Of a stretch of 64,000 bases of DNA, positions 1 to 64,000 are shown in pieces. Location: contig CALVXD010000001.1 in assembly GCA_944368815.1 (NCBI GenBank), positions 13,093 through 77,092 of the forward strand, in the 5' to 3' direction. Each line of letters opens with the position of its first letter. Within the stretch, counting starts at the first letter, position 1. The notes beneath the pieces were generated by a model. It was not told the origin of the DNA and ran no database searches. It worked only from the letters and a program-made list of their open reading frames with translations. A program made the translations under genes and the position numbers. The DNA comes from an uncultured Bacilli bacterium. Its GTDB lineage: Bacteria; Bacillota_I; Bacilli_A; RF39; UBA660.

Positions 1-50
1 TTAGTTCTAGCTTTAATAGTAATTTTATATACTATTATTGCTATTAAAAG

Positions 51-86
51 CAAATAAAATAAAAGCACCGAATATAATTTCGGTGT
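51..86 (-). terminator. Rho-independent terminator downstream of polC
   Basis: Minus-strand hairpin CACCGAA/TTCGGTG (7 bp) followed by a U-run (A-run on the plus strand at 51-64). Confidence 0.5.
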
Positions 87-194
87 TTCCCAAAAATTGA
101 GTAAACATTGAAGTGCAATCAATATCTCTTTTTTATTATATGAAGTTTCCTTCATCTATATACATATTACCATAATTTTAATAAAATTACAATA

Positions 195-3100
195 TTAAAA
201 TAAACTTAATTGATTTGTTTCAGACATATCATTGAAAAGTCCCATTATTTTCATTTTATCAATTAATGTTTGTGATACTCTACATCTTTTTTGGAAATCT
301 TCAATACTAATAAATGTAGATTTTTCTCTTTCATTAACAATTGCTTCTGCTACACTTTCACCAAGTCCATCTAATGCTCTAAATGGTATGTATAATCCTT
401 TACCATCTTCAGTTATTACGAAGTCTTTGGCATCTGATTTATCTATATCAATATTTTTAAAATAGAATCCTCTTGCACACATCTCTAAACATAGATATAA
501 AACTCCACAAGTATCTATTTCTTTTTTACTAGCAGTTTTATTAGAAATTTTTTCTTCTATTTCATCTATTTTATTTCTAATACCATTTTCTCCAAGTATC
601 ATAGATGATGGATCAAACTGATCGCATCTTATAGAAAAGTATGCTGCATAATAATATATTGGATGATGAACTTTAAACCAGGCAATTCTAAAAGCACTTG
701 TTACATACGCTGTTGCATGGGCTTTTGGGAACATGTATTTTATTTTTCTACATGACTCGATATACCATTCAGGAATTCCTGCTTCTCTCATTGTTTCTAC
801 ATGACCTTCCCAAGTTGCAGGATCTTTACTAGCTTTTCCTTTACGAACAAATTCCATTATTTTAAAGGCTTTCGCTGGTTTCATTCCCCATGCAATTAAG
901 TTAACCATAATGTCATCACGACACCCAATTACATTTTTAAATGGAACTTTAATTTCACCATTTTCATCAGGTGTACACAAATCTCTTGCATTCCCTAACC
1001 ATACGTCAGTACCATGGGATAGTCCTGATATTTTAATAAGTTCTGCAAATGTTGTTGGTTTAGTTTCTTCTAACATTCCAAGTAAGAATGATGTACCAAA
1101 TTCAGGAATTCCGAGTGTTCCAGTTGGACAATATTTTCTTCCATTTTTATCTGTAAGTCCTCTTAATCTATCTTTTTCTACTCCAAGAACTTCCGGGCCA
1201 CAGAATATCTTCATCGTATCTCTGTCTCCTAAGTCTATTTTAGTAACATCTATTCCTGATAAATCTTGAAGTTTTCTAAGTACAGTCGGATCATCGTGTC
1301 CTAGTATATCTAGTTTTAACAAATCCGCATCAATAGCATGGTAATCAAAGTGAGTAGTTCTCCACACACTTGTGGGATCATCCGCTGGATATTGGAATGG
1401 TGTAAAATCCCAGACATCTTTATATCCCGGAACTACTACTATTCCTCCAGGGTGTTGTCCTGTTGTTCTTTTAACTCCTGTACATCCCACTGATACTCTT
1501 TCTACTTCTGCTACTCTAGCACTTACTTTTAGTAACTTTTTCTTCTTTAAATCATCTTTACTAGGAACTGACAAGCCATAACTATTTGCTTCTATTTTAA
1601 GAACATTATGAGCTTGTTCTTCATAGAATCCTAAAACATAACCATATGCTGTTTTATCTGCAACTGTACCAATAGTCCCTGCCCTATATACATTATCTGT
1701 TCCAAATAATACTTTTGTATATTCATGAGCTGATGCTTGGTTATCTCCGCTAAAGTTAAGGTCAATATCAGGGACTTTATCAGCATTGAAACCTAAGAAA
1801 GTAGCAAACGGCATATCATTTCCTTCGTGTACCATTTTTGATTCACATTTTGGACACATTCTTTCTGGTAAATCAAAACCGCTAGCATAATTTTTAGATA
1901 AAGGATTACCCTTTTCATCATTAAAAATACTATATCCACAATTAGGGCAATAATAATGTGCTGGTAATCCATTACATTCTGTTATTCCCATCATATTGGC
2001 AACGAGAGATGAACCAACAGAACCACGTGATCCTACTAAGTATCCATCATCATTTGAGTGCTTAACTAACTTTTGGGCAATTAAGTAAATAACGTCAAAG
2101 CCTCCACCAATGATACCTCCTAATGATGCTTTAGCTTTTTCTATCGCAACTTCATCAGTTAAAGTATTATCTTCTCTTTGCATCTTTTCTTTAACTAAGT
2201 TAACTACCCCATCATATCCACTCATAATAACATCATGAAGTACACTAGGTAACATTTTATCTTTTTTATTTTCATCCAAGTCAGGATAATCTAAATTAAT
2301 CTTATCTTTTACAAGTCCTAAAATAGTATCACCATAAAATTCTTGAGCAATTCTCTCTTCAATCATCCTAGGAAGGGGATTACCATACATGCTATGTGCT
2401 TTAGTATAAACTAAATCACGACATGTCTCCTGTGAATGTTCAATAATTGGCGAATATGGTTTATCAGGATATTCTACTACTTCTATTTCACTAATCATAT
2501 CTAATATTTTATTAGGGTTAACTACTACTATTTCATTAATCAAGTCTTCATCTTCTAACCAAGAAAATTCTTCTTTCATTTCATTAGTAGTTCTTAAGAA
2601 TTGATTAGGTATATGACCACTTACAGATAATTTAGTGGGTTCATAATAACGGAAATCATCTACAAGAGAATATACTATTTTTTCATCTTTAGTTCTAAGT
2701 TCTATAATATTTAAAGATTGGAACTTTCTAAGAGCATCTTCTATTTTACTCTTCTTATATTCTTCTTTAGATTTTAATATTTCTTCTTCTTTATTATTTT
2801 TATCTATTTGATATAACTCTACTAAATTCATAAGAGTAATTGGAATATCTTTAACATTAGTTAAAGTGTAAATATATTTAAGTACCTTTACATCAATAGA
2901 AGTTAACTCTACTCCCTTAGTTTTTACATACTCTATTAGATTTTCTATATTTTCATTATTGACATTACCTTTAAGATTCCCTGACAAATATCTAGCAAGA
3001 GGATGTCTACCTTTACCAGGAACATTTTGATTTACAATAATTTCTCTATATAATACATCTTCTTTATTTATATTATGTACGTCTCCAGTTGCCACAATTA

Positions 3101-5882
3101 ATTTATTGCATTTTTTAGCACAATAAATTATTTTCTTTATACATTTTTTTAAGTGCTCTATATTATTTATATCGTGTCCTTTTAACAAATGGGAATAGTT
3201 TTCTATTGGTTGTACTTCAATATAATCATAAAACTCCATTGCCTTCATTAAGTCTTCTTCATTACGAGTTTCTGCTAAATAGAAAATTTCTCCATTAAGA
3301 CAAGCAGAACCTATAAGTAATCCTTCTCTGTTTTCTTCGATTAATTTTCTAGGTATTTTAGCATTTCTTACAATAAAGTTAGTATTTGCATAACTAATTA
3401 TTTTAAATAAATTTTTAAGTCCTACTTTATCTTTTGCTAAAAATGTAACATGCTTAGTATTATCATATAAATTAGCAATATGTTCTGTAATCGTTTTTCC
3501 AGGAATATTCTCATACATTTGTAAATAATTATCATGACACCAAGGATACTTCCATATATATTCCTTATTGTTGTATCCTATAAATGGATATCCCCTTTTT
3601 TCATCCTCTTCTATATTATTCGTACAAGGCTCGACATAATTTTTATAACTGCATAAATCATGTATATTTTCTAGTTTTTTAGGATCATTTTTAAATGAAA
3701 TTTCTTCTAGTAATTTCAAATCATTTAACTCACTAATTTTATTAATTCCTTCAATTTGTTTTAACATTTTAGCAAATATATAACCAGTATTTTCTGAGTC
3801 AACATCCGCACCATGGTGTTGTCCAACATATATTTTAATTTTAATGGTATTAAATTCATCAATATTTACTACTTCTTCATTTTCTGCTGGATGTAATTTT
3901 ATATCTTTTTCTATTACATTATTATCTTTTAAATTAATTATTAAATGACAAGTTTCTGTTTTACTAGCCTTACGAACTTTGTTTAAATAAGTTCCTTCTT
4001 CGGTAGTTTTTAATATAGATTCACCATCTACCTTTATATCTTCTAATTTATTTAGTAAATAATTATCTAATTTTACACTACTACTTGGTACTCCACTTGC
4101 ATTTTCTTCATCTTCTTCATCTGCTTCTCCGGTATTTATTCCGTAAAATTTACCTAACGCTTTTAAACTATGTTTCTTTAAGTCCCTATTTATTACTCTA
4201 GATAACATAAGTGTATCTATGATTGGATTTTCTAACTTACCTAAATCATATTTATAATAGGCCATATCTAACATATTTTTATCAAATCTTGCATTATGTG
4301 CTACTAAAGGTAAAGTACCAATCCATTCTTTAAATCTTTTTACAACATTTTCTTCATTGTCAGAATCTTTTACATCATCATCTGATATATCTGTAACTCT
4401 TGTTATTTCTTCATCAATATGATGACCAGGATTAATTAATTCATCAAAACGATCTACAACTTCTCCATTTTTTAATTTAACTGCACCAAGTTCAATCATT
4501 GAGTCTCCCAAACCTGGATTAAATCCTGTTGTTTCAGTATCGAATATTACGAATGTATTATTTTCGATTAATTCATCATTCGGATTAAAACATACATTTA
4601 AATATGATTCACACATATCTATTTCGCTACCATATGCTACTTTAAAATATTTTAAATTATCTTTTTCTTTTATAGCATTTTCAAGTTCTATATTTAATTC
4701 ATCTAAACCTTCTGTTTTACCTTCATTAGTAAGTGTTTCTATTTTACCTTTAATTTCTTCTATTTTAGCAGTTGTTGCTTTCTTTAATCCTTTATTATAA
4801 CTAGTAACTTCCCCGAAAACATGAGGAAAAGCTTGACAACAATCGTGATCAGTAATAGCGATACCAGGGTGTCCAAATTTAATTGCCTGTTTAACTAATT
4901 TTACTTCATCACATACTCCATCCATTTGACTCATCATTGTATGAGCATGTAATTCCACTCTTTTTTCTTTGGCATCATCTGCTCTTTTATTTTCTTCTTG
5001 TCCATCAATTGCAGTAATATCTTTAAATCTTGTATTGAATACTAATTCTTTTGCAAATTCATCTGTTACTACTTTTCCATAGAATCTATAGTACTTTCCT
5101 TCTTTTAATAAATCTTTAAGTCTTGCAAACTCATCTTCACTTTTAGTAAATATTTTTGCATACATACTATCAGTACCATCAGTAACTTTTAAAGTAAATA
5201 TTTTATATCCACTTTTAGATTCAAATATATCTATTCCAAATAATTTTATTTCAATATTTATATTATCTATTTCATTTTTAATGTCTTTTATTGAAACTAC
5301 ATCTTCACTTTTCTTTTCACGATAATTATTCTTAACTTCTTTTTTTTCTTCAAAAACATAAGTTTCATTTACAACTTTATCTTCTTCAATTTGTTTTAAT
5401 AATTCATCTTCCCCTGTATTATCCATTACTATATTTAATTTATAATAATACCCATATTTTCTAAGTCTATCATTAATTCGTTCTAATTCTTGTAGTAAAT
5501 AAGCTTTTTCTATTTTATTATATACTTTTATTTCAATGTTATCTTCATTAACTATTATTTCTCTATCCTTAAATATATTATATTTGCTACTACTTTTAAT
5601 TAAACTATCAATAATTAAATTAAAATATTCATTAAGATACTCGTTATCTTTATTTTTACTAATAATAGTTAAATCTATTTTGTCAACATTAAATGATTCT
5701 GATAATTTATTATTTAAATAAGTATATACATAACTAGGTATATTATTATCTACTATAATAACAAATTCCCATAATTTAGTTTTATCATATACTATTATTT
5801 TTTCTAATTCGCTGTTATCAAAATATTCCATATATTTATCTAAATTTATTTGTTTAAATAATTTTTCTAATTTACTACTCAT
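195..5882 (-). CDS. polC: DNA polymerase III PolC (Gram-positive type), unusually long at 1895 aa
   Basis: PHP motif VELHAHTMMSQMDG; DEDD exonuclease FVIFDTETTGFNP..VAHNARFDKNML; polymerase core GYLVGSRGSVGSS, CPNCG/CPKC zinc motif, KVPDIDLNFSG; C-terminal NQLSLF as in B. subtilis PolC. Promoter-like TGaTTATAAT and a GGTGG RBS lie upstream. Confidence 0.92.
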   Translation of the reverse strand: MSSKLEKLFKQINLDKYMEYFDNSELEKIIVYDKTKLWEFVIIVDNNIPSYVYTYLNNKLSESFNVDKIDLTIISKNKDNEYLNEYFNLIIDSLIKSSSKYNIFKDREIIVNEDNIEIKVYNKIEKAYLLQELERINDRLRKYGYYYKLNIVMDNTGEDELLKQIEEDKVVNETYVFEEKKEVKNNYREKKSEDVVSIKDIKNEIDNINIEIKLFGIDIFESKSGYKIFTLKVTDGTDSMYAKIFTKSEDEFARLKDLLKEGKYYRFYGKVVTDEFAKELVFNTRFKDITAIDGQEENKRADDAKEKRVELHAHTMMSQMDGVCDEVKLVKQAIKFGHPGIAITDHDCCQAFPHVFGEVTSYNKGLKKATTAKIEEIKGKIETLTNEGKTEGLDELNIELENAIKEKDNLKYFKVAYGSEIDMCESYLNVCFNPNDELIENNTFVIFDTETTGFNPGLGDSMIELGAVKLKNGEVVDRFDELINPGHHIDEEITRVTDISDDDVKDSDNEENVVKRFKEWIGTLPLVAHNARFDKNMLDMAYYKYDLGKLENPIIDTLMLSRVINRDLKKHSLKALGKFYGINTGEADEEDEENASGVPSSSVKLDNYLLNKLEDIKVDGESILKTTEEGTYLNKVRKASKTETCHLIINLKDNNVIEKDIKLHPAENEEVVNIDEFNTIKIKIYVGQHHGADVDSENTGYIFAKMLKQIEGINKISELNDLKLLEEISFKNDPKKLENIHDLCSYKNYVEPCTNNIEEDEKRGYPFIGYNNKEYIWKYPWCHDNYLQMYENIPGKTITEHIANLYDNTKHVTFLAKDKVGLKNLFKIISYANTNFIVRNAKIPRKLIEENREGLLIGSACLNGEIFYLAETRNEEDLMKAMEFYDYIEVQPIENYSHLLKGHDINNIEHLKKCIKKIIYCAKKCNKLIVATGDVHNINKEDVLYREIIVNQNVPGKGRHPLARYLSGNLKGNVNNENIENLIEYVKTKGVELTSIDVKVLKYIYTLTNVKDIPITLMNLVELYQIDKNNKEEEILKSKEEYKKSKIEDALRKFQSLNIIELRTKDEKIVYSLVDDFRYYEPTKLSVSGHIPNQFLRTTNEMKEEFSWLEDEDLINEIVVVNPNKILDMISEIEVVEYPDKPYSPIIEHSQETCRDLVYTKAHSMYGNPLPRMIEERIAQEFYGDTILGLVKDKINLDYPDLDENKKDKMLPSVLHDVIMSGYDGVVNLVKEKMQREDNTLTDEVAIEKAKASLGGIIGGGFDVIYLIAQKLVKHSNDDGYLVGSRGSVGSSLVANMMGITECNGLPAHYYCPNCGYSIFNDEKGNPLSKNYASGFDLPERMCPKCESKMVHEGNDMPFATFLGFNADKVPDIDLNFSGDNQASAHEYTKVLFGTDNVYRAGTIGTVADKTAYGYVLGFYEEQAHNVLKIEANSYGLSVPSKDDLKKKKLLKVSARVAEVERVSVGCTGVKRTTGQHPGGIVVVPGYKDVWDFTPFQYPADDPTSVWRTTHFDYHAIDADLLKLDILGHDDPTVLRKLQDLSGIDVTKIDLGDRDTMKIFCGPEVLGVEKDRLRGLTDKNGRKYCPTGTLGIPEFGTSFLLGMLEETKPTTFAELIKISGLSHGTDVWLGNARDLCTPDENGEIKVPFKNVIGCRDDIMVNLIAWGMKPAKAFKIMEFVRKGKASKDPATWEGHVETMREAGIPEWYIESCRKIKYMFPKAHATAYVTSAFRIAWFKVHHPIYYYAAYFSIRCDQFDPSSMILGENGIRNKIDEIEEKISNKTASKKEIDTCGVLYLCLEMCARGFYFKNIDIDKSDAKDFVITEDGKGLYIPFRALDGLGESVAEAIVNEREKSTFISIEDFQKRCRVSQTLIDKMKIMGLFNDMSETNQLSLF

Positions 5883-5956
5883 AAAACCACCATAAGATTA
5901 TTGTACCAAAAAAAAAGATTATAATAAAGATATTTTTACTTTATTATAATCAAATT

Positions 5957-6745
5957 TTATACTCCCATTGTATTTGTTTCAGGTAATGTTGAACCACCAT
6001 CAATTACAAATTCTGTACCTGTCATATAAGATGAATCATCACTTGCTAAAAAAGCCGCTAAATTACCAAGTTCATGGATAGTTCCCATTCTTTTCATTGG
6101 TATTCCTTGTTCTATTCCATGAATTACTGATAATGGATCTTCTTTATTAGTAAGCTTGGCCATATTATCTACCATTGGTGTTCTAATATATCCAGGAAGT
6201 ATTGCATTTACTCTTATATTATCATTTACATATTCCATTGCTAATGATTTTGTAAATCCAATTAATGCTGCTTTTGTAGTAGCATACGCAACTTCTCCAG
6301 TATCTGCTACCATTGGTCCTGTTACACTTGATAAATTAATAATAGAGCCTTTTCTATTCTTTTGCATATAAGGAATAACTGCTTTTGTTACATTCCATGT
6401 TCCTTTGATATTTATATCAAAGTGATAATCTCTTATTTCATCAGTTGTTTTTTCAAAAGTCTCCAAATAACATACACCAGCATTATTAACTAATATATCT
6501 ATTTTTCCATATCTTTCTGCTATTTTATTAATACAAAAATCAACTTTATCTTTTTCACGAATATCAACTTTATATCCGCAAACATCATGTCCTTTACTTG
6601 CTAAATCATTAATTACAGTTCTAAGTTCTTCTGAATAATCTAGTATCGCTACCTTTACACCACGAGATACAAATACATCTACTATTCCTCTACCATTACC
6701 TTTTGCTCCACCTGTTACTACCGCTACTTTCCCATCTAAATTCAT
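5957..6745 (-). CDS. SDR family oxidoreductase (3-oxoacyl-ACP reductase / glucose dehydrogenase-like)
   Basis: N-terminal Rossmann motif VAVVTGGAKGNGRG; NNAG; YxxxK region (YATTKAAL). Confidence 0.8.
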   Translation of the reverse strand: MNLDGKVAVVTGGAKGNGRGIVDVFVSRGVKVAILDYSEELRTVINDLASKGHDVCGYKVDIREKDKVDFCINKIAERYGKIDILVNNAGVCYLETFEKTTDEIRDYHFDINIKGTWNVTKAVIPYMQKNRKGSIINLSSVTGPMVADTGEVAYATTKAALIGFTKSLAMEYVNDNIRVNAILPGYIRTPMVDNMAKLTNKEDPLSVIHGIEQGIPMKRMGTIHELGNLAAFLASDDSSYMTGTEFVIDGGSTLPETNTMGV

Positions 6746-6749
6746 TGTA

Positions 6750-7367
6750 TCACCTTCCTTTTATTCTATCTTTATCTTCTACTAAAGCTTTTTGAAATTC
6801 CATTTCTAATAAAGTTTTTGTAAAAAAAGCCATTCTTATTCCCTCTAACATATTATTACTATCAACTTGAGACCAATCTAATTTATAATTAGGAATTCTT
6901 GTTTCTACCAATTCTCTTAAAAATTCTCTAATAGTTCTTCCATTGCCTTCTCTAAAAGGATGAACTTTTATTAAAGCACTATAAGTATTAGCCAAAAATC
7001 TAGCATAATCTTCAAAATAATGACATGTTTCTAATTCTTCATTCATTTCTTTAATAACAATTTCTAACTCTATATCAATATTTTTTACTGAAGTCACATA
7101 CAAATTGCCTTTTCCCATAAAAACTGTCCTATATTGTCCAGCAAATGGATAAATTTCTTCAAACAAATACTTATGAATATCACATAAATGTTTTTTATCA
7201 AAATTACCATTTATTGGTTCCTCATACAATTCAACTAATTTTTTAAAAACAATTTCAGATTCTTTGGTTTTTAATTCTTCATTATCCCTAATTCCAAATT
7301 TATTCTTTAAAACACCATCAGTTCCTGGAATTAAATATTCTTCCCATTTCTTATCTTCTTCTGTCAT
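6750..7367 (-). CDS. Fic family protein (AMPylation toxin domain), class I
   Basis: Canonical Fic active-site motif HPFREGNGRTIR (HxFx[D/E]GNGRxxR); 205 aa; its start overlaps an upstream small ORF. Confidence 0.85.
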   Translation of the reverse strand: MTEEDKKWEEYLIPGTDGVLKNKFGIRDNEELKTKESEIVFKKLVELYEEPINGNFDKKHLCDIHKYLFEEIYPFAGQYRTVFMGKGNLYVTSVKNIDIELEIVIKEMNEELETCHYFEDYARFLANTYSALIKVHPFREGNGRTIREFLRELVETRIPNYKLDWSQVDSNNMLEGIRMAFFTKTLLEMEFQKALVEDKDRIKGR

Positions 7368-7503
7368 TTACCAAAATTCTCCTTCGCACTGGTTTTTGAT
7401 GTTCTTGCCTTACTTCATCTATTTTTTTCTTACTAACTGTTAAATTTTCTAATGCTAAACTTGCAAGCACCTCTTCAATTATTTTATTAATATCTCTTTC
7501 CAT
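7351..7503 (-). CDS. Small Fic antitoxin (VbhA/anti-Fic-like), 50 aa, absent from the ORF track
   Basis: ATG at 7503, TAA at 7351-7353; translation MERDINKIIEEVLASLALENLTVSKKKIDEVRQEHQKPVRRRILVNDRRR. It contains SLALEN, matching the inhibitory helix motif [S/T]xxxE[G/N], and overlaps the Fic start by about 17 nt. Confidence 0.55.
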   Translation of the reverse strand: MERDINKIIEEVLASLALENLTVSKKKIDEVRQEHQKPVRRRILVNDRRR

Positions 7504-7518
7504 ACAACCACTTCTTTT

Positions 7519-9057
7519 CTACATGAAAGGTGCCAAAAATCTCAACACTCTTCCTATTGTTTTTTTCATAATATTATAGTCATCAACTTCTTTTTCTGTT
7601 ATTCTTATTGATTCATTAATTGTTTTATTATAATCCTCTTGAATTTCTTCAATAACCTTATTTTTATAAATATAACATGCACATTCAAAATGTAAATATA
7701 AACTTCTATAATCCAAATTAATAGTACCTACAACCGCCTTACAATTATCACTTATAAACATTTTAGCATGTGTAAATCCTCTCTTAAATTCATATATTTC
7801 TACTCCACTACTAATTAAATCTTTATAATAACTTCTACCTAAATAATAAACCATCTTTTTATCCGGTATATGCGGCATAATTATTCTTACTTTAATTCCT
7901 CTATTTGAAGCATATATAATAGAAGACAATAATTCATCATCTAATATTAGATAAGGAGTAATTATATCAACATATTTATTGGCAGTATTTAAAATATCCA
8001 TATATACTCTCTTACCAGTCTCGTATTCGTCTAATGGACTATCACCATAAGGAATTACATAACCATCATTATTTGATTTTTCATTAATATTATTAACATA
8101 TTTTTCATAATTATCTTCTTTTTTTTCATCTATATTCCACAGTTCTAAAAACATTACTACAAAACTATTAACAGAAGTTCCTTCTATTCTAATTGCCGTG
8201 TCTTTCCAATAACCATATTTTTCTTTTTTATTTATATATTCATCTGCTAAATTTATTCCTCCTGTATAACCAATTTTACCATCAATTATACAAATTTTTC
8301 TATGGTCTCTATTGTTTTGATGTAATGACAATTCTAATTTTACAGGAAAAAATGGTTTACATTTTATTCCAAACTTTTCTAATTCTTTTTCGTAATTATA
8401 TGGAAGAGTAATTAAAGAGCCTAATCCATCATACATTACTCTAATTTCCACACCTTCTTGAGATTTTTCTTTTAATATTTCTAAAATTGTATCCCACATA
8501 TATCCTTTTCCTATTATAAAATATTCAATAAAAATATATTTTTCAGCACTTTTTAAATCATTTAATAAGGATTTAAATTTTTCTTCACCATTTTCAAAAT
8601 ATTTTATTTTACTACCATTGTAAACTGGATAACCACAAGTACTATATAAGTATTTAGATAAATTACTAAAACTTATATCATTTTTTTTAATGTCTTGATA
8701 TAAATTAGCATCTTGAACTAAATATTTTTGAATATTTTTTCGAATTTTTTTCAATTTTTTCGAAATATATTTTAATGAAATTTGGAAATGACAAAATATA
8801 AAAGCTGTGACTCCTATTACAGGAAATATTAAAATTGGTATTATCCAAGCAATTTTGTATGATGGATTTGTCTTGGTATTTATTAAATATAGTACTAATA
8901 CAATGGATAATATACTAGTACCTCCTACTATCCAAACAATATATTTATAGAAAAATAAGAAAGATATATATACAACTAATATTTGAGCAATTAATAATAA
9001 AATTGCTAAAGTTAATCTTGAAAAAACTATTTTAAATAATCTATTTACTATTTTCAT
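7519..9057 (-). CDS. cls: Cardiolipin synthase
   Basis: Two N-terminal TM helices and two HKD motifs (HRKICIIDG...GGINL and HAKMFISDN...GTINLD). Confidence 0.85.
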   Translation of the reverse strand: MKIVNRLFKIVFSRLTLAILLLIAQILVVYISFLFFYKYIVWIVGGTSILSIVLVLYLINTKTNPSYKIAWIIPILIFPVIGVTAFIFCHFQISLKYISKKLKKIRKNIQKYLVQDANLYQDIKKNDISFSNLSKYLYSTCGYPVYNGSKIKYFENGEEKFKSLLNDLKSAEKYIFIEYFIIGKGYMWDTILEILKEKSQEGVEIRVMYDGLGSLITLPYNYEKELEKFGIKCKPFFPVKLELSLHQNNRDHRKICIIDGKIGYTGGINLADEYINKKEKYGYWKDTAIRIEGTSVNSFVVMFLELWNIDEKKEDNYEKYVNNINEKSNNDGYVIPYGDSPLDEYETGKRVYMDILNTANKYVDIITPYLILDDELLSSIIYASNRGIKVRIIMPHIPDKKMVYYLGRSYYKDLISSGVEIYEFKRGFTHAKMFISDNCKAVVGTINLDYRSLYLHFECACYIYKNKVIEEIQEDYNKTINESIRITEKEVDDYNIMKKTIGRVLRFLAPFM

Positions 9058-9063
9058 GTTACT

Positions 9064-9567
9064 TTATCTTTTTCTTATCCTATTTTTTTGTTTATCAAAG
9101 TAAAGATCCAATAAATCTTTAGGAGTAGGAGTTTCCATAGTTTCTTGAAAACTTTGCCAATACAATAGCCCATCTACTATTTTCAAATCATCTACTATAA
9201 TTATTCGATAATCACTTATTTGATTTACAAATTTATATATTATCTGTTTTAATTCTTCAGAAATATTATCAGGAAAATAAAATATACCTGTTTTGACACT
9301 TTTACCATTCATATCTTTGCTAGTTGTATTACAAAATACCACATGTCCTAATTCCACAAAATAATAACTTATTGTAGGAGGTGTATGTTTTACATTTAAT
9401 TTTTGAAATGCATCAATATCGGGAAAATATTTTCTACCATATTCCAATATAGTAGCAGAGTGTAATAAATTACTATTTATATTTCCTATCATATCTATTT
9501 TTCCAAATTTATCTTTTCTTTTTTCATCATTATCTCCATATATTACCGCAGCAATATAATTATCCAT
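9064..9567 (-). CDS. Hypothetical protein
   Basis: 167-aa ORF tightly packed between cls and murE; no recognisable motif. Confidence 0.4.
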   Translation of the reverse strand: MDNYIAAVIYGDNDEKRKDKFGKIDMIGNINSNLLHSATILEYGRKYFPDIDAFQKLNVKHTPPTISYYFVELGHVVFCNTTSKDMNGKSVKTGIFYFPDNISEELKQIIYKFVNQISDYRIIIVDDLKIVDGLLYWQSFQETMETPTPKDLLDLYFDKQKNRIRKR

Positions 9568-9582
9568 ATGTATCTACCTCTT

Positions 9583-11052
9583 TTATTTATTATATTTTAG
9601 TTCTTCCAATATTTCTTTTATGATAACCCTTTCATCAAATGGTTTTCTAATACCATTTATTTCTTGATAATCTTCATGCCCTTTACCTAAAAGTAATATA
9701 ATATCTCCTTCTTCAGCATTTACAATACTATATTTTATTGCTTCTTTTCTATCCGGTATAGTTATATACTTTCCATTAGTTTTATGCATACCTATTAATA
9801 TATCGTTTATTATATCATTAACATCTTCGTATCTAGAATTATCTGCAGTTATTATTGAAAAATCTGCTAATCTACCTGATACTTCTCCCATTTCATATCT
9901 TCTATCTTTACTTCTATTACCACCGCATCCAAAAATTGTTACTATACGTTTAGGATTATATTCTCTAATTGTTGTTAATATACTTTCTGTTGATACACCA
10001 TTATGAGCATAATCTATAAGTAAATTAAATTTATCAGAAATTGGAACCGGTTCTACTCTTCCTTTTACAGCTATAGTTGATAATGCTCTTTTCATTGAAT
10101 CTATTGAACATCCTATTAAAAATGTTGTTAACATAGCACACATTGCATTATATGCTGAAAATGTTCCAGGAGTATTAATTTTAAAAGTATCAGAAATAAC
10201 TCCTCCAGTTGTCATACTAATACCTATAATACCTTTTTCTCTTAAAAGTTCTACTTTATCACAATATAAATTAGCTTTTTTATCATATCCAAAAGTATTA
10301 ATATCACAAGTACAGCCATTAATCATTTTATTATAATTACTATCATCTATATTAAATATTCCATGAATAGATTGTTTAAATAGTAATGATTTACATTCAA
10401 TATATTCTTCCATTGATGCATGTTCTCCATCACCAATATGATCATGTGTTAAATTTGTAAATACACCATAATCAAAAGTTATTCCATCTACTCTTCCTAA
10501 CTTTAATGCTTGTGATGATACCTCCATTACAGCATATTCAATGTTATTATCAACCATTTCTTTTAGATATTTATGAATATCATAAGATTCAGGTGTAGTA
10601 TTTACTAAATCATAATGTTTATCATTTATAAATACACCCATAGTACCTATGACACCAACTGATTTATTATCTTCTTCCAAAATTCTTTTAATCATCCATG
10701 TAGTAGTAGTTTTTCCTTTTGTTCCTGTTATTCCAATCATTTTTAATTTTTTAGAAGGATTATCAAATAAATTAGATGATAATAATGCTAAACTCCTTCT
10801 AGTATCATTTAACTTAATAACAGTTACATCATTATCTAATTGTACATCTTTTTCTACAAAAATAACTTTTGCTCCATTTTTTATTGCATCATCAATATAC
10901 TTATGACCATCCATATTATGACCTACTAATGCAATAAAAGCATCATTTTCTTTAACGTTTTTAGAATTGTAACAAATGTCATTTATTTCTACATCTATAT
11001 TACCCTTTACAACTTCATAATTAATATTTTTTAACACATCTTTTAACAACAT
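9583..11052 (-). CDS. murE: UDP-N-acetylmuramoyl-L-alanyl-D-glutamate--2,6-diaminopimelate (or lysine) ligase MurE
   Basis: Mur ligase P-loop GITGTKGKTTTT; MurE-like N-terminus (MLLKDVLKNI...), DYAHN and other C-terminal domain features. Confidence 0.88.
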   Translation of the reverse strand: MLLKDVLKNINYEVVKGNIDVEINDICYNSKNVKENDAFIALVGHNMDGHKYIDDAIKNGAKVIFVEKDVQLDNDVTVIKLNDTRRSLALLSSNLFDNPSKKLKMIGITGTKGKTTTTWMIKRILEEDNKSVGVIGTMGVFINDKHYDLVNTTPESYDIHKYLKEMVDNNIEYAVMEVSSQALKLGRVDGITFDYGVFTNLTHDHIGDGEHASMEEYIECKSLLFKQSIHGIFNIDDSNYNKMINGCTCDINTFGYDKKANLYCDKVELLREKGIIGISMTTGGVISDTFKINTPGTFSAYNAMCAMLTTFLIGCSIDSMKRALSTIAVKGRVEPVPISDKFNLLIDYAHNGVSTESILTTIREYNPKRIVTIFGCGGNRSKDRRYEMGEVSGRLADFSIITADNSRYEDVNDIINDILIGMHKTNGKYITIPDRKEAIKYSIVNAEEGDIILLLGKGHEDYQEINGIRKPFDERVIIKEILEELKYNK

Positions 11053-11125
11053 AAAATCACCACTTCCTTATAAATAAATTATATCATTTACTACATTATA
11101 TGTAAATAAACAAAATAAAAAGACG

Positions 11126-12037
11126 TTAAATTTCTGGATTAACTATAACGTTTTCCATCATCAATTCGTCTTTAAATTCTTCTTTAAAAACAACAAGTTC
11201 CTTCTTTATAACATCAGGATATACTGCTTTAGTAGTTCTTATTGCTTCATATATATCTTGAAAATTTACTGCCGCTCTATTTGCATATAATGCATTAGAA
11301 AAAGCTTGTCTCAATATCATTAAAGCAATATCTGGATATCTTGAAGATATTTCATATACTCTCTTATATTCAGATGTCATATTTACAATAAATTTCATAA
11401 TTTTTTCTTTAATAAATTCTGTATAAGGTAAACTTACTCCTGTTTGTTTTTCTATTTTAGGAAGTGTTTTCATGAGTATTTCGACACACATTTCTTGTGT
11501 TGGTTCTTCAATATCAATTCGCTCAAATCTTCTAACAAATGCCTTATCTCTTAATATATATTTTTCATATTCATAAGTTGTAGTAGCCCCAATCATTTTA
11601 ATACTACCTCTACTAAGACCTTCTTTAAACATATTAGCTAAATCTAATGCTCCCTGAGCATCATTTCCTATTAATGTATGTATTTCATCTATAAATAAAA
11701 TTATTTTTTCTTGTTGTTTTAATTCTTCTACTAATTTTAATACACGATTTTCACTTTCAGAATTACCAATTAAAGCAGTTGTATTAATCCTAAAAATTCT
11801 ATATCCTTTAAGTACATTAGGTACATCATTCATTTGAATTTTAAAGGCAAGCCCTTCTACTATTGCTGTTTTACCAATTCCCGGTTTACCTACCAATATA
11901 GCTGATTTTTCAGGAGTTAATAATACTAATATTAATTTTTTTATTTCTTCATCCCTAGCAATTGCAGGATTAGTAATATAAGTAGCTTTAGTAAGTTCAT
12001 CAGCATATCTATTTAACATTGAATTATTATCATTCAT
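11126..12037 (-). CDS. Stand-alone ClpB/ClpC D1-like AAA+ ATPase module (303 aa)
   Basis: Near-identical D1 signature ILVGKPGIGKTAIVEGLA (ClpB: LIGEPGVGKTAIVEGLA); Walker B ILFIDEIH; sensor-1 GATT; arginine finger FVRRFE; no N-domain, M-domain or D2. Confidence 0.7.
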   Translation of the reverse strand: MNDNNSMLNRYADELTKATYITNPAIARDEEIKKLILVLLTPEKSAILVGKPGIGKTAIVEGLAFKIQMNDVPNVLKGYRIFRINTTALIGNSESENRVLKLVEELKQQEKIILFIDEIHTLIGNDAQGALDLANMFKEGLSRGSIKMIGATTTYEYEKYILRDKAFVRRFERIDIEEPTQEMCVEILMKTLPKIEKQTGVSLPYTEFIKEKIMKFIVNMTSEYKRVYEISSRYPDIALMILRQAFSNALYANRAAVNFQDIYEAIRTTKAVYPDVIKKELVVFKEEFKDELMMENVIVNPEI

Positions 12038-12207
12038 AAAGTATCTCCTATCTACAAATATAAATTATTATTAACCACATAATTGAAGTAGCAATCATTG
12101 ATCCTAAAAAAACAATATTGGAAAAACCAGCACTTTTATTTTCTAGTTTATAATTATCAATGGGCATATTCCTTTCTTCAATTATTATTGGTAGATTCCT
12201 TTCCATT

Positions 12208-12501
12208 TTACATCACTTCTCTTAATTTATCAACTTTTTCATACTCTATCATAGTATCTAATATTTTATCCATGGCTAATCTTTTTTCACATAATCTTAA
12301 TTTACTTTCATATTCATTTAATTTTCTTTCAATTAATCTTAATGCTTTGTGAACTGCTGTTCTACTAACCTTTAAATTTTCAGCAATTTCTGATAAAGTA
12401 TAATTATTAAAATAATATTCTTCAAAATAAACTTTTTGTCTATCACTAAATAATGGTCCATACATATCGTATAGCATTATTGTATAATCTCTTTTTTCCA
12501 T
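12208..12501 (-). CDS. ylxM: YlxM/UPF0122 family putative DNA-binding protein (normally between ftsY and ffh)
   Basis: YTLSEIAENLKVSRTAVHKAL matches the YlxM HTH region (B. subtilis [21 protein letters not shown]); position directly after ftsY. Confidence 0.7.
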   Translation of the reverse strand: MEKRDYTIMLYDMYGPLFSDRQKVYFEEYYFNNYTLSEIAENLKVSRTAVHKALRLIERKLNEYESKLRLCEKRLAMDKILDTMIEYEKVDKLREVM

Positions 12502-12502
12502 A

Positions 12503-12787
12503 TCACATAGTCTCCATTAATGTATAAAATACTGCAAATATTAAAAGTCCTACTCCTAATCCAAATAATAAATATACTAATAATTGTTTTTCTTTATCTT
12601 CTTTATAATAATAACAAATACAGAAAAACAATAATGATAACATTATAATAGCACTAGGTAAAAATTCTATCATATTAAATGATAAAACTGCTAAAACTAT
12701 AAATAATATTCCTACTATATAGCATACTGCTTTTTCATAACTTCGATTACTTTTTAATACTTTATTCTTATCAGTATTCTTTTTCAT
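12503..12787 (-). CDS. Small membrane protein (2-3 TM helices)
   Basis: 94-aa hydrophobic ORF between ftsY and ylxM. Confidence 0.35.
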   Translation of the reverse strand: MKKNTDKNKVLKSNRSYEKAVCYIVGILFIVLAVLSFNMIEFLPSAIIMLSLLFFCICYYYKEDKEKQLLVYLLFGLGVGLLIFAVFYTLMETM

Positions 12788-12801
12788 TAATTTTTTCCTT
12801 T

Positions 12802-13767
12802 CTATAAATCTTTAAATAAACCATATATGTATTTTTCTATATCAAATGGTTCTAAATCTTCAACCTTTTCCCCAAGTCCTACAAATTTAACGGGTATTCC
12901 TACTTCTTCTTTTATTGCAAGAACTATTCCACCTTTTGCTGTTCCATCTAATTTTGTAAGAACTATTCCTGTAATATTTGTTATTTCTTTAAATGATTTA
13001 GCTTGGGCAATTCCATTTTGACCTGTAGTAGCATCTATTACTAACAAAGTTTCATGTGGGGCATCTTCTATATGTGTTTTTATTACTTTATTTATCTTAG
13101 CAAGTTCATTCATTAAGTTTACTTTATTTTGAAGTCTACCTGCTGTATCTATTAATACTACATCATAGTTTTCTTTTTTAGCAATATCAAGTCCATCATA
13201 TACAACACTTGAAGGATCTTTTACATTTTTAGTAATAACTCTTACTCCTACTCTTTCTGACCATTCTTCTATTTGTTCAATAGCACCCGCTCTAAATGTA
13301 TCAGCAGCTACTAATAAAACTTTTTTACCATCACTCTTTAGTTTAGAAGCAATTTTACCAATAGTAGTAGTCTTACCTACACCATTAACTCCAATAAAAA
13401 GAACAACTGTAGGGCCATTAGTGTTATAATTTATTTTACTATTTATAACATCGTTACCTACATACATGATAAATAATTCATCAATAATAACATCTTTTAA
13501 CATTTTAGAATCAGTTATTTTTTCAGATTTTACTCTTAATTTTAATTTATCTACAAAATTCATTACTGTATTAACGCCAATATCAGCCATAATTAAAATA
13601 TTTTCTAATTCTTCAAAATAATCATCGTTAATAAATTTATATTTATTTGATAAATTACTTAATTGTGAAATAAATTCTTTTCTTGTTTTTTCTAAACCTT
13701 CTTCATATTTAGTTACTTTTTCCGGTTCTTTTTGAAAAATGGTTTTAAACTTATCAAATAATCCCAT
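12802..13767 (-). CDS. ftsY: Signal recognition particle receptor FtsY (short form)
   Basis: SRP GTPase motifs GVNGVGKTTTIGK, DTAGR, TKLDG. Confidence 0.9.
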   Translation of the reverse strand: MGLFDKFKTIFQKEPEKVTKYEEGLEKTRKEFISQLSNLSNKYKFINDDYFEELENILIMADIGVNTVMNFVDKLKLRVKSEKITDSKMLKDVIIDELFIMYVGNDVINSKINYNTNGPTVVLFIGVNGVGKTTTIGKIASKLKSDGKKVLLVAADTFRAGAIEQIEEWSERVGVRVITKNVKDPSSVVYDGLDIAKKENYDVVLIDTAGRLQNKVNLMNELAKINKVIKTHIEDAPHETLLVIDATTGQNGIAQAKSFKEITNITGIVLTKLDGTAKGGIVLAIKEEVGIPVKFVGLGEKVEDLEPFDIEKYIYGLFKDL

Positions 13768-13849
13768 ACCCTAACCTCCTCATATAATTTATTATACCAC
13801 AATTATTAGTATTATTAACATTAAATTTAGAGAAAGAAAAAAGAAGTAA

Positions 13850-15403
13850 TTATTTTGCCTCTTCTGTAGCTCTTACTTCTCTTATTACAGTTACTTTTAT
13901 AGTACCTGGATATTGCATTTGTTCTTCAATTTTCTCTTTTATTTCTCTTGCAATTTGATAAGATGACAAATCATCTACTTCATCAGGTTTAACCATTACA
14001 CGAAGTTCACGACCTGCTTGTACAGCATATGTTTTATCAACACCTGGAGTTGAATTTCCAATTGATTCTAACTGTTCTAACCTTTGGAAATAATTTTCAG
14101 TTGAATCGTTTCTTGCACCCGGACGTGATGCTGATATAGTATCTGCGATTGCTACTATTGCGGCAATTACACTAGTCGCAGGAGTATCTCCATGGTGAGA
14201 TGCTATTGCATTAATAACAACTTCATCTTCACCGTACTTTTTAGCAAGGTCAACACCTATTTGAATATGACTTCCTTCCATTTCATAATCTATTGCTTTA
14301 CCAATATCATGTAAAAGTCCTGCTCTTTTAGCAAGCATTACATTTTCTCCTAATTCTGCGGCTAAAAGTCCTGATAAATAAGCCACTTCTAACGAATGCT
14401 TTAACGCATTTTGACCATAACTACTTCTAAAATGAAGTCTTCCAATTGTTTCTACTAATTCAGAATCCATTTTTGAAAGCCCTAAGTCATATATTACTTC
14501 TTTTCCGTATTCTCTTATTTGTGTATTAACATCAGTACATGTTTTATCATATACTTCTTCAATTCTACCTGGATGTATTCTTCCATCTTTAATTAAAGTT
14601 TCTAGAGTAAGTCTTGCTATTTCTCTTCTTAAAGGATCAAAACTAGATATAACTATTGCTTCTGGAGTATCATCTATTATAAGATCAACTCCTGTTACGG
14701 ATTCAATAGTACGAACATTTCTTCCTTCTCTACCAATAATTCTTCCTTTCATTTCATCATTAGGTAAAGTAATTACTGATACAGTTTGTTCATTAGTAAC
14801 ATCAGCAGCATACTTTTGCATCGCACTAACAAGCATTTCTTTTGCTTTGCCATCTACTTCTAATTTCGCTTCACTTTCTTTTTCTTTAATATAAGCAGAT
14901 ATTTCTCTACCCATATTTTCTTTAACAATCTTCATAATTTCATCATGGGCTTGTTCTTTTGTATATTTACTAATTCTCTCTAGTTCATCTAATTGTTGTT
15001 TTTTAATTTCTTCCATTTTATCTTTTTCTTCTTGAATCTCTTTTTGCTTATTTAAAAGATTATTTTCTCTTTCTTCTAAAGAAAGTTCTCTATTTTGAAG
15101 AGTTTGATCTCTTCTATCCATATTATTTTCTCTTTGTAATAATCTTTCTTCTGATTCTTTTATTTCACTTTTCTTTTCTTTTATTTCTTTATCAGTTTCT
15201 AATTTTAATTTATGCATTTCTTCTTTAGCTTCAAATAAACTATCTCTTTTAATTTTATCTGCTTCTTTTTTAGCCATATCAATGATACTTTCTGCTTTTT
15301 TAGTATCTTTTTTCATATTTATATAATTAAAAGTTATAACTCCCACTATACCGAAAGCAAATCCAAGAATTACTAGTAAAATGGAGAACCAAATACTATC
15401 CAT
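13850..15403 (-). CDS. rny: Ribonuclease Y
   Basis: N-terminal TM helix, long E/K coiled coil, KH domain [17 protein letters not shown] domain (HSLEVA...LLHDIGK). Start chosen at MDSIWF (15403), preceded by GGAGGTG. Confidence 0.9.
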
Positions 15404-15526
15404 AGTACACCTCCATTTCATTATTTATTATAGAAAAAATTTAAATATAATTTAATTTAGACTACAATATAATTGTATCTATCTTTTTTAAATATGTCAA
15501 GGACTTTTTTTCTACAAAAAAGAAGC

Positions 15527-16543
15527 CTATTTAGCTTCTTTTGTATCTTTATTTATACCATAATGTTCTCTTACTTTTGACTCTATTTCATTACATATTT
15601 TGGGATTGTTCTTCAAGAAAATTTTAACATTTTCTTTTCCTTGACCAATTTTTTCACCATTGTAAGAGTACCATGCCCCACTTTTTTCAACAACATTTAT
15701 ATCTGCTGCTAAATCAATTAGTTCGCCTTCTTTAGATACTCCTTCACCATACATAATATCAACACTTGCTGATTTAAAAGGCGGAGCTACTTTATTTTTA
15801 ACTACCTTTATGTTAGTTCTATTTCCAATTACATCAGAGCCTTGCTTAATTTGTTCTCCACGTCTTATATCAAGTCTTACTGATGAATAATATTTAAGTG
15901 CTTTACCACCCGGAGTTGTTTCTGGATTTCCAAACATCACTCCTACTTTTTCACGAAGTTGATTAATAAATATTACAATTGTATTTGTTTTATTAATTGA
16001 TCCAGATAATTTTCTTAGTGCTTGACTCATAAGTCTTGCTTGAAGTCCAACATGTGAGTCTCCCATTTCTCCATCAATTTCTGCTTGTGGTACTAGGGCA
16101 GCAACTGAATCTATTACAATAATACTAACTGCTTCACTTTTTACTAGAGCATCACATATTTCTAATGCCTGTTCTCCAGTATCTGGTTGTGATAATAATA
16201 AATCGTTTATATTTACTCCTAAATTACTTGCATAAACCGGATCTAGCGAATGTTCTGCATCAATAAATGCTGCTCTTCCACCTTGTTTTTGAACTTCAGC
16301 AATCGCATGCAATGCAAATGTTGTTTTACCAGAAGATTCTGGCCCATATATTTCAATAATTCTTCCTTTTGGGTAACCTCCTACTCCTAAAGCAATATCC
16401 AATGAAAGTGATCCACTAGGAACAACTTCTATTTCTACTTTTTCTTGGTCTCCCAATTTCATTATAGCACCTTTACCAAATTGCTTTTCTATATCCGCTA
16501 ATACTTGTGCTAACGCTTTATCTTTTTCTACATTCTTTCCCAT
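15527..16543 (-). CDS. recA: Recombinase RecA
   Basis: GPESSGKTT Walker A and a RecA core conserved throughout; start set at MGKN (16543), with GAGGAAGGAAAG as the RBS. Confidence 0.93.
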
Positions 16544-16651
16544 ATTTTTCTTTCCTTCCTCACAGTACAATAACATTGTATTATAAAGAATTTAGTTTGT
16601 CAACACTTTTTCAAACATTTGTTTGTATTTTTAAAATAAAAAAACTAAGCA

Positions 16652-17245
16652 TTATTTTTCTTTAATAAATTGCTTAGCCATCATATAATATTTAATTCCT
16701 GAAATTACTGATAAAATTGCCGCAATAATTAATAAGAAATCAGCAATATTTAATTTTATCAGTTCAAAAGGCATATTATAGAACAAAGTAAGTGCAAGTC
16801 CTACCATAAGAGTAGCTGTCTTAACTTTTGCTATATAAATAGCCCCTACTGCACTACTATTATTTCCGATAAACATTTTAAGTGCATCTACTATTATATC
16901 TCTAATAACAATAACAACAGCAATAATTGGACTAATCATTCCATTACATGCAAGTATTATTAATAATGAATTAGTAAGTATTTTATCAGAAATAGCATCT
17001 AGCATTTTTCCATAATCCGTAACCATGTTATATTTTCGAGCCACATATCCATCTAAAAAGTCTGTTAGTGACGCTATTATAAATAGAATACCTGCTATTA
17101 TATATCTAAGTTCTATTAATATATTTCCATTAATTAAATATGTAGGCATATCTATTCCTAAATCATAAAATGGAAACATTAACAATATAATTATAACTAT
17201 TGATAAGGCGATTCTTGTCATTGTTATTTTATTTGCTGTATTCAT
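16652..17245 (-). CDS. pgsA: CDP-diacylglycerol--glycerol-3-phosphate 3-phosphatidyltransferase
   Basis: CDP-alcohol phosphatidyltransferase motif DFLDGYVARK...DAISDK; position after a rodZ-like gene and before recA, as in Firmicutes. Confidence 0.85.
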   Translation of the reverse strand: MNTANKITMTRIALSIVIIILLMFPFYDLGIDMPTYLINGNILIELRYIIAGILFIIASLTDFLDGYVARKYNMVTDYGKMLDAISDKILTNSLLIILACNGMISPIIAVVIVIRDIIVDALKMFIGNNSSAVGAIYIAKVKTATLMVGLALTLFYNMPFELIKLNIADFLLIIAAILSVISGIKYYMMAKQFIKEK

Positions 17246-17246
17246 G

Positions 17247-17714
17247 TTACCTCCTTATTGCGTAAGTAATATTATCATTATCAAAATCATTACCACCAAT
17301 ACTACTTACAACAATATAACCAATTATTAAAAGAGCAATAACTCCTACTATATAAAATACATATTTAGGTATTTTTCTATCATTTGTAACTATTGTATAA
17401 GGAGATGATACTTTATTTTCATCTTCCTTTTTATTCTTCTTTGCTTCTTCTATATCATCTAATGAAATTTTTGAAGTTACATCAAACATGTATTCATTAT
17501 ATTCATCTAATATTTTTTCAGAATCTAATCCTAAATATTTAGCATAATCTCTAATAAAATATTTTAAAAATAATGAATCTTTAAAGCTTTCTGTATTTCC
17601 TTCCTCTAAGTTCGTTATTTGACTAGGTCGCATTTTTAAGTCTTCAGCAGCCTCTTCTACCGAGACACCATTTTCTTCCCTTTTATCTTTTAACTTTTGT
17701 CCTATTTCTTTCAT
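17247..17714 (-). CDS. RodZ-like HTH membrane protein (YmfM-like)
   Basis: N-terminal XRE-type HTH (IGQKLKDKREENGVSVEEAAEDLKMRPSQITNLEEG) plus a C-terminal TM segment; start taken at MKEIGQ. Confidence 0.65.
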   Translation of the reverse strand: MKEIGQKLKDKREENGVSVEEAAEDLKMRPSQITNLEEGNTESFKDSLFLKYFIRDYAKYLGLDSEKILDEYNEYMFDVTSKISLDDIEEAKKNKKEDENKVSSPYTIVTNDRKIPKYVFYIVGVIALLIIGYIVVSSIGGNDFDNDNITYAIRR

Positions 17715-17749
17715 TATTATCCTCATTTCTACAATAATAATCTTATAAG

Positions 17750-18086
17750 CCACGTTCTGTACCTATTAAGGCGACAAACATTTATCTATGACTTTCGTCA
17801 TCCATCCCACAGATTCATTTCTCCTAGGATAGTTCCCCTACCAAAATTTGGGTTTCTCGCTTATGGGGTTTACCGCGTTTCACCTACTTATTTCTAAGTA
17901 ATTCGTCACTGTGGCACTTTATATTCATAAACCTTAGTTTCCCTTAGGTCTTAGAATGCCGTGAGTATAAACTCCCTTAGGTTATTTTTTCCCTAAGCAT
18001 AAACACTACTATCATCTCAGATAGTGCGAGCGTGGACTTTCCTCTACATATCTCTATGCAGCGTTTGTCCAGATATTATTGTTCTT
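17750..18086 (-). ncRNA. rnpB: RNase P RNA, bacterial type B (rnpB)
   Basis: On the minus strand: GUAGAGGAAAGUCCACGCUCGCAC (B. subtilis GUAGAGGAAAGUCCAUGCUCGCAC), CGCGGUAAACCCC, GAAACCCAAAUUUUGG, and the 3' region ACAGAACGUGGCUUAU (P4 3' strand). P1 pairs GAACAAUAAUAUCU with AGAUUAUUAUUGU. GC content is higher than the flanks. Sits directly downstream of gpsB as in B. subtilis. Ends approximate. Confidence 0.85.
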
Positions 18087-18399
18087 TTCCTAAAATAATT
18101 TTTTCAAGTTGTGAAATTCGTCTTAATAAATCAACATTAGTTATCTCTTTTTCTTCACTCTTAACAGCTTCAATACTTGCTTTCATATTTCTAATTTCTT
18201 GTTTAAGTTCTTGATTTTCTGTTACTAGTGCTTTTCTTTCCTTCTCAAGAGCCTTAATAATATTATTATACTCGTTATAATCTCTAATAATAATATCTAA
18301 GAATTTATCTACTTCTTGTAATCTATATCCTCTTGTATCTATCTTAAATTCTTTTTCTAATATATCTTGAATTGACAATGCTATTCTATCATTATACAT
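18076..18399 (-). CDS. gpsB: Cell cycle protein GpsB (DivIVA domain)
   Basis: DivIVA/GpsB N-terminal motif IQDILEKEFKIDTRGYRLQEVDKFLD followed by a coiled coil. Confidence 0.8.
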   Translation of the reverse strand: MYNDRIALSIQDILEKEFKIDTRGYRLQEVDKFLDIIIRDYNEYNNIIKALEKERKALVTENQELKQEIRNMKASIEAVKSEEKEITNVDLLRRISQLEKIILGKEQ

Positions 18400-18561
18400 C
18401 TATAACACCTCTATTATAATTGTAACTTTTTTATACTATTTTGTCAATTTAAAAAGAAAATTTCTGCCTCTTTCTTTCTTTTTTTAGAACGGCTCTTATT
18501 TTAGCACATATAGAATATATTGTCAAATTAAGTATACTAAAAAATACTAGCAAATTTTGTC

Positions 18562-18594
18562 AAAAAAAAGACTAAAACATAAAATTGTTTTAGC
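18562..18594 (-). terminator. Rho-independent terminator (copy 1 of a duplicated ~45-nt terminator)
   Basis: Minus-strand hairpin CTAAAACA-N6-TGTTTTAG followed by U8, directly after the 18627..18854 ORF. Confidence 0.5.
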
Positions 18595-18626
18595 AAAAAT
18601 TATACTATTCATTTTATACAATGATA

Positions 18627-18854
18627 CTATCTTTTTTTAGGGGCAACCTCATCTTTAGTTGCTTGAAAAAATTTTAAATATAATTCTAAATCTTCAATTG
18701 GCATTTTTCTAAGTGAATTTATAAGTTCAGCCAATGATACATATTTTGGATCTGGTTGATTCATTGTTTCTAATATACTTAATATAAGTGCATTTTTTCT
18801 ATTTTCTTCTAAATCAGACACAACATTTTCTTTATTAGAATTTTCTAACTCCAT
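18627..18854 (-). CDS. Hypothetical small acidic protein (75 aa)
   Basis: ORF with its own terminator and a 350-bp AT-rich upstream region; no motif recognised. Confidence 0.35.
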   Translation of the reverse strand: MELENSNKENVVSDLEENRKNALILSILETMNQPDPKYVSLAELINSLRKMPIEDLELYLKFFQATKDEVAPKKR

Positions 18855-19120
18855 TTAAATCTTCCTTCCTTTTGATATAATGGCATCTTAATCACTACAT
18901 AATACATTGTTATAATAATTCCATATATATCAATATTTACTTTTTTTCATTATATCATATTTATTTTAAATTTTACATAGTATTAATTATTAAATTCTAT
19001 TTTTTTTACAATACAACATATAATTTATTAATTTTTATCTTTACTTTCTTTTGTTTTTAAACACAATAATTATCTTATATCAGTCAAATATCCATACAAT
19101 AAAAAAAATTAAACTAAACC

Positions 19121-19152
19121 AAAAAAAGACTAAAACATTAAATTGTTTTAGC
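19121..19152 (-). terminator. Rho-independent terminator (copy 2, near-identical to 18562-18594)
   Basis: Same CTAAAACA-N6-TGTTTTAG hairpin plus U-run, after the 19212..19562 ORF. Confidence 0.5.
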
Positions 19153-19211
19153 CAAAATCATATTACTTTATCCTTCATATGACATTATTATTATATTATT
19201 TATTTTAAGTA

Positions 19212-19562
19212 TTATACCTCTTTTTGATTATTTTCTTCATTATTTTTAGGAAGTGTATTATCTAATGATTTTAAATTCATATTTATTACATTTTGTTTTT
19301 TCAACATTTTATATAATGAAGGAGCACCAATAAAGGAAAATAAACTAATCCATATTGAATTTTCTATTGTTTCATTATAAAAAGTTATTGAAAAAGATAT
19401 TCCTATCACAAATGAAAATATTAAATTCAATAAGAATATATGGCAATCTTTTTGTACACAGCTTAATGTTTTGAATTTTTGAATCAAAGCCATTACAATA
19501 ATACTTACAGTAGTCGCGTGCATTAAACAATTTATCATTTCAGTAGTAATGAGTGTATCCAT
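19212..19562 (-). CDS. Hypothetical small membrane protein
   Basis: 116 aa with 2-3 predicted TM helices. Confidence 0.35.
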   Translation of the reverse strand: MDTLITTEMINCLMHATTVSIIVMALIQKFKTLSCVQKDCHIFLLNLIFSFVIGISFSITFYNETIENSIWISLFSFIGAPSLYKMLKKQNVINMNLKSLDNTLPKNNEENNQKEV

Positions 19563-19616
19563 ATTGATTCCTCCTTACTATTATATATGCACGTTTTATA
19601 ACCACTGTAATTATTT

Positions 19617-22600
19617 TTAACTATTTAGAGAACCATCTAATCTTTTATAATAATTATATCTATTAATTGCCCATTGTTTTTGATTTTCTAAAATTATATT
19701 AGCTTCATTAGGATTTACTTTCTTTAAGTTAGCATATCTATTTTCTGTCATTAAAAATTCATTGTATTTATCAAAATCAACATTTTTACTATTTAAAATA
19801 AATTTATTATCAACAGGACTATATCTAAATGTTAAAAAGTATCCACAAGTACTTGCTAGTTTAGAATTATCTAAACTATGTTCCATACCTAACTTTATTC
19901 CATGCTCAATACAAGGAGAATAAGCAATAATAATTGATGGACCATTATAGTCATTTGCTTCTTTTAATACTCTTAAATAGTGTTCTGGGTCATATCCCAT
20001 ATTAACCGACGCTACATATACATGAGGATAACACATAGCAATTCTTGCTAAATCTTTTTTATAATTATTTTTCCCATGAGATGTAAATGATGCAATTGAA
20101 CCCATATTACTAGATTTTGATGATTGACCACCAGTATTAGAATATACTTCAGTATCAAGTACTAATATATTTATATTATCATTTTTCGATAACACATGAT
20201 CAAGTCCACCATACCCAATATCATAAGCAAATCCATCACCACCGATAATCCATACTGTATTTTTTACAATATCACTCTTATACTCTTTTAAAAATGGATG
20301 TTTACCATAATCTATTTCATCTCTTACCTTAGTAGTTATTTCATTATTATCCATATTTTCTAACCATAATTTAAATAACTCTTCATCTTTATATTGTTCC
20401 ATATAATTTTTAATTTTTTCTCTTTTTATATTTATTCCATTTAAAATACCTAATCCATATTCAGCATTATCTTCAAATAATGAACTAGCCCACGCTGTCT
20501 TATAAGGCATACTAGGAACTGATGAGCCATATATTGAAGAACATCCAGTTGCATTCGCTATTACTAAATTATCATGGAATACTTGAGTTAGATTTTTTAG
20601 ATATGCCGTTTCTCCACATCCTGCACAAGCACCACTAAATTCAAAGTTTGGCATAATAAATCCTGTGTTTTTTACATTTAATATTTTAGGTTTATATTCA
20701 TTGTTTAGGTTATTTTTTAGTAAGTAGTTAAATGTATCTTCACTATTATCATGATTATTTTTAATCATTGTTAATGCTTTTTTACCATTTTTAGATGGAC
20801 ATACATTAGCACATACTCCACATCCTGTACAATCTTTATAAGATATTCCTAATACATATTTCTTGTCTTTTGGAAATAAAGAATCTATTCCTTCTACTTT
20901 ATCATCATCTTTATTTAATAAAAATGGTCTAATAACTCCATGTGGACAAGCGCTTACACATTTATTACATTGAATACAGTTTTCGCTATTCCAACACGGA
21001 ATATTTTCTGCAATATCTCTTTTCTCATACTGTGTTGTTCCACCTTCAAAGATTCCATCTTTCTTATCTAAAAAGGCACTTACAGGAAGACTGTCACCTT
21101 TTAACATATTTATGGTTTCATTAAAATCTAATTCTTTTTCTTTATCCACAGTTATGTTGATAAACTCTCTGTCTATTTCTACTTTTTCTAATTTTTCTAA
21201 AGCAATATCCACAACTTTGTTGTTAATTTCTACAATGTTATCTCCTTTACTAGCAAATCTTTTTTTATTACTTGATTTTATTAGTTCTAATACTTTATTT
21301 ATATCCATTATATTAATTATTTTAAATATAACTATTTCCATACAAGTACTAATTTTATTTTTAAGTCCAAGTCCATTTACTATTTTATAAGCATCTATTG
21401 TATATAAATTAATATTTTTCTTTGCAAGTAATTTTTTCACTTTATTAGGAAGTGTTTTTAAAAGTTTTTCTTTATCTAAGTTTGTATTTAATATAAGTGT
21501 ACCATTATCTTTAATTTTATCTAAAATATCATATTTATAAATATAACTATCTTTACTAATAACTATTAAAGATGGATTATCCACATAATATGGTGAAGTT
21601 ATTTTTTTATTGCTTATTCTAATATGACTTCTAGTTACACCACCACTTTTTTTAGAATCATATTGAAAATATCCTTGAACATAATTATCAGTATTGTCTC
21701 CGATTATTTTTAATATATCTTTTGAGGTTGAAACCATACCATCTGATCCATAACCGTATATTAAAAATTCAGTCATATCATTGGGAATAGTAAAATTAGA
21801 ATCTACTTTTAAACTTAAATTAGTAACATCATCAGTAATTCCTATTGTGAAGTTATTTTTTCTGTTTTTACTTTTCAAATTATCAAAAACGCTCTTTATC
21901 ATACTAGGAGTAGTGTTTTTAGAAGACAATCCATAACGTCCTCCTATTATATTAATTTTAGTACCAATAAGTGCTGATACAACATCTAAATATAACGGTT
22001 CCCCATAACTTCCATGTTCTTTAGTTCTATCTAACACCGCTATATTCTTAACTGTTTTTGGTATTATTTTCTTTAAATATTCTTTATTAAATGGTCTATA
22101 TAAGTGAACTTCTACAAGGCCATACTTGTTTCCTAATTTATTTAAATAATTTATTGTTTCTTTAATAGTTTCACATACAGAACCCATCGCAATTATGATA
22201 TTATTAGGTTTATCACATCCATAATAATTAAATGGTTTATAATTTGTACCTGCTAAATCATTAATTTTATCCATGTATTCTAATACATTATTAAAGACAT
22301 TTATGTAATCAGTATTTCTGCTTTCCATATGTTGAAAATAAATATCGTCATTTTCAGCGGCACCTCTTGTTGTAGGATTACTTGGATTCATACTTTTATC
22401 TTTAAATTTTTGTAATGCTTCTTTATCTATTAAATTTCCTACTTTTTCCATATCCAATAATTTTATTTTGTTAATTTCATGACTTGTTCTAAATCCATCC
22501 ATAAAATTAATAAATGGGAGTGAAGATTTAATAGCAGATAAATGTGCTACCATCGCCATGTGATATGCTGATTCCACTGATGAAGAAGATAAAATACATA

Positions 22601-23009
22601 CTCCAGTTTGTCTTGTTGCATACACATCTTGGTGATCACCAAAAATACTAAGGGCATGAGTTGATAGACTACGTGCTGATACATGTATTACTGCTGGAAG
22701 CATTTCTCCTGCTAATTTGTATAGCGAAGGTATCATCAATAATAAACCTTGACTTGCTGTAAATGTTGTAGATAATACTCCCGACTGAAGTGCACCATGT
22801 ACTAATGAAACAGCACCTGCTTCAGACTGCATTTCTACTACTTTTACTTTATTATTCCAAAAATTAAGTTCACCACTACTTGACATTACATCAACATTCT
22901 CTGCCATTGGAGAAGCTGGTGTTATCGGATAAATTCCACATAATTCACTAAATTTATAAGCAACACTACTTACTGCAGTATTTCCATCCATTGTTTTATA
23001 TTTATTCAT
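19617..23009 (-). CDS. nifJ: Pyruvate:ferredoxin (flavodoxin) oxidoreductase
   Basis: Single-chain PFOR architecture. Two 4Fe-4S ferredoxin motifs (CIQCNKCVSACP, CTGCGVCANVCP). TPP-binding GGDGFAYDIGYGGLDH. Confidence 0.9.
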   Translation of the reverse strand: MNKYKTMDGNTAVSSVAYKFSELCGIYPITPASPMAENVDVMSSSGELNFWNNKVKVVEMQSEAGAVSLVHGALQSGVLSTTFTASQGLLLMIPSLYKLAGEMLPAVIHVSARSLSTHALSIFGDHQDVYATRQTGVCILSSSSVESAYHMAMVAHLSAIKSSLPFINFMDGFRTSHEINKIKLLDMEKVGNLIDKEALQKFKDKSMNPSNPTTRGAAENDDIYFQHMESRNTDYINVFNNVLEYMDKINDLAGTNYKPFNYYGCDKPNNIIIAMGSVCETIKETINYLNKLGNKYGLVEVHLYRPFNKEYLKKIIPKTVKNIAVLDRTKEHGSYGEPLYLDVVSALIGTKINIIGGRYGLSSKNTTPSMIKSVFDNLKSKNRKNNFTIGITDDVTNLSLKVDSNFTIPNDMTEFLIYGYGSDGMVSTSKDILKIIGDNTDNYVQGYFQYDSKKSGGVTRSHIRISNKKITSPYYVDNPSLIVISKDSYIYKYDILDKIKDNGTLILNTNLDKEKLLKTLPNKVKKLLAKKNINLYTIDAYKIVNGLGLKNKISTCMEIVIFKIINIMDINKVLELIKSSNKKRFASKGDNIVEINNKVVDIALEKLEKVEIDREFINITVDKEKELDFNETINMLKGDSLPVSAFLDKKDGIFEGGTTQYEKRDIAENIPCWNSENCIQCNKCVSACPHGVIRPFLLNKDDDKVEGIDSLFPKDKKYVLGISYKDCTGCGVCANVCPSKNGKKALTMIKNNHDNSEDTFNYLLKNNLNNEYKPKILNVKNTGFIMPNFEFSGACAGCGETAYLKNLTQVFHDNLVIANATGCSSIYGSSVPSMPYKTAWASSLFEDNAEYGLGILNGINIKREKIKNYMEQYKDEELFKLWLENMDNNEITTKVRDEIDYGKHPFLKEYKSDIVKNTVWIIGGDGFAYDIGYGGLDHVLSKNDNINILVLDTEVYSNTGGQSSKSSNMGSIASFTSHGKNNYKKDLARIAMCYPHVYVASVNMGYDPEHYLRVLKEANDYNGPSIIIAYSPCIEHGIKLGMEHSLDNSKLASTCGYFLTFRYSPVDNKFILNSKNVDFDKYNEFLMTENRYANLKKVNPNEANIILENQKQWAINRYNYYKRLDGSLNS

Positions 23010-23074
23010 TTAATCACCTTTTTCTATATTAATTATATAGCAAAGAATTCTTTTTTACAACAAAAAAGGATTAA

Positions 23075-23620
23075 CTATTTGCAAGTTAAGCCTTGGTCTT
23101 CTAATGATTTTTTTAATGTATTATAGTTTCGATTTAAATTAAATTTCTTTAAATCATCATCACTAATTTTTGTAAAATCTATTTCATAAGTTACTTTATA
23201 TTTATTTTGTTCATTTTCATCTACAATACCTTTAAATCCATTAATTTCACCATATTCATTTAATCTATTAGTGTACATTGTCTTAATACCTGCTAAATCT
23301 AATATAGCATCAGTTGCACCATCAATAGCATCTCCTACTTTACCGTCGACAATACCATCTTTTTTATTATCATCATCTTCAGTAGTACCATCAGTTCCTG
23401 TTCCTACACCATCTTCAGTATTGTCAACTACTTCGCTATATTCATATACTATTTTTGTAAAATTTACATCATTATCTGTATATGTAATATCATAAGATGT
23501 TTTAGTAGTTAAATTTCCTGATGTAGTAGTGGATTCACAATAAAGTTTTTCTTCCATTGGGGAAGTAGTACATCCACTTGCTATTAATACTGCTACTAAT
23601 AACACTATTAATTTTTTCAT
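23075..23620 (-). CDS. Hypothetical lipoprotein
   Basis: Signal peptide with lipobox LIASGC; acidic, T/D/G-rich mature part. Confidence 0.5.
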   Translation of the reverse strand: MKKLIVLLVAVLIASGCTTSPMEEKLYCESTTTSGNLTTKTSYDITYTDNDVNFTKIVYEYSEVVDNTEDGVGTGTDGTTEDDDNKKDGIVDGKVGDAIDGATDAILDLAGIKTMYTNRLNEYGEINGFKGIVDENEQNKYKVTYEIDFTKISDDDLKKFNLNRNYNTLKKSLEDQGLTCK

Positions 23621-23739
23621 TTTTTTACCTCCAATCTATTAATATTATTAACATTTTTTTACTTTTTAATATACCAATTTTTTACATAATTTGATAAAAA
23701 AATTATTTTATGATAATATTTAATTAAGGATGTGATATT

Positions 23740-24372
23740 ATGTCAAAATACGAAAAAGCAAATAAAAATTTTGAAAAAATTAATGTAAATGATGTTTTAG
23801 TCGATGGCGAAACAATTATATGGAATGGTAAACCTAAAAAATCTGCTTATATAATTAATAAGTTTTTTACAATGTTACCTTTTGCCATAATTTGGTTAAT
23901 GTTTGATAGTATTTTTATTATTAGTTTTATTGCTTCAGGAAGTTTTATGGAAATGCTTTGGTTTATAATTCCATTTTTTGCATTACACTTAATGCCTGTA
24001 TGGATATGGTTAAGTAATATACTTACTGCTAAAAAGAATTGGGAAAATACTGAATATTACGTTACTGATAAAAGAATTATTATTGAGTCAGGATTTATTG
24101 GTATGAACTATCAAACTATATATTATAAAGATATAAAAAATGTTTATTTAAGAATTGGTGTTATTGATAGACTACTTAAAGTTGGAGATATTTATTTTGA
24201 TATTAATCAAAATAGAACACAATTTTTCTTAGATTTAGAAAATCCTTATGAACTATATACAAAACTTCAAAAAATAGTTTTAGATATTCAAACTGATATA
24301 GAGTTTCCAAATAATTTAAGACCTAATGAAAACAATGGATACAACACTAAATATATACCAAAAGAAAAGTAG
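23740..24372 (+). CDS. Membrane protein with bacterial PH domain (YdbT/DUF304-like)
   Basis: Two TM helices followed by a bPH-like segment (YYVTDKRIIIESGFIGMNYQTIYYKDIKNVYLRIGVIDRLLKVGDIYF). Confidence 0.55.
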   Translation: MSKYEKANKNFEKINVNDVLVDGETIIWNGKPKKSAYIINKFFTMLPFAIIWLMFDSIFIISFIASGSFMEMLWFIIPFFALHLMPVWIWLSNILTAKKNWENTEYYVTDKRIIIESGFIGMNYQTIYYKDIKNVYLRIGVIDRLLKVGDIYFDINQNRTQFFLDLENPYELYTKLQKIVLDIQTDIEFPNNLRPNENNGYNTKYIPKEK

Positions 24373-24394
24373 CTTTAACCGCTACTTTTTATCA

Positions 24395-25780
24395 TTAAAA
24401 ATCACAATTTCCTGGAGTTCTAGGATAAGGAATTACATCTCTTATATTATCTACTCCTGTTAAATAAATTAATAATCTTTCAAATCCCATACCAAATCCT
24501 GAGTGTACACATGTACCAAATTTTCTTAAATTAATATACCAATCTAGTTCTTCTTTATTCATATTTAACTCGTCCATACGATTAATTAATTTTTCGTATG
24601 ATTCTTCTCTTTGAGAACCTCCCATAAGTTCTCCAGCACCAGGAACTTCTAAGTCAACTGCTGCTACTGTTTTTCCATCTGGATTTGCTTTCATATAAAA
24701 TGCTTTTATATCTTTAGGCCAATTTTTAATAAATACTGGTCCATTAAAATATTCTGTAATATATTTTTCATGTTCTTTTGCTATATCTTCACCATATTCT
24801 GGAGCAAATTCCCATTTTACTTTAGCTTCTTTTAATATTTTAATAACTTCTTCATGATCTATTCTAGTAAATTTGCTATTTACTAATTTTGTTAATTTAT
24901 CAATAAGTCCATTTTCAACAAATTTATCTAAAAATTCTAATTCAGTTTTAGCCTTATCTAATACATATGAAACAATATACTTTAGCATGTCTTCTTCAAT
25001 ATCCATAAGTTCTTCTAAATCACAAAAAGCTATTTCTGGCTCAATCATCCAAAATTCTGAAGCATGTGTTTTAGTATTAGAATTTTCTGCTCTAAAAGTT
25101 GGTCCAAAAGTATATACTTTTTTAAATGCCATAGCAAATGTTTCAGCTTCTAATTGACCAGTTACTGTTAATCCTACTTTTTTACCAAAGAAATCTCTTT
25201 TATAATCAATATTACCCTCTTTATCTAATGGTAACTTATTTAAATCTAAAGTAGTTATATTAAACATTTCCCCAGCACCTTCACCATCATTTGCAGTTAT
25301 TAATGGTGTATGTACATAAACATATCCTCTTTCTTGAAAATAAGTGTGAATTGCATGTGCTGCTAAACTACGTATTCTAAATACTGCTTGAAAAAGCGCT
25401 GCTCTTGGTCTTAAGTATCCTATTTCTCTAAAAAACTCTCTAGTATGTCTTTTTGGTTGTAATGGATAATCTTCTGGACAATCTCCTAATAATTCAATTT
25501 TAGTTGCACTTACTTCAAATTCTTGCCCTTTCGCTGGAGATTCTATTACCTTACCAACTACTTTAATAGAGGTACCAATATGATATTTAGTAACATCTTC
25601 ATAATTATCTAACTTTGTATCATAAACAACTTGAATACTTTTAAAACAAGTACCATCATAAAAATCTATAAATCCAAAATCTTTTTGTTTTCTATGATTT
25701 CTAATCCAACCACTTAATTCAACTTCTTTTCCTATATAGTCTTCTTCGTATAATTTTTTAATATCTAACATAATAATCAA
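24395..25780 (-). CDS. asnS: Asparagine--tRNA ligase
   Basis: Class IIb aaRS with an N-terminal OB fold; motif 3 region GFGMGFERLLIYLTGVDNIRDVIPYPRTPG. Confidence 0.9.
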   Translation of the reverse strand: MIIMLDIKKLYEEDYIGKEVELSGWIRNHRKQKDFGFIDFYDGTCFKSIQVVYDTKLDNYEDVTKYHIGTSIKVVGKVIESPAKGQEFEVSATKIELLGDCPEDYPLQPKRHTREFFREIGYLRPRAALFQAVFRIRSLAAHAIHTYFQERGYVYVHTPLITANDGEGAGEMFNITTLDLNKLPLDKEGNIDYKRDFFGKKVGLTVTGQLEAETFAMAFKKVYTFGPTFRAENSNTKTHASEFWMIEPEIAFCDLEELMDIEEDMLKYIVSYVLDKAKTELEFLDKFVENGLIDKLTKLVNSKFTRIDHEEVIKILKEAKVKWEFAPEYGEDIAKEHEKYITEYFNGPVFIKNWPKDIKAFYMKANPDGKTVAAVDLEVPGAGELMGGSQREESYEKLINRMDELNMNKEELDWYINLRKFGTCVHSGFGMGFERLLIYLTGVDNIRDVIPYPRTPGNCDF

Positions 25781-25864
25781 CCTTTCATTTATGTATTATA
25801 TCAAAAAGAAAAAAAATATGCAATTAATATTACTAAATATAATAATATTGCATATTGAACAAAC

Positions 25865-26218
25865 TTATCTTAATTTTTTATTAATTAAATTAATAGAACG
25901 TTTTATATCTTTTAACATACTATCATAAAGTGCTGGATAATGTCTTATTTCTTGTATTAATTCAATATCATCGCTTGAAATAGAGCCAACATATTCTTTT
26001 GTATCTTCAAATACTATTGGTACTTCTCTTCCTAATAAATAATCAGTAGTAGTTCCAAAAGTATCAGCAAGTAACGCAAAAGTTTCTAAACTAGGTGTTC
26101 TAGTTCCGTTTTCATATCCGCATATAGAGACCTTAGTAACACCAATTATATCTCCTAACTCTTGTTGAGATAATCCTTTTTCAATTCTCATGTCTCTAAT
26201 TCTTTTTCCAATTAACAT
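25865..26218 (-). CDS. XRE family HTH transcriptional regulator
   Basis: HTH_3 core LSQQELGDIIGVTKVSICGYENGTRTPSLE. Confidence 0.7.
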   Translation of the reverse strand: MLIGKRIRDMRIEKGLSQQELGDIIGVTKVSICGYENGTRTPSLETFALLADTFGTTTDYLLGREVPIVFEDTKEYVGSISSDDIELIQEIRHYPALYDSMLKDIKRSINLINKKLR

Positions 26219-26410
26219 ATAATTCCCTCTTTCTATATTACCCTAGTTATCACTCCGTTAATAATATTTTAGTATATAAAAATATCTTTTTTATTAATAT
26301 TAACTAAATAGTAATGTTTAGATAAGTTTTTTTCATTTAGTCAAGTGTTTTTGAATATTTTTTAATATTTGTTGATTAAAATATGTTCATTTCTCGCAAA
26401 ATTTATACGA

Positions 26411-26740
26411 TTATTCCTTATTACTTGACGATAAGAAAGTAACTCTTTCTGCTACAATCTCTGTTTTTTTCTTTTTAGTACCATCTTCTTTTTCTACTAT
26501 TCTAGATTGAACTCTTCCTTTTACGCCAATCATGTCTCCTGTTTTGCAATACTCAGCAGTATTTTCCGCTACTCCAGTCCACAATACACATTCTAAAAAA
26601 TCTGTATCATATTGCCCATCTTGATTCTTGTAATTTCTAGGAACCGCCAAGGTAATTACCGAAGTTTTTCTTCCATTATCAGTAATTCTTAACTCGGGGG
26701 TCTTTACCAATCTTCCCACTAACACTATCTGATTAAGCAT
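26411..26740 (-). CDS. Tail-less single-stranded DNA-binding protein paralog (SsbB-like, 109 aa)
   Basis: OB fold typical of SSB (IVLVGRLVKTPELR...FLECVLWTGVAENTAEYCKTGDMIGVKGRVQSR), but lacks the acidic C-terminal D-D-[IL]-P-F tip that the canonical ssb at 36895 has. Confidence 0.7.
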   Translation of the reverse strand: MLNQIVLVGRLVKTPELRITDNGRKTSVITLAVPRNYKNQDGQYDTDFLECVLWTGVAENTAEYCKTGDMIGVKGRVQSRIVEKEDGTKKKKTEIVAERVTFLSSSNKE

Positions 26741-27020
26741 ATTTTCCTCCTTTCGAAGGGAAGTCTATCACTTAATCAAATAATTGTAAAAATTTTTTTT
26801 ACTACTTTTAAATAAAAAATTTTAAAATTTAAACTTAAATAATTAAATTTTTATATCATTATTTTTATTATTATATTTTAAAATTTTATTATTTCCCAAA
26901 TTAATTCTATATTATCTTTTATTAATTTATTAACACTACAAGCAATTTATTTTCTTTTTTTTACATATATATATTATATTAATTAAATGTTAATATCAAA
27001 AATTACTAAATACACATTTT

Positions 27021-28298
27021 TTATTTTAGCATATTTTCTTTAATTGTTTTAACAATAGCCTCAGCAATACTATCTTGTTTATTTTGAATAACTTCAAAAT
27101 CACTACTATTTGTTATATAACCAAGTTCTAACACATATGATTCCGATCCTCTATTACTATTATAATATGGATTTACCCCTACTTTTTCAGGATTACTATC
27201 ATCTATATATGCACCTGTAACTATTCCTCCTGTTTCTCTAATCATATAATAATAATTTGAATTAGTAGTTATATTATAAGGTTCATAGTCTTTTTCTTCA
27301 TATCCCGCTAATGAATTAGCTATTTCTGTTTCAGAAAAGCTATGACTATATACTCCGTTATATAATTTGTATGTTTTCTGATTTGAATATTCAATTCCAG
27401 TCATTGATGTAATATTTTCCGCTAACGCTTTTGCAAAATCATAGTTTATATTAGCAGGGCTATAAATTTCAAGCCCATTTACAGATGATACACTATTACT
27501 GTTAAAATGAATAGAAAACAAATATTTGGAATATACTTCTGAAGATATAACGGCTCTTCCACCATCATTATATTCGTCCATAACTTCATTTTGTGATAAT
27601 TCTCCTCTTGTAAGAATTACATTATATCCTTCTTCTTCTAACTTTTCTTGAATTAATTTAGATAAAGAATAAGTAAAATCTCTTTCACTATATCCAAATG
27701 CTTCTGCTCCACCATCCATTCCACCGTGTCCTGGATCAATTACTATATCAGCAACTTTTTTGCTATCTTTCTTTTCATTTACATTAAGCATCATTGTCTT
27801 ATAATCATTATCACTATTAATTAAAATTTTATTATTAACATTACTAAATGTATAATATTCTGTATCTGGATATTCTGTTTTATTATCTAAAACATAATAC
27901 TTTTCAATTTTATTTTCTGGATCTTCTTTTTTTTCATATATAGCTTTAATAAACATATAATAGTCTCCTCTTGCTATATCTTCTAAATATAATCCATTAT
28001 TTACTTCATCACTTAAATTAAACGTTAATAAATTACCATCATCTTCATAATTTATTTCAATATTTTTAAATTCACCATTATATAGAGTTAAATATATTTC
28101 TTCAAAATTACTATCACCTATATTTAAACTACCTTCCATATTTAAGTGCGTTCCATAAACATAATATTTTGTTACATTAACTTTTTCTTCTTCCGTTTCC
28201 AAAACAGGTATTCCTTTTTCGCTAAAAAAGTATTTATAGCCAAAGTATCCTCCTACTGCTATAATTGCAATAACTATAATAAGTATTATTTTTTTCAT
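27021..28298 (-). CDS. N-acetylmuramoyl-L-alanine amidase (Amidase_3) with an N-terminal TM anchor
   Basis: IDPGHGGMDGGAE...ERD...SIHFNS zinc-amidase motifs in the C-terminal half. Confidence 0.8.
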   Translation of the reverse strand: MKKIILIIVIAIIAVGGYFGYKYFFSEKGIPVLETEEEKVNVTKYYVYGTHLNMEGSLNIGDSNFEEIYLTLYNGEFKNIEINYEDDGNLLTFNLSDEVNNGLYLEDIARGDYYMFIKAIYEKKEDPENKIEKYYVLDNKTEYPDTEYYTFSNVNNKILINSDNDYKTMMLNVNEKKDSKKVADIVIDPGHGGMDGGAEAFGYSERDFTYSLSKLIQEKLEEEGYNVILTRGELSQNEVMDEYNDGGRAVISSEVYSKYLFSIHFNSNSVSSVNGLEIYSPANINYDFAKALAENITSMTGIEYSNQKTYKLYNGVYSHSFSETEIANSLAGYEEKDYEPYNITTNSNYYYMIRETGGIVTGAYIDDSNPEKVGVNPYYNSNRGSESYVLELGYITNSSDFEVIQNKQDSIAEAIVKTIKENMLK

Positions 28299-28388
28299 AT
28301 ATACGCCTCCAATTATATATATTTATTTGACTACATTATATCATAAATAAAAAAAAAGAAAAGAGTTATAACACTTTTCGACATTTAT

Positions 28389-28811
28389 TTACATGGATTT
28401 TTCCAATATTTCTTTAATTTTTCTAGACGCTAATGTTGCACATATTTTCCTAGATGGTTGCTTACTTATATCATCAAAAGCTAACAACTCATTCAATACA
28501 TTTATATCATAATCTAATCCTTCTACCATTTTTTCATAATTGTTAATTATATATAAAGCATCATTTATATTTTTATTAATTAAATTCTTTATTAAAGTTA
28601 CCGTAGAAGATATTGCAATAACACATGCTTCACCATTAAATTTTATATCTTCAATTATATTATTATTAATTTTTATATATATATTAATATTATCTATACA
28701 TGAAGTATTTTTACTATTTACTTTAATATAATCATCTTCATCAACATCTTTTCTATTAGTATTATCTTGATAATTACTTAATATAATATTTCTTCTTTCA
28801 TTACTATCCAT
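28389..28811 (-). CDS. SufU/IscU-like Fe-S cluster scaffold (variant)
   Basis: Three cysteine motifs aligned to SufU: TSCID (SufU has CGD), GEACVIAISS, SRKICATL. Lies immediately downstream of the cysteine desulfurase. Confidence 0.6.
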   Translation of the reverse strand: MDSNERRNIILSNYQDNTNRKDVDEDDYIKVNSKNTSCIDNINIYIKINNNIIEDIKFNGEACVIAISSTVTLIKNLINKNINDALYIINNYEKMVEGLDYDINVLNELLAFDDISKQPSRKICATLASRKIKEILEKSM

Positions 28812-28820
28812 ATATTACTC

Positions 28821-30017
28821 CTATAAAATTTCATTATATATATTTTTACTATTTTTTAGTACATTAATTAGCAAATCAATCTCTTCTTTTGTATTATAAA
28901 AGCTTAAACTTATTCTACAAGTGTTATTTACTTTTAGTGCATCACTTAAAATCTTAGCACAATGATTTCCTGATCTTACACATATATTATATTTATCTAA
29001 GTATATTGCTGTATCTTGAGCAAAAACATTTTTTATATTAAACGCAATAGAACCTGAATCTACATTACTATTATATACTTCTACAAATTCTAACTCTTTT
29101 AACCTATCAATTAAATATTTTCTTAAGTTTTTTTCATATAATTCTATTTTTTCTATTCCAATACTATTTATATAGTCAATAGCACTAGAAAGTCCAATAA
29201 CGCCTTCAATATTAGGTGTTCCTGCTTCAAATCTAGTAGGTACTTCTCTTAATTCAATATATCCATCTTTGGTAAATATTGCATTCATACCACCACCATA
29301 ATTAATCGGAGACATTTCTTCTAACAAATCATATTTACCATACAATACTCCAATACCTGTTGGTCCATACATTTTATGCCCAGAAAACACTAAAAAATCA
29401 ATATTCATCTTTTGAACATTTACTTTTGTATGTGCTATACTTTGAGCAGCATCTACTACTAATAATATATCATTTTTATGAGCATGTTTAGATATTTCTT
29501 CTATTGGTCTTACATCTCCCACAACATTTGTAATGTGAGCAAGTGATATTACTTTTGTCTTATTTGTAATTGCTTTTTTTACATTATCAATAGTTACTTT
29601 ATAATCATTATTTAGTTCAATATATTTAACTTTAATCCCTATTTCTTTTTGTAAAACAAACCATGGTAATATATTCGAAGCGTGTTCACTTACTGTTATT
29701 AATACTTCATCGTCTTTTTTTAATTTATTTTTAAAGTATCCAAACACTATATAATTTAATGATTGAGTAGCACCTGAAGTAAATACTATTTCGCTACTTT
29801 CTTTAGCATTAATAAAATTCTTTATTTTATTTCTTGTTTCTTCATATTTATTATCAACAATTAAACTAGTTTTATAGTCTCCCCTATGTGCATTAGCAGT
29901 GTAATTATCATAATAATCATCAATTGCTTCTTTTACACAATTAGGCTTTAATGTAGTCGCACCGTTATCAAAATATATAATATTATTTTTTAACATATTA
30001 AAATCTTCTCTATTCAT
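28821..30017 (-). CDS. Cysteine desulfurase (class V aminotransferase, SufS/Csd-like)
   Basis: PLP-lysine region SGHKMYGPTGIGVLYGK; C-terminal catalytic Cys loop RSGNHCA. Confidence 0.85.
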   Translation of the reverse strand: MNREDFNMLKNNIIYFDNGATTLKPNCVKEAIDDYYDNYTANAHRGDYKTSLIVDNKYEETRNKIKNFINAKESSEIVFTSGATQSLNYIVFGYFKNKLKKDDEVLITVSEHASNILPWFVLQKEIGIKVKYIELNNDYKVTIDNVKKAITNKTKVISLAHITNVVGDVRPIEEISKHAHKNDILLVVDAAQSIAHTKVNVQKMNIDFLVFSGHKMYGPTGIGVLYGKYDLLEEMSPINYGGGMNAIFTKDGYIELREVPTRFEAGTPNIEGVIGLSSAIDYINSIGIEKIELYEKNLRKYLIDRLKELEFVEVYNSNVDSGSIAFNIKNVFAQDTAIYLDKYNICVRSGNHCAKILSDALKVNNTCRISLSFYNTKEEIDLLINVLKNSKNIYNEIL

Positions 30018-30179
30018 ACTACCACCTCCAGCTATAATATTTTATTCATATTACATACTATCACAAATTATATTAATCTATTTATAACCAATTTCTGTGG
30101 TTATTCTATCATATTTTATTTTTTTTGTAAAGTTTGTATAAAAATTAAAAAAGCAATACATAATATAATAGATATTTGA

Positions 30180-30941
30180 AAGTATTCAGAGCAAAAGTCA
30201 AAATAAATTTTGACTAACTTACCTCATGGTAAGTTTTTTCTACTTCTTAGGAATATACATTCCTCCATAGACCAGGATCGGATAGTGCTACCCTACTTAT
30301 ATTAAATCGTCAAAATTTATGGTGTCATTAGTTCTTTTTCGTAAGTTTTAATATATATATTTAATCCTTCTAACATAATATTTATTCACTTCTTTTTTGA
30401 TAACAGCACTTTTTATCGTCCCATTAAATGTATTTTTATTTCTATATCCTCTTATTGGTACTTCTTTTAGTTTCGGTAAAGTTATTGTTTTGTTTTTTAA
30501 ATCTAATTTTATACTATTATAATATTTACCTTTATAAGTACTCTTTATATTATTAGTTTTATAACTATTATGAATTCCCCTTATTTTAAATTTAGGATAT
30601 CCTCCTAAATTTTTATAATATCTTTTATAAGCATCTTCTAAATTAAATACACTATTTCTAAGAGCACAACTATCTGCTTCTTTTAAAAAAGTTTTTTCTT
30701 TTGAAAGTTCTGAAATTAACTTTATTCCACTATATGCATTACTAATTTTTTTATCTAAAAAATAGTTATAAATGAATCTACAACTATCTATTGTTTTATT
30801 TATTAATTTTTCTTTGCATTTATTTGGGTACATTCTAAATTTATAAGACTTATATATTTTCATGTTACAACCACCACCCGTAATTGCATTATAAAATATA
30901 AACATTTGTTTGTTAATATTTTTTTGTAAGCAAAAAAACAT
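30180..30941 (-). mobile_element. Decayed IS200/IS605-family element (tnpB-only remnant plus right-end relic)
   Basis: Truncated tnpB ORF plus perfect palindromes GTCAAAAT-AA-ATTTTGAC (30197-30214) and AACTTACC-TCAT-GGTAAGTT (30215-30234) and a GC-enriched patch (30240-30300). Confidence 0.45.
30348..30863 (-). pseudogene. tnpB: Truncated TnpB (IS605 OrfB) N-terminal fragment
   Basis: MKIYKSYKFRMYPNKCKEKLINKTIDSCRFIYNYFLDKK matches the conserved TnpB N-terminus (KAYKFRLYPT..Q...LN.TFG.CRFVYN). Only about 171 aa, versus about 400 aa for intact TnpB; ends before RuvC-I. Confidence 0.6.
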
Positions 30942-30989
30942 TTAATGTTTTCTATTTTTTTGTTATAATAAATTTGGAGGTTAGATAAT

Positions 30990-31352
30990 ATGGATTGCAT
31001 ATTTTGTAAAATTAACAAAGGAGATATTCCATCATATACAATATATGAAGATGATATAGTAAGAGTATTTTTAGATATAAACCCTAAACATAATGGTCAC
31101 ACTTTAATTATTCCTAAAAAACATTATAAGGATATTGAAGACATTGACATGGAAACATTATCACACATTATGGAAATTGCAAAAAAAATATACAAATTAT
31201 TAAACGATAAATTAAATCCTGATGGAATAGTTCTTACTCAAAACAATGGTATAGCTCAAGATGTAAAACACTATCATTTACATTTAGTACCCATTTATAA
31301 AAACGAAATAGTATTATCTGTTGAAGAAATATATAATAAACTAAAAAACTAA
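30990..31352 (+). CDS. HIT family (histidine triad) protein
   Basis: IFCKI...HTLIIPKKHY...VKHYHLHLVP, the HxHxHxx histidine triad. Confidence 0.85.
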   Translation: MDCIFCKINKGDIPSYTIYEDDIVRVFLDINPKHNGHTLIIPKKHYKDIEDIDMETLSHIMEIAKKIYKLLNDKLNPDGIVLTQNNGIAQDVKHYHLHLVPIYKNEIVLSVEEIYNKLKN

Positions 31353-31377
31353 AACTCGGTAATCCCGAGTTTTTATT
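31353..31377. terminator. Bidirectional terminator
   Basis: AAAACTCGG-taatc-CCGAGTTTT perfect hairpin with A/T runs on both sides, between convergent genes. Confidence 0.6.
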
Positions 31378-32050
31378 AATCACAACTTTTAATATCACTA
31401 ACTACTTTAATGGTTTCTTTATAATTTATTTGTGTAAAAGTATTATTTCCAATATATTTTATTTGAAAAATTCCGCTTACTATTTCACTATCATCAATAT
31501 TTTGTTCACATACATCTACAATACCTGTTTTTGTAATATAAGTGTTAGATGCACCTTGTGTATGTTTAGTTCCCTCAAATTCAATATTTCCATTTTTATC
31601 AACTTTAAAATTATCATCATAAAATGCAAATATGCGTCCTTTATTATCAGCGAAGTAATCAATAGTATATATAATATTTCCATCTAAATCATAAAAATCA
31701 AGCCATCTCGATAAACCATTTTGATTTAAAACAACAATAATATCATTAACAATTGAAACTTGAATATATTCCCAAATGTTTTCATTTGATGGAACAGAAA
31801 TAACATTATTATCATTTATCTTTATCCATTTATTGCTAACATTAAATTTATACAAATTATTATCTATATTAAATGCTTCTTCACAAACATCTTTACATTC
31901 TTTACTTATATTAAATGTTAAATTTTCAAAACTTCCTTCTTCATTATTATTGCTATAATCAGAACTTTTGTTATTAAAAATAAACATTGTTAGTATAAAA
32001 ATTGTAATTATAAATATAATATTTAAAATAATTAAAATTTTATTTTTCAA
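31376..32050 (-). CDS. Hypothetical secreted or membrane-anchored protein
   Basis: N-terminal TM/signal segment; 224 aa; no motif recognised. Confidence 0.4.
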   Translation of the reverse strand: MKNKILIILNIIFIITIFILTMFIFNNKSSDYSNNNEEGSFENLTFNISKECKDVCEEAFNIDNNLYKFNVSNKWIKINDNNVISVPSNENIWEYIQVSIVNDIIVVLNQNGLSRWLDFYDLDGNIIYTIDYFADNKGRIFAFYDDNFKVDKNGNIEFEGTKHTQGASNTYITKTGIVDVCEQNIDDSEIVSGIFQIKYIGNNTFTQINYKETIKVVSDIKSCD

Positions 32051-32104
32051 AACAAATCACCTTACATTGTAAGTGTAACACACCATTTAATTTTTTTCAA
32101 TACA

Positions 32105-32134
32105 AAATTAAAACCAGATATTTTACTATCTGGA
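32105..32134 (-). terminator. Rho-independent terminator after the prsA-like gene
   Basis: CCAGATA-N6-TATCTGG hairpin followed by a U-run on the minus strand. Confidence 0.5.
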
Positions 32135-32141
32135 ATAATTT

Positions 32142-33194
32142 TTATTTATAATCTTTTATAGATTTTTCATATTTTTCTTTCATTACAGTATCAGAAAATT
32201 CTAATCCTGCTTCTTCTCTCATTTTTATTAATGTTTTATTATATAAATTTTTATCACTAGCATCTAGTTCATCACATAATTCTTCAATAATTGAATCTCT
32301 TACATCATCCAAACTTGGTTTTTCTTTTTGATCTGTACGATAAATTACGTGATATCCATAACTTGTCTTAACAGGTTCCTTAGTATAACTATTTTCATCC
32401 AATTTTTCTAATGCTTCTAAGAAAGAAGATTCTAAATTAGCATTAAACGCTACATATTTTAAGTTTTCATAAGTTACTGAATCTTTATATTCTTCTTTAA
32501 CTTCATCAAAACTTTTTCCCTCATTTAATTTACCAATAATTTCTTCTGCTAATGCTTTTGCATCTTCATCGCTCATATCATCATTTACACTTACTAATAA
32601 ATGCTGAGTATTGATATCTCCATAAACTTCTTCATCATAATATTTTTGAATTTGTTCATCTGTAATTTGACTCTTTAAATACTCCTCATAATAAAGTTTT
32701 CTTCTATAATCTAACTTTAACATATCTAAGAATTGATCTTTACTATCAAATCCATTTTGAGCTAAAAAAGTAGCTTCATCCATTCCATAATATTGTTCAT
32801 ACATATCAAAATAACTTTGTGCAGTTTTTTCTACTTCTTCTTTCATTTCGTCATTTTCTTCGTATTTTTCATCTAAAATTGCTTTATCAATATACTCAAT
32901 CAAATAAGATATGTTGTAATCTTTCTTCATTTCTTCATATAAGAAATCTGCTGTTATTGTTTCTTCATTAACTTTTAAAATTGGTTGTGTTCCATCAGAA
33001 AGTGTAGCAATTCTATCTGGCCATATAATTACAGTTATTAAAGCTACTAAAAGAGCACCTCCTATAAAAGAGAAAATTAAATTTCTATTTTCATCTATTT
33101 TTTCTAATCCCTTTTTTAACTTATCATTATTTTTTTTGATTTTTTCTCCTTTTTTCTTCTTGTTATCAGAAACTTCATGTTTGTTCTTTTCCAT
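32142..33194 (-). CDS. prsA: PrsA-like foldase (PpiC-type peptidyl-prolyl isomerase), membrane anchored
   Basis: K-rich N-terminus with a TM helix; parvulin motif SYGYHVIYRTD near the C-terminus. Confidence 0.7.
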   Translation of the reverse strand: MEKNKHEVSDNKKKKGEKIKKNNDKLKKGLEKIDENRNLIFSFIGGALLVALITVIIWPDRIATLSDGTQPILKVNEETITADFLYEEMKKDYNISYLIEYIDKAILDEKYEENDEMKEEVEKTAQSYFDMYEQYYGMDEATFLAQNGFDSKDQFLDMLKLDYRRKLYYEEYLKSQITDEQIQKYYDEEVYGDINTQHLLVSVNDDMSDEDAKALAEEIIGKLNEGKSFDEVKEEYKDSVTYENLKYVAFNANLESSFLEALEKLDENSYTKEPVKTSYGYHVIYRTDQKEKPSLDDVRDSIIEELCDELDASDKNLYNKTLIKMREEAGLEFSDTVMKEKYEKSIKDYK

Positions 33195-33384
33195 TTTTCT
33201 AACATCCTTTCTTTAATACAATTATTATAATAACAAAAATAAAAAAAAAATACAACACTTTTGTTTAATATATTGTAAATTCCACAATTTCCCATATTTA
33301 TATTAATATATTTTGAAAATTATTCACACTTTTTGCAATTTTCCCATACAATAATGTGAAAAGACAAAAAAGGAGGAATGAATT

Positions 33385-33465
33385 ATGGGAAATCACGGAT
33401 CATCAGCAGCTATTGTTTTAGTTCTATTTATTTTATTAATAATTGTCCTTGGAGCATGGATATAA
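33385..33465 (+). CDS. YjcZ-like small hydrophobic peptide (26 aa), absent from the ORF track
   Basis: Strong RBS AAAGGAGGAATGAATT-ATG; MGNHGSSAAIVLVLFILLIIVLGAWI resembles sporulation protein YjcZ family cores (G-rich N-terminus plus FALIVVLFILLIIVG). Confidence 0.45.
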   Translation: MGNHGSSAAIVLVLFILLIIVLGAWI

Positions 33466-33492
33466 TCCCAATTAGAATAGGAGGTGTTTAAT

Positions 33493-33606
33493 ATGTCTAA
33501 TAATTGTTCAACTAATTCTTGTGGTTGCAATAGTGGAAATGGATTCTTAATCATAATTGTATTATACATTTTACTTGCAATCATCTTAGGTTCTTGCTTA
33601 TTTTAA
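33493..33606 (+). CDS. Second small Cys/Asn-rich hydrophobic peptide (37 aa), paralogous in architecture
   Basis: RBS AGGAGGTG 8 nt upstream; MSNNCSTNSCGCNSGNGFLIIIVLYILLAIILGSCLF; followed by a perfect hairpin terminator. Confidence 0.4.
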   Translation: MSNNCSTNSCGCNSGNGFLIIIVLYILLAIILGSCLF

Positions 33607-33845
33607 AAACTATCTATAAGATAGTTTTTCAGGCCGTTGACAAAGTCGATTTTTCAAATCGGCTTTGTCAATCGGCTTTTTATATTCCCCACTTTAATAT
33701 AAAAAAAGAACAATTTTAGGAAATTATCATCTAAAATTATTTGATTTTTAAAGTTTTACTCCCACTTTTGAAAATTCAATTTTTAGATTTTTTCAAAAAA
33801 GGTAGTTTGTCAACAGTCTGAAAAACTATCTATAAGATAGTTTTT
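33605..33845. repeat. About 240-bp element bounded by 41-bp imperfect terminal inverted repeats, each embedding a 25-bp palindromic terminator
   Basis: Left end aaaaactatctataagatagtttttcagGCCgttgacaaaG; reverse complement of right end aaaaactatcttatagatagtttttcagACTgttgacaaaC. Internal 16-bp stem (TTGACAAAGTCGATTT/AAATCGGCTTTGTCAA, one G-U) at 33637-33671. Confidence 0.45.
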
Positions 33846-33846
33846 T

Positions 33847-34470
33847 TCATTTTACTTTATTTAGTAGTTTTGTTAAATCATATAATTTACTAAGTTTACT
33901 ATTCCATTTATTATTTATTTCACTTAATAATATTTCTTTTATATTATTTTTATCCTCTTCTTTTTCAAAATAATCATAATAAATATATTTAAGTGTCAAT
34001 TCATCATCTAAGGAACTTATATAGTCTTTTATAAACTTTTGTTTTTCTTTTACAATTCTACTAATATTATCACTTTTTTGTTTTTCATTTTTAATAAATT
34101 CTATTTTTACCTCTTTTATATTTTCACTTTCATCAATTACTTCCTCTTCTTCATCAAATAACATACTACTTCTTTTTATTAAATATCCATTATTATTAAA
34201 CATTACCCCAAATGCTGACATCCCATTTGTTACTAAACATATTATATTTCCTTCTATTTTTTCGTTGTATAATGAAAAATTCTTTTTTAAGGAATCAATA
34301 GTTTCCATAGATACTTGTACTTTATTATTTCTAAGAGATACATATGTATTTTCATCTACTTTTAAGACTGGTATTTTTCTTACATTAATTACATTATCAT
34401 TGTTTTTCCACTCGTAAAAATCATAAAATTCTTCATTAAAATTTAAAATAATATCATAAATATAATTCAT
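33847..34470 (-). CDS. Hypothetical protein
   Basis: 207-aa ORF; no recognisable motif. Confidence 0.4.
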   Translation of the reverse strand: MNYIYDIILNFNEEFYDFYEWKNNDNVINVRKIPVLKVDENTYVSLRNNKVQVSMETIDSLKKNFSLYNEKIEGNIICLVTNGMSAFGVMFNNNGYLIKRSSMLFDEEEEVIDESENIKEVKIEFIKNEKQKSDNISRIVKEKQKFIKDYISSLDDELTLKYIYYDYFEKEEDKNNIKEILLSEINNKWNSKLSKLYDLTKLLNKVK

Positions 34471-34675
34471 ATTTTCTATCTCCTTTATTTATTAATGTTA
34501 ACACTATAATTATTATACCTATTATAACTAAATATAATAAATTACTCTTAATTATAAAGTTTACATATTCATAAAAATTATACCCAATTGTAAGTAAATT
34601 TAAATATAAAATTATATTAGAAACACCAATAACAACAAACCAGAATCCTATTAAAAACAAAAAAATATGTGCCAT
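34454..34675 (-). CDS. Small membrane protein
   Basis: 73 aa with two TM helices; slight overlap with the downstream gene. Confidence 0.3.
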   Translation of the reverse strand: MAHIFLFLIGFWFVVIGVSNIILYLNLLTIGYNFYEYVNFIIKSNLLYLVIIGIIIIVLTLINKGDRKYELYL

Positions 34676-34724
34676 ACTATACCTCTACTAAATATTATGT
34701 AAATAGGTATAATATAGCACATAT

Positions 34725-35792
34725 TTATTCTATATAGTCTTTATCTTTTATATCAACACTACTAATTGATTCAAATCTTTTAGATATTTTATCAGTAGTT
34801 ATATGAATATTTTCTACATCTTTATTAACTGTTTCTATACTTCTAGATAATTTATCCCATCTTTCTTTATATCTTGAGAATTCTAATCCAAGTTTATTTA
34901 ATTCTTCGTGAATAATTGATGTATATTTATCTCTTTCCATATTTTTAAGAAGTACTTGAATTACAGTTAATGTTGACATTAAAGTAGTGGGAGAAGTAAT
35001 CCATACTCTTTTTTTATTTGCGTAACTGGTTATATCCATATGATATGCATTTATTTCTGCAAAGATTGCTTCTGCTGGTAAAAACATAATTGCTTGGTTA
35101 CTAGTAACTCCTGGAATTATATATTTCATACTAATGGCATCTATATGTTTTTTAACATCAGCTTTAAATTGTTTTTCATAATTTGCTCTTTCTACCGGAG
35201 ATATATTTTTATCAACCATTCTTTGATATGCTTCTAAAGGAAACTTGGAATCTATTGCTATTGTTCCTAAAGGTTCTGGAGCAAATAATACTGCGTCTGC
35301 AATATATTTATTAGGAAAAGTATATTGAAGCTGATATATTCTATCATTTTTTTCTCCAAATATATTAGATAATATATGTTTTAGATTAACTTCTCCAAAA
35401 ATACCTCTACTCTTTTTATCAGTTAAAACACTTTGTAAAGATACTATATCTCCTGATAAAGTTTCTATTTTCTTTTGAGCTTCATCTATCTTTGATAGTC
35501 TTTCCAATACTGACGTAAATGTTTTATTAGTCTTAGTAAAGTTTTCATCTAATCTTTCATTTACCTTATCATTTATCATGGTTAATTTATTTTCTATTTT
35601 TTCATTTAATTTTTCAAAATCATTATTCATATTTTGCATCAAAGACATTCTAAATTCTGATAATTCTTTTATTGTAGTAGTTTCTAACTTACCTAATCTT
35701 TCAGTAATGTTAGATTCATTTACATTTTTTATTATTGATATTATTACTAAAACTATAATTATAACTATTCCAATTATTATTATATAATCCAT
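34725..35792 (-). CDS. rmuC: DNA recombination protein RmuC
   Basis: N-terminal TM, long coiled coil, and the RmuC C-terminal region (KRVWITSPTTLMSTLTVIQVLLKNMERDK). Confidence 0.8.
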   Translation of the reverse strand: MDYIIIIGIVIIIVLVIISIIKNVNESNITERLGKLETTTIKELSEFRMSLMQNMNNDFEKLNEKIENKLTMINDKVNERLDENFTKTNKTFTSVLERLSKIDEAQKKIETLSGDIVSLQSVLTDKKSRGIFGEVNLKHILSNIFGEKNDRIYQLQYTFPNKYIADAVLFAPEPLGTIAIDSKFPLEAYQRMVDKNISPVERANYEKQFKADVKKHIDAISMKYIIPGVTSNQAIMFLPAEAIFAEINAYHMDITSYANKKRVWITSPTTLMSTLTVIQVLLKNMERDKYTSIIHEELNKLGLEFSRYKERWDKLSRSIETVNKDVENIHITTDKISKRFESISSVDIKDKDYIE

Positions 35793-35877
35793 AAATTCAC
35801 TTCCTATTTCTTATGTAATTATATAATATTTAAAGTATTTTAGTCAATAGAAAAGAATAATTTTACAAACATTTGTT

Positions 35878-36156
35878 TTATTTGTTGTATCCTTCATATC
35901 CACCGATTATATTTTTCGTTTTATATCCAAAAGAGTTTAATCTTTTACTTATTTCCGCACTTTGTTTTCCATAATCACAATATAAGTAATAAGTATTATT
36001 TTTATTTAAATAATGTGAAAAATTACTTAACAAATTATAGTATGGTATATTTATTGAGTTTGGTATATGTCCTAAACAATATGAATAATTATCGCGAATG
36101 TCTACTATTACTGGATTATTTAATTTTAATACTTCTTCAAAAGTAACTCCTTCCAT
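35878..36156 (-). CDS. Rhodanese-like domain protein
   Basis: Single rhodanese fold with active-site loop CDYGKQS (Cys in the CxxGxxS position). Confidence 0.7.
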   Translation of the reverse strand: MEGVTFEEVLKLNNPVIVDIRDNYSYCLGHIPNSINIPYYNLLSNFSHYLNKNNTYYLYCDYGKQSAEISKRLNSFGYKTKNIIGGYEGYNK

Positions 36157-36252
36157 ATAATCACCTCATTATATTTTATAAATATACTAATATAATGAAA
36201 GTGCAATAAACTAAGTTAACAAAAAAATAACAAATATTAAATACTTGTTATT

Positions 36253-36576
36253 TTATCTTCTATAAAAACCACGACTAGTATATCCTGCTTCACTTATTAA
36301 ATATTCAGCATCACCTTGAATACAAGTTAAGATTCTTTTTTTGTCCCAAACTTTTTCCTTTGGAAGATTAACAATTCCATTATCATATATATTTTCTAAT
36401 GGAACTTCAAGTTCTTTCAAAGAAACAATTATAAATTTTTTCATTTGTTCTGTTTCTTCTTCTCTTACAAAGAAATCAAATCCTAAATAATTAGGGCCAC
36501 CACAACGAATGTCAACAGGATCATTTGGTACACAATTCACACATATCTTGGTACATTTAATTAAATCTTCTGACAT
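36253..36576 (-). CDS. Hypothetical Cys-containing protein
   Basis: 107-aa ORF with CxxC (CVNC) and other Cys residues; no family assigned. Confidence 0.35.
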   Translation of the reverse strand: MSEDLIKCTKICVNCVPNDPVDIRCGGPNYLGFDFFVREEETEQMKKFIIVSLKELEVPLENIYDNGIVNLPKEKVWDKKRILTCIQGDAEYLISEAGYTSRGFYRR

Positions 36577-36663
36577 AACAAAACCTCCTTGGCATATATT
36601 ATATAAGTAATTGTTAAAAATGTAAATAAAAAATCCAAAATTATTAAAACTTTGGACTTTTTA

Positions 36664-36879
36664 TTATTTTGTATATGGTATAAATGCCATAAATCTTGCT
36701 AATTTAACTTGTTTAGCAACTTCTCTTTGGTGCTTAGCACAAGTTCCAGTAAATCTTCTAGGTAAAATTTTACCATTATCATTTATATATTTACTAATAA
36801 TAGCAACATCTTTATAGTTTACTGGTTTCCCAGCACACATATGACATATTTTTTTTCTTTTTTTACGAAATTCTGCCAT
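36664..36879 (-). CDS. rpsR: 30S ribosomal protein S18
   Basis: RFTGTCAKHQREVAKQVKLARFMAFIPY, the conserved S18 core; last gene of the rpsF-ssb-rpsR operon. Confidence 0.92.
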   Translation of the reverse strand: MAEFRKKRKKICHMCAGKPVNYKDVAIISKYINDNGKILPRRFTGTCAKHQREVAKQVKLARFMAFIPYTK

Positions 36880-36894
36880 TTTTATTTCCTCCTT

Positions 36895-37371
36895 TTAGAA
36901 AGGTAAATCATTATCACTTATTTGAATAGAGTCTCCAAAGCTTTCAAATGGATCTTTATCTACTTCAACAGTTTCCATAGCAGGGCCACTAGGTTCACTA
37001 CTTACATTATCAAATGGACTAGTATTTGGTGTGTAGTCTTGACTATGTGTTGAAGATTTAGAATCTAAGAATTGAACACTTTGTGCTATTACTTCAGTTA
37101 CATATACTTTTTTACCTTCTGTATTATCATAACTTCTTGTTTGGATTCTTCCTTCTACTGAAACTTGGCTTCCTTTATGTACATATTTAGCCACATTTTC
37201 AGCACTTTTATCCCAAACAACTACATTTATAAAGTCAGCTTCTCTTTGACCATCTTGACTAGAAAATGGTCTATTTATAGCTACTGTTATTTGACATACT
37301 GCTCTTCCTGTCGTTGTATGTCTAAGTTCTGGGTCTCTTGTTAATCTTCCTACTAACATTGCTTTATTCAT
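36895..37371 (-). CDS. ssb: Single-stranded DNA-binding protein (canonical, with acidic tail)
   Basis: OB fold MNKAMLVGRLTRDPELR; C-terminal DNDLPF tip. Confidence 0.92.
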   Translation of the reverse strand: MNKAMLVGRLTRDPELRHTTTGRAVCQITVAINRPFSSQDGQREADFINVVVWDKSAENVAKYVHKGSQVSVEGRIQTRSYDNTEGKKVYVTEVIAQSVQFLDSKSSTHSQDYTPNTSPFDNVSSEPSGPAMETVEVDKDPFESFGDSIQISDNDLPF

Positions 37372-37382
37372 TATTACAACTC

Positions 37383-37673
37383 CTATTTATCAAGATTAAG
37401 AATTAAATGTCTAATAACATTTTCATCAATTCTAGCAATACGATCAAATTCTTTTACAGAAGCATCATCACTAGTTTCAATGTTGTATAAGTAGTAGAAT
37501 CCAGATTTACATTTTTTAATTTCATAAGCTAATTCTTTTTGTCCTAATTCTTTAGATAAAGTGATTGTAGCTTTGTTTCCTGTTAATGCTTTTTCAAGTC
37601 CTTGTACAGTTTCTTTTCTAGCATTTTCGTCAACGTCTGGTCTTACTATGAACATAATTTCATATTTATTCAT
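37383..37673 (-). CDS. rpsF: 30S ribosomal protein S6
   Basis: MNKYEIMFIVRPD, the typical S6 N-terminus. Confidence 0.92.
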   Translation of the reverse strand: MNKYEIMFIVRPDVDENARKETVQGLEKALTGNKATITLSKELGQKELAYEIKKCKSGFYYLYNIETSDDASVKEFDRIARIDENVIRHLILNLDK

Positions 37674-37679
37674 ATTTAC

Positions 37680-37762
37680 ACCTCCTTTTGGTCTACGGCC
37701 TTATTCAGGCAAGGAGCTTTCGCTCTACGTGATATTATAGCAAAAAAAGAGTTTAATGTAAA
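37680..37762 (-). promoter_or_regulatory. rpsF operon promoter (TTTACA-17-TATAAT) and structured GC-rich leader
   Basis: Minus-strand TTTACA (37757-37762) and TATAAT (37734-37739); the leader GCGAAAGCUCCUUGCCUGAAUAAGGCCGUAGACCAAAAGGAGG resembles the S6:S18 autoregulatory leader. Confidence 0.5.
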
Positions 37763-37769
37763 GAAAAAT

Positions 37770-38870
37770 CTAAACATTAAATCTAAAATGACATATATCC
37801 CCGTCTTGCATTACATAATCTTTTCCTTCAAGACGCATTTTACCACTTTCTCTAACCTTCAATTCACTTCCACATTCCACTAAATCATCATAACTCATAA
37901 CTTCTGCTCTTATGAATCCTTTTTCGAAATCAGAGTGAATTATACCAGCACATGCAGGAGCTTTCATTCCTTTTTTAAATGTCCATGCTTTTACTTCATC
38001 GGCTCCTACTGTAAAATATGTTGCAAGCCCTAATAATATATATGTTTTTTTAATTAATTGATCTAATCCACTTTCTTTTATACCTAATTCTTCTAGGAAA
38101 ATAGTTCTCTCATCGTCAGCAAGTTCAGCAAGTTCACTTTCAATCTTTGCACATATCATAACAACTTCACTTTTTTCTTTATTAGCGTATTCTCGAACCA
38201 TATCTACATATTTATTACCACCATTATGTAAATCTAATTCACTTACATTAGTTACATATATAATAGGCTTAGCTGTAATTAAATTAAATGATGATATCAT
38301 TTTTAATTCTTCTTCATCAAAATCTAACTTTCTAGCAGGTATATTTTTCTCTAAACTATCTTTTATTCTTTCCATTAATTCTAATTCTTTTAAATCATCT
38401 TTATTTTTAGTAGTTTTGGCTTTCTTCTCTATTTTAGCTATTCTACCCGCTACTATTTCCAAGTCAGACATAATAAGTTCTATATTTATAACTTCAATAT
38501 CTCTAATTGGATCAACATTCCCGTCTACGTGAATTACATTTTCATCATCAAAACATCTTACTACTTCTACGATAGCATCTACTTCTCTTATATGTGACAA
38601 AAATTTATTACCAAGTCCTTCACCAGTAGAGGCTCCTTTAACAAGTCCTGCTATATCTGTAAATTCATAAGTAGTAGGTATTACTCTTTCTGGATTATAC
38701 ATTTTCTCTAGTTCATTTATTCTCTTATCAGGTACTAATACCATTCCTACATTAGGATCAATTGTTGCAAATGGATAATTAGCCGCTAATATTTTTTGTT
38801 TTGTAATTGCATTAAATAAAGTAGATTTTCCTACATTAGGAAGTCCTACAATTCCTGCTGTTAAACTCAT
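37770..38870 (-). CDS. ychF: Ribosome-binding ATPase YchF
   Basis: [19 protein letters not shown]1 motif; TGS C-terminal domain; sits upstream of rpsF as in B. subtilis (yyaF). Confidence 0.9.
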
Positions 38871-38993
38871 AATATTCCTTCTTTCATATTAAATATTATA
38901 TATAAATTTTATATTAAAGTAAAGAAAAATAGTAGTAAATAGACACCTATAACCACTATTCATTCTTATATATTATATAAATTATATATAATC

Positions 38994-40106
38994 TTAACAT
39001 TTATCTATAATAATTAATGGGATATATACCTCTTCATCACTATTACCACCATGCATTCCACATAATGGAGTACTTCCATTCGTTAATAACGCCATATTAG
39101 ATTCACTTGCAAAAGCAACAAAGTCACCAAGAGCATCTTCAAAAAGGAGATTAGCTTGTCCATATCCAAATAAATTGTTTTTTATAACTTCTTCCTTATC
39201 ACATAGTTTAAAATCTCGTCCAAATTCTTGATTAAATAATACCGCAAATTTATCTTTATATCCATCTTTTATTTTAAAAGATATTGCTCTATTTTCAAGG
39301 GATGTAGTTCTTTCTAACATATTATATATATCAGGATAATTTTCTAAAAAAACATTATTAACTTTAACTTGTCCATGATCAGCAATTACAAAGACAATGG
39401 TATTTTTTAGTTTTCTACACATTTTTTCTACCTTATCGTTTATCTCTATAATTAACTTTCTTGCTTCTTCACTATCTGGTCCTAAATCATGCATAGTACC
39501 ATCAGGTTCATCACAATATGCATAAATAAAATTTTTGCCAGTTTTTGACACCATATTTTCTATATTTTCAAACAGCTCGTCAATATTATTATATTTATTT
39601 TCGCCAAAAGGCAATAATTTTACGGCAGAAGCCTTTTCAGTTTTGTTTATTTCATCTATTATGTTTTTTGAATATAATTTAGATTTTACTCTAAGAAATT
39701 CTTCACAAACTTCTTCTTTCCCTTTTTCAACATTTAGAAACAAAGTTATGGTTTTATCAATAGGTTTAATATACATATTCCATCCTAACCAACCATGTTC
39801 AACTGGATCAAGACCCGTTAATACCGAAGTAGTCGCAGCTGTTGTAGTAGTCGGAAAAACAGATGTTATATCTTTATATTTATTTTGAATTAAAAAACTA
39901 TCATTATCTAATACTCTGTCTAAAATTTTTGACCCCATACCATCAAATAAAATTAATACAACATTTTCTGGTGATTTTTGTTCTAATAATTTATCAATAT
40001 AATCTAACGTATTATGCTTATAATCTAATCCATAATATTTTCTAATAGAGCAAGATAGATTCGTTAAACATTCATTATAATTAATTTTTATATTCATTGA
40101 TTTCAC
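38994..40106 (-). CDS. Alkaline phosphatase superfamily protein (type I phosphodiesterase / nucleotide pyrophosphatase-like)
   Basis: LILFDGMGS and TSVFPTTTTAATTSVLTG metal-binding motifs, characteristic of the metalloenzyme superfamily. Confidence 0.55.
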   Translation of the reverse strand: MKSMNIKINYNECLTNLSCSIRKYYGLDYKHNTLDYIDKLLEQKSPENVVLILFDGMGSKILDRVLDNDSFLIQNKYKDITSVFPTTTTAATTSVLTGLDPVEHGWLGWNMYIKPIDKTITLFLNVEKGKEEVCEEFLRVKSKLYSKNIIDEINKTEKASAVKLLPFGENKYNNIDELFENIENMVSKTGKNFIYAYCDEPDGTMHDLGPDSEEARKLIIEINDKVEKMCRKLKNTIVFVIADHGQVKVNNVFLENYPDIYNMLERTTSLENRAISFKIKDGYKDKFAVLFNQEFGRDFKLCDKEEVIKNNLFGYGQANLLFEDALGDFVAFASESNMALLTNGSTPLCGMHGGNSDEEVYIPLIIIDKC

Positions 40107-40180
40107 CTACTAAATTAAATTATATCAAAAATAAACACATATATCTATAACAAAGTAAAAAAACTATCAATATAGATAGT

Positions 40181-41719
40181 TTATAACATGACTCCTACAC
40201 CTGGTCCTATAGGAACACCAATAATATAAAATCCTAATACTATTACTAACCACAATATGATATAACCAATAGTATATGGAACCATTAATGATATAGCATC
40301 AGTAATAGTTACAACATCGTCTTTTCTTTTATTATATATTTCAATAAAACCAATTAATATAACAAAATATGTAAGAAGTGGAGTAAATCCTAAAACTGAA
40401 CTACTACCCGCTCTAAATACTGCTTCTGCAAATTCTGGAGTTAATGAACTTTGCATAAACATTGGAACCATTATTGGAGCAAATATTGCCCATTTTGTAC
40501 CAAAAGCAGGAACAAATATTGTACTTATCATTACTACAATAAAACTTATTATTACAAGAAGTAATCCAGAAACATTTAGGCTTTCTAAAATTTCCGCTAA
40601 AGATGCTGCAATAAATACTCCTATATTAGTTTCTTTAAATATCATACAGAATTGAGCAGCAAAGAAAATTAATACTAAAATTGAAGATATTTCTTTTAAA
40701 TAATAATTCATCGCAGATATAATATCACGATTATTTTTAATTGTTTTTACTCTAAGACCATATATCAAACCTGATATTACTAAAAGTCCTGAGAAAATAA
40801 ATACTATACCTTGTCTAAAATAAGAATTATCTCCAAATAATTGATCTACATAAGTTTCATCTTTTAAATATAAAAGTAAACCTGAGAATGGTAAATTTGG
40901 TGTTATACAATAAATAAGTATTAATATAACTAACAAACTACATAATAAAGATATTATTACTCCTTTTTTCTCTTTTGATGTTACTATATCATGAGGAGAA
41001 GGTTCTTCTTCATCAAATGTATATTTACCTAATTTAGGTATTATATATCTTTCTGTTATAAATGTACCTAAATATGCAATTAAAACTGTACTAACTAACA
41101 TAAAGAATAAATTACCACTTAGACTAACAGTATAATTAGCATCTAATATTGAAGTAGCACTACTAGAATAATTATATAGAACACTATCAATATAATTTAC
41201 AACAATCCCTGCGCCATATCCAAAAGTAATACCAGCAAATGATGCACAAATACCTGCTGAAGGGTGTCTTCCCAAATTCATAAATAAAATAGCAGATAAA
41301 GGAATTAAAATTACATATCCAACTTCTGATACACTAGAAGCGATAACTCCTAAAAGTACTACAATAAATGTAAGAGTCTTTCTAGGAACTTTCTTAGAAA
41401 TCATTTTAAATAATGAGTTTAAAAATCCTGACTTGTATGCTACTCCTACTCCCAAGAGTCCAATAATTATATTTCCAAGTGGAGCAAAATTAATAAAGTT
41501 ACTTAACATATTACTAATTAAATATTGAAGTCCTGTTCTATTAAATAAATTATTAATTGTTACTACTTGTGTATTTAGGTCTCCAGTAACACTATTTACA
41601 GTACTATAATGGGCTTCTAAATTAAGTAAATTTCCTAAACTACTAATTACCATAACAATAATTGTAAGTATTAGAAATACCCATGCGGGATGTAATTTTA
41701 TACCTTTTTTTCTTCTCAT
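40181..41719 (-). CDS. AbgT family transporter
   Basis: 512-aa polytopic membrane protein whose N-terminal region is typical of AbgT/MtrF. Confidence 0.7.
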   Translation of the reverse strand: MRRKKGIKLHPAWVFLILTIIVMVISSLGNLLNLEAHYSTVNSVTGDLNTQVVTINNLFNRTGLQYLISNMLSNFINFAPLGNIIIGLLGVGVAYKSGFLNSLFKMISKKVPRKTLTFIVVLLGVIASSVSEVGYVILIPLSAILFMNLGRHPSAGICASFAGITFGYGAGIVVNYIDSVLYNYSSSATSILDANYTVSLSGNLFFMLVSTVLIAYLGTFITERYIIPKLGKYTFDEEEPSPHDIVTSKEKKGVIISLLCSLLVILILIYCITPNLPFSGLLLYLKDETYVDQLFGDNSYFRQGIVFIFSGLLVISGLIYGLRVKTIKNNRDIISAMNYYLKEISSILVLIFFAAQFCMIFKETNIGVFIAASLAEILESLNVSGLLLVIISFIVVMISTIFVPAFGTKWAIFAPIMVPMFMQSSLTPEFAEAVFRAGSSSVLGFTPLLTYFVILIGFIEIYNKRKDDVVTITDAISLMVPYTIGYIILWLVIVLGFYIIGVPIGPGVGVML

Positions 41720-41901
41720 AAATTAATCACCTTTTTAATCTTTTTGTTAAAATCTATTCTACTTAACATGATGCTTCGACCACAGTTTAAACATTTTATT
41801 TTTATATCAGCACCTACTCTTGTAATTTCCCATTCATTACTTCCACAAGGGTGCTCTTTTTTCATCATAACTATGCTTCCTAATTTATATTCCAAAGCCA
41901 T
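41716..41901 (-). CDS. DUF951-like small protein
   Basis: 61 aa with CGS...CLNCG zinc-ribbon-like cysteines; overlaps the transporter start (operon). Confidence 0.45.
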   Translation of the reverse strand: MALEYKLGSIVMMKKEHPCGSNEWEITRVGADIKIKCLNCGRSIMLSRIDFNKKIKKVINL

Positions 41902-42055
41902 ATTACCACCACTCTAATTATATCAAATAGCATACTAAAAAACAAGGAATTTTTTATAGGTGTATTTAAGGACAAGCTTAATGTTTATTATTTTGTCGAA
42001 ATTATTTTGAATAAAATTACTTATTTTTTACTATTATATTTATAGGTGATGATAA

Positions 42056-42634
42056 ATGAATTTAATTCCTACTGTAATCGAAAAAAGTAATATGGGAGAA
42101 AGAGCTTATGATATATATTCTAGATTACTTAAAGATAGAATAATTATATTAAGCGGAGAAATCGATGATAATTTAGCAAATAGTATTGTAGCCCAATTAT
42201 TGTATTTAGATAGTATTAATAATGATACAATTAATTTGTATATTAATTCTCCTGGTGGTAGTATAACATCAGGCATGGCTATATATGATACAATGAATTT
42301 TATTAAAAGTGATGTTTCAACAATTTGTATTGGAATGGCAGCATCTATGGCAGCCTTTCTATTATCAAGTGGTAAGAAAGGGAAAAGATTTTGTCTTCCT
42401 AATTCCGAAGTTATGATCCACCAACCTTTAGGTGGTGCCCAAGGTCAAGCAACAGAAATTAAAATAGCGGCTGAAAGAATATTAAAACTAAAAGATAAAT
42501 TGAATACTATTCTAGCCAAAAATACAGGTAAATCTTTAAAACAAATAGAACGAGATACGGAAAGAGATAACTTTATGGATAGCAATGAAGCATTTGAATA
42601 TGGAATAGTAGATAAAATATTAAAGCAAAGATAA
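42056..42634 (+). CDS. clpP: ATP-dependent Clp protease proteolytic subunit
   Basis: Catalytic triad context [11 protein letters not shown] (Ser), MIHQPLGG (His) and a conserved Asp region. Confidence 0.93.
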
Positions 42635-42741
42635 TTTGATTAAATTTGTATCATAAGCAATAAATTTCGGTAATGTTTTGATCAAAGTATTGTTCCCTTT
42701 ATTTCTTTATAATATAGTTATTTAAAAGGAGTAATGATTAT

Positions 42742-43068
42742 ATGCTGGGGATAAAAATTAAACAAATTCGTATTCAAAGAAATATGTCACAAGAAGAGAT
42801 GGCCAAAGAACTGGGAATCAATAGAAATCAATTATCAAGAATTGAAACAGGAAAATCTGAACCTAGTGCTAACGTTATTAAAAAGTTATGCATAAATTGT
42901 AGTGTTAATCTTTATGATTTATTTGAAATAAAAAGATTTGACAGTGTTAATGAAGAAAAATATAATTACATTATTGATAATTGTAAATATATCTCTGAAA
43001 AAGATTTAGATTTTATTATAAGAATTATTACTTTAATGCGTGATGAATATTTAAAAAAAAATAAATAA
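42742..43068 (+). CDS. XRE family HTH regulator
   Basis: MSQEEMAKELGINRNQLSRIETGKSEPS HTH. Confidence 0.7.
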   Translation: MLGIKIKQIRIQRNMSQEEMAKELGINRNQLSRIETGKSEPSANVIKKLCINCSVNLYDLFEIKRFDSVNEEKYNYIIDNCKYISEKDLDFIIRIITLMRDEYLKKNK

Positions 43069-43123
43069 TCAAAACGATAAATAATAATTCTTTTTTTTAA
43101 TATATTTAATAAAGAGGGATATT

Positions 43124-43483
43124 ATGGATGAAGATAAGTTAAATGAAATAAATAGAGATATTATATTTTTCTTTTTTTTAGTTATTACATCCTTAGTATC
43201 TTTTTATATTATTAATGAAAAGAAAAAAATGTTATTCAACATAAATAATTTAAACAAAGAAGAATTAAATAAATTATTTAGATTTAATAGATATTTTATA
43301 ATATTTATAGATATATATTTTGTTATAAATGCATATAATACTTTAATTGAATTTATTAATAATAATGAAGACGAAGATACAATAAAAGAACAATTTATTT
43401 TGTTAATGGCAAATGTATTCTTCCTAATTGGAGCTTTATTATATATTCCTTTAACTAATAGTGATTCAATCATAACTAGATAG
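43124..43483 (+). CDS. Hypothetical membrane protein
   Basis: 119 aa with 3 predicted TM helices. Confidence 0.35.
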   Translation: MDEDKLNEINRDIIFFFFLVITSLVSFYIINEKKKMLFNINNLNKEELNKLFRFNRYFIIFIDIYFVINAYNTLIEFINNNEDEDTIKEQFILLMANVFFLIGALLYIPLTNSDSIITR

Positions 43484-43514
43484 TATTATTTAAAATTTTT
43501 AGTTAATAATATTA

Positions 43515-43910
43515 TTGAAAGTGAGGATAATTATGGAAAAAAAGACTAATGGAAATAATTTTTTTGATACTCCAATGATACCAGATACCCAATATATGAA
43601 AGCCGATATTTATGAAGATAAAACTAAATATAATATTGATATTGATTTACCTGGTTTTAAAAAGAGCAATATTAAGGTAGTATATGAAAATGGATACTTA
43701 ATGATTAATGCTATAAAAGAAGAAGTTAAAGAAATTAAAGACAATTATATTCGAAGAGAAAGATTTTATGGAGAAGTTAAAAGAAGTTTTTATATTGGTG
43801 AAAAAAATGAAGCAGATATTAAAGCTACATATAAAGATGGAATATTAAATATATCTTTTCCTAAAGAAGAAAATAATAAAAAGAATAGTAAAATTATTAA
43901 TATAGAATAA
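43515..43910 (+). CDS. Hsp20/alpha-crystallin family small heat shock protein
   Basis: ACD core DIYEDKTKYNIDIDLPGFKKSNIKV...GEVKRSFYI...YKDGIL. Confidence 0.85.
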   Translation: MKVRIIMEKKTNGNNFFDTPMIPDTQYMKADIYEDKTKYNIDIDLPGFKKSNIKVVYENGYLMINAIKEEVKEIKDNYIRRERFYGEVKRSFYIGEKNEADIKATYKDGILNISFPKEENNKKNSKIINIE

Positions 43911-43922
43911 TTATTTATATAA

Positions 43923-43960
43923 CAAAAAAGCAAAGTAACTTTTACTACTTTGTTTTTTTT
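43923..43960. terminator. Bidirectional terminator between the hsp20 and the convergent gene
   Basis: CAAAGTA/TACTTTG hairpin flanked by A6 and T8. Confidence 0.5.
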
Positions 43961-44550
43961 CTTGAACGCTTTGATTTAGATTTATTTTTATTAAATTCAT
44001 CTATTACCATCTGTTGTGCTACATCAACAGGATTATTATATAAAAATTGATAATACATATTTCTATAATATTCAACATTACGTTGATTTATATCCTTTAA
44101 CACAAAATGATTATTTTCAAAACTTTTCCAATCATTTGTTTCTACTTCTTGACCACATTCTAAGCACTCATATTTATTACAGTAAAAATCTTTAGAATTT
44201 TCATCATCACATAGATACTTACAATCATGTTCATTTCGTGGATCTTCCCAATATCCATATGAACCTTTATAGATCCATATATCATGATTACAAGAATCAA
44301 ATGATTGACCATGAAGTCTTGATTTAAATCCCCATACAAACTCATAATAAATCATTTTTTCTAACTCGCCTTTAAATAAATTTTCATTATATGCATAGTT
44401 TGCTATTTGTTCATGTAAAAACAAATACCTTTTAACTTTTTCATCTTGCATAAGAGAATTTAATTCTGTTTTATATTTTTCTATTTTTTTAAATTCTTCC
44501 ATGGCATTATTTACTCTTTTAATAATTTCTAATCTTTCTTCTTCTTTCAT
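43945..44550 (-). CDS. Hypothetical Cys-rich protein
   Basis: 201 aa with multiple Cys (C..H..C, CxxC) and a basic K/R tail; no family assigned. Confidence 0.4.
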   Translation of the reverse strand: MKEEERLEIIKRVNNAMEEFKKIEKYKTELNSLMQDEKVKRYLFLHEQIANYAYNENLFKGELEKMIYYEFVWGFKSRLHGQSFDSCNHDIWIYKGSYGYWEDPRNEHDCKYLCDDENSKDFYCNKYECLECGQEVETNDWKSFENNHFVLKDINQRNVEYYRNMYYQFLYNNPVDVAQQMVIDEFNKNKSKSKRSRKKTK

Positions 44551-44607
44551 AACGTCCTCCTTTTAGGTTATATTATATAATAACTAAATTTAATTGTAAA
44601 TTAATTT

Positions 44608-44636
44608 TTGACAATTATAATTAATTGTGGTATTAT
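44608..44636 (+). promoter_or_regulatory. Consensus sigma-A promoter (TTGACA-17-TATTAT)
   Basis: TTGACA at 44608-44613, 17-nt spacer, TATTAT at 44631-44636. Confidence 0.5.
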
Positions 44637-44643
44637 GTATCTA

Positions 44644-44757
44644 GATGAAGGAATCTTCATATAATAGAAATGGAAAACATTTGGTTATTTTCCTAGCTGA
44701 ATGTCTACCAATTAATTAAGGTTGAGCACTCATTCTATAATGAGTGTCATTTTTTTA
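44644..44757 (+). ncRNA. Candidate small RNA or leader (about 114 nt) from the promoter to an intrinsic terminator
   Basis: Hairpins GAAGgaatcCUUC and GGAAAAcauuugguuaUUUUCC; terminator CACUCAUU-cuau-AAUGAGUG plus U7 at 44726-44757. Confidence 0.35.
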
Positions 44758-44789
44758 TTGCTATTACCAATAAGGTAAGGAGTAATAAA

Positions 44790-44906
44790 ATGATAGAAAT
44801 ATATCTAAGAACTTTTATAGTAAAAATTCTCTTTGACATTTTATCAAACCTCCTCTCTATTATAATTGGAGGTAGACACTCAGTAACTAATGTTTTCCAC
44901 ATCTAA
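44790..44906 (+). CDS. Small hydrophobic peptide (38 aa)
   Basis: RBS AAGGAGT 7 nt upstream of the ATG; MIEIYLRTFIVKILFDILSNLLSIIIGGRHSVTNVFHI. Confidence 0.3.
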   Translation: MIEIYLRTFIVKILFDILSNLLSIIIGGRHSVTNVFHI

Positions 44907-45054
44907 TTTTATTATTATAATATATATTAATCAATATACTTAACGCATATTTTACTATTAATTTTATTAAAATATGATTATATTTTTATCATTATAATAT
45001 AACTATTTTACTTATTTATTCATAAATGTTATAATTACATCTAGAGGTGAAACG

Positions 45055-45927
45055 ATGATTAATATTAGTGATAAGTGGAAAGATTATGAATGTATATTAA
45101 CTGGTGATGGAGAAAAATTAGAAAGATGGGGAAATATTATCCTAAGAAGACCAGATCCTCAAATCATATGGAATAAAGATAATTTTGATATATGGAATAA
45201 ATATGATGCTTTCTATCATAGAAGTAATAAAGGCGGAGGTTATTGGGAATACAATAAAAAATTACCAGAATTTTGGACTATAAACTATAATAATTTAACT
45301 TTTAAAGTAAGTCCTACTAATTTTAAGCATACAGGCATATTTCCTGAACAAGCTACTAACTGGGATTATGTTACTGAAAAAATAAAAGAATTTAAAAATA
45401 GTAATAAAGAAGAGATGCGAATTCTTAATTTATTTGCATATACAGGATGTGCTACAATGGCTGCTTCTGCTGCTGGAGCGGATGAAGTTGTACATGTTGA
45501 TGCTTCTAAAGGTATGATTGAATGGGCTAAAGAAAATATGCACCTATCTAATTTAGATAATAATAAAATAAGATTTATAGTAGATGATGTAATAAAATTT
45601 TTAGAAAGAGAAAAAAGAAGAGGTAGAACTTATCACGGTATTATTATGGATCCTCCTAGTTATGGAAGAGGTCCTAATAAAGAAGTATGGAGACTTGAAG
45701 ATAATTTAAAAGAACTATTAGATAAAACTAAAGATGTACTTGATCCTAATTATTCATTTTTATTAATTAATTCTTATACAACAGGAGTATCTCCAATTTC
45801 TCTTAATAATTTACTTAGTTTAACTTTTAATAATGCTAATGTTGAAACAGGAGAAATAGGGCTACCTGTTACTAAAAATAATCTTATCTTGCCTTGTGGT
45901 ATATATGGAAAAGTTACAAGAAAATAA
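45055..45927 (+). CDS. Class I SAM-dependent methyltransferase (RlmI/RlmK-like rRNA methyltransferase family)
   Basis: SAM-binding LNLFAYTGCATMAASAAGADEVVHVDAS and IIMDPPSYGRG (DPP motif). Confidence 0.7.
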   Translation: MINISDKWKDYECILTGDGEKLERWGNIILRRPDPQIIWNKDNFDIWNKYDAFYHRSNKGGGYWEYNKKLPEFWTINYNNLTFKVSPTNFKHTGIFPEQATNWDYVTEKIKEFKNSNKEEMRILNLFAYTGCATMAASAAGADEVVHVDASKGMIEWAKENMHLSNLDNNKIRFIVDDVIKFLEREKRRGRTYHGIIMDPPSYGRGPNKEVWRLEDNLKELLDKTKDVLDPNYSFLLINSYTTGVSPISLNNLLSLTFNNANVETGEIGLPVTKNNLILPCGIYGKVTRK

Positions 45928-46579
45928 TATAATATATGAAGATAATCATATTATAGTAGTTAATAAACCTGTAAATATTCCTGTTCAAGAAGATAGTAGT
46001 AAAGATATAGATTTACTTACATTAATAAAAAATTATTTAAAAGTTAAATATAATAAACCAGGTAATGTATATTTAGGACTTGTACATAGGTTAGATAGAC
46101 CTGTCGGTGGCATTATGGTATTTGCCAAAACTTCTAAGGCTGCTTCTAGATTATCAGAAGAAGTTAGAACTAATAAAATTAATAAAACTTATTATGCCGT
46201 TGTTCATGGAAAAGTTAACAATAACGGTCATTTAGAAGATTATTTATATAAAGATAATAAAACTAATACTTCTTATGTAGTAGATAAAACAAAAGGAAAA
46301 CTTGCTATATTAGATTACGAATTAACCCAATATAAAGATAATTTAAGTTTAGTTAAAATTAATTTAATTACAGGAAGATCTCATCAAATAAGAGTACAAT
46401 TTTCGTCACGTGGATACCCTTTAGTAGGAGACCAACGTTATAATAAAAATCCTATAAAAAATATAAGTATTGCTTTATTTGCTAAAAGATTAGAATTTAT
46501 ACATCCTATAAAAAAAGAACATCTATCATTTGAAATTAATCTTCCCGATAGATATCCGTTTAATATATTTAATATTTAA
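45896..46579 (+). CDS. RluA family pseudouridine synthase
   Basis: Catalytic motif HRLDRPVGGIMVFAKT; overlaps the upstream methyltransferase gene. The true start may be MEKLQ at 45905. Confidence 0.8.
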   Translation: MVYMEKLQENNIIYEDNHIIVVNKPVNIPVQEDSSKDIDLLTLIKNYLKVKYNKPGNVYLGLVHRLDRPVGGIMVFAKTSKAASRLSEEVRTNKINKTYYAVVHGKVNNNGHLEDYLYKDNKTNTSYVVDKTKGKLAILDYELTQYKDNLSLVKINLITGRSHQIRVQFSSRGYPLVGDQRYNKNPIKNISIALFAKRLEFIHPIKKEHLSFEINLPDRYPFNIFNI

Positions 46580-46906
46580 TTACTTAACTTTTACTAAGTA
46601 TAATCTCTTTTGAAAAGCACCACGCTTTTCTTTTTTTTCATCTCTACATTTAAGTAAATCTTCTAATGTATAACCATTATACTCTAATAAGGCAATTAAT
46701 ACTTCTAATACATCAGAACATTCCTCTAATGTTTCTTCTTTTGTCTTAGCTTCTATTACTTCATTATATTCTTCATATAACTTTTTTAATAATTCTTTTT
46801 TATATTCAGTATCATCTAATACTCTTATTATAGGCTCTTTACCACTATTTTCTATTATTTCAGGAATTTTATCCCTAACTAATTTTCCATCTTTCTTCAT
46901 AATCAT
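46580..46906 (-). CDS. MazG-like nucleotide pyrophosphohydrolase (small, YpjD-type)
   Basis: KLVRDKIPEII...EE.EEL.D..E (EExxE metal-binding helix pattern); 108 aa. Confidence 0.6.
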   Translation of the reverse strand: MIMKKDGKLVRDKIPEIIENSGKEPIIRVLDDTEYKKELLKKLYEEYNEVIEAKTKEETLEECSDVLEVLIALLEYNGYTLEDLLKCRDEKKEKRGAFQKRLYLVKVK

Positions 46907-49827
46907 CTCTCCAACACTTCTAAACTACTTACTATGACTTGATACTTGTCATATCTTCTTTCTACTACGCCATTAAATTTAATTATATCATTTACCTTTA
47001 TATCATTATATTTTTCATATACTTTAGGAAATATAGTTAAATCAACCATTCCATATTCATCACTTGCATATATAAAAGCCATAACATCATTTTTCTTAGT
47101 TACTATTTCTTTTATTCTATTTACTTTTAAAATTATAGTTATTCTTTTATCAAATAAATTAGGTATATTTAACGAATTAATATCATCAACATTTTTATAT
47201 TTACTAATTGGATCTTCATTTAAGTAAAAACCAAATGTATTAAGTTCTAAACTTGCTAAATATTCTTTAGGGTATTCTTCATATATTACTAATTCTGGTT
47301 TTTCTATTTCAATAAGTCCAATATCTTTAGATAGTTCTGCATAATTTAAAATTTCATCCAAGTTATTAATAAGTGTATTTTTATTATAATTAAATTCATT
47401 AAAACAACCCGCTTCAATTAAAGAAGTTATTGTTTTTCTATTAATTCCTAATGTATAAGTTCTTGTAACAAAATCTATAAAATCTGTAAATGTTCCTTTT
47501 TCTCTTTCTTTTATTATCTGATTAGTTATAGTAGTACCAACATTTCTTATTATTGATAAAGGGCACATTATACCATCAGTTACTGCAATATACTTATTAG
47601 TACTTTTATTAATACTAGGAAGTAGTATTTTCAAATTATTTGCTCGACATTCACTAATATAAGTTTTAGTTTTGTAATCACTTCCTATTACATTAGTAAG
47701 TAAATTAGACATAAAATATTTAAAGAAATATGTCTTAATGAACGCCATTTTATAAGCAATTATTGTATACGCTACTGAATGTGCTCTGTTAAATCCATAA
47801 TTAGCAAACTTAAGAATTAAGTCATAAACTTTTTTAGCAATATCTTTAGAATATCCTTTATTAATGCTTCTTTCTATAAATTTAGATTCTTCTTTTAATA
47901 ATATTTCTTCTTTTTTCTTAGACATTGCTCTTCTTAAAATATCTGCTTCTCCTAGAGTGTAACCCGCTAAAACTTGAGCTATTTGCATTATTTGTTCTTG
48001 ATAAATTATTATTCCATATGTAGGTTTTAATATATTTTCTAAATCTTTATGAATATAATCAATTTGTTCTTTTCCTTCTTTTCTTTTAATATAAGTATCT
48101 ATATTATCCATTGGACCTGGTCTATATAATGCAATTGCTGCAATTAAATCTTCTATATTATTAGGTTGTAACTTTTTTAAGAAAGAACGCATTCCTGGAG
48201 ACTCAAATTGAAATATTCCATCAGTATTAGCAGTTTTAAAAATTTCATATGTTTTCTTATCATCAAGCGGTATTCTACTAAACGTTATATTTAATTTTTC
48301 TTTTTCTCTTATTTCTTTTATTACAGAATCAATTAATGTTAAATTACTAAGTCCTAAGAAATCCATTTTTAATAGACCTAATGGTTCTAAGTAATTCATA
48401 GAATATCCTGTAACATACATTCCTAATTGATTTTTATAAAGTGGTATTGTATCATCAATATCATACCTACTCATAACAATGCCGGCAGCATGAATAGAAA
48501 CATGTCTAGGTAATCCCTCTAATTTAATGGCAATTTTATATATTTTTTTAAATATATCCACTGAATCTACTGTCATTTTAAACTTTTTATCATTTATGTA
48601 ATTATCTTCTAATTTATCAAACTTAATTAATTTGGCAAGTCCATCCACAGAATTGTTATCAACTTTTAGCACTCTTGCAACGTCTCTTATTACTTGTTTA
48701 GCACCAAGAGTATTAAATGTAATAATTCCTGCCACTTTCTTTTCACCATATTTATCTATTACATATTCAATTACTTCATTCCTTTTTTCAGAATCAAAGT
48801 CAATATCAATATCGGGCATTGTTACTCTCTCTGGATTTAAAAATCTTTCAAATAGTAGATTATATTTAATTGGATCTATATCTGTAATACCCAATGTATA
48901 ACTTACTAAACTACCTGCCGCACTTCCTCTTCCTGGTCCTACTAAGATATCATGAAATTTAGCATATTTAACATAATCCCATACAATTAAAAAATAGTTA
49001 CAAAATCCCATTTTATTTATAATATCTAGTTCATAATCTAGTCTATTTTTATACTCTTTTGTTACATTCCCCTCTAATCTTTTATCAAGTCCTTTATAGC
49101 ATAAGTTTCTTAAATATTGATATGCATCAATGTTTTTATCATATATAGGCAACAAATCAGGTGTATATTCAATATTTAAGTTACAATCATTTGCTATATT
49201 AATCGTATTTTTTATATCTTCTATATCACAAATACTTTCTACTTCTCTCCCATTCATTAAATATTTACCAATATGTGTATTTAATTCATATTCACCGATT
49301 ACTTTACCATCTTTTATCATATATAAATAATCTAAATATTTATAATCTTCTTTTTCTAAATAAGATACATCATTTATAAATACTTTAGGTTTATTAATTT
49401 TTACTTTTTCTTCTTTGGTAGAGTATCCTATAAATTTATCTTCATATATGTTATAAATATTATCATCATAAGTAGATATAGGAATAATTAAAATAAGGTT
49501 ATCTTTATATTTAATTAAATCATCTAGTACTAATTCTCTATCAGATATAAGAGTAGATAATTTAATTAAGTTCTTATAACCATCTTTATTTTTAGCATAT
49601 AATAATATTTTACTATCATTTATTTTTAATTCTATACCTATTATTGGTTTTATATCATTTTTCTTACATTCAAGATAAAATTCCATTACCCCAAACATAT
49701 TATTAGTATCTGTAATAGCTAAAGAAGTGTAACCCAATTCTTTGGCTTTTGCTACAAGTTTAGGTATATGATTTAAGCTTTCTAATATTGAATAACTTGT
49801 CTTAACTTGTAATGCCACATATTCCAT
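46903..49827 (-). CDS. dnaE: DNA polymerase III alpha subunit DnaE
   Basis: PHP N-terminus (degenerate). Pol IIIα palm/fingers motifs (GPGRGSAAGSLVSY, PDIDIDF, GLLKMDFLGL). C-terminal OB fold. Confidence 0.85.
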   Translation of the reverse strand: MEYVALQVKTSYSILESLNHIPKLVAKAKELGYTSLAITDTNNMFGVMEFYLECKKNDIKPIIGIELKINDSKILLYAKNKDGYKNLIKLSTLISDRELVLDDLIKYKDNLILIIPISTYDDNIYNIYEDKFIGYSTKEEKVKINKPKVFINDVSYLEKEDYKYLDYLYMIKDGKVIGEYELNTHIGKYLMNGREVESICDIEDIKNTINIANDCNLNIEYTPDLLPIYDKNIDAYQYLRNLCYKGLDKRLEGNVTKEYKNRLDYELDIINKMGFCNYFLIVWDYVKYAKFHDILVGPGRGSAAGSLVSYTLGITDIDPIKYNLLFERFLNPERVTMPDIDIDFDSEKRNEVIEYVIDKYGEKKVAGIITFNTLGAKQVIRDVARVLKVDNNSVDGLAKLIKFDKLEDNYINDKKFKMTVDSVDIFKKIYKIAIKLEGLPRHVSIHAAGIVMSRYDIDDTIPLYKNQLGMYVTGYSMNYLEPLGLLKMDFLGLSNLTLIDSVIKEIREKEKLNITFSRIPLDDKKTYEIFKTANTDGIFQFESPGMRSFLKKLQPNNIEDLIAAIALYRPGPMDNIDTYIKRKEGKEQIDYIHKDLENILKPTYGIIIYQEQIMQIAQVLAGYTLGEADILRRAMSKKKEEILLKEESKFIERSINKGYSKDIAKKVYDLILKFANYGFNRAHSVAYTIIAYKMAFIKTYFFKYFMSNLLTNVIGSDYKTKTYISECRANNLKILLPSINKSTNKYIAVTDGIMCPLSIIRNVGTTITNQIIKEREKGTFTDFIDFVTRTYTLGINRKTITSLIEAGCFNEFNYNKNTLINNLDEILNYAELSKDIGLIEIEKPELVIYEEYPKEYLASLELNTFGFYLNEDPISKYKNVDDINSLNIPNLFDKRITIILKVNRIKEIVTKKNDVMAFIYASDEYGMVDLTIFPKVYEKYNDIKVNDIIKFNGVVERRYDKYQVIVSSLEVLER

Positions 49828-49844
49828 AGTTACACCTCCCTATA

Positions 49845-50141
49845 CTAAAATTTTAAAGCAATGTACGCAATTACTAATCCTGCAATAACTGTTATAGCAG
49901 ATAAAGCAGCCACACCAGCAAATCCACTACTTCTAATTCCTATATCAGCATTTAATATATTTTCATGATGTCTTTTAACTAGTGAATTATTTTTTGGTCG
50001 CATTGTTTCTGATAATTTATAATGACCACTTTTTAAATTTGTATTATATGAATTTTGTTCTTCTATTATGATTGTAGATTTATCTCCTGTTTCATCTACA
50101 AACTCTCTTTCAATATTATTATTTTTCATAAGTACCCTCAC
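49845..50141 (-). CDS. Hypothetical protein with a C-terminal TM anchor
   Basis: 98 aa; hydrophobic C-terminus AGVAALSAITVIAGLVIAYIAL. Confidence 0.3.
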   Translation of the reverse strand: MRVLMKNNNIEREFVDETGDKSTIIIEEQNSYNTNLKSGHYKLSETMRPKNNSLVKRHHENILNADIGIRSSGFAGVAALSAITVIAGLVIAYIALKF

Positions 50142-51058
50142 TTTCTTTTATTCTCACTTACCATAACTAATACTTCAGTAAGTTGTTTTATTCTTTCTAT
50201 TATTCTTCTTGCTTTTACTTTTTCTAACGAATTATTTGATAAACTAAAATGTTCTTCTAATTCCTCTATCGTAAAGTTTGAAGTGAAAAACGTTGCTAAT
50301 CCTTGTTGCATTCGATATTGTAAAATTGTTCCTAATATCTCATCACGTCCCCAAGGCGTTGTTGTTTCCGCTCCAATATCATCAATAAGTAATAACTCTA
50401 CTTTCTTAATATAATTAAACTTTGTTTTATATTCTTCATCATCATTAAATGATTCTTTTAAACTTCTTAAAAATTCTGGAAAATATATTATCGCTACTTT
50501 TTTATCTAACTTAGCAAATTCATTTAACATTGCCGATATTAAATATGTTTTACCACATCCAAAATTACCAGTTAAATATAAACCTTTTCCTTTTTCCCCT
50601 TTTTTATAATTATCAATATATTTTTTTAACCATTTAATTACTTCAAATCTATCCGGATCATCTGTATAAATATCTTTCATTGAAGCATTTTTTATATCTT
50701 TTGGCATATCATATAATTCTATATTTTTTTGATATTGCGTCTTTTTATCTAATTCTTTTTTATATTTACATGGCATATAACAAAATACAACATTATCATT
50801 TTCAACAATTGGATAATATACATATCCCTCAACCATATTTTTACATTCAAATATATTCTTACAATTAGCACAATTATTAAGTTCACGGACTGTATCTTCA
50901 ATTTTAGATGTATGTTTCATTATTTCTTTTTTTGATGTTTTTAAAGTACCTACTACTTTTTTAAATTTTTCATTTTCCATTGCCTGATTAAAATCATATT
51001 CTAACTTATCAATATTAGTCCTATATGTATTTTTTATTAAATCTTTCATACTATCCAT
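50138..51058 (-). CDS. dnaI: Primosomal helicase loader DnaI (DnaC-like AAA+)
   Basis: N-terminal zinc-binding Cys cluster (CANCKN..C...C), Walker A GNFGCGKTYL, Walker B LLIDDIG. Confidence 0.8.
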   Translation of the reverse strand: MDSMKDLIKNTYRTNIDKLEYDFNQAMENEKFKKVVGTLKTSKKEIMKHTSKIEDTVRELNNCANCKNIFECKNMVEGYVYYPIVENDNVVFCYMPCKYKKELDKKTQYQKNIELYDMPKDIKNASMKDIYTDDPDRFEVIKWLKKYIDNYKKGEKGKGLYLTGNFGCGKTYLISAMLNEFAKLDKKVAIIYFPEFLRSLKESFNDDEEYKTKFNYIKKVELLLIDDIGAETTTPWGRDEILGTILQYRMQQGLATFFTSNFTIEELEEHFSLSNNSLEKVKARRIIERIKQLTEVLVMVSENKRK

Positions 51059-51059
51059 A

Positions 51060-52352
51060 TTATTGATACTCCTTTAATAATTCTTCAATAGCATTCTTTT
51101 CTTCTATTTGAGCTTCTTTTTTCTCTATTTTCTTATCAAACCATTCTGGTAATTTTTCTTCTTTTACTGTACTAGTTACTTTAACTACTTTTTTATTATA
51201 CTTCTTGTGTTCTTTTTCAGCAAGTTTCATTGCTTCATCTACTGTTTCTATTTTAAGTCTTTTCCATTGACCAGCGATAGTTTCAACAAAATTTCTATTT
51301 AATTTATTATTATTTGTTTTTAATGTATAATCTAAAAGAACATTTACTACACCCGGCTTTAATCCATGTTCTACAATTAAATCTTCCGCTAGTTTTAAAT
51401 CTCTTTTTAGAGGTTCTGCCCCATTATTCTTTTTCTTTAATATATCATATGGTGATATTGTTTCAAAACTATATATCATTCTTGCTCTTTTTGAGGTATC
51501 TCCCACAGGGGTTCTTAAATATTCTGGTTGAGTGTTAGCTACTATACTAGGAAGAATCCCTCCATGATCAAATTGATAATAGTTTCTGCAACTTTTCCTT
51601 AATTCTTCTTTACTTATAGTCCCTCTTTCATTAAGACAACCCTTTATAATATTTTGCATATGCATTGCATCTATTTCATATAAAAATGATAAATTTAAGA
51701 TTAATTCTTTAATATCTTTAGTAAAGCATCTATCTATATCAACACTCTTAGGCATAGATGCAATTAAAAAATTAAAGTCAAAGTTAGTATTAATATTTAA
51801 TTTAAGTTTATTACACTTTCTTATATCATCATTAATAACATCATATGACGTTAAAGGAACAGAACTAAACACTTCTGAAAAAGATGCTGTAATTTCTTCA
51901 TAACCACTTGTATTTAGTTTAGGTATTTTAAAATATTCGACTAATTTGTCATATTCTTTTTTTCCTACATTATTGTATAACACAACATTTAATATTGGAT
52001 GATTAAATATTTCATGAACAGATAATGGAGAATATAATTCATAAATATAATTATTAACATTACCTTTTTTTACTTTTGTTCTAAGAAGACCTACAGCTTC
52101 TAATTTTTCTCTAATACTAATAATTTCTTCTAAAGTTAAATGCATATTAGTAGCTAAATGTTGATGACTACATTCACCACTCATAAATTCCATTTTATCT
52201 AAATCTGCCCATAAAGTAAAATATAATATAATTGGTAAAGGTCCTATTATAGGTTGATATAACATATTTAAGATTTTTCTATCTTCATTATTCATTATGC
52301 TTTTATTTACAACGATATAAGTATCTGCTGGTAATATGTTATTCTTGTCCAT
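51060..52352 (-). CDS. dnaB: Replication initiation and membrane attachment protein (DnaB of B. subtilis type; DnaD-like domains)
   Basis: Lies immediately upstream of and translationally coupled to dnaI, as in the B. subtilis dnaB-dnaI operon. Length and K/E-rich C-terminal DDBH2-like region are consistent. Confidence 0.6.
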   Translation of the reverse strand: MDKNNILPADTYIVVNKSIMNNEDRKILNMLYQPIIGPLPIILYFTLWADLDKMEFMSGECSHQHLATNMHLTLEEIISIREKLEAVGLLRTKVKKGNVNNYIYELYSPLSVHEIFNHPILNVVLYNNVGKKEYDKLVEYFKIPKLNTSGYEEITASFSEVFSSVPLTSYDVINDDIRKCNKLKLNINTNFDFNFLIASMPKSVDIDRCFTKDIKELILNLSFLYEIDAMHMQNIIKGCLNERGTISKEELRKSCRNYYQFDHGGILPSIVANTQPEYLRTPVGDTSKRARMIYSFETISPYDILKKKNNGAEPLKRDLKLAEDLIVEHGLKPGVVNVLLDYTLKTNNNKLNRNFVETIAGQWKRLKIETVDEAMKLAEKEHKKYNKKVVKVTSTVKEEKLPEWFDKKIEKKEAQIEEKNAIEELLKEYQ

Positions 52353-52421
52353 AATATCACTTTCCTTAAAAATATTTTATAATAAATCACTATAAAAGTA
52401 AAGGAAAAACAATTATTATAA

Positions 52422-53120
52422 CTAGGTATTTTTTGCTACTTTTTTATTCATAATTAAGTAACTTATTAGAAGTCCTATAATAGATAAAATAAATATTAAA
52501 TTATTATATCCTGTTAAGTATATTACGATAATATTAGCAGCCATATGCATTAATATAGTTAGTTTTATATTCTTATATTTTATATAGAATAATCCAAATA
52601 CTATTCCTAAAATAAATGCATATATCATTGTTACTACTCCATTATGTAAAAACGAAAATATAAATGAAGACAATAGTAACGCTACATATTTATTATTAAA
52701 TTTAAGTAATTCTGTTAATAATTTCTTTCTAAATAAAAGTTCTTCTAAAATTGGTCCTAAAACACCACTAGAAATAAACAATAATATTTTATTTACTTCA
52801 ATTACTTCATTACCTTCTCCAAATTTAAAAATTATCATATTAAGGAAACACGCTAATGATATTCCAAATAATACTGCGCCATAATAATCTTTTAATGATA
52901 ATGGTGGTTCTTTTTCACGATATTTATTTAATAATACCATAACTAATATAGCATAAATAAATGTTAATACTATATATCCTTCATTTATATAAAACGACAT
53001 TAAATCTTCACCGTTTAATATCATATATAAAATTCCAATTCCAAATATTAAAGAATATTGGATAATCATAACAACTATAATATCTTTCATCGCTTTAATT
53101 AATTTTTTTAAATATTCCAT
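52422..53120 (-). CDS. CPBP family intramembrane metalloprotease (CAAX protease/Abi)
   Basis: Motif 1 EELLFR, motif 2 FxxxH (FSFLHN), motif 3 HMAAN, within a polytopic membrane protein. Confidence 0.7.
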   Translation of the reverse strand: MEYLKKLIKAMKDIIVVMIIQYSLIFGIGILYMILNGEDLMSFYINEGYIVLTFIYAILVMVLLNKYREKEPPLSLKDYYGAVLFGISLACFLNMIIFKFGEGNEVIEVNKILLFISSGVLGPILEELLFRKKLLTELLKFNNKYVALLLSSFIFSFLHNGVVTMIYAFILGIVFGLFYIKYKNIKLTILMHMAANIIVIYLTGYNNLIFILSIIGLLISYLIMNKKVAKNT

Positions 53121-53157
53121 AACAATTCCTCTTAAAAAAAGTAGACTAAAAACTAGA

Positions 53158-54021
53158 CTACTTCTCTATTCTTTCTTTTAAATATTCTTTTAATGGTTCT
53201 TTTAAGTCTTCTCTTTCTAATGCATAATCTAGCGTAGCCTTAAGGTAACCTAATTTACTACCAGTATCATAATAAGTAGCATCCATTATACATGCATAAA
53301 AATCTTGTTCTTTCATAAGTTCTTTCATTGCATCAGTAAATTGATATTCACCACCAGCACCTTTACTAAGTTTTTCTAAAATATCAAAAATTTCCGGTTT
53401 AACAATATATCTTCCTAATCCTGCTATATTTGAAGGTGCTTCTTCTTGTTTTGGTTTTTCAATAATTGTTTTTATCTTGTTAGTATTTTCATCCGCAAAC
53501 GAAACAATTCCATATCTACTTACTAAATTTTTATCAACTTCCATACATCCAATTACATTAGCATTATTTTTTTCATATATGTCAATTAATTGTTTTAATA
53601 CTGGAACATTTGACTTCATTATATCATCACCGTATAGTACTGCAAACGGATCATTACCTACAAATGTCTTAGCAAGTCTTATGGCATGTCCACTTCCTAA
53701 TGGTTCACCTTGTCTAATAAAGTAAATATTAACGTTTCCCTTTATGTTACCTAATATTTCTAGTTCTTCTGTCTTTCCTTTTTCTTCCATTCTTTTTTCT
53801 AGTTCATAATTAACATCAAAATAATCTTCAATTATTTTTTTATATGGACTAGTTATTAATAATATATCTGTAATACCTGATGCAACTGCTTCATCAATTA
53901 TATATGATAATGTAGGTTTATCTACAATTGGAAGCATTTCTTTTGCCACTGATTTAGTAATAGGCAAAAATCTTGTTCCCATTCCTGCGACCGGGATTAC
54001 TGCTTTCGTTACTTTTTTCAT
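53158..54021 (-). CDS. galU: UTP--glucose-1-phosphate uridylyltransferase
   Basis: AVIPVAGMGTRFLPITK...KEMLPIVDKP N-terminal signature. Confidence 0.9.
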   Translation of the reverse strand: MKKVTKAVIPVAGMGTRFLPITKSVAKEMLPIVDKPTLSYIIDEAVASGITDILLITSPYKKIIEDYFDVNYELEKRMEEKGKTEELEILGNIKGNVNIYFIRQGEPLGSGHAIRLAKTFVGNDPFAVLYGDDIMKSNVPVLKQLIDIYEKNNANVIGCMEVDKNLVSRYGIVSFADENTNKIKTIIEKPKQEEAPSNIAGLGRYIVKPEIFDILEKLSKGAGGEYQFTDAMKELMKEQDFYACIMDATYYDTGSKLGYLKATLDYALEREDLKEPLKEYLKERIEK

Positions 54022-54072
54022 AGATTCCTCCTAGTTTCATTATAACAAATATATTTAAAAAGGCAAGTATTT

Positions 54073-54642
54073 CTAATAGTTTTCTATGTTTACAAGATTT
54101 CCAATGTATACTGTTTGCATATTATCGTTATTAAGAGTACAAGTAATTAAAGTAATAGTTCTAATATCACTATCCTTATGTATAGTTATTTTACCATCCT
54201 TTCTTTCATTATAAATATTTACTATTTTATATGTATATTTCTTTCCATTATAGTAAATATAACAATAATCATTAATAACTAATTTATATAAATATCTAAA
54301 ATATGATACATCACTAGTTCCTGAATGACCTGCAATTACTAAATTACCTTTTTCTATATCTGGCATATTAGAAGAATTAATTATTTCTAAATTTTGATTA
54401 ACATTATTTTGAAATGAATCTATATTATATAGTCCTTTTTTTAAGTTTATTTTAGGTATTTCTAATATCATTAAATATTCATTTATATTAGTATCTTTTT
54501 TAGTATTATCAACCTCTTCTTTTTCAAAGAACATATTTATATTATTTTTTTCTATTATACCTTCCCTTTTATCATTAATAATTGTATTAAGTACCCACAT
54601 TATACTAACTCCTATTAAAAGAAATCCTATTCTTTTTATCAT
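54073..54642 (-). CDS. Small sortase (class D/B-like transpeptidase)
   Basis: N-terminal TM, catalytic His region LVIAGHSG, active-site Cys in TLITC, conserved Arg downstream; 189 aa. Confidence 0.75.
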   Translation of the reverse strand: MIKRIGFLLIGVSIMWVLNTIINDKREGIIEKNNINMFFEKEEVDNTKKDTNINEYLMILEIPKINLKKGLYNIDSFQNNVNQNLEIINSSNMPDIEKGNLVIAGHSGTSDVSYFRYLYKLVINDYCYIYYNGKKYTYKIVNIYNERKDGKITIHKDSDIRTITLITCTLNNDNMQTVYIGNLVNIENY

Positions 54643-56125
54643 ATATTATTAAACTAACTCCTACACAAAAGATTCCTAAAATACTAAAAGATTTAGTATA
54701 ATCCTTATTTAATAAAGTATTAGGTACTTCTATTACTGGTTCATTTTCTACAGTTAAATTAATTACTTCTTTATTTTCTTTTATTTCAAAATATATTTTA
54801 TTACTATCTAAAATATATCCCTCTACTGTTTCTACTTCTACAAGATAATATTTTCCTAAAGGTAAGTTCTCTATTAAAATTTTCCCTTCTTCATTAGTTA
54901 CTGTTTCTAATATAAATTCATCATTTTCTGTATATAATTGAAATTTAGTATTAGGTAATTTATTTCCATTAGTTTTATCTATTTTAATTAATTCTAAACT
55001 ACCTTTTGGCAACTCATTTTCTATATTGAAATTAGTTGTAGCTAAACTAGGATTATCTTTATCATATATTAATTCAAATTTATACTCTGTATCTATTGCA
55101 ATATTTCCCATAGATGAAGATACTTCTTTTAATATATATTTTCCAAAGTATAAGTCTTTAATCGTTACTTTTCCTTCTTCATTCGTTTTGTAAATACCAA
55201 TCACATCACCTTTATTATAAATAGTTTTACCTTGAACTATAATTGGTTCATCTACTATTAATTCAAAAACTACATTACTTAAAGGTATATTTTCATAGAG
55301 TATACCATTATCAAATTTAACAGTTTCTCCTATTTTATTTATTTCTATTTCTCCAGAATGAATATTAATATTTACATTAGCACTTTTATTTTCTAGATAA
55401 CCTGATGTAAGAAATTTTTGAGAACTTCCTGCATAATAAAACATAAATACTTCATTTGTATAACTTTTTCTTTTTAAATTTATAGAATTAACATTATCTA
55501 ATATATATAATTTATTATCAAAAACATAGGAATTATTTCTATCAATTATTTCATAATCATTTAATACTAAATTTTTATCTTCAATTATAATATCTTGTCC
55601 TTTTATAAAATCAAAAGTATTATTATTAAAAGACGGTAATAAATTATTTTTATTTACTTTATCTAAAATATTGTTTTTTTCTTGTTCTACATCAATTCTA
55701 GGTCCATGTACTTGATCAATGCTTGTCCAATATACTTCTCCTTTACCATTTAATACAGCCTCCCATATTAATTCTTGAGCGGCTAAAAAATATTTTATAT
55801 CACTTTTATTAAAATAATCATATCCATAATAAGCAATTAACTTTATTCTTTCTTTTACTTCATTAGGCAAATTCAATTTATCAAAATTACTAGTAGAACT
55901 ATAAATAGAAGTAGTTATATGAACATTAGGTTCAATACAATAAGCTGTTTTACCATTCATTATAAATAAATCTTGTAAATATAAATAATATTCACCATTA
56001 GACATTTCAAATACTGCGTATATATCCCCAATATATTCTTGTTTTAATTTAGAATCATTTATTTCCCCTTTTATACTAATTGGCATAATTAATAACATTA
56101 TAATTATAAATATTATTTTTTTCAT
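54605..56125 (-). CDS. Surface adhesin with a thioester domain (TED) and CnaB-type domains; sortase substrate
   Basis: Signal peptide. TED motifs: Cys in TAYCIEP and Gln in AAQELIW ([YFL]C..; .Q...W). Two CnaB/prealbumin-like repeats (LPLGKYYLVEVETVEGY, LYFGKYILKEV). C-terminal sorting signal VPNTL + TM (ILGIFCVGVSLII) + KKNR tail. Confidence 0.6.
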   Translation of the reverse strand: MKKIIFIIIMLLIMPISIKGEINDSKLKQEYIGDIYAVFEMSNGEYYLYLQDLFIMNGKTAYCIEPNVHITTSIYSSTSNFDKLNLPNEVKERIKLIAYYGYDYFNKSDIKYFLAAQELIWEAVLNGKGEVYWTSIDQVHGPRIDVEQEKNNILDKVNKNNLLPSFNNNTFDFIKGQDIIIEDKNLVLNDYEIIDRNNSYVFDNKLYILDNVNSINLKRKSYTNEVFMFYYAGSSQKFLTSGYLENKSANVNINIHSGEIEINKIGETVKFDNGILYENIPLSNVVFELIVDEPIIVQGKTIYNKGDVIGIYKTNEEGKVTIKDLYFGKYILKEVSSSMGNIAIDTEYKFELIYDKDNPSLATTNFNIENELPKGSLELIKIDKTNGNKLPNTKFQLYTENDEFILETVTNEEGKILIENLPLGKYYLVEVETVEGYILDSNKIYFEIKENKEVINLTVENEPVIEVPNTLLNKDYTKSFSILGIFCVGVSLIIYDKKNRISFNRS

Positions 56126-56272
56126 ATAATCCCCCTAACTTAATTTTTATAATTATATTTTTATCATATATTATGTCATTAAATCTCCTCCTTCAACTAA
56201 ACCCCTCTATATATATTATTGATAAAAAAAATGTCAAATTACTTCTTTTTTCCAAAAAAAATAAAAAAACTT

Positions 56273-57655
56273 TCAAAATTTTACGTATTCGTTCAATTTT
56301 AAAAGCTTATCGTTAATTTTTAAATACATTGTATATTTACCATTAAGTCCATATGAATTAATATATTTAACATTTTTATTAGTATCTATTTCGTATACTT
56401 TCTTACCTAGAAATTTATCTAAAACAAAATATACTTCATCATCTTTATTAAAATCATATTCTATTACTAATCGATCATATTCTTTATATATATTTATTTC
56501 ATCTTTGTATTCTTTAGAAAATAATATATTAATATTCTTATCACTTGTTTCTGTTTCTTTATATTTTGATAAATATATTTCTTTTGTTATATTAAAATAT
56601 ATATCATTATTTAAATTAATATTTTCTATATCATATATTTGATTATTAGACTTAATTTTTATTATTTCGTCAACATTTATATTTGGTGTATCCACAAAGT
56701 ATGTGGATAACTCATCAGGAACATAATCCTTATTCCCAATTATTTTATTTAAGTCTGTTTTTTCATAATCATAATATAAGGTTATATTTTTTCCAGTTAA
56801 AATTACTTGATTAGTTTTTGAATCATATGACAATTGTATATAATTATCACTAGTTTTATATAAATTATATTCTTTTAATACATTTCCTGTTTGTATATCA
56901 ATTAATATTATATTTTCGCTTAAAACTAGTAATTTAGTATCATCAATTTTGTATATTAAACCATTGTATCCGTCTTCTAAATTATATTCATAATATATTT
57001 TCCCTAGTAAATCAATATTAACTATTCCTGTATTACTATCATCATTATTAAATCTATTAGTGCTTAGAAATAAATGATTATTGGAGTCTACCACTATATC
57101 TTTAGAATAACCACCTTCTAAATAATATCTTATCTCTCTATATTTATCTATTCCCACAACAACACCATTATTAGTACTTATTAAATTAATTCCATTAGTT
57201 GTTTCCACAACATCTGTGGATATATCACTATTTTCTACTAAATCTGTTTTTATTTTAACTTCTTTGTCCACAGTATCTGTAGATAGAACTACTCTATTTT
57301 CATAATTAGAATATAATCCATAAATTGGTATATAATGCTCTTTCGTTTCATTTGCTTCTTTATACGTTATATCATCATTATTTTTTCCTTTTATAGTTAT
57401 CGTAAATTTTTCTCTTTTATCTGTCTCAAACATAATAAGTGCTGTTAGAGGACTATTTCCATATGGATTTACTATTATTTTAGGATTATCAATAGTATAA
57501 CCATAACAAGTAAATGTACTCTCTATTTCACTTTGTAATGTAATTGTATCTTTTACTTCCTTTACTTCTTTTTTAGGAGATATTAAAATCACTCCAACAA
57601 TTGTTATAATTATTATTGACACTATAAAAGTTATAATAAAATATAATTGTTTCAT
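56273..57655 (-). CDS. Membrane-anchored extracellular protein, possibly arylsulfotransferase (ASST)-like beta-propeller
   Basis: N-terminal signal anchor; 460 aa; repetitive beta-strand-rich composition. Family assignment is tentative. Confidence 0.3.
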   Translation of the reverse strand: MKQLYFIITFIVSIIIITIVGVILISPKKEVKEVKDTITLQSEIESTFTCYGYTIDNPKIIVNPYGNSPLTALIMFETDKREKFTITIKGKNNDDITYKEANETKEHYIPIYGLYSNYENRVVLSTDTVDKEVKIKTDLVENSDISTDVVETTNGINLISTNNGVVVGIDKYREIRYYLEGGYSKDIVVDSNNHLFLSTNRFNNDDSNTGIVNIDLLGKIYYEYNLEDGYNGLIYKIDDTKLLVLSENIILIDIQTGNVLKEYNLYKTSDNYIQLSYDSKTNQVILTGKNITLYYDYEKTDLNKIIGNKDYVPDELSTYFVDTPNINVDEIIKIKSNNQIYDIENINLNNDIYFNITKEIYLSKYKETETSDKNINILFSKEYKDEINIYKEYDRLVIEYDFNKDDEVYFVLDKFLGKKVYEIDTNKNVKYINSYGLNGKYTMYLKINDKLLKLNEYVKF

Positions 57656-57753
57656 TTAATCACTTCTTTACTACTTTTTTATTATACTATATATACTTCT
57701 TTATAACAAGTTATAGTTTAATAAATAATACATATACTAAAATAGGTGATTTT

Positions 57754-58287
57754 ATGAAAAAAACTCGAGTTTATGCTGTTATTGGAATATTTATATTGTC
57801 GTTTTTATGTCATTTTGTATTTGACTTTTTCCCTTGTGTTCTAACTTCTATATTTTTCCCTGTTAATGAAAGCATTTGGGAACATATGAAAATTTTATTC
57901 ACTGCCACACTTATATATGGTATAATTGACCATTTCATACTAACTAAAAAAGATATTTCTTTTAATAATTTTTTTTTACAATTATTTGCTTCTGCATTTT
58001 TAGCGATTCCAATATTTTTAATTATTTATATGCCAATACATTATCTATTTGGAGAATTTTTACCGCTTACATTAGTGATTATGTTACTAACTTATATTAT
58101 TTGTCAGTTTATTTCCTATAAAATATTAAATTTTAGAGACATACCTTTGCTAAATCAGTTGTCTATTATAATAATTATTATTATGTATGTTATATTTACT
58201 TATTTGACTTATTATCCATTTGAAAGTTATATATTTTATGATACTACTACAGGTATTTATGGTATAGAAAAAGAATCTCAAAATTAA
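57754..58287 (+). CDS. Hypothetical polytopic membrane protein
   Basis: 177 aa with 4-5 TM helices; no family assigned. Confidence 0.35.
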   Translation: MKKTRVYAVIGIFILSFLCHFVFDFFPCVLTSIFFPVNESIWEHMKILFTATLIYGIIDHFILTKKDISFNNFFLQLFASAFLAIPIFLIIYMPIHYLFGEFLPLTLVIMLLTYIICQFISYKILNFRDIPLLNQLSIIIIIIMYVIFTYLTYYPFESYIFYDTTTGIYGIEKESQN

Positions 58288-58295
58288 TGAGATTC

Positions 58296-59219
58296 TTATA
58301 TTTTTAAGTATTTTTTTACAGCACGCCAACTTCCAAACATACCTACTAACATTCCTATTCCTAATAATAGTAATGAAGTTAAATATACAAATGGATTTGG
58401 TGCTATTAATTTAGCTAATGATGAAGAGAATAATTTTCCTCCAAAATAATCATATAAAGCAATATAACCATAAATAGTAGCAATTATTGGTATAATTGAA
58501 CCTATAGCTCCCAAAAATAATCCTTCTATGATAAATGGTACTTTAATTGAAATATTAGATGCCCCTACTAGACGCATTATTTCAATTTCTGTTTTTCTTG
58601 CAAATATAGCAAGTTTTATTGTGTTAGCGATTAAAAATGCTGTTACTATTACTAATGCTACTACTGCTCCAATACATACTTTTTCAATTACTTTAAATAC
58701 TGTTACTAATTGATCTACTATATCTTCACCATAATTTATGGTATTTACTTTTTCTATCTTTTTAATTTCGCTTACAGTTTCTTTTATTTCTTCAACATTT
58801 TTTACTTTTAACATAAAACTATCTAATAATGGATTAGTATCATCGGTCCATCCATCGACTACTGTTTCAAATATTTCATTTCCTTCTTTTGCTTCGTCAG
58901 CGGCCTCTTGCTTAGTTTTAAATTCAAGACTAGCCACATTATCCATAGATTTCAATTTTTTTTCAATTTTATCAACTTCTTCTTCTGTTGTATCATTATC
59001 TAAGAATACTACTACTGTAACATCTTTTCTAATTGATTCAGCAAAATTCTCTACATTGTATGAGATAACTATTGAAACAGCTACTACTATAAGAGTAATC
59101 GTAATACATGAAATTGATGCTAATGATAAAGGGAAGTTTCTTACTACACTTTTAGCAGCATCTCTAAAATATCTTCTAATTGTTCTAAGCCCTTTCATTA
59201 TAATACTGTCCTTTCTCAT
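58296..59219 (-). CDS. ftsX: Cell division ABC transporter permease FtsX
   Basis: FtsX topology (TM1, large extracellular domain, 3 C-terminal TMs) immediately after ftsE; the start may be the internal MKGLRTIRRYF. Confidence 0.85.
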   Translation of the reverse strand: MRKDSIIMKGLRTIRRYFRDAAKSVVRNFPLSLASISCITITLIVVAVSIVISYNVENFAESIRKDVTVVVFLDNDTTEEEVDKIEKKLKSMDNVASLEFKTKQEAADEAKEGNEIFETVVDGWTDDTNPLLDSFMLKVKNVEEIKETVSEIKKIEKVNTINYGEDIVDQLVTVFKVIEKVCIGAVVALVIVTAFLIANTIKLAIFARKTEIEIMRLVGASNISIKVPFIIEGLFLGAIGSIIPIIATIYGYIALYDYFGGKLFSSSLAKLIAPNPFVYLTSLLLLGIGMLVGMFGSWRAVKKYLKI

Positions 59220-59880
59220 AATCTTTTACAAGTTTTCCTTCTTCAATTACAATTACTCTTTTTTTCATTTTATTTACTATATCTCTATCATGTGTAGCCA
59301 TAATAATTGTAGTTCCCATATTATTTATTTCTTCTAGAACTTTCATAATTTCCATACTAGTATCAGGATCTAAGTTTCCAGTAGGCTCATCACATATTAG
59401 TAATTTAGGTTTATTAACAATTGCTCTTGCAATAACTACTCTTTGTTGTTCTCCTCCTGATAATTGATCTGGATATTGTCTTACTTTATGTTTAAGCCCT
59501 ACTAAATCCAAAACTTGCATTACTCTTTTATATATTTCTTTTTTATCCCAAGCAAAAACTTCAAGTGCAAAAGCTACATTTTCGTATACTGTAAGTTTAG
59601 GTAACAATTTAAAGTCTTGAAATACTACTCCCAATTTTCTTCTTAATATATATACTTTTCTATTTTTTAATTTTGCTACATTAATGCCTCCAATAATTAT
59701 TTCTCCTTTATCTGGTTTTTCTTCACGATAAAGCATTTTTATTAATGTACTTTTACCAGATCCAGAAGCACCAATTACAAAGACAAATTCACCTTTTTTT
59801 ATGCTTAAATCAAAATCGTATAATGCAACTACACCATTTTTATATGTTTTTTGCACATCTGCAATTCTAATTAATTCCAT
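59185..59880 (-). CDS. ftsE: Cell division ATP-binding protein FtsE
   Basis: ABC ATPase Walker A GASGSGKST, signature LSGGEQQR, Walker B LLICDEPT. Confidence 0.9.
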   Translation of the reverse strand: MELIRIADVQKTYKNGVVALYDFDLSIKKGEFVFVIGASGSGKSTLIKMLYREEKPDKGEIIIGGINVAKLKNRKVYILRRKLGVVFQDFKLLPKLTVYENVAFALEVFAWDKKEIYKRVMQVLDLVGLKHKVRQYPDQLSGGEQQRVVIARAIVNKPKLLICDEPTGNLDPDTSMEIMKVLEEINNMGTTIIMATHDRDIVNKMKKRVIVIEEGKLVKDYEKGQYYNERA

Positions 59881-59977
59881 ACTTCATTCCACCTTTTTAA
59901 CATTAATAATTATAACATACTATTTTATTTTTTCATATAGATTTTTTTAAATCCCATAATTTTACAAAAAAAGAGGA

Positions 59978-60868
59978 TTATCTTCCTCCACTAACTTCAT
60001 AAGTATCTGTAATTAAGAAAAATGACTTTTTATCTAATTCTTGGACAAATTCTTTAACAATAAAATATTCTTTTGTAGGAATTGTAGCCATAATTATTTT
60101 GTTTTTTTTGTTTGAATATCCTCCTCTTGCATCAATAATAGTAGCACTATGTCCCAACTTATTAATGATGAATTCCTTTACTTCTTCATCTTTATCTGTT
60201 ACTATATAAAATGTTTTAGATTTTGATACACCAATTATAACTCTATCAGTAACCATAGAATATATATATATTGTTGATAAGGCATAAATAGTTTTATCAA
60301 TTCCAAATACGAAAGCGCCTAAAATTAATATAGCAGCATTTACAATTAAATTAGCATGTCCAATAGACATTTTGCAATATTTATTTAAAATTTGATTCAA
60401 TATCATTGTTCCGCCATTTGAAAACCCTGTTTTTAACATTAATCCAAGGCCTAAACCATATATAATACCTCCAAATAATATTGTCAAAAACATACTTGAA
60501 GATTCAAACTGAATATATTTTGCAAGAAATTCTGTAATCATTATAAAAACCGGATATAAAATCGTTCCTACTACTGTTCTTGTTGTAGTTTCCCATCCTA
60601 AAAAAATTAAGCTAAATATTAATAATATAAGAGATGTTATAGCAATAAATAATGAAGGGTTTATATTTAATAACTCCCTAAATATAATAGATAATCCAGT
60701 TGTTCCACCACACACTATATCATTAGGAGAATAAAAAATAGTAAAAGCTAATGCAGTTAAAAATAGTCCAAATATAAAAGTTATATATTTTTTTATTAAA
60801 TGTTTTGTATTAATATTTAAGATAAGTTCTGTTACATCAAAATTATCTTTTTTATCTAACTTTTCCAT
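59978..60868 (-). CDS. YitT family membrane protein (DUF161 + DUF2179), paralog 1
   Basis: TGFSNGGT motif and a C-terminal DUF2179-like domain (ATIIDARGGYSNKKNKII...ITDTYEV). Confidence 0.7.
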   Translation of the reverse strand: MEKLDKKDNFDVTELILNINTKHLIKKYITFIFGLFLTALAFTIFYSPNDIVCGGTTGLSIIFRELLNINPSLFIAITSLILLIFSLIFLGWETTTRTVVGTILYPVFIMITEFLAKYIQFESSSMFLTILFGGIIYGLGLGLMLKTGFSNGGTMILNQILNKYCKMSIGHANLIVNAAILILGAFVFGIDKTIYALSTIYIYSMVTDRVIIGVSKSKTFYIVTDKDEEVKEFIINKLGHSATIIDARGGYSNKKNKIIMATIPTKEYFIVKEFVQELDKKSFFLITDTYEVSGGR

Positions 60869-60873
60869 TTTAA

Positions 60874-61761
60874 TTACTCCTTATTACTTACCTCATATGC
60901 ATCACATACTAAGAAAAATATGTCCTTATCTATTTCTTTAAGCCCTTCTTTTACTATAAAATATGATCTAGTAGGAACAACACCTAATAATAATTGTTGT
61001 TTTTCATTACTATATCCACCTTTAGCATTTATTATAGTGACCCCACCATTCATAATAGATAACATAAAATCTCTTACTTCTTCTACTTTATCTGTTACTA
61101 TATAAAACGCTTTACTTTGCGAAATACCTAAAATTACTTTATCAGTAAGTATACTAATTATGTACAACACTATTGTTCCATATAAAACTATTTCCCAAGA
61201 AAACACGATCTTAGCGGACAATACAACTAATCCATCAACCATTAACATTGATGTACCCAAACTTACTTTACTATATTTTGATATGATTTGATTTATGATA
61301 TCGGTTCCCCCTGTTGTAAAACCAGTTTTAAATATAATTCCATATCCTATTCCTGTAAGTACTGCTCCAAATATAGCAATAACTATCATTTCAACATCCC
61401 CTAATGGGATATATGCAGTAAGAGGAGATGTTAATTTTACAAACAAAGGAAATATCAAGGATCCTATAACTGAATTTTTTGTTTTATCAATACCTAATGC
61501 AAAAAAACTTATGATTAATAAAACTATGTTACCTATAAAAATAAATAATGATGGATCTACTCCAAATTCATTTACAACTATTGATAGACCACTTATTCCA
61601 AAACATACAATACCATATTGTAAAAAGAATAAATTGAATGCAAATGCAACAATAAAACAACCAATGGCTAATAACATATATCTTCTAAGCAAGTGTCTAC
61701 TATTAACATTTTTCAATATTTCATTTACTCTTTTTTCTCTTAATTTTCTAAAAAATATCAT
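60874..61761 (-). CDS. YitT family membrane protein, paralog 2 (tandem)
   Basis: TGFTTGGT and a C-terminal VTIINAKGGYSNEKQQLL...VCDAYEV; same architecture as the neighbour. Confidence 0.7.
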   Translation of the reverse strand: MIFFRKLREKRVNEILKNVNSRHLLRRYMLLAIGCFIVAFAFNLFFLQYGIVCFGISGLSIVVNEFGVDPSLFIFIGNIVLLIISFFALGIDKTKNSVIGSLIFPLFVKLTSPLTAYIPLGDVEMIVIAIFGAVLTGIGYGIIFKTGFTTGGTDIINQIISKYSKVSLGTSMLMVDGLVVLSAKIVFSWEIVLYGTIVLYIISILTDKVILGISQSKAFYIVTDKVEEVRDFMLSIMNGGVTIINAKGGYSNEKQQLLLGVVPTRSYFIVKEGLKEIDKDIFFLVCDAYEVSNKE

Positions 61762-62853
61762 ACTTGCCTCCTTATCCCTTCTATTATAAATTCTTCTATA
61801 TTTCCATTTAATACTCCTTCTACATCACTTGTTTCATATCCTGTATCATTGTCTTTAACTAAAGTATACGGACACATAACATAACTTCTTTTCCCAGAAC
61901 CAAATCCAATACTCATTTGTCCTTCTTTTAATAACCCCAATTCTTTATTTTGATTTTCTAACTCTAATAAATACAATTTATTTTTTAAAATTTCAATTGC
62001 TTTTTCTTTATTTTGAATTTGACTTCTTTCATTTTGACAAGTAACTACTATTCCTGAAGGTAGGTGTGTTACACGAACTGCACTATCAGTTGTATTTACA
62101 CTTTGTCCGCCTGCTCCACTGCTACGATAAACATCTATTTTTAAATCATTTTCGTTTATTTCTACTTCTATTTTCTTATCAATTTCAGGGACAACTTCTA
62201 CAGAAGCAAAGGAAGTGTGTCTTCTCTTATTACTATCAAAAGGACTAATTCTAACTAATCTATGTACCCCTTTTTCACCTTTTAAATATCCATAAGCATC
62301 TTTTCCAATAATTTTTATCATAACACTTTTTATTCCAACTTCTTCACCAAGTTGCTTGTCTATTTCTTCTACAGTATAACCTTTATCTTTACAATATCTA
62401 GTATACATCCTAAGAAGCATATTAGCCCAATCACAACTTTCGGTTCCGCCTGCTCCAGCATGTATTTCTAATATACAATTATTATGGTCATATTCTCCTG
62501 ATAAATAAGTCTCCAATTTTAATTTTTCTAGTTCTTTTTGTACATCTTTATATTCTGTTTCTATTAATTCATATAAATCTTTATCATTTTCAGTTAACAA
62601 TTCTAACATATTCAAATTATTTTTTATTTTTTTATTTAAAAATTCTATATTTTCAACTTCTCTTTTTATTAAATTTGTTTCTTTTATTATTTTATTAGCA
62701 TTTTCAGTATCATTCCAAAAATTACTTTCTTCCATTAATTTATTATTTTTATCTAAAATTTCTTTTTTACTATCTATTTCAAAGAAACCTCCATAAATTT
62801 TCTATTTCTTCGATACTTTTTTGATAATTATTTACTAATTCTCTTTTTTCCAT
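61758..62853 (-). CDS. prfB: Peptide chain release factor 2 with a programmed +1 frameshift
   Basis: Frame 0: ATG at 62853 gives MEKRELVNNYQKSIEEIENLWRFL, then CTT TGA (62779-62784) with GGAGG 3 nt upstream. A +1 shift continues ...EIDSKKEILDKNNKLMEESNFW into the annotated ORF. SPF and GGQ motifs are present (SGAGGQSVNTTDSAVR). Confidence 0.85.
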
Positions 62854-63024
62854 ATATATATCACCTATTTTAATTATACATTATAAAAATTTTATTTTAA
62901 ATAGTTTTCTGCTTTTTTCATATTTTTTTACTAACAATATTATTTTTGAATTACCTATTAACTCTATATCTAACTAAATAGAAAAAAATAGACCATTAGT
63001 CTACCTTTCTTTTTTAAAAATTTA

Positions 63025-63147
63025 TTACTTTCCACAACAATTCTTATACTTTTTGCCACTTCCACATGTACAGGTATGGCCTGTATTATCTTTATTTATT
63101 ATATTTATGTTATTATTGTTATTTATTATTTTTAATGGACAATACAT
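63025..63147 (-). CDS. Mini-ORF with a SecA-type SEC-C zinc-binding motif (40 aa); possible secA relic
   Basis: MYCPLKIINNNNNINIINKDNTGHTCTCGSGKKYKNCCGK; CxCGSGKKYKNCCG matches the SecA C-terminal metal-binding domain. Weak RBS. Confidence 0.25.
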   Translation of the reverse strand: MYCPLKIINNNNNINIINKDNTGHTCTCGSGKKYKNCCGK

Positions 63148-63302
63148 ACCATATTTTTAGTACATATAGTATTATTGTAATCTATCATTGGATGACAAAT
63201 AGATGACCTTGTCAACATTTCATTTACCTCTTATAGTTTACCATATTCTTTATTTTTAAGCAAATGTGCGATTATTAAATCTATAAATTAGGCCAGTGAA
63301 AT

Positions 63303-63644
63303 TTAATGAAATTCTTTTTCATCTATTAGAGGAATTATATCTATTGCAGGTTCCTCATAAGGATGATTTACCCGTAATTGTTCTATTACTTTTTTTACTT
63401 TATCGACATCACATACAAATTCCAATTTTTCTTCATCAACATATTCTAATTTGTTTAATTCTCCAATATATGGTTTAGCGTTTTCACTAGGTATGAATGT
63501 TCCTGTTACTCTTGTTGATGAAGTACAATAAGAATATTCTCCTATTATCCCAGCACCTGCTTCACAAACTGCTTTTCTAACATTCTCAACATTATCAATA
63601 GGTACTGTTACAAATATCTTAACTCTATTTACATTAAAATTCAT
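63303..63644 (-). CDS. Hypothetical PII-like/Nif3-insert-like small protein
   Basis: 113 aa; the C-terminal HPYEEPAIDIIPL resembles the Nif3-family HPYEE.A.D..PL motif. Assignment tentative. Confidence 0.35.
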   Translation of the reverse strand: MNFNVNRVKIFVTVPIDNVENVRKAVCEAGAGIIGEYSYCTSSTRVTGTFIPSENAKPYIGELNKLEYVDEEKLEFVCDVDKVKKVIEQLRVNHPYEEPAIDIIPLIDEKEFH

Positions 63645-63654
63645 TTAATCCCTC

Positions 63655-64000
63655 CTATTTGTTATTTAATAATTCTTCAAATTCTAAATAATTAGATTCA
63701 GCATTTAAATGTCCTCCACCAGTTATGCAAATTTGTTCATCTGCAATTTTATCTGCAAAATTTTTTTCTACTTCATATTTTACATAAGGATCATTATCTG
63801 AATAGTAGCAAATAATATCACTACAATAGTTTTTAATATCTTCTAAGTTATCAAAATACATACTTTCATTAACAGTATCATATTCTTCATTTATTCCTAA
63901 ATAGTTATTAAAACCACAAACAAAGATTAATCTTTTTACCTTAATTTTATTTTCTACTAAAAATTTACATACAAATATCGGTGCTATAGAATGTGCATAA
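63655..64000 (-). CDS. Alpha/beta-fold serine hydrolase (YdeN/RBBP9-like), 5' end beyond the window
   Basis: Reading frame is open to the window edge; nucleophile elbow AHSIA (GxSxG-like) upstream of the annotated M; C-terminal DPYV...GGGHLN. Confidence 0.5.
   Translation of the reverse strand, partial: YAHSIAPIFVCKFLVENKIKVKRLIFVCGFNNYLGINEEYDTVNESMYFDNLEDIKNYCSDIICYYSDNDPYVKYEVEKNFADKIADEQICITGGGHLNAESNYLEFEELLNNK

Follow-up and report, generated by a model that had tools for sequence, protein, structure and literature searches.

Two overlapping genes lie at positions 6750 to 7503 on the minus strand of the window, the term used here for the whole 64,000-nucleotide stretch of DNA that was analysed. 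The downstream gene (6750..7367, from the ORF listing and from reading of the sequence) encodes a ficT-like Fic protein of 205 aa that carries, as the earlier note had reported, the canonical catalytic motif HPFREGNGRTIR at residues 136-147 (6927..6962, minus strand), including His136, Arg144 (R1) and Arg147 (R2). The upstream gene (7351..7503, minus strand) is a ficA-like antitoxin ORF of 50 aa with the peptide sequence MERDINKIIEEVLASLALENLTVSKKKIDEVRQEHQKPVRRRILVNDRRR. It appears in an ORF listing with a minimum of 30 aa and falls below the 60-aa default minimum of the ORF lister, which explains its absence from the ORF track that the earlier note had used. Residues 15-20 of the peptide (7444..7461, minus strand) read SLALEN (Ser15...Glu19-Asn20), a regular-expression match to the inhibitory-helix motif [S/T]xxxE[G/N]. 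In all six public contigs that encode an identical Fic, the stretch of 152 nt that holds this ORF has been left without a gene call.

The reading frames of the two genes overlap by 17 nt (7351..7367, minus strand), so that the antitoxin 3' end (…NDRRR*, read as AAT GAC AGA AGA AGA TAA) shares its nucleotides with the Fic 5' end (MTEEDK…, read as ATG ACA GAA GAA GAT AAG). The overlap is likewise 17 nt in two relatives (L087 and L089) and is 29 nt in a third (L088). A putative Shine-Dalgarno-like AAGGAG (7379..7384, minus strand) lies 11 nt 5' of the Fic ATG, within antitoxin codons Arg40-Arg42, and an equivalent AAGGAA or AAGGAG is seen in L087-L089; it would presumably act as the Fic ribosome-binding site. 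The C-terminal part of the antitoxin is thus a short basic tail that is dual-coded with the Shine-Dalgarno sequence and start codon of Fic, and its basic composition may therefore partly reflect constraints on the nucleotides. The pair sits in a housekeeping region between a gene for a cardiolipin-synthase-like (cls-like) PLD protein upstream (7519-9057) and an SDR gene downstream (5957-6745), the placement given in the earlier note. Beyond the SDR gene comes polC (195-5882; 1895 aa), and between a Mur ligase gene and cls there is a 167-aa ORF (9064-9567) that has no Pfam match and occupies the same place in related contigs. The cls-like gene, the SDR gene, polC and the 167-aa ORF are all on the minus strand.

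The Fic protein matches Pfam PF02661 with 51.6 bits (gathering cut-off 24; E 1.8e-13). Among the named NCBIfam models VbhT ranks first (1e-29), followed by E. coli Fic (NF007672, full-length; 3e-20), but both matches score under the equivalog cut-offs, and because of this the window Fic is classed, by its sequence scores, as a relative rather than an orthologue of VbhT and E. coli Fic. A sequence search of the PDB likewise places VbhT at the top (3e-21), followed by the Bartonella Beps, EfFic, Fic-1, EcFicT and NmFic. The AlphaFold2 (AF2) model, built from an alignment of 28 homologues, has a pLDDT of 93 and the all-helical Fic topology. Its best Foldseek match is the VbhT–VbhA complex (3shg_A/3zcb_A, TM 0.84-0.93), with the Bep–BiaA, EcFicT–EcFicA and Fic-1–AntF complexes among the further top matches; the best structural matches are thus class I proteins whose crystal structures include a trans-acting antitoxin. 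The window Fic has the whole AMP-transferase signature HxFx(D/E)GNGRxxR; across the 28 aligned sequences H136-N142 and R144 do not vary, and G143 and R147 hardly do. Since every residue of the signature is present, the window Fic is predicted to be catalytically competent for AMPylation.

Fic appears to have no inhibitory helix of its own, a point on which the earlier note had made the pairing depend. Such a helix in the Fic polypeptide itself would have placed the protein in class II or III. The strict [ST]xxxE[GN] motif was sought in all 205 aa and is absent, and by the ranges of the PDB alignments the C-terminus of Fic stops short of the position of the C-terminal inhibitory helix of NmFic. 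A class III reading by way of NNMLEG (Fic residues 171-176) was considered and rejected: the first residue of this segment is the wrong one, its Glu is not conserved in the 28-sequence alignment, and the segment pairs with a regular helix of VbhT (…QEMTRA…). The earlier assignment to the class I type stood up, the nearest proteins by both sequence and fold being VbhT, EcFicT and Fic-1 and the small ORF being positionally conserved.

Whether the 50-aa ORF is a gene at all bears directly on this assignment. It could in principle be an untranslated chance frame in AT-rich DNA, leaving Fic under a different control or under none; the gene calls of six contigs omit it, the peptide has no direct database match, and the reverse-strand frame is open in 3 of 4 relatives, as is typical of DNA that is AT-rich and K/E-rich. 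Across the window, 693 stop-to-stop ORFs reach 30 aa or more, and together they contain the strict [ST]xxxE[GN] motif 25 times (~0.0005 per residue), a rate at which ~0.02 motifs are expected in an ORF of 50 aa, and the presence of SLALEN in this ORF exceeds chance. A hidden Markov model (HMM) was built from the small ORFs that directly precede Fic relatives in other genomes, leaving out the window peptide. Among the 693 window ORFs, the 50-aa ORF is its only significant match (24 bits, E 8e-7); the next-best ORF reaches 3 bits (E 2.6), and the 23 other ORFs with the bare motif do not exceed that score. The peptide is identical on five of the six contigs with identical Fic and differs by K32Q on the remaining one (L085). 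In the three relatives with 79-87% Fic identity (L087, L088 and L089), the frame stays open at this place, conservation is strong over the N-terminal 25 residues, and residues 4-19 are nearly unchanged (DI[ND]KI[IV][ET]EVLASLA[LIM]E). In the first 32 antitoxin codons, nucleotide differences between pairs are distributed as 51/19/70 at codon positions 1/2/3, which is a coding pattern. Together with a clade of 23 similarly sized protein clusters, recovered with a profile of syntenic upstream peptides, and the profile-profile match to VbhA-like peptides described below, these observations argue against a chance frame, which is considered very improbable.

The relationship of the peptide to the VbhA family becomes apparent at the level of profiles. 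Searched alone against Pfam, NCBIfam, PADLOC and the sequences in the PDB, the antitoxin yields chance-level matches only, and the Pfam VbhA model (PF18495) does not match it even at E<=1. A word-indexed search of 5.8 billion proteins finds only the peptide itself, and an exhaustive phmmer search of 1.84 billion representatives finds two relatives. The connection comes from synteny at 80 genome loci encoding Fic relatives of 30-53% identity, in nearly all of which a small ORF ends at the Fic start, with the strict motif in 50 of the 80. With the HMM of syntenic peptides, a VbhA-like ORF is detected upstream of Fic at 69 of the 77 usable genome loci (a partly circular figure, as 37 of those loci supplied the HMM) and at 19 of the 68 viral loci; downstream of Fic, the same HMM finds one at 1 genome locus and 2 viral loci. 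PF18495 is matched by 24 of 46 syntenic upstream peptides from other lineages, and the joint profile of these peptides matches the crystallised VbhA (E 2e-10) as well as BiaA. When the clade of the window antitoxin is compared with the remaining VbhA-like peptides using hhalign, the match has a probability of 95.6% (E 1.3e-8) and is limited to 34 N-terminal columns (residues ~2-35), which correspond to the inhibitory-helix half. SLALEN is aligned column for column with the ASxxxEG of the syntenic peptides and is in register with ASQRLEG of VbhA.

The AF2 monomer of the antitoxin (pLDDT 71) has one helix at residues 2-18, with SLALEN at its C-terminal end, a second at 25-36, and an unstructured tail at 37-50. 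Foldseek finds nothing significant for this monomer in the PDB (BiaA, 5eu0_B, appears at E = 7), and the C-terminal helices of VbhA, together with their conserved Gly, are absent from the window peptide according to both the alignment and the AF2 monomer. Since the profile matches are confined to the N-terminal half and the C-terminal helices are missing, the peptide is, on this evidence, VbhA-like only in its inhibitory-helix half. The earlier description of a VbhA-type antitoxin consequently holds as profile-level homology for the N-terminal ~34 residues but does not extend to the remainder, and the profile search that had been proposed against the VbhA families gave a divided answer, with no Pfam VbhA match for the peptide alone but a clear signal from the syntenic HMM and from hhalign.

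The clade to which the window antitoxin belongs, recovered with a profile of syntenic upstream peptides, comprises 23 protein clusters of 46-69 aa, for which the position upstream of Fic was checked directly in the members taken from loci only. The hosts are gut 'uncultured Bacilli' and Candidatus Onthousia. None of the 23 members has a precomputed Pfam domain, and the sole name given to them is 'hypothetical protein'. The C-terminus of the clade is a basic KLVL(K/R)(K/R) tail in which Leu-Val is nearly invariant. The window peptide has KPVRRR here (residues 38-40, nt 7384-7393), with Pro38 in place of the nearly invariant Leu and Arg40 in place of a mostly conserved Leu, and KPVRRR is also found on the other contigs with identical Fic.

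Variation in the clade also reaches the inhibitory motif. In the sister lineages, which hold most of the clade members, Asp occupies the position of the inhibitory Glu (e.g., SLRIDR, NLQIDR, SFEMDA), followed by R, A, K, C or E in place of G/N. Such Asp-form antitoxins lie upstream of Fic at loci L001-L005 (e.g., L002, 2790-2975; L004, 2814-2987) and include proteins P0126-P0144, and the Fic proteins next to them keep a full HPFREGNGR(S/A)IR. Glu is limited, within the clade, to the subclade of the window (SLALEN, SLAMEN, SLAMED, SLAIED and SLALEK). These peptides might be regarded as an unnamed 'mini-FicA' clade of gut Bacilli that retains the inhibitory helix, has the basic tail where VbhA has its C-terminal helices, and controls class I Fic in a way of its own, a suggestion that is rated as quite unlikely. 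It would apply if Asp does not block ATP as Glu does; the control might then consist, for example, in partial inhibition or in a shifted balance of AMPylase and deAMPylase activity, and SLALEN of the window, with its Glu, would be the canonical end of the spectrum of the clade. Another relative, P0123 (238 aa), came from the phmmer search; over its first 36 residues it shares 67% identity with the window antitoxin (with SLAMED), but rather than stopping ahead of a Fic gene it runs on into the C-terminal part of DUF3885 (Pfam, 7e-27). To judge from its sequence, it looks like a rearranged remnant of an antitoxin.

Taken together, the gene layout, the motifs, the fold, the homology and the conserved synteny make it roughly 85% probable that the pair is a FicT/FicA-type (VbhT/VbhA-type) class I Fic module whose antitoxin acts in trans through an inhibitory helix. 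[quoted passage not shown] Gyrase and topoisomerase IV are inactivated by FicT toxins (PMC5675462). For the window pair, binding, inhibition, target, toxicity and translational coupling are inferred as follows. The 50-aa upstream protein would supply the inhibitory helix to Fic in trans, with Ser15 and Glu19 predicted, by homology with VbhA Ser20/Glu24 and AntF Ser24/Glu28, to contact Fic Arg147. This contact would force ATP into a non-productive pose, keeping Fic off while both proteins are bound. The two proteins are probably made from one transcript, and the 17-nt overlap and the placement of the presumed Fic ribosome-binding site within antitoxin codons would tie synthesis of the toxin to that of the antitoxin. 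Fic that is free of antitoxin may AMPylate GyrB and ParE and thereby arrest DNA topology and replication, by analogy with the characterised FicT toxins, and the antitoxin–Fic complex might reverse this AMPylation, as the Fic-1–AntF complex does.

The prototype of class I Fic toxin-antitoxin (TA) modules, VbhT/VbhA of Bartonella schoenbuchensis (PDB 3SHG, 3ZC7, 3ZCB), shares with the window pair the Fic fold (at the TM scores given above and about 29% identity), the full HxFx(D/E)GNGRxxR, an antitoxin gene directly upstream, the [S/T]xxxE[G/N] helix and, at the level of profiles, a homologous N-terminal half of the antitoxin. The two systems differ in that VbhT is encoded on a plasmid and carries a BID domain at its C-terminus, whereas the window Fic is a stand-alone chromosomal protein of 205 aa; and in that VbhA has 62 aa and three helices (PMC5033356), whereas the window antitoxin has 50 aa, two predicted helices and an unstructured basic tail and, unlike VbhA, escapes PF18495. 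EcFicT/EcFicA (Fic/YhfG of E. coli; PDB 5JFF, 5JFZ) resembles the window pair in having a stand-alone Fic of ~200 aa (Foldseek TM about 0.8-0.9 to the window Fic) and a small upstream antitoxin. The C-terminal part of EcFicA is reduced compared with VbhA, indicating that this region varies within the family (PMC5033356). EcFicT, however, has a degenerate motif (Leu for R1) and no detectable AMPylation, whereas the window Fic keeps both Arg144 and Arg147. Fic-1/AntF of Pseudomonas bijieensis (PDB 8WT0) likewise pairs a class I Fic that stands alone with an inhibitory-helix protein encoded upstream, and the Ser and Glu of its antitoxin contact R2; the window Fic matches Fic-1 with TM 0.80/0.90 but only about 25% identity. 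For Fic-1/AntF and the FicT proteins of Yersinia and Pseudomonas, the AMPylation of GyrB (and ParE), the toxicity and the deAMPylation by the complex are experimental results (PMC13327609, PMC5675462), whereas the corresponding statements about the window pair are made by analogy.

Biologically, the module is nothing new in principle, but it offers a minimal inhibitor of 50 residues, and this form, along with its Asp-for-Glu sisters, could be used to probe how much FicA inhibition and deAMPylation need. It also has value for annotation. Neither gene callers nor Pfam pick up the antitoxin, so that without it the Fic gene would be taken for an orphan encoding a constitutively active AMPylase, or for a 'defence candidate' that consists of a single gene. 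Recognition of the short antitoxin clade makes correct class I FicTA calls possible in uncultured low-GC gut Bacilli.

The genomic setting of the pair speaks to how it might be used by the cell. On all contigs with 79-100% Fic identity the genes follow one another as Mur ligase–167-aa ORF–cls–antitoxin–Fic–SDR–polC, the part from cls to polC being a co-directional array, and gaps of 15 nt and 4 nt separate the module from the genes on either side. A scan for promoters and terminators found no terminator-like sites, and promoter-like sites are no commoner than in shuffled sequences, so that a promoter of its own is not assignable. The GC content of the module (26-28%) is the same as that of its flanks, and a reading as a horizontal island was rejected on the grounds of this absence of a GC anomaly and the conserved synteny. 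Neither association with mobile elements nor variable presence was seen among the close contigs. A metagenome scan with Cls for cls-SDR adjacency lacking the module returned one near-identical and one distant contig only, which carries no information on this point. Because the locus is a stably syntenic array among housekeeping genes with no compositional anomaly, the label 'addiction' module attached to it in the earlier note is unsupported. Over a longer time scale the picture is different: cls, SDR, polC (first 400 aa) or the 167-aa ORF was found as a neighbour at none of the 80 distant genome loci. Given these other neighbours and the synteny in the close lineage, the module has, by comparison of the loci, moved in the distant past and is now stably resident in the lineage of the window.

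EcFicTA, which is apparently non-toxic, is chromosomal, vertically inherited and found in a housekeeping context (PMC5033356), and the window locus, in its stable synteny, housekeeping setting and unremarkable composition, resembles it more than it does a mobile addiction module. Instead of a TA addiction module, the window pair may accordingly be a non-lethal, vertically inherited regulatory pair, in which a housekeeping target is reversibly AMPylated and deAMPylated to an extent set by the antitoxin level, with expression coupled to that of the cls–SDR–polC genes. The unchanging gene order, the short intergenic gaps with neither terminator-like sites nor an enrichment of promoter-like sites, the flank-like GC content and the precedent of EcFicTA are in agreement with such a role. 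On the other hand, the window Fic keeps R1, which EcFicT does not (PMC5033356), and so looks competent for AMPylation; the module has moved over longer time scales; and relatives are common on prophage-like contigs. A purely regulatory pair is thus a possibility with the odds against it. By analogy, regulation like that proposed for EcFicTA or reversible control of gyrase like that of Fic-1–AntF would appear as plausible for this class I module as a classic TA function.

The matches of the Fic protein to phage-related sequences and models raise a further possibility. The window Fic matches a model (PDLC04838) of PADLOC PDC-S04, a candidate single-gene family of phage defence, from end to end (E 2e-50), and relatives of Fic are common on viral or prophage-like contigs. 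The pair might therefore act in abortive infection, with phage infection depleting a labile antitoxin and the freed Fic stopping the cell. PDC-S04 is, however, an unverified candidate for which one test in the native host gave no defence activity (PMC12409345), and its model includes no antitoxin. Relatives on viral contigs reach at most 41% identity, and the neighbours of the window locus are cls, SDR, PolC and Mur ligase genes, outside any defence island. An anti-phage role is consequently regarded as unlikely, and the class I module with a trans-acting antitoxin remains the preferred reading of the locus.

Several minor features were observed in the surrounding DNA. The TAG stop codon of cls is followed in frame by five codons (KRSGC) and then by the ATG of the antitoxin (window 7504-7521), and a single stop codon therefore separates Cls from the antitoxin. 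In relative L087 (2347-2517), the public gene call reads through this stop and yields a Cls protein of 568 aa. The Fic product of the same relative (P0008) has Gln8 where the DNA carries TAG in place of the TGG of a conserved Trp8, which could result from the use of a TAG-sense code by the caller, from a nonsense mutation or from a sequencing error in L087. PolC proteins are typically about 1430-1460 aa long. The window PolC is longer by roughly 450 aa, and most of the segment that separates its exonuclease from its polymerase core (residues 583-1227) has no listed Pfam domain, which suggests a large insertion in the predicted protein. The minus strand carries 40 of the 47 window ORFs of at least 150 aa, and GC content is about 18-30% over the profiled stretch 4000-10899; this strand bias and low GC content are consistent with an arm of a low-GC Bacilli chromosome. 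The nearest relatives in the genome collections are metagenome-assembled genomes of gut 'uncultured Bacilli'.

Follow-up and report, generated by a model that had tools for sequence, protein, structure and literature searches.

In the window, i.e. the complete 64-kb stretch of DNA that was analysed, a stand-alone gene for an AAA+ protein of the Hsp100/Clp D1 type was found at positions 11126..12037 of the minus strand. The open reading frame codes for 303 amino acids and starts with ATG; a ribosome-binding site (GGAG) was read from the sequence 8 nt 5' of the start codon. Upstream, and on the same strand, follow ylxM (12208..12501), an open reading frame for a small membrane protein of 94 aa (12503..12787), and ftsY (12802..13767). 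FtsY (321 aa), the SRP receptor, was identified with TIGR00064 (361 bits, E 3.6e-108), and YlxM (97 aa), an SRP accessory HTH protein, with PF04297 (E 4.9e-22) and NF045758 (86.8 bits at a cut-off of 80). The 94-aa membrane protein was retained in most syntenic loci at 32-96% identity and gave a marginal match to TctB (30.5 bits).

The earlier note had placed the AAA gene directly after ftsY, a membrane ORF and ylxM. This order is correct, but a second small gene (12048..12206, minus strand) between ylxM and the AAA gene had been overlooked. It was recognized by protein-level conservation in syntenic loci and encodes a tail-anchored mini membrane protein of 52 aa, with a Kyte-Doolittle maximum (19 residues) of 2.0-2.9 at the C-terminus and 2-5 residues beyond the helix. 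Of 16 syntenic loci, 13 have kept the mini-protein at the protein level; because it is missing from the other three (L004, L005 and L009), it is not an obligatory partner of the AAA protein. Its stop codon overlaps the ribosome-binding site of the AAA gene, and judging from this arrangement the two genes are apparently translationally coupled. In locus L029, a 44-aa gene ending 1 nt before the AAA gene was called independently. That the gap between ylxM and the AAA gene holds an RNA element (e.g. SRP RNA) was rejected, as Rfam detected only the RNase P RNA (17741..18076) and the gap encodes the mini-protein.

No terminator was found between ylxM and the AAA gene. A promoter-like site (TTTACA-17-TATAAT with TG; 11078..11106, minus strand), recognized purely by a consensus match at 11 of 12 positions, was present only after the AAA gene, in the 73-bp gap between its stop codon and the next gene, murE. 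This site suggests a separate start for murE, and that the unit from ftsY to the AAA gene ends there. As the earlier note had claimed, ffh is absent from the locus: neither an ffh-like nor a second Clp-like ORF was detected across the 64-kb window and 357 kb of related loci. The gene for Ffh presumably lies elsewhere in the genome. A clpP gene was located at 42056..42634 (PF00574, E 2e-82).

Domain identity and structure

The AAA protein was assigned to the AAA+ superfamily by PF00004, the classic AAA domain (56.2 bits at a cut-off of 21.2). This was the sole Pfam match; Clp_N, AAA_lid_9 (PF17871), AAA_2 and ClpB_D2-small were not detected. With NCBIfam, residues 3-272 matched positions 163-435 of the ClpA model (E 3.7e-52) and residues 3-202 matched positions 151-359 of ClpB (E 3.2e-50), and the D1-region matches to the ClpA, ClpB and ClpV models ranged from E 1e-49 to 1e-52. 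Whole-protein scores stayed far below the equivalog cut-offs (ClpA 177.5/993, ClpB 171.4/1232, ClpV 167.2/885 bits): in the 303-aa protein D1 regions alone were matched, and not the two-module (D1 plus D2) architecture of class I. The closest solved relatives are the D1 domains of ClpB and ClpC (E 1e-40). An AF2 model was obtained with a pLDDT of 86 and a pTM of 0.83. The top 50 Foldseek hits were all Clp/Hsp104 D1 domains, headed by those of ClpC1, ClpB, ClpA and Hsp104 (TM 0.70-0.79, 29-33% identity); taking sequence and structure comparisons together, identity to canonical D1 is about 30-40%.

A Clp N-terminal repeat domain is missing, the protein beginning about 20 residues before the NPAIxRD motif. 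The coiled-coil M-domain insertion was not found in the family alignment or the AF2 model, where the lid is continuous over helices spanning residues 181-268. Neither Pfam nor NCBIfam yielded a D2-type match (PF07724 AAA_2, ClpX, HslU) at E <= 0.01. The ClpP-docking loop of ClpA and ClpC sits in D2, and no [ILV]G[FL] tripeptide of this kind occurs in the 303-aa sequence. Pfam and NCBIfam gave no SRP54 match for the AAA ORF, and BLASTP revealed no similarity to FtsY. The small alpha-helical (lid) subdomain was placed at residues ~181-270 (11228..11497, minus strand) by the ClpA model alignment and the AF2 helices (181-199, 207-220, 236-251 and 259-268; pLDDT 90-97). It has diverged beyond Pfam AAA_lid_9. 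The AAA protein is thus one Hsp100/Clp D1 module, comprising large and small subdomains, followed by two short C-terminal helices.

The following motifs, all on the minus strand, were read from the sequence: Walker A (GKPGIGKT, residues 50-57; 11867..11890), Walker B (IILFIDEIH, residues 112-120; 11678..11704) and the sensor-1 region (GATT, residues 150-153; 11579..11590). The arginine pair R169-R170-F171 (11525..11533, minus strand) aligns with 'ERRF' of ClpB and corresponds to the trans-acting 'RRF' arginines of Clp D1. In an alignment of 40 diverse family members (A1), G50, G55, K56 and T57 of Walker A, T152 and T153 of sensor-1, and F171 were invariant, and G150, A151, R169 and R170 were at least 90% conserved; D117, E118 and H120 of Walker B were invariant in both family alignments (A1 and A2). 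At position 2 of Walker A, Lys replaces the usual Glu. The earlier description of a complete 303-aa Clp D1 domain with Walker A and B, GATT and RRF, a GKPGIGKT variant, and no N-, M- or D2 domain was confirmed by sequence, Pfam, NCBIfam and the continuous lid helices.

Pore loops

What remains of pore loop 1 (G91-NSESEN-R98; 11744..11767, minus strand) was defined by HMMER alignment to ClpB and ClpC and by the family alignment. The KYRGEFE segment had been described as replaced; it is indeed altered, but more exactly by a 4-residue deletion of K-Y-R-G, ClpB 'AGAKYRGEFEERL' aligning with 'IGNS----ESENRV'. The remnant contains no aromatic residue, and pLDDT falls to 69 there. Throughout the clade marked by GKPG[IV]GKT, a deletion of 2-4 residues takes out the pore-loop tyrosine: the aromatic-x-Gly motif was kept in 3 of 323 GKPG-clade proteins vs about 90% of GE/GD-type members, and the spacing from Walker A to Walker B is 63-65 vs 67. 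ClpB contacts its substrate primarily through Y251 (10.1101/428458). The aromatic pore-loop-1 residue by which threading unfoldases are recognized (KYR in Clp D1, Ar-phi in others) is not present in the AAA protein.

The E-x-E residues of loop 1 (E94/E96) are still there, as is the secondary, D1'-type pore loop (GNDAQGALDLA, residues 124-134; 11636..11668, minus strand). This loop was located by alignment to ClpB, in which it comprises residues 284-295 (10.1101/428458), and is one residue shorter than in ClpB. Residues 125-131 within it are the least confident stretch of the AF2 model.

Intactness, selection and family

More than 100 close clusters encode proteins of 297-310 aa with 75-100% identity, and the length is also conserved in 16 named MAG loci. 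The dN/dS of the AAA gene was 0.04-0.06, compared with 0.03-0.12 for ftsY, murE and rny. Protein identities across the clade were 67-81% for the AAA protein, 67-76% for FtsY, 59-62% for MurE and 42-55% for YlxM. A D2 remnant was not detected in the 73 bp between the AAA stop and murE, and D2-encoding sequence contiguous with the AAA ORF was looked for and not found in close relatives. The product of the ORF is an intact protein that stands alone and is under strong constraint.

The earlier note had also considered a decay product. That a frameshift or truncation has left the gene as the 5' remainder of a clpB or clpC is next to impossible: its likeness to D1 and the missing D2 are all that speaks for it, against the constant length, the low dN/dS, a complete and confidently folded lid subdomain with its C-terminal helices in the AF2 model, and a downstream stretch that holds the promoter-like site and then murE. 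A frameshifted fragment was ruled out on the grounds of length, dN/dS and the position of murE. The architecture proved as unusual as had been noted, being a free-standing complete D1 with intact catalytic motifs, and D1-only proteins of about 300 aa do form a conserved family.

This family is unnamed and known so far only from uncultured low-GC gut Bacilli; its hosts are RF39/UBA660 and related 'Bacilli' and 'Mycoplasmatota' MAGs. Public sources call the protein 'AAA family ATPase', nothing more specific. The GKPG[IV]GKT Walker A is a clade marker found in 323 of 470 fetched proteins. Deeper members, a tier of roughly 500 aa, combine a diverged Clp-N-like domain with a D1 carrying an intact ClpB-like YRG pore loop; among them, P0183 aligns to ClpB model positions 18-346. 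This alignment and that of the model phrog_4871, which covers residues 69-498 of P0158, speak for an ancestor with an N-domain. The clade of the window protein has lost the N-domain. In sister clades, long disordered tails carry an acidic-aromatic motif at the tip: D[DE][FY][FY][DE] ends 67 of 79 C-terminal tails, and N-terminal tails open with NRFIFSDDYYD-like motifs. Docking of the tip on the protein's own AAA core was not supported, as the AF2 model of P0427 gave no confident docking (tail pLDDT 30-48, tip barely above 50). Elsewhere in the window, the tail motif occurred only in an ordinary N-domain helix of FtsY ('INDDYFEELE') and in an unrelated 406-aa ORF, which was judged coincidental.

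Membership in a well-known single-domain AAA family was rejected, because Pfam, NCBIfam, PHROGs and PADLOC yielded generic AAA or Clp-D1-region matches only. No specific PHROG or PADLOC family was obtained; the one strong match was the generic Clp model phrog_4871, and PADLOC returned weak P-loop matches (E 1e-7 to 1e-9). A phage or mobile origin was likewise discarded: all phage tblastn matches were below 40% identity and generic Clp, and the context consists of housekeeping genes. A literature search for D1-only Clp proteins retrieved none. In the papers retrieved, the term 'ClpN' is used as a class II label or for the N-domain.

Gene order across the family

In the window's clade, linkage to ftsY and ylxM was observed at every locus (15 of 15), while the outer flanks differ. 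Other subfamilies, including the N-domain tier, are placed in unrelated neighbourhoods, and so are relatives with 57-62% identity and the same pore-loop deletion. There, the gene was found after ileS and an acetyltransferase gene, flanked by a cation-efflux gene and glmS, close to a signal peptidase gene, or beside a prophage-like region. No neighbour is consistently common to all subfamilies. The occurrence of glmS near two subfamilies and of murE near the window's clade was too weak to be used. The position of the AAA gene after ftsY and ylxM is a lineage-specific gene order and no evidence of Ffh replacement. The earlier remark that the gene lies where ffh is expected thus has no demonstrated functional meaning. 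As the linkage is confined to the window's clade, it says little about function; its invariance inside the clade could nevertheless reflect function.

Comparison with known Clp proteins

The fold is common to the AAA protein and D1 (NBD1) of ClpC/ClpC1, ClpB/Hsp104 and ClpA. Motifs shared with class I D1 are NPxxGRD, GxxGxGKT..VEGLA, hhhhDEhH, GATT, EY..Y...D.AL.RRF and EP, and the small subdomain ends, as in ClpA, in a 'V.f.DI..ai' helix. Unlike class I Clp proteins, it lacks an N-domain, an M-domain, D2 and a ClpP-binding loop, reads GKPG instead of GEPG, has the KYRG deletion, and differs in its diverged lid. Truncated Clp architectures are likewise kept as separate functional genes or isoforms: ClpC2/ClpC3 and ClpT consist of the N-domain only, and the short ClpB isoform, which is noted in PMC6168691, of all but the N-domain. 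None of these is a D1-only ATPase. The class II proteins ClpX, HslU and Skd3 (human CLPB) also have one Hsp100-derived or related AAA+ module per chain, but theirs is of the D2/HCLR-clade type with an aromatic pore loop, whereas the AAA protein is of the D1 type. The NBD of Skd3 is homologous to NBD2 (PMC7343390), and NBD2 groups with ClpX and Lon (10.1101/428458).

The resemblance to torsins is a parallel in the proposed working mode, not membership. Torsins possess a single Hsp100-derived module without the aromatic pore-loop residue and are thought not to thread. They act at the membrane with small membrane-protein partners, and are eukaryotic, luminal and D2-derived. They have no arginine finger of their own; LAP1 and LULL1 supply one. 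The AAA protein, in contrast, is D1-derived and has kept both arginines.

Proposed function

The best explanation, to which we give an even chance, is that the AAA protein would be an ATP-hydrolysing oligomer in which canonical protein threading has been abandoned. The conserved trans-acting arginines would imply that ATP is hydrolysed by an oligomer, which probably forms a ring or spiral in the manner of other Clp D1 tiers. As the tyrosine and flanking basic residues that grip and step along the polypeptide in D1 of ClpB, ClpA and Hsp104 are missing, and a D2 motor is absent, the protein is most likely not a processive threading unfoldase. More likely it would serve as an ATP-gated binding or remodelling switch, targeted by appended or partner elements. 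These may be the Clp-N-like domain in deep members, the long disordered tails with their acidic-aromatic docking motif in sister clades, and in the window's clade possibly the upstream-encoded tail-anchored mini-protein, which would hold the AAA protein at the membrane. When isolated, the NBDs of ClpB, Hsp104 and Skd3 are in many cases monomeric and inactive (PMC7343390), so a D1-only protein need not form a ring.

A single-ring unfoldase or disaggregase that threads via non-canonical pore residues (E94/E96, loop 124-134), perhaps aided by a partner, is considered rather unlikely. Every ATPase and inter-subunit residue is conserved, and substrate-bound Clp D1 rings have the same fold. There may be a non-canonical grip on the polypeptide, as the D1' loop and E-x-E are kept and the Y251A mutation in ClpB D1 is milder than the D2 tyrosine mutation (10.1101/428458); and since deeper members retain the YRG loop, the ancestral activity was probably threading. 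Against this, K250E or R252E alone abolishes ClpB activity (10.1101/428458), and K, Y, R and G are deleted here, with no aromatic in the loop of 320 of 323 clade members and neither a D2 motor nor an N-domain. The deletion of the KYRG pore loop throughout the clade, which takes with it the tyrosine that grips the substrate, weakens the 'new small unfoldase' of the earlier note.

We regard as unlikely a meaningful operon position and a role with FtsY and YlxM in SRP-dependent or membrane-protein biogenesis, e.g. recycling or remodelling of targeting complexes, or handling of tail-anchored or failed insertion substrates at the membrane. It would agree with the unchanged order of ftsY, ylxM and AAA gene in all clade loci between changing outer flanks, with the membrane ORF and the mini-protein in their places where present, with the lack of a terminator between ylxM and the AAA gene and a promoter-like site only behind the latter, and with two small membrane proteins embedded in the unit; according to PMC8546722, citing Williams 2014, YlxM binds to Ffh as well as to SRP RNA and modulates the hydrolysis of GTP. 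However, both the relatives with the same deletion and the N-domain tier have unrelated neighbours, synteny within the genomes of one family can be inherited and not selected, and no sequence feature ties the AAA protein to SRP components. Very improbable is a regulatory or decoy role, in which the AAA protein would assemble into, or cap, the D1 tier of a full-length ClpC, ClpE or ClpL of the same cell and so modulate ClpP-dependent proteolysis. Precedents for truncated Clp paralogues that act on their parent machine are the ClpB isoform with a truncated N-terminus, and ClpC2 and ClpT, which consist of the N-domain only; both the D1 interface residues and the arginine pair are conserved, and as clpP is present, partner Clp ATPases must exist. 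Yet identity to canonical D1 is low, none of the loci (the window and the 357 kb of related loci) has a full-length Clp gene close by, a ClpP-binding loop is lacking, and in sister clades the docking motifs on disordered tails suggest autonomous function.

Significance

For now the significance is limited: the hosts are uncultured, and the striking location 'in place of ffh' is a lineage-specific order. As a long shot, the non-threading switch could be extended to the whole GKPG clade, which would then be a new Clp/Hsp100-derived class: a D1-only ring recruited by short acidic-aromatic docking peptides or the tail-anchored mini-protein, and in RF39 serving, at the membrane and together with the SRP receptor operon, the biogenesis or quality control of membrane proteins. 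If true, the clade would be a bacterial, D1-derived counterpart of eukaryotic torsins.

To our knowledge, the described single-module Clp/Hsp100 relatives (ClpX, HslU, Skd3 and torsins) are all of the D2 type, and a D1-only family that is widespread and under strong constraint would take a place in the classification that has so far been vacant. It also offers a natural series in evolution, from an N-domain plus D1 with the tyrosine, through D1 alone without it, to D1 with disordered tails and a docking motif, which could reveal what a lone D1 ring does and what the KYR loop is for. RF39-type gut bacteria, in which the family is abundant, have reduced genomes, and a gene retained in these is likely to be important.

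Gene identification and domain assignment

The AAA gene (11126..12037, minus strand) starts with ATG, is preceded at 8 nt by an RBS-like GGAG and encodes a protein of 303 aa. Upstream of it on the same strand, ylxM (12208..12501), a 94-aa membrane ORF (12503..12787) and ftsY (12802..13767) were located. Domain and ORF searches confirmed the earlier note, which had described a D1-only ORF behind these genes without ffh; no ffh-like or second Clp-like ORF was detected within the 64-kb window. The D1 motifs named in that note were all recovered, i.e. Walker A (G50-KPGIGKT-57), Walker B (IILFIDEIH, residues 112-120), sensor-1 (GATT, residues 150-153) and the arginine pair (R169-R170-F171).

In Pfam, the protein matched only the generic AAA domain PF00004 (56 bits), and no match to Clp_N, AAA_lid_9, AAA_2 or ClpB_D2-small was obtained. 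With the NCBIfam models, positions 163-435 of ClpA were aligned to residues 3-272 (E 3.7e-52) and positions 151-359 of ClpB to residues 3-202 (E 3.2e-50); the match to ClpV was similar. None of the three scores came near its whole-protein cut-off, which fits a single module of a two-module protein. The closest solved structures were the D1 modules of ClpB, ClpC, ClpC1, Hsp104 and ClpA (E 1e-40 to 1e-35).

Integrity and constraint of the AAA gene

More than 100 database clusters at 75-100% identity to the 303-aa protein were found, all of 297-310 aa, and a protein of the same length is encoded at 16 loci from named MAGs. The dN/dS ratio against three close relatives was 0.04-0.06, as low as or lower than that of ftsY, rny and murE (0.03-0.12). 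Within the clade, protein identity was 67-81% for the AAA protein, 67-76% for FtsY, 59-62% for MurE and 42-55% for YlxM; conservation is thus comparable to FtsY and well above MurE and YlxM. The stop codon is followed after 73 bp by murE, and this interval holds a strong promoter-like site and no D2 remnant.

An AlphaFold2 model was computed with 40 diverse family members as input (mean pLDDT 86, pTM 0.83). It comprised a complete large subdomain, a small subdomain of four helices and two additional C-terminal helices, and only the two pore-loop regions were poorly ordered. The best 50 Foldseek matches in the PDB were all D1 tiers (ClpC1, ClpB, ClpA, ClpC, Hsp104; TM 0.70-0.79, 29-33% identity). 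Decay of a clpB or clpC gene, which the earlier note had considered, is excluded by the conserved length, the low dN/dS, the missing D2 remnant and the complete, confident fold. The AAA gene is a real and complete gene, and its D1-type ATPase module is intact under strong constraint.

Family members and architectures

The family was surveyed in a search of 1.84 billion cluster representatives and then in two database searches. Members are named merely "AAA family ATPase" in public sources. Records with the gene came from MAGs labelled "Bacilli bacterium" or "Tenericutes/Mycoplasmatota bacterium", all uncultured, and from Clostridium sp. CAG:762 and CAG:914; CAG-914 is listed under Bacilli_A; RF39; UBA660 in a taxonomy table (PMC13508870). 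PHROGs and PADLOC returned nothing specific, and phage matches were generic Clp proteins of less than 40% identity.

Three architectures were distinguished: (a) proteins of about 300-316 aa that consist of the core alone; (b) a core at 57-62% identity with a low-complexity, predicted-disordered extension at the N- or C-terminus; and (c) a deeper tier of 420-590 aa proteins, at about 40% identity and with about 200 additional N-terminal residues. This N-terminal region is a diverged Clp N-domain: the tier (c) protein P0183 was aligned to positions 18-346 of the ClpB model, and in P0158, also of tier (c), residues 69-498 are covered by a Clp PHROG. The N-domain tier (P0158, P0160, P0183, P0272 and others) also has a conserved C-terminal peptide K(I/V)IxFP, and ENVIVNPEI of the window's clade falls in the same alignment columns.

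The tailed proteins of the sister clades (P0121-P0145 and P0363-P0470; e.g. at the related loci L021, 6001-8898, and L027, 5001-7757) carry tails of 150-800 aa. Whichever terminus is extended, the disordered tail bears an acidic-aromatic motif at its distal tip. Of 79 C-terminal tails, 67 have N(Y/F)FDDF(Y/F)(D/E) at their end (e.g. NYFDDFYE), and N-terminal tails begin with NRFIFS(D/N)D(Y/F)Y(D/E) or (K/R)FFMPDNFYDE (e.g. NRFIFSDDYYD and KFFMPDNFYDE near the N-terminus). From this arrangement, the motif may be a docking peptide and the extension a flexible tether. In the AlphaFold2 model of a 523-aa member the tail was disordered, its tip barely exceeded a pLDDT of 50, and docking on the protein's own core found no support; a partner in trans is therefore more likely. 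The C-terminal tails also contain a short conserved helix, D..LLSG.I..I.

Pore loop and conserved residues

In the family alignment, the loop of tier (c) is ClpB-like (GC.YRGMFEERVE) and its Walker A is of the GE/GD type. In groups (a) and (b), Walker A is GKPG[IV]GKT, and the loop is shortened and has no aromatic residue (e.g. GNS-ES-ENRV, GTLPSGESKV, GVDPVTGEAKV). The GKPG form was present in 323 of 470 fetched proteins; an aromatic-x-Gly loop motif occurred in only 3 of these 323, versus about 90% of the GE/GD-type members. The spacing from Walker A to Walker B was 63-65 residues in GKPG proteins versus 67.

The ClpB segment AGAKYRGEFEERL pairs with IGNS----ESENRV of the 303-aa protein. The KYRGEFE segment, described earlier as replaced, is indeed altered; more exactly, the four residues K-Y-R-G are deleted. 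In ClpB, the D1 loop comprises residues 247-258 and grips the substrate through Y251, while K250 and R252 brace the adjacent loops; activity is abolished in K250E or R252E mutants (10.1101/428458). The 303-aa protein has none of these K, Y, R and G residues. Conservation was complete or at least 90% in all tiers for the lysine and threonine of Walker A, D-E of Walker B, T-T of sensor-1, the arginine pair and the D1 signatures NPxxGRD, EY, KD.A and EP. The catalytic and trans-acting residues have been kept and the canonical substrate-gripping loop has been removed.

Genomic context and an upstream mini-protein

The order ftsY, (small membrane ORF), ylxM, AAA gene was found in 15 of 15 loci of the window's clade that extend upstream. 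Outer neighbours varied, rny upstream and murE downstream each being present in some loci only. No terminator-like site was detected between ylxM and the AAA gene. Between window positions 11126 and 15421, dS against the related loci L002 and L003 jumps from 0.10-0.16 (rny and ftsY) to 0.59-0.84 (the AAA gene and murE), ylxM being intermediate. The strains are otherwise close, and the jump suggests that a recombination boundary lies near ylxM.

A gene for a 52-aa mini-protein (12048..12206, minus strand), not listed in the earlier note, lies in the 171-bp gap that separates ylxM from the AAA gene. Its stop codon overlaps the ribosome-binding site of the AAA gene, and at the related locus L029 an independent gene call places a 44-aa gene 1 nt 5' of the AAA gene. 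The protein (44-66 aa) is conserved in amino-acid sequence in 13 of 16 syntenic loci although the DNA has diverged; it was absent at L004, L005 and L009 and is therefore not obligatory. Its N-terminus is charged and often reads LP.D.Y/F-K. The C-terminal helix is strongly hydrophobic, opens with a conserved G(F/Y)xD...T and is followed by just 2-5 residues, a tail-anchored layout.

Other subfamilies were located elsewhere: after ileS and an acetyltransferase gene (P0385), between a cation-efflux gene and glmS (P0361), upstream of DUF5684 and signal peptidase genes (P0183), beside a recombinase/prophage-like region (P0446), and near glmS and an HTH regulator gene (P0188). Cell-wall precursor genes were near or adjoining the AAA gene in three subfamilies, glmS in two (loci L023, 7213-8964, and L028, 1911-3758) and murE in the window's clade (9583-11052); this recurrence may be chance.

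Other features of the window

PolC (195-5882, minus strand) has 1895 aa, about 450 residues more than the 1445-position PolC model, and matched it in five separate stretches, which suggests large insertions. A 205-aa Fic/VbhT-like adenylyltransferase (6750-7503, minus strand) is encoded between cardiolipin synthase and an SDR oxidoreductase; an upstream 50-aa ORF (7351-7503, minus strand) overlaps its start, and the two look like a toxin-antitoxin pair. The sole Rfam match was a class B RNase P RNA (17741-18076, minus strand, 287 bits), which abuts a RodZ-like gene (17247-17753) where that gene starts; the 64 kb yielded no tRNA genes. A 197-aa ORF (30348-30941, minus strand) with only an IS605 OrfB HTH domain is probably a transposase-family remnant or a TnpB-related fragment. 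At 54073-56125 (minus strand), a sortase gene overlaps that of a 506-aa SpaA-type pilin-like protein and is adjoined by an arylsulfotransferase-like gene, a surface-structure cluster in this reduced-genome gut bacterium.

Possible mode of action

The D1-only protein would hydrolyse ATP within an oligomer, and processive threading would be lost. Targeting would be provided by appended or partner elements: the N-domain in the deep tier, the tails with their putative docking motif in the sister clades and, possibly, the mini membrane protein in the window's clade. A rival reading is a factor of the SRP pathway. YlxM is an SRP accessory protein, binding Ffh and SRP RNA (PMC8546722, citing Williams 2014). 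Other subfamilies sit in unrelated contexts, so the association with the SRP-receptor gene is clade-specific and of no use as family-wide functional evidence; the place "instead of ffh", which had first drawn attention, reflects a lineage-specific gene order. FtsY is intact and highly conserved, which implies that Ffh would be encoded elsewhere in the genome.

The protein could also be a modulator of full-length Clp ATPases or a non-canonical unfoldase. The window encodes ClpP (42056..42634, plus strand, opposite to the AAA gene; PF00574, E 2e-82), which shows that a Clp protease system is present in the organism; other Clp ATPases must therefore exist in it, and no ClpP partner ATPase was found in the window. 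A ClpP-docking loop is missing from the D1-only protein. The clpP gene lies within a short plus-strand block (about 42-46.6 kb) where GC skew changes sign, and at the related locus L016 clpP is about 5 kb from the AAA gene. Compared with class I Clp proteins, the D1-tier parts are present, but two modules and the N-domain are lacking and curated cut-offs are not reached. It also differs from ClpX, HslU and Skd3, whose modules are of the D2/HCLR type (10.1101/428458, PMC7343390).

No description of a D1-only Clp family was found in the literature. The nearest parallel in a possible mode of working is given by torsins, which are Hsp100-derived, lack an aromatic pore loop and have membrane partners; unlike the D1-only protein, they are D2-derived and have no arginine finger of their own. 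The D1-only family is clear, abundant and uncharacterised, and its evolutionary series is informative.

Follow-up and report, generated by a model that had tools for sequence, protein, structure and literature searches.

A conserved tandem pair of easily missed genes for putative YjcZ-family membrane peptides in uncultured Bacilli

SpoVM and CmpA are small mother-cell peptides of Bacillus subtilis, 26 and 37 amino acids long, that belong to spore-coat assembly and act at the forespore membrane. Late mother-cell genes are transcribed from sigma-K promoters, for which the textbook pattern drawn from B. subtilis is AC-N16/17-CATAnnnTA. Another group of very small proteins is the YjcZ family (TIGR01732, tiny_TM_bacill), which includes B. 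subtilis YjcZ and multiple paralogues in B. cereus. Gene-specific analysis put the yjcZ gene of B. subtilis under sigma-K, as part of its regulon (PMC517825). The "sporulation" label of the family comes from B. subtilis expression data only.

The placeholder Bacilli orders RF39, RFN20 and ML615J-28 are reported to retain reduced sporulation gene sets, and some of their families to lack spo0A (PMC10868615).

The window analyzed here is a 64-kb stretch of DNA from an uncultured Bacilli bacterium. Its GC content ranges from 22 to 32%, and the minus strand carries most genes. Two minus-strand genes flank a gap of 652 nt that holds two short plus-strand genes, p1 and p2, which are, with very high confidence, real and easily missed genes for YjcZ-family membrane peptides. 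The mini-ORFs, the GGAGG sites, the -10 motif, the hairpin and the minus-strand ORF that had been named in a preliminary description of the window are all present at the positions below.

32142-33194, minus strand: PrsA-like peptidyl-prolyl isomerase with Rotamase domains
33323-33329, plus strand: -35 region TTCACAC; the conserved "AC" is at 33326-33327, 17 nt 5' of CATA
33345-33353, plus strand: -10 region CATACAATA, of the sigma-K type CATAnnnTA; includes the sigma-A-like hexamer TACAAT
33354-33364, plus strand: conserved block ATGTGAAAAGA, which surrounds the predicted transcription start (position inferred)
33372-33376, plus strand: p1 ribosome-binding site GGAGG, 8 nt 5' of the ATG; kept in the aligned cassettes
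33385-33465, plus strand: p1, 26 aa, MGNHGSSAAIVLVLFILLIIVLGAWI, a YjcZ-family peptide (ATG 33385 to TAA 33465)
33393-33584, minus strand: 63-aa shadow ORF antisense to p1 and p2; not a gene
33480-33484, plus strand: p2 ribosome-binding site GGAGG, 8 nt 5' of the ATG
33493-33606, plus strand: p2, 37 aa, MSNNCSTNSCGCNSGNGFLIIIVLYILLAIILGSCLF, a putative divergent YjcZ paralogue (ATG 33493 to TAA 33606)
33605-33629, plus strand: intrinsic terminator, 25-nt palindrome AAAAACTATCTATAAGATAGTTTTT made up of an A-tract, a hairpin and a T-tract; overlapped by the p2 stop codon
33847-34470, minus strand: 207-aa protein with no family match, convergent to p1 and p2

An in-frame GTG at 33484 is an alternative start for p2 and would give a protein of 40 aa.

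Related contigs were gathered by three routes: the neighboring 207-aa protein, exact-protein look-ups of homologues, and a metagenome scan. Conservation in related genomes had been named as a check on the mini-ORFs, and the pair is intact in 41 of 41 distinct cassettes from related uncultured Bacilli, each with a p1-like ORF directly 5' of a p2-like ORF. The order promoter, p1, p2, hairpin is common to these 41 distinct versions on other contigs. TTG or GTG serves as the start codon in a few of the p1 copies, and p1 of one locus (L104) reaches 61 aa with a Gly/Tyr-rich head. In the cassette regions inspected, p2 of the relatives has a purine-rich GGAGG or GGGGG resembling a ribosome-binding site close to its 5' end. 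As judged from these comparisons, the promoter, both ribosome-binding sites and the terminator hairpin are kept as one unit.

The hydrophobic cores of p1 and p2 were compared across eight diverged lineages, whose neighboring proteins share only 31-70% identity with their window counterparts. The pN/pS ratio is 0.15 for p1 and 0.25 for p2, with pS at ~0.6 (0.62), i.e. with synonymous sites near saturation. Variable columns at codon positions 1, 2 and 3 number 9, 3 and 17 in p1 and 12, 5 and 18 in p2, so that the third position dominates. This pattern indicates that both genes are under strong purifying selection. The proposal that they encode real mini-proteins is thus borne out by their conservation, the codon-position pattern and the ribosome-binding sites.

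p1 has a polar head of seven residues followed by 19 hydrophobic residues, and its transmembrane segment reaches the last residue. p2 has an uncharged head of ~16 residues rich in Cys, Asn, Ser and Gly, ~20 hydrophobic residues with the core GNGFLIIIVLYILLAIILGS, and the tail CLF. Both sequences therefore read as the YjcZ-type build of a tiny protein (<~50 aa) with a small polar head and a single C-terminal transmembrane segment.

Membership of p1 in the YjcZ family is supported by both curated models, as the preliminary description had anticipated. Against PF09680 (YjcZ_2), p1 scores 24.2 bits (gathering cut-off 21), and against TIGR01732 it scores 27.3 bits (cut-off 21.35; E 2.2e-6) over profile positions 2-26 of 26. 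The same description had called p2 YjcZ-like. p2 falls below both curated cut-offs, 0.35 bits short for TIGR01732 (21.0 bits against 21.35) and 4 bits short for PF09680 (17.0 against 21), while its wider likeness to the family stands: 59 of 65 p2-like relatives match TIGR01732 and 48 of 65 match PF09680, with no other family matched. The best TIGR01732 E value among these 65 proteins (8.4e-6) is near that of p1, so the best members of the p2 subfamily probably pass the TIGR01732 cut-off. The p1 and p2 profiles align with each other in hhalign at 96.7% probability (E 4.5e-10), which points to p1 and p2 being paralogues. In NCBI, some homologues of p2 bear YjcZ names, e.g. MBQ6494425.1 ("YjcZ family sporulation protein [Bacilli bacterium]") and MDD6244791.1 ("sporulation protein YjcZ"). 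In IMG, one p1 homologue, called from an upstream GTG, carries the TIGR01732 label. P0050 is among the homologues named YjcZ or TIGR01732. p2 is best described as a putative divergent YjcZ paralogue rather than a model-certified member.

A 73-aa hydrophobic control ORF from the same window has no YjcZ match, so composition alone does not yield the match. The Pfam scan of p1 and p2 at E values up to 10 returned only YjcZ_2 and a spurious match to Ac81. The search of the PDB by sequence found no related solved structure, and that of Rfam gave just a chance, sub-threshold miRNA-like match. The p1/p2 pair comprises the only YjcZ-like ORFs found in the window.

Homologues were sought with p1 and p2 joined as one query, because the search has a minimum length of 40 aa, and the matches were then checked one by one. 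The joined query returned 103 proteins. Among these, a distinct subfamily that includes p2 is marked by the core VLYILLAIILGS and by variable heads rich in Cys and Asn. These heads are 14-26 residues long, have N (24%), G (15%), C (13%), S (13%) and T (11%) as their main residues, and usually contain two to three Cys; 24 of 65 have no charge at all. Across the 65 sequences, the core positions V23, Y25, I26, L27, L28, A29, I30 and I31 are invariant, and the tails are short and either aromatic or Cys-containing (CFF, CLF or YLY). The Cys/Asn-rich character and hydrophobic tail described earlier for peptide 2 are evident, and the core is near-invariant. An exhaustive search of 1.84 billion cluster representatives with the 65-sequence p2 profile retrieved 306 clusters at E <= 1e-3, and the motif VLYILLAII is present in 99 of 140 newly fetched best matches.

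The antisense 63-aa ORF is the longest ORF of the interval, and an automatic gene caller annotated it in one locus (L013). It could be argued that this ORF is the real gene and that p1 and p2 are its by-products, a reading with next to no probability. In L004 a stop codon breaks this ORF and in L001 a frameshift does, yet both loci keep p1 and p2 whole, and the ORF has no family match in Pfam or NCBIfam. In the eight lineages, substitutions track the codon phase of the plus strand, and indels between p1 and p2 shift the antisense frame in other lineages. The earlier view that the minus-strand ORF is spurious agrees with these data.

Prodigal has a minimum gene length of 90 nt. p1 is 81-84 nt long, which would account for its absence from the ORF track, and p1 proper was never called as a separate gene in any locus retrieved. 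Eleven database proteins of 68-91 aa appear as p1-p2 gene fusions. In the two that were checked (P0008 and P0002), an in-frame TAG is read as Q, and these are artefacts of recoding-aware gene calling; a Rosetta-stone argument from fusions was dropped for this reason. In a further fusion (P0006), TAT replaces the stop codon on a contig of 2x coverage, probably through sequencing error. The annotation of p2 can be lost to the antisense shadow ORF, or merged with p1 where callers take TAG as sense. The main practical value of the p1/p2 finding is the correction of such annotations.

The terminator has a stem of 10-11 bp (dG -8.9 kcal/mol) and a T-run, and its palindrome may act in both directions. 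In each of the eight diverged lineages, a hairpin and T-run follow p2, with a different stem sequence each time. The perfect hairpin of the preliminary description is present at 33605-33629; to this is added that a 216-nt insertion, unmentioned there, has duplicated it in this strain. In strains without the insertion, one hairpin ends both p2 and the convergent 207-aa gene.

The p1/p2 unit is usually divergent from a gene for a PrsA-like foldase. Of 80 metagenome loci, 64 have the PrsA-like gene on the other strand, as do the window and L004, L015, L018, L019 and L022. This arrangement is still seen where PrsA identity has dropped to 31-35%. The L008/L109 lineage has its cassette at another location. 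The neighbors in the loci examined encode the PrsA-like protein, the 207-aa protein without a family match, RmuC, an HTH protein and an acetyltransferase.

The promoter was studied in an alignment of 33 distinct upstream regions anchored on the -10 element. This element starts with CATA in 30 regions and TATA in three, and the terminal ATA of the 9-mer is present in all 33. An "AC" (mAC, usually within CACA or AACA) lies 16-17 nt 5' of CATA; the bases further 5' vary, and the spacer is T-rich and otherwise variable. The full pattern mAC-N16/17-CATAnnATA is kept in 30 of the 33 regions, the window itself having AC-N17-CATACAATA. Within the -10 element, TAnnnT is invariant, and at least 90% of cassettes share the CA before it and the A after it. 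The TGA of ATGTGAA, 3' of the -10 element, is at least 90% conserved as well, and 29-33 nt separate the -10 element from the ATG. An inverted repeat, TCACA...TGTGA, flanks the -10 element; it was considered as an operator and set aside, as it overlaps the -35 and start-site blocks.

The sigma-K-like -10 motif of the preliminary description is therefore real and, together with the upstream AC, widely conserved. The same sequence is also a fair sigma-A promoter: TTCACA-N18-TACAAT agrees with the consensus at 10 of 12 positions. Since the loose sigma-K consensus has seven chance matches in the window, the sigma-K argument rests on conservation. The flanking CA and A are conserved, whereas the first three positions (TTG) of a sigma-A-type -35 are variable across cassettes, which tips the balance to a holoenzyme of the sigma-K/E type. 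Sigma-K-type, sporulation-linked expression of p1 and p2 is thereby favored, though slightly. The promoter is short and easily cloned, and could be used to test late mother-cell transcription in these lineages.

The genomic setting was searched for sporulation genes. Scans of 30 window proteins against Pfam and NCBIfam, together with a look through the small ORFs, found none in the 64-kb window. The translations read as housekeeping genes, including those for PolC, MurE, FtsY, RNase Y, RecA, PFOR, AsnS, SufS/NifU, YchF, ClpP, DnaE, FtsEX, PrfB and others. Other contigs with the right-edge gene of the window show only housekeeping genes in its neighborhood, and none of the YunB homologues found with a relative's protein is linkable to samples of this species. 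Cassette-bearing relatives encode YunB (TIGR02832, 129.3 bits; equivalog cut-off 111.9) and the SpoIVB peptidase (TIGR02860, 305.5 bits; cut-off 305.25), and in L109, YunB and the cassette share an 11-kb contig. Beside PolC of a further relative, whose AsnS shares 74% identity with the window's AsnS, are YunB and a YutH-type coat protein. YunB is directly 5' of PolC in relatives, and the gene in that place in the window is not yunB; this gene order indicates that the PolC locus of the window is rearranged. Because YunB is missing from its usual place, a loss of sporulation in this species is possible.

The best explanation overall, and a probable one, is a two-gene operon of paralogous YjcZ micro-proteins that would be made late in the mother cell and act jointly in a membrane. 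The operon would span ~270 nt, with its start predicted near 33360 and its end at the terminator (33629), and would be transcribed late, in the mother cell, by a sporulation sigma factor of the sigma-K type. Zero to four residues follow the helix and a signal peptide is lacking, so p1 and p2 are predicted to insert as tail-anchored membrane proteins with the N terminus inside. They are co-inherited and co-transcribed, which suggests joint action, perhaps in the mother-cell membrane or the outer forespore membrane. In that setting, p2 would have its Cys-rich head in the mother-cell cytoplasm, where this head might be cross-linked to spore-envelope material or nucleate it. Such an anchoring role is a guess by analogy with SpoVM and CmpA, and an improbable one as it stands. 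It is speculative, and rather unlikely, that the cassette is an obligate two-peptide module of a minimal late mother-cell program in reduced-genome gut Bacilli (RF39-, RFN20- or ML615J-28-like), with the fast-evolving Cys-rich head of p2 as a determinant of spore-envelope attachment or surface diversity. In that case, it would offer a compact marker of working sigma-K, and hence of sporulation, in lineages for which this ability is disputed.

The main competing account has p1 and p2 as vegetative membrane proteins transcribed by sigma-A, e.g. modulators or accessory subunits tied to the PrsA-like foldase, with a "sporulation" label inherited from Bacillus annotation only. It is a reading of some weight, if on the unlikely side. 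The 10 of 12 sigma-A positions and the invariant TAnnnT fit it, as do the window devoid of sporulation genes, the absence of YunB beside PolC, the families of reduced-genome orders without spo0A (PMC10868615) and the strong conservation of the divergent PrsA-like gene (64 of 80 loci). However, a sigma-A promoter would not call for the conserved CA and A around TAnnnT while the TTG of the -35 varies, the only experimental datum for the YjcZ family is sigma-K dependence (PMC517825), and cassette-bearing relatives have YunB, SpoIVB and YutH.

The size and strong hydrophobicity of the peptides, the bidirectional terminator and the long stop-free antisense frame over both genes would also suit membrane-damaging toxins of a type I toxin-antitoxin system or a holin-like module, with a regulatory RNA from the antisense strand. 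This is very improbable, given that the downstream region, where an antisense promoter is expected, differs wholly between lineages, and that the sole promoter-like site on the minus strand downstream in the window falls within the strain-specific insertion. Nor do p1 and p2 end in a charged tail of the kind usual in type I toxins; their ribosome-binding sites are both strong and not sequestered, and their genes, single-copy and syntenic, stay under strong purifying selection across deep divergence, with YjcZ as the only family match. Marginally less credible again is p2 as a bacteriocin-like RiPP precursor with its variable part, rich in Cys, Ser and Thr, as the core. The hypervariable head, with 13% Cys (mostly two to three residues) and abundant Ser, Thr and Asn, recalls such peptides; yet this part lies at the N terminus and lacks a conserved leader, what is conserved is a transmembrane helix, and no gene for a modification enzyme, protease or exporter lies near any locus examined.

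Compared with known systems, the putative operon of YjcZ micro-proteins resembles the YjcZ family most closely. Likenesses are the size below 50 aa, the polar Gly-rich head with one C-terminal hydrophobic helix and the motif (A)IVLVLFILLII(V)G, the scores of p1 above both model cut-offs, the long Gly/Tyr-rich head of p1 in L104, and the fit of the promoter to the sigma-K consensus, B. subtilis yjcZ being controlled by sigma-K (PMC517825). The locus differs in that p1 and a distinct p2 form a fixed pair, whereas family members elsewhere are scattered single copies; in the p2 subfamily, with its own core, hypervariable Cys/Asn-rich head and, for p2 itself, scores below the curated cut-offs; and in its host, an uncultured gut lineage of the class Bacilli with 25% GC.

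The lengths of p1 and p2 are identical to those of SpoVM and CmpA, a functional analogy only. The SpoVM and CmpA family models have no match to p1 or p2 in Pfam or NCBIfam at E values up to 10. SpoVM is an amphipathic surface helix and not a transmembrane one, and the SpoVM and CmpA genes are not adjacent in B. subtilis. Type I toxins (Fst/Ldr, TxpA and BsrG-like) are likewise hydrophobic single-helix peptides of 25-40 aa. p1 and p2 differ from them in having no conserved antisense RNA locus, charged C-terminal tail or toxin-family match, in their exposed, strong ribosome-binding sites, and in their conserved, syntenic, single-copy genes.

Neither the annotation nor the promoter alters existing knowledge of the YjcZ family. 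The fixed p1/p2 pair is an addition to this known family of small proteins rather than a new kind of system. Its mild interest lies in the possibility that it reports late sporulation transcription in uncultured Bacilli with reduced genomes.

The cassette of tandem YjcZ-family mini-genes (p1 and p2, plus strand) ends in a 25-nt terminator palindrome and faces a convergent gene for a 207-aa protein. The intervening region is composed of an inserted element and a duplicated terminator, followed by two minus-strand genes:

33630-33820: 191-nt element with terminal inverted repeats CAGRCYGTTGACAAA
33636-33672: hairpin inside the element, with a 17-bp stem and a T-run (dG -29 kcal/mol by folding)
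33821-33845: exact second copy of the 25-nt terminator palindrome, directly after the element
33847-34470, minus: gene for the 207-aa protein, adjoining the cassette
34454-34675, minus: gene for a membrane protein of 73 aa, which precomputed Pfam data mark as YuzI-like

The element is present once in the window, and its end is also found in the related contig L014. It is absent from the same-species contig L012 and from relatives L001-L003, where there is only a single hairpin. The element has the appearance of a MITE-like sequence that inserted recently and duplicated a 25-bp target. Together, insertion and duplication appear to have provided each of the two convergent genes with a separate terminator.

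The 207-aa protein has no match in Pfam or NCBIfam. Its position beside the cassette is conserved within the genus, more distant MAGs carry it at 33-52% identity, and it is found in 17 of the 80 metagenome cassette loci. Its gene overlaps that of the 73-aa membrane protein, downstream of RmuC.

Some public gene calls (ENA and Logan; L015, L016, and L017) read an in-frame TAG as glutamine. This readthrough joins p1, the spacer, and p2 into false proteins of 70-90 aa, in which the spacer GGAGG is translated as Gly-Gly. These merged proteins are already present in protein databases.

Three other loci of the window are on the minus strand:

195-5882, minus: PolC, 1895 aa
30348-30941, minus: ORF with only the N-terminal domain, HTH_OrfB_IS605
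54073-57655, minus: sortase cluster, in which the sortase has as neighbours a surface protein with SpaA/thioester domains and a protein with an arylsulfotransferase-N domain

PolC is 1572-1579 aa in relatives, whereas the window protein has two additional segments (about residues 588-799 and 967-1085) that do not align to theirs. Neither segment has a Pfam domain, and intein models gave no match to the protein. The ORF at 30348-30941 is likely a remnant of an IS605/TnpB-type element. The sortase cluster is of the pilus or adhesin type, in a reduced-genome gut bacterium.

In the L008 lineage (L008-L010), the cassette is directly downstream of a conjugation-like block (contig about 1800-9800) that includes a TraC-like protein, a VirB4/TraG-type ATPase, and a hydrolase with SpoIID and Peptidase_M15_4 domains. 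The hydrolase is probably not the sporulation protein SpoIID, given this conjugation-like setting and a score of 43.5 bits on the equivalog model against a cut-off of 234.75. Because it belongs to this block, it is probably a transfer-associated wall hydrolase.

Follow-up and report, generated by a model that had tools for sequence, protein, structure and literature searches.

The structure analysed here lies between two convergent genes in a 64-kb stretch of DNA (hereafter referred to as the window). On its left side, two genes for tiny membrane peptides, both with strong RBSs, are arranged in tandem on the plus strand (33385–33465 and 33493–33606). Their products of 26 and 37 aa showed scores of 27.3 and 21.0 bits, respectively, against TIGR01732 ('YjcZ family sporulation protein'; cutoff, 21.35 bits), and the 37-aa peptide, which is YjcZ-like with a score under the cutoff, carries a Cys/Asn-rich extension at its N-terminus. 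On the right side, a gene for a 207-aa product with no family match is located on the minus strand (33847–34470). The stop codons of the 37-aa and 207-aa ORFs (33604–33606 and 33847–33849, respectively) face the repeat structure from both sides, and its placement between convergent genes in the original prediction is thus borne out. Elsewhere in the window, a class B RNase P RNA was identified on the minus strand at 17741–18076 (RF00011, 287 bits), which fits a host of the Bacilli/Mollicutes type with a local GC content of approximately 16–30%.

A 25-nt palindrome (AAAAACTATCTATAAGATAGTTTTT) occurs exactly twice, at 33605–33629 and 33821–33845, with 0 occurrences expected from 100 dinucleotide shuffles. 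The two copies, which had been located correctly from the start, form an exact direct repeat (25/25 nt). The palindrome consists of an 11-bp stem and a 3-nt loop with A5/T5 arms, and folds foot to foot with −8.4 kcal/mol. The left copy overlaps by 2 nt with the stop codon of the upstream plus-strand gene, and the right copy is 1 nt away from the stop codon of the 207-aa gene. Because the stem is AT-rich, with only two G-C pairs within an A5/T5 frame, the palindrome was not called in the terminator scan. We infer that this hairpin is a putative terminator common to the 37-aa and 207-aa genes. In the original prediction, each palindrome copy and its inward extension were regarded as a 41-bp TIR with 37 of the 41 positions matched. 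The inverted match is present, but the figure is 35/41, because the ATA loop of the palindrome is not self-complementary; three of the mismatches in the 41-nt alignment are in this loop and three in the inner 16 nt. Moreover, the '41-bp TIR' is composite: its outer 25 nt represent a target-site duplication (TSD) of palindromic sequence, and its inner ∼16 nt (up to ∼25) belong to the element itself. As the target is palindromic, its duplication mimics an extension of the TIR.

Between the two palindrome copies lies a non-coding element of 191 bp (33630–33820, plus strand). It is bounded by IRL CAGGCCGTTGACAAAG (33630–33645, plus strand) and IRR CAGACTGTTGACAAAC (33805–33820, minus strand). IRL and the inverted IRR match at 13 of 16 positions, or at 19 of 25 when extended inward, and these terminal inverted repeats account for the inward extensions that had been predicted. 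At the left end, IRL is paired with an adjacent internal inverted copy to form a hairpin that is followed by TTTTT (33633–33681, plus strand). Its core stem (33637–33671) consists of 16 pairs between 33637–33652 and 33656–33671, one of which is G-T, in agreement with the 16-bp hairpin with one G-U pair described previously. This hairpin is the sole terminator-like site called within 33000–34600 and, together with its T run, looks like a candidate intrinsic terminator directed into the element. Two CCCACTTT boxes on the plus strand (33688–33695 and 33761–33768) represent the direct repeat that had also been recognized. The CCCAC core of the first box is kept in most subfamilies of the element, and the second box corresponds to the near-invariant columns C133, C134, A135, C136, T137, T138, and T139. 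A central imperfect palindrome with 20-nt arms (80%) occupies 33700–33750 on the plus strand, between an A run and a T run. The sole ORF in the element is a 41-aa TTG-start ORF that enters from outside. Neither a conserved small ORF (ORF list and alignment inspection) nor a good sigma-70 promoter (scan and alignment inspection) was found inside the 191 bp. At the right edge, TTGTCA in the right IR is followed, after an 18-nt spacer, by TATAAG, which is located in the hairpin loop of the duplication (33807–33836, plus strand). The two might form a hybrid promoter that is directed outward, in antisense orientation to the 207-aa gene; this pair was passed over in the promoter scan because its final base is G.

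Three contigs that encode exactly the 207-aa neighbour (L001–L003) were compared with the window. In L001 (a 19-kb ENA contig) and L002 (a Logan contig), a single palindrome copy is present and exactly 216 bp are absent, the missing sequence being the 191-bp interior together with one of the palindrome copies. Outside this gap, the aligned stretches of the two contigs are 99.0–100% identical to the window; for L001, the identity is 99.2–99.6% over 10 kb, with the 216-bp gap alone. L003 carries the element, matches the window at 100% identity, and breaks off within the element. L001 and L002 are empty sites of the same species, of the kind that the original prediction had proposed to look for in related strains, and the element is present in L003 and the window and absent from L001 and L002. 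In the empty state, the palindrome lies within 0–1 nt of both convergent stop codons, a position at which a compact bidirectional terminator would sit.

This polymorphism can also be read in the opposite direction, namely, that the filled state is older and that the 'empty' strains lost the element by recombination or slippage between the 25-bp repeats. Recombination of perfect 25-bp repeats restores exactly the sequence of L001 and L002, and no transposase gene was detected in the 64-kb window by tblastn with an IS1182-family transposase. On the other hand, the two TSD copies have remained identical at all positions (25/25), and recent bursts are seen in other genomes, with at least 19 identical 191-bp copies in Firmicutes bacterium M10-2. 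In addition, L003, which is filled, shows 100% identity to the window, whereas the empty contigs differ by approximately 0.5–1%; from three contigs, this weakly suggests that the filled state is limited to one sublineage. We therefore regard the loss of an older insertion as unlikely; if it is the case, the polymorphism is no sign of recent transposition at this site.

The distribution of the element was analysed by scanning one genome per bacterial/archaeal species (185,579 species genomes). The end motif CAGRCYGTTGACAAAS has 13 specified bases, and CAGNCNGTTGACAAANTNNNTTTT was used as the end motif in the scan; all counts for the family are lower bounds. At least 117 loci were detected, and the family matches are mostly in gut Bacilli/Erysipelotrichales-like genomes. 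Most of the family matches listed are in gut MAGs labelled Bacilli, Mycoplasma/Tenericutes, Coprobacillus, Holdemania, Thomasclavelia, or Traorella, or in the isolate M10-2. Approximately 20 of the 117 matches listed are in GC-rich Proteobacteria, Bacteroidota, and others; these contain no hairpin or partner end and were rejected as chance matches. A single match in a viral contig, which is in coding-like sequence without a hairpin or partner end, was also judged to be due to chance. When a complete element was defined by CAG...CTG bounds and a flanking direct repeat, at least 38 complete elements were found in the listed loci plus the window, one of which is 1613 bp long. Among the matches listed, the short elements are 191 bp in 31 cases (including the window copy), 190 bp in three, and 171, 184, and 186 bp in one each. 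The family thus contains at least 37 complete short elements, 36 of them outside the window, and the unit, whose repetition had been put forward for checking, is dispersed and multi-copy with a different duplicated hairpin at each copy.

In an nhmmer search with a profile built from 34 copies in other genomes, the window element was detected with an E-value of 1.3e-41 over profile positions 1–191, and the same profile search found no second copy in the 64-kb window. The window copy shows 70–76% identity to other 191-bp subfamilies. Conserved across the subfamilies are the ends, the left-end hairpin, the central palindrome, the two CCCAC boxes, and the overall length. All subfamilies retain the left-end hairpin, in which compensatory changes (AU↔GC and UA↔CG) are seen, and alignment inspection revealed GCCG/CGGC versus GCTG/CAGC between subfamilies. 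These changes support the view that selection acts on the structure of this hairpin. The central palindrome is also included in the consensus structure and shows some covariation.

Several matches deserve separate description. A 190-bp copy in L096 (4332–4521, BRZ_GB__bin6) is located between two different hairpins, ATAGAAGCAAA...TTTGCTTCTAT and AAAGAAAG...CTTTCTTT, and its lack of a duplication points to a second event or to recombination of two copies. In Anaerococcus spp., L112 carries a 171-bp element (3973–4143) with CAGACTGTTGACAAA ends, a duplicated hairpin, and an unrelated interior (…TTTCACCCATTTCGAGCGAACGTAGTGAGTCGAGAAATC…), and the same different type of short element is present in L111, L116, L121, and L064; one end type appears to be the source of at least two MITE lineages. 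Copies of the Firmicutes-type MITE in three MAGs labelled Muribaculaceae (L051, L102, and L095) are on AT-rich contigs binned into Bacteroidota and likely reflect mis-binning or horizontal transfer. Finally, family ends are located approximately 50–75 nt from contig ends in many MAGs (e.g. L019, L029, L035, L038, L040, L057, and L082). Because many matches adjoin contig ends in this way, short-read assemblies of these gut Bacilli are broken systematically by copies of the IS and the MITE.

The empty sites and the dispersal of the family also bear on a different type of explanation, in which the locus is a fixed complex terminator or a host gene for a structured small RNA between the convergent genes. 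The predicted fold is very stable (z = −10.8), the element contains covarying hairpins, and a terminator-like hairpin with a T run is present at its left end. However, the low folding energy is mostly due to self-pairing of the palindromic duplication, the element is absent from conspecific strains that are 99.0–100% identical over the aligned stretches, and it is dispersed over many unrelated loci and genomes. Nothing relevant to the element was found in Rfam, either in the whole window at the gathering threshold or in 33350–33950 at E ≤ 1, where the best matches were hairpin-shaped miRNA models with <20 bits. The alternative raised in the original prediction, a structured RNA locus, is therefore not supported, and a single-copy structure that is conserved in all relatives with no empty site is contradicted by the empty sites and the dispersed copies. 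On these grounds, we consider a host small RNA or complex terminator very improbable.

Among the matches listed, the flanking duplications are mostly 17–30 bp in length, apart from two outliers (10 and 13 bp), and each site has a duplication of its own. In 36 of the 38 complete elements listed, the duplication is a stem-loop from its first to its last base (±2 nt). When family-type ends at contig breaks were included, 81 of the 86 ends listed adjoin a hairpin whose 3' foot is within 3 nt of the junction. The preference of this IS1182-type family for palindromes or hairpins is thus apparent among the matches listed. An ORF of at least 70 aa that ends within approximately 80 nt and faces the hairpin was found for 28 of the 37 short elements listed (76%), compared with 26% of random positions, and 10 of the 37 are located between convergent ORFs, compared with 1.9% (random control, 3,700 positions in the same loci). 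Because the hairpins are duplicated and enriched at the 3' ends of ORFs, the targets of the family, as judged from their sequences, are very probably intrinsic terminators. No clear bias was seen in how the left end with its hairpin is oriented with respect to the incoming gene (11 versus 7).

The same comparison bears on whether the 25-bp repeats might be attL/attR cores of a site-specific integration, with the 191 bp as the decayed remainder of an insert brought in by an integrase. Att cores typically take the form of exact direct repeats of ∼25 bp. However, the 36 other complete MITE copies among the matches listed have the same 16-nt ends and a different duplicated sequence each, an outcome that a site-specific system would not produce, and the enzyme encoded by the full-length relatives described below is a DDE transposase instead of an integrase. 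The variation of the duplicated sequence from copy to copy excludes an att-site remnant, to which we attach almost no probability.

Full-length relatives with the same ends were identified among the matches. The 1613-bp element in L072 (404–2016) is flanked by a 30-bp duplicated hairpin and has ends like those of the window MITE, matching them at 15 of 16 positions in IRL (CAGGCTGTTGACAAAG) and at 16 of 16 positions in IRR. Its 465-aa ORF was assigned to the NCBIfam model NF033551 'IS1182 family transposase' (338.8 bits; cutoff, 270) and also contains Pfam DUF772 and DDE_Tnp_1_6. Other full-length copies of 1.6–1.7 kb with the same ends are present in L108, L049, L077, L037, and L026 among the matches listed, and the M10-2 genome contains, in addition to its MITE copies, an IS1182-like transposase gene that ends in the same IRR (L099). 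The interior of the L072 IS shows no similarity to the MITE. Because the ends alone are common, the MITE is at most a candidate for descent from an L072-type IS by simple internal deletion. In a related species (L063, BRZ_P__bin85; its rmuC region is 75% identical to 34763–35808 of the window), an IS end of the full-length type adjoins a hairpin just 3' of rmuC (4067–4173), and the contig ends there.

A relationship to another transposon group was also considered. An ORF on the minus strand at 30348–30941, 2.7 kb away from the element, carries an HTH_OrfB_IS605 domain (TnpB N-terminal), as annotated with Pfam in L001, where this region is identical. This nearby ORF, together with the subterminal hairpin at the left end of the element, might indicate a palindrome-associated element (PATE) of the IS200/IS605 type that is related to the TnpB-like fragment. 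However, the 191-bp element has TIRs, a TSD, and ends common to IS1182-family DDE elements. To our knowledge, IS200/IS605 elements have neither terminal inverted repeats nor target duplications. The IS200/IS605-type reading is excluded by the combination of TIRs, TSD, and DDE partner, leaving it with a negligible probability, and the ORF is probably a truncated TnpB without relation to the MITE.

Taken together, these findings allow us to conclude with high confidence that the feature is an IS1182-family MITE inserted in a putative bidirectional-terminator hairpin, which has been duplicated, between convergent genes. The original reading of a non-autonomous element that was inserted into, and duplicated, a bidirectional terminator is upheld by the empty sites, the multi-copy family, and the full-length relatives of the IS1182 family. 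The target would have been the 25-bp palindromic putative terminator between the convergent stop codons, and the element would have been mobilized in trans by an IS1182-family DDE transposase that binds GTTGACAAA-containing ends. What the enzyme recognizes may be a structure, namely an extruded hairpin or cruciform, and not a sequence. The element ends would be joined to both hairpin feet by strand transfer at the 5' stem feet, and gap repair of the two single-stranded hairpins would then copy the whole palindrome to both sides, giving the 25-bp TSD. Each flanking gene keeps a complete putative terminator, and therefore the insertion is probably near-neutral for both genes. In the full-length IS, an analogous hairpin and T run at the left end would stop read-through into the transposase gene; the retention of the hairpin in the non-coding derivative suggests that it may have a role in cis in transposition.

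It is possible, although we put this forward tentatively, that the 191-bp family documents structure-directed DDE transposition, in which both strand transfers occur at hairpin or cruciform feet and the length of the TSD is set by the target, together with a need in cis for a hairpinned end or an element-borne RNA. The need in cis is proposed because the covarying left hairpin is strictly conserved and the length is exact at 70–76% identity. If the structure-directed reading is true, the length of the TSD (17–30 bp, a whole terminator) is dictated by the target and not by the enzyme, the host terminator is preserved on both sides, and a pathway that has so far only been drawn as hypothetical for IS1272 would be realized. 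The wider value of the family lies in clean multi-genome evidence for foot-to-foot duplication of hairpins, and its dozens of independent insertions provide a natural data set on how IS1182-family transposases are directed to hairpins. AT-rich gut Bacilli/Erysipelotrichales-like genomes, which have been little studied, contain the family in abundance, and it is also useful as a strain-level marker. In the window genome, an odd intergenic structure is explained as a probably harmless insertion that appears to have been mobile recently.

Hairpin/terminator targeting and IS1182-derived MITEs have already been published, and the element is not a new kind of system. In our literature search, neither the 191-bp family nor systematic duplication of whole hairpins by MITEs was found described, which is not proof of absence. 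In ISfinder, direct repeats of 0–60 bp are given for the IS1182 family. RUP and Correia elements carry short TA duplications and originated from other IS families, and we know of no description of RUP, SPRITE, or Correia elements that duplicate a complete target hairpin. These elements of Firmicutes and Neisseria resemble the 191-bp family in being short (100–200 bp), TIR-bounded, intergenic, and multi-copy, and they can carry terminator-like structures (PMC10969869). The MITEs of Methanosarcina acetivorans, when compared by description, are likewise short non-autonomous elements assigned to an IS1182-family partner (ISMac2); they are 160–169 bp long with 25–26-bp IRs, but their host is archaeal and the duplications listed for them measure 4 or 0 bp and do not comprise whole hairpins (PMC3852290).

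Among full-length elements, insertion in hairpins at gene ends is shared with ISCbo5 and ISbma2-like elements (IS1182 family) of Clostridium botulinum group III and C. novyi. All but one of these insertions are reported to lie within hairpin-forming inverted repeats at gene ends, with hairpins 'surrounding' the element; however, these are full-length autonomous copies, and the report gives neither a MITE derivative nor duplication lengths (PMC3098183). A further parallel is provided by IS1272/TnSha1 of staphylococci, which belong to the same transposase family as the putative parent IS of our MITEs (NF033551). They also insert into hairpins, many of which are confirmed transcription terminators, irrespective of the primary sequence (PMC4923244, PMC5678879), and both of these papers attribute palindrome targeting in the IS1182 family to Siguier et al. 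2015. In contrast to the 191-bp family, in which the whole hairpin (mostly 17–30 bp) is duplicated at every copy, insertion of IS1272/TnSha1 removes the target hairpin partly or completely and generates no duplication (PMC4923244, PMC5678879); the window element further differs in being a 191-bp non-coding derivative. In the model of Wan et al., a 'pathway b' that duplicates the whole stem-loop was drawn beside the observed IS1272 pathway in which the stem-loop is replaced (PMC5678879), and it is the outcome of this 'pathway b' that the 191-bp family displays.

Follow-up and report, generated by a model that had tools for sequence, protein, structure and literature searches.

A candidate type I toxin–antitoxin-like module of convergent transcripts, present as a multi-copy family in uncultured gut Bacilli

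We analysed a 64,000-nucleotide stretch of DNA from an uncultured Bacilli bacterium (hereafter, the window), which carries a compact predicted small RNA gene on its plus strand. The promoter of this gene, TTGACA-17-TATTAT with an extended -10 element (TGgTATTAT), lies at 44608–44636. It scored 11 out of 12 plus the TG, and in a promoter scan of positions 43500–46000 this top score was shared with a minus-strand site at 44600–44572 that has no TG. The same promoter had been named in the preliminary description of this DNA, together with two internal hairpins, which we place at 44645–44660 (HP1) and 44671–44710 (HP2). The predicted RNA, a candidate antitoxin, spans 44643–44757 and would be about 112–115 nt long judging from sequence features, in line with the about 114 nt first suggested; the covariance model R1 matched it at 44641–44753. 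HP1 is a 5'-terminal hairpin (AUGAAG-GAAU-CUUCAU) that begins 1–2 nt from the predicted 5' end and is nearly invariant in the family, with the loop GAAU in the window copy and GAAA, a GNRA tetraloop, in most other copies. It is followed at 44661–44670 by an A-rich linker (AUAAUAGAAA in the window, AUAAUAAAAAA in most copies), which forms a U-rich tail on the minus strand, then by HP2, a variable hairpin with UGG/CCA closure, and by HP3 at 44726–44756, the intrinsic terminator of the small RNA, identified by a terminator scan. The run of seven U residues in the earlier account of this terminator was correct (T7 at 44750–44756), but the stem at 44726–44747 has 9 pairs, including 3 G-C, and not the 8 bp given there. 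Folding of the region 44640–44760 gave three hairpins with a minimum free energy (MFE) of -28.8 kcal/mol and an MFE z-score of -3.0 relative to dinucleotide shuffles. By this score and by its R1 matches, the RNA stands out from chance.

The gap in which the RNA lies had been described as otherwise unannotated, but it also contains a convergent ORF on the minus strand with its own promoter and an AGGAGG Shine-Dalgarno (SD) site. This toxin-like ORF (44839 to 44747, with ATG at 44839 and TGA at 44749–44747) is predicted to encode a peptide of 30 aa, MSKRIFTIKVLRYISIILLLLTLLVIAIKK, and its stop codon falls inside the small RNA terminator, at the 3' edge of the stem. The SD site, (A)GGAGGU, is located at 44848–44853, 8–9 nt before the ATG. 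Antisense to this ORF and its 5' UTR, on the plus strand, is the 38-aa ORF at 44790–44906 to which attention had first been drawn. That ORF does exist, with AAGGAG 7 nt upstream, but what had been taken for a good ribosome-binding site is the reverse complement of the Leu codons CTC CTT in the minus-strand ORF.

R1 matched the window at two places only, namely the locus above (76.8 bits, E = 2.5e-11) and positions 159–59 (80.1 bits), where a second small RNA gene lies on the minus strand (52–192); E was about 1e-11 for these matches. This second gene, also recovered by blastn, has a promoter at 192–164, HP1 from 155, and a terminator stem at 85–66 followed by a U-run. It shares 91% identity with the first copy over 44 nt of promoter and first hairpin (blastn, E = 3e-10) and differs from it in body and terminator. 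Its convergent hydrophobic ORF is represented by the 3' part alone, at 1–57 of the plus strand (...LVLALIVILYTIIAIKSK*), where it is cut by the edge of the window; full-length relatives of this ORF occur at three other loci (L004, L058, and L105).

Genes flanking the module varied between copies, which lie in many unrelated contexts. The second window copy sits downstream of polC. The first is separated by ~300 nt from a methyltransferase gene that has a promoter-like site of its own at 45007–45035. In a near-identical strain (L001), the 201-aa Cys-rich gene is absent and the module directly follows hsp20; an indel of ~690 bp adjoins the module. An association with tRNA genes was considered and rejected, as it applied to only about 7 of 60 loci. 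Searches of plasmid and phage collections returned no match, and viral contigs gave 0 motif matches.

Relatives of the module were numerous among uncultured gut Bacilli. An exact-motif genome scan with AGATGRAGGAANCTTCATATAAT, taken from the 5' hairpin of the RNA, recovered 127 copies on 112 stretches of DNA from about 60 species-level metagenome-assembled genomes (MAGs). The host MAGs came from human, rabbit, chicken, and ruminant samples and were labeled Bacilli, Tenericutes, Erysipelotrichaceae, Ca. Coprosoma (Ca. Coprosoma intestinipullorum), CAG:451, and CAG:605, with Clostridium sp. CAG:451 and Coprobacillus sp. CAG:605 also among the labels. Within 100 of the loci found by the motif scan, R1 identified 143 copies of the ~112-nt RNA. 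Tandem units were common, with a period of ~370 nt and arrays of up to 5 units. All copies followed the same order of promoter, HP1, AUAAUAAAAAAGG, a variable GG/CC-closed HP2, a spacer, and a variable terminator hairpin, HP3. In 86 of 87 family copies, the distance from the end of the -10 hexamer to AGATG was exactly 6 nt, and the TG was present in 98%. These genomes contained at least 5–7 copies each, and the paralogous RNAs of one genome had mutually different HP2 and HP3 "address" hairpins behind the same 5' GNRA hairpin and A-rich linker, which lie outside the region predicted to pair with toxin mRNA. With the E threshold relaxed to 10, Rfam still gave no match to the locus. At the gathering score, it matched the window only at RNase P class B and 17 diverse loci only at RNase P, tRNAs, and a T-box, all outside the module.

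Comparison across copies indicated selection on the structure of the RNA. We aligned 56 diverse copies, and R1 was built from relatives. In this alignment, RNAalifold predicted 23 pairs, 17 of which showed compensatory changes. Paired cells made up 93.2% of the alignment compared with 30%–42% when partners were slid, and double-change cells numbered 170 compared with 54±6 after shuffling, a value reached in 0 of 500 shuffles. HP2 and HP3 covaried strongly, with double changes in all 8 pairs of HP2 and all 9 pairs of HP3, and HP1 was invariant. The promoter-to-terminator small RNA candidate of the preliminary description, which had named conservation and covariation of the hairpins in relatives as a check, is therefore supported.

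About 60 species share a fixed HP1 sequence and not merely a common HP1 structure, a near-invariance that is partly an ascertainment effect since the family was gathered through the HP1 motif. However, 31 of the 143 R1 copies lack the exact search motif. These rare HP1 variants (for example, AUGAAA...UUUCAU and GUCAAG...CUUGA) preserve the stem through compensatory changes and mostly keep GNRA loops, which suggests that HP1 acts as an RNA hairpin. We also considered HP1 as a DNA operator. The palindrome ATGAAG-N4-CTTCAT did not fit LexA, cre, or Rex boxes in consensus positions or spacing, and the compensatory stem changes favor an RNA role. A CIRCE-like reading of the terminator (GCACTC-N10-GAGTGT) was likewise rejected, as the spacing is wrong, T7 follows, and the stem covaries freely in relatives. 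The HP1 motif string had no occurrence in the searchable literature.

An ORF equivalent to that of the 30-aa peptide was found in 104 of 133 unique full-length copies under a strict definition (hydrophobic, 17–45 aa, preceded by an SD, and ending at the 3' end of the RNA). Together, these ORFs specify 74 distinct peptides of 22–38 aa, with K or R at positions 2–5 in 97%. The usual form is M-x-K-K/R-D/E-F followed by ~20 hydrophobic residues, often with a terminal K or KK, and mean hydropathy after residue 6 was 2.56. Peptides of the MSKRIFTIKVLRYISIILLLLTLLVIAIKK type have a basic N-terminus and one predicted transmembrane stretch. In 43 nearest-neighbor pairs, substitutions in the peptide frame were distributed 118/58/170 over the three codon positions. 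The ratio of synonymous to non-synonymous changes was 128:148 in this frame and 22–82:204–264 in the other five frames, a pattern which indicates that the minus-strand peptide frame is coding. In the remaining ~22% of copies, the RNA was kept and the peptide gene was broken, either by a frameshift, a 5' truncation, loss of the SD, or absence of the ORF, and one copy had no stop codon. This asymmetry is only suggestive, since the family was gathered through the RNA. In Pfam and NCBIfam, the peptides had no match to a toxin family already known, only sub-threshold noise (HokA, E = 0.12; Ecr, E = 0.02), and an exact look-up found none of three candidate peptide sequences from the window among 15 billion catalogued proteins.

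The 38-aa ORF showed the opposite behavior. It is kept in four near-identical copies only, and 50 of 91 modules contain no plus-strand ATG ORF of 25 aa or more. The synonymous to non-synonymous ratio in its frame was 82:204, a non-coding pattern. When the window is compared with a close relative (L113), the 30-aa peptide is identical and the 38-aa product differs at 4 residues. Lack of conservation of both RNA and peptide in close relatives had been named beforehand as grounds for rejection; the RNA proved to be conserved and the 38-aa peptide did not. On this sequence evidence, we consider that the 38-aa ORF is no part of the system.

The predicted mRNA of the 30-aa peptide has a structured 5' region that may sequester the ribosome-binding site. 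A candidate promoter for this mRNA, TTGATT-17-TAAAAT at 44934–44906 on the minus strand, scored 9 out of 12 and would start transcription near 44899; relatives have promoters at the equivalent position, mostly of the form TGnTATAAT. Behind the promoter come hairpin A, directly the anti-SD, and the SD. Hairpin A, at 44871–44898 (GGAAAACAUU...GAGUGUCUACC), would form the 5' end of the mRNA and is a same-sense twin of HP2, and the anti-SD, ACCUCC at 44868–44873, is predicted by folding to pair with the SD in a sequestering hairpin. Predicted SD pairing probability was 1.0 for the window copy and averaged 0.83 over the family (median 0.99), compared with an average of 0.43 (median 0.38) for a control set of 25 ordinary window genes (p = 2e-8). 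The consensus of the initiation region was not complementary to HP1 or to the linker.

The 3' end of the peptide mRNA was placed according to the distribution of U-tracts. The 8 nt that precede HP2 included at least 5 A residues in 89% of copies, compared with 2% for those that precede HP3. Because a U-run follows the HP2 complement on the peptide strand and there is no U-tract at the HP3 complement, the HP2 complement with its U-rich tail is probably the terminator of the peptide mRNA, giving a transcript from ~44899 to 44662 of about 240 nt. The small RNA and the peptide mRNA would then probably overlap by ~95 nt, comprising the last codons and the 3' UTR, with HP1 outside the overlap. This length is one that we infer, since a simple terminator scan does not call the AT-rich HP2-complement stem; from the ORF alone, the overlap is at least ~11 nt.

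Further similarity links the small RNA to the other end of the peptide mRNA. In the window, inverted repeats I7 and I11 (44665–44681/44889–44905 and 44697–44709/44871–44883) tie the body of the small RNA to the 5' UTR of the ORF. Across the family, the HP2 region resembled, in the same sense, the peptide-mRNA 5' UTR of its own module far more closely than those of unrelated modules (z = 3.4), and the cognate 5' UTR outscored every unrelated partner in 47 of 88 modules. Similarity of the toxin 5' arm to HP3 was weak (z = 1.1) and was clear only in some subfamilies. Pairing in trans between the small RNA and the toxin 5' UTR received no support from RNAduplex energies, which did not separate cognate from non-cognate partners (z = -0.5); the module-specific signal is one of same-sense similarity only.

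Since the small RNA resembles the 5' UTR of the mRNA and is antisense to its 3' end, the hairpins predicted for the two ends of the mRNA are complementary to each other. Folded to its predicted 3' end, the window transcript (44900 to 44655) reached -70 kcal/mol compared with -40±4.5 kcal/mol for shuffled sequences (z = -6.7), and a long 5'–3' helix was present in the MFE structure and again in the centroid. The MFE structure also contained the complete SD hairpin, of which the centroid retained only a part. With 3' ends predicted in the same way, the MFE structures of 87 of 88 transcripts joined the first 40 nt to the last 75 nt through at least 10 pairs (median 26), compared with a median of 7 such pairs in chimeras with an unrelated ORF and 3' UTR (p = 8e-36).

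Taken together, these features suggest two convergent transcription units that form a type I toxin–antitoxin-like module, a reading to which we assign a probability of roughly three in four. A type I toxin-like module had already been raised in the preliminary description, and the module type is supported, with the candidate toxin being the 30-aa ORF on the opposite strand instead of the 38-aa ORF. The best reading of the relatives is that they form an undescribed multi-copy family of such modules in uncultured gut Bacilli, which would be a new family of a known kind; we found no report of a type I system in this clade in the literature searched. The transcripts, their ends, and the peptide product are all predicted from MAGs of uncultured organisms, and we infer the toxicity of the peptide and its repression by the RNA.

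Under this type I reading, the plus-strand promoter would produce a ~112-nt non-coding RNA consisting of HP1, the A-rich linker, HP2, and the terminator HP3. The minus-strand promoter would produce the mRNA of the 30-residue peptide, whose N-terminus is basic and which has one predicted transmembrane helix. This mRNA, about 240 nt long, would read through the HP3 complement and most likely terminate at the HP2 complement and its U-run. Apart from HP1, the small RNA would match it in antisense without mismatches over ~95 nt, covering its last codons and 3' UTR. Silencing could then act in three layers. Two of these would operate in cis, where the SD would be paired with the anti-SD in a local hairpin and the 5' hairpin would pair with the mRNA's own 3' terminal hairpin, leaving the full-length mRNA closed. 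The third would operate in trans, where pairing of the small RNA with the 3' region may lead to duplex-dependent decay, a changed fold, or both.

Hairpins at the 5' terminus can protect Firmicutes RNAs from 5'-end-dependent decay. By analogy, HP1, a compact 5'-terminal GNRA hairpin, would most simply protect the 5' end of the small RNA. A more tentative and unlikely idea is that the shared HP1 serves as a handle for one host factor, such as a nuclease or RNA-binding protein, which would stabilize or destroy all antitoxins and so switch the otherwise orthogonal modules together. If true, such a switch, in combination with an antitoxin that imitates the start of the toxin mRNA and could thereby compete with its 5'–3' closure, would represent a form of regulation for which type I systems have no described precedent.

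Generic features of type I systems are present in the module, including an ORF shorter than 70 aa of a hydrophobic membrane type and a non-coding RNA with extended complementarity to its mRNA, the latter as a predicted overlap. Gram-positive type I families share a layout in which toxin and antitoxin overlap at their 3' ends (PMC8594479, PMC7472228), and the module resembles them in this respect. The closest architecture is that of par/Fst–RNA II from Enterococcus faecalis pAD1 and its relatives. As predicted for our module, convergent promoters drive two transcripts towards a common terminator region, an intramolecular stem-loop sequesters the toxin SD (a pairing predicted here, with a median of 0.99), the 5' end of the toxin mRNA is structured, repeats form a second region of relatedness between the RNAs, and loci occur on chromosomes in Firmicutes (PMC7472228). 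However, the Fst toxin combines a PXXXG-containing transmembrane domain with a charged tail at its C-terminus (PMC7472228), and PXXXG was found in 0 of 74 module peptides, which also have no charged C-terminal tail. Searches of the peptides against Pfam and NCBIfam returned no match to Fst at E up to 10. The repeats differ as well, being inverted twin hairpins upstream of the SD in the module and direct repeats (DRa/DRb) in Fst, which are transcribed in opposite directions and span the translation initiation region with the start codon. Because both the toxin and the repeats differ, the module does not belong to the Fst family. Other differences from Fst are the length of the antitoxin candidate (~112 nt with an invariant 5' hairpin, compared with about 40 nt for RNA II) and the probable overlap of ~95 nt that includes the last codons. 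With respect to the shared bidirectional intrinsic terminator of Fst, the picture is mixed: the promoters of the module are convergent, HP3 has a U-tract on the small RNA strand only, and the U-tract of the peptide strand follows the HP2 complement.

Several other type I systems show partial likeness. TxpA, BsrG, and YonT are toxins of 38–59 aa with an N-terminal transmembrane segment and a polar C-terminus. The module peptide is likewise a small membrane peptide, but it is shorter, with a basic N-terminus and a hydrophobic remainder. In TxpA/RatA, BsrG/SR4, and YonT/SR6 of Bacillus subtilis, a convergent antisense RNA of ~100 nt covers the 3' end of the toxin transcript and part of the ORF (PMC8594479), a layout similar to ours; we found no sequence or Rfam relationship to these systems. 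Prophages or prophage-like regions carry the B. subtilis loci, but the module had no phage, plasmid, or viral match. The Ibs/Sib, ShoB, and Zor systems resemble the module in having nearly purely hydrophobic peptides of 19–30 aa, encoded at tandem, multi-copy intergenic loci that are usually unannotated (PMC2887945), but they belong to another phylum, have another RNA arrangement, and show no sequence similarity.

Control of the hok mRNA involves fold-back of the transcript. The full-length aapA1 transcript is described as one whose "folding impedes translation" (PMC5416894). The 5'–3' closure and the sequestered SD predicted for the module mRNA resemble hok/sok and aapA1/IsoA1 in this respect. 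Their peptides are also about 30 aa. These systems differ in being Gram-negative and in having an antitoxin that covers the 5' part of the mRNA or the ORF (PMC8594479), whereas the module RNA covers the 3' end. Because it is antisense to the 3' end, the module RNA would imitate the sequence with which the mRNA begins.

Four other explanations compete with the type I reading. The first is that the peptide is a small membrane protein other than a toxin, for example a regulatory or accessory protein, and that the convergent RNA tunes its level. The sequence evidence for this is identical to that for a toxin, and the best sub-threshold NCBIfam match of one peptide was to Ecr, a regulatory small membrane protein. 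We nevertheless regard it as unlikely. Type I toxin loci typically have a tandem multi-copy organization (PMC2887945), and arrays of diverged paralogues that each come with a matching RNA fit this pattern. Translational silencing predicted at several levels suggests a product that needs to stay off, and the copies that keep the RNA with a broken peptide ORF also argue against a non-toxin protein.

A selfish or decaying repeat with no current function, such as a MITE-like inverted-repeat unit, could account for the copy number, the inverted repeats, the adjacent indel, and the degenerate copies. The compensatory helix changes and the coding signature of the ORF, however, argue for ongoing selection on the module. 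Promoters and SD sites are also conserved, and the plasmid, phage, and viral collections gave no match, making this explanation very unlikely.

The RNA could alternatively be a cis-acting riboswitch or attenuator for the downstream operon of methyltransferase and pseudouridine synthase genes. It shares its strand with this operon, lies upstream of it, and has a terminator at its end, and in some copies, such as L041, pairing would be possible between the 3' arm of HP2 and the 5' arm of HP3. Against this, a constant position before one class of gene, as expected for an attenuator, was not seen. Copies sit beside unrelated genes and in arrays, including the second window copy behind polC; the distance and promoter-like site before the methyltransferase gene also speak against it, as does the absence of a match in Rfam. 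An attenuator of this kind, which the preliminary description had offered as an option together with a leader peptide, is thus extremely unlikely. Just as unlikely is a small RNA that acts as leader, attenuator, or antitoxin for the 38-aa ORF on its own strand, as this ORF, for all its upstream AAGGAG and its start about 30 nt past the terminator, has no acceptable promoter between that terminator and its ATG and shows the restricted conservation and non-coding pattern described above.

If confirmed, the type I reading would add a toxin–antitoxin family to an uncultured clade of gut Bacilli, one whose peptides are effectively invisible to annotation. The locus also offers a lesson for annotation in that the appearance of an ORF and its ribosome-binding site is, by itself, insufficient to identify the coding strand in AT-rich gaps. 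Finally, dozens of diverged cognate RNA/mRNA pairs with one fixed 5' hairpin would constitute a natural set for the study of antisense specificity, and the same set may be usable for building orthogonal RNA regulators.

In about 22% of matches to the covariance model, which was built from relatives of the small RNA, the small RNA is intact but the peptide ORF is frameshifted, truncated at its 5' end or missing (L055, L101, L043, L088, L086, L091 and L008:7413-7524, among other loci). In two of these loci, L101 and L043, the toxin gene has lost its 5' half to a foreign sequence, the same one in both.

The genomic setting of the module varied across relatives. A tRNA gene lies 50-200 nt upstream of the module start in approximately 7 of 60 loci, including L018, L033, L041, L049, L064 and L089, and in L033 and L089 the module sits within a tRNA cluster, flanked by tRNA-Glu on one side and tRNA-Ser on the other. 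Three to five module copies are arranged in tandem with a period of ~370 nt in L034 (1184-2769), L090, L092 and L005, and some tandem arrays combine two or three sequence types of the second and third (terminator) hairpins, HP2 and HP3.

Adjoining the module in the window is a ~690-bp indel (43910-44598), missing from the near-identical strain L001, that comprises a gene for a 201-aa Cys-rich protein (43945-44550, minus strand) with its own promoter. Within the protein collection this protein is the sole member of its cluster, and no Pfam domain was found in it. Elsewhere in the window, PolC (195-5882, minus strand) is 1895 aa long, and the usual PolC is ~450 aa shorter. Its exonuclease domain spans residues 445-582 and its polymerase core begins at residue 1228; the ~600 residues between them had no Pfam match.

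A second, diverged module copy occupies window 1-192 and belongs to a subtype shared with L004, L058 and L105, in which a hydrophobic frame is conserved (...LVLxLIVILYTIIAIKxK*). This frame seems to start at a TTG after GGGAGG. It is overlapped by an upstream ATG ORF with a strong Shine-Dalgarno (SD) site, itself not conserved, an arrangement that recalls a mok-like leader.

The spacer that separates HP2 from HP3, at 44708-44721 (plus strand) in the window and at the equivalent place in relatives, often folds into a small CC...GG hairpin, e.g. CCAAUUAAUUAAGG. This hairpin is a counterpart to the one that anti-SD and SD form in the peptide mRNA, so that the gene for the small RNA has the appearance of a toxin 5' UTR copied in inverted orientation and without the ORF.
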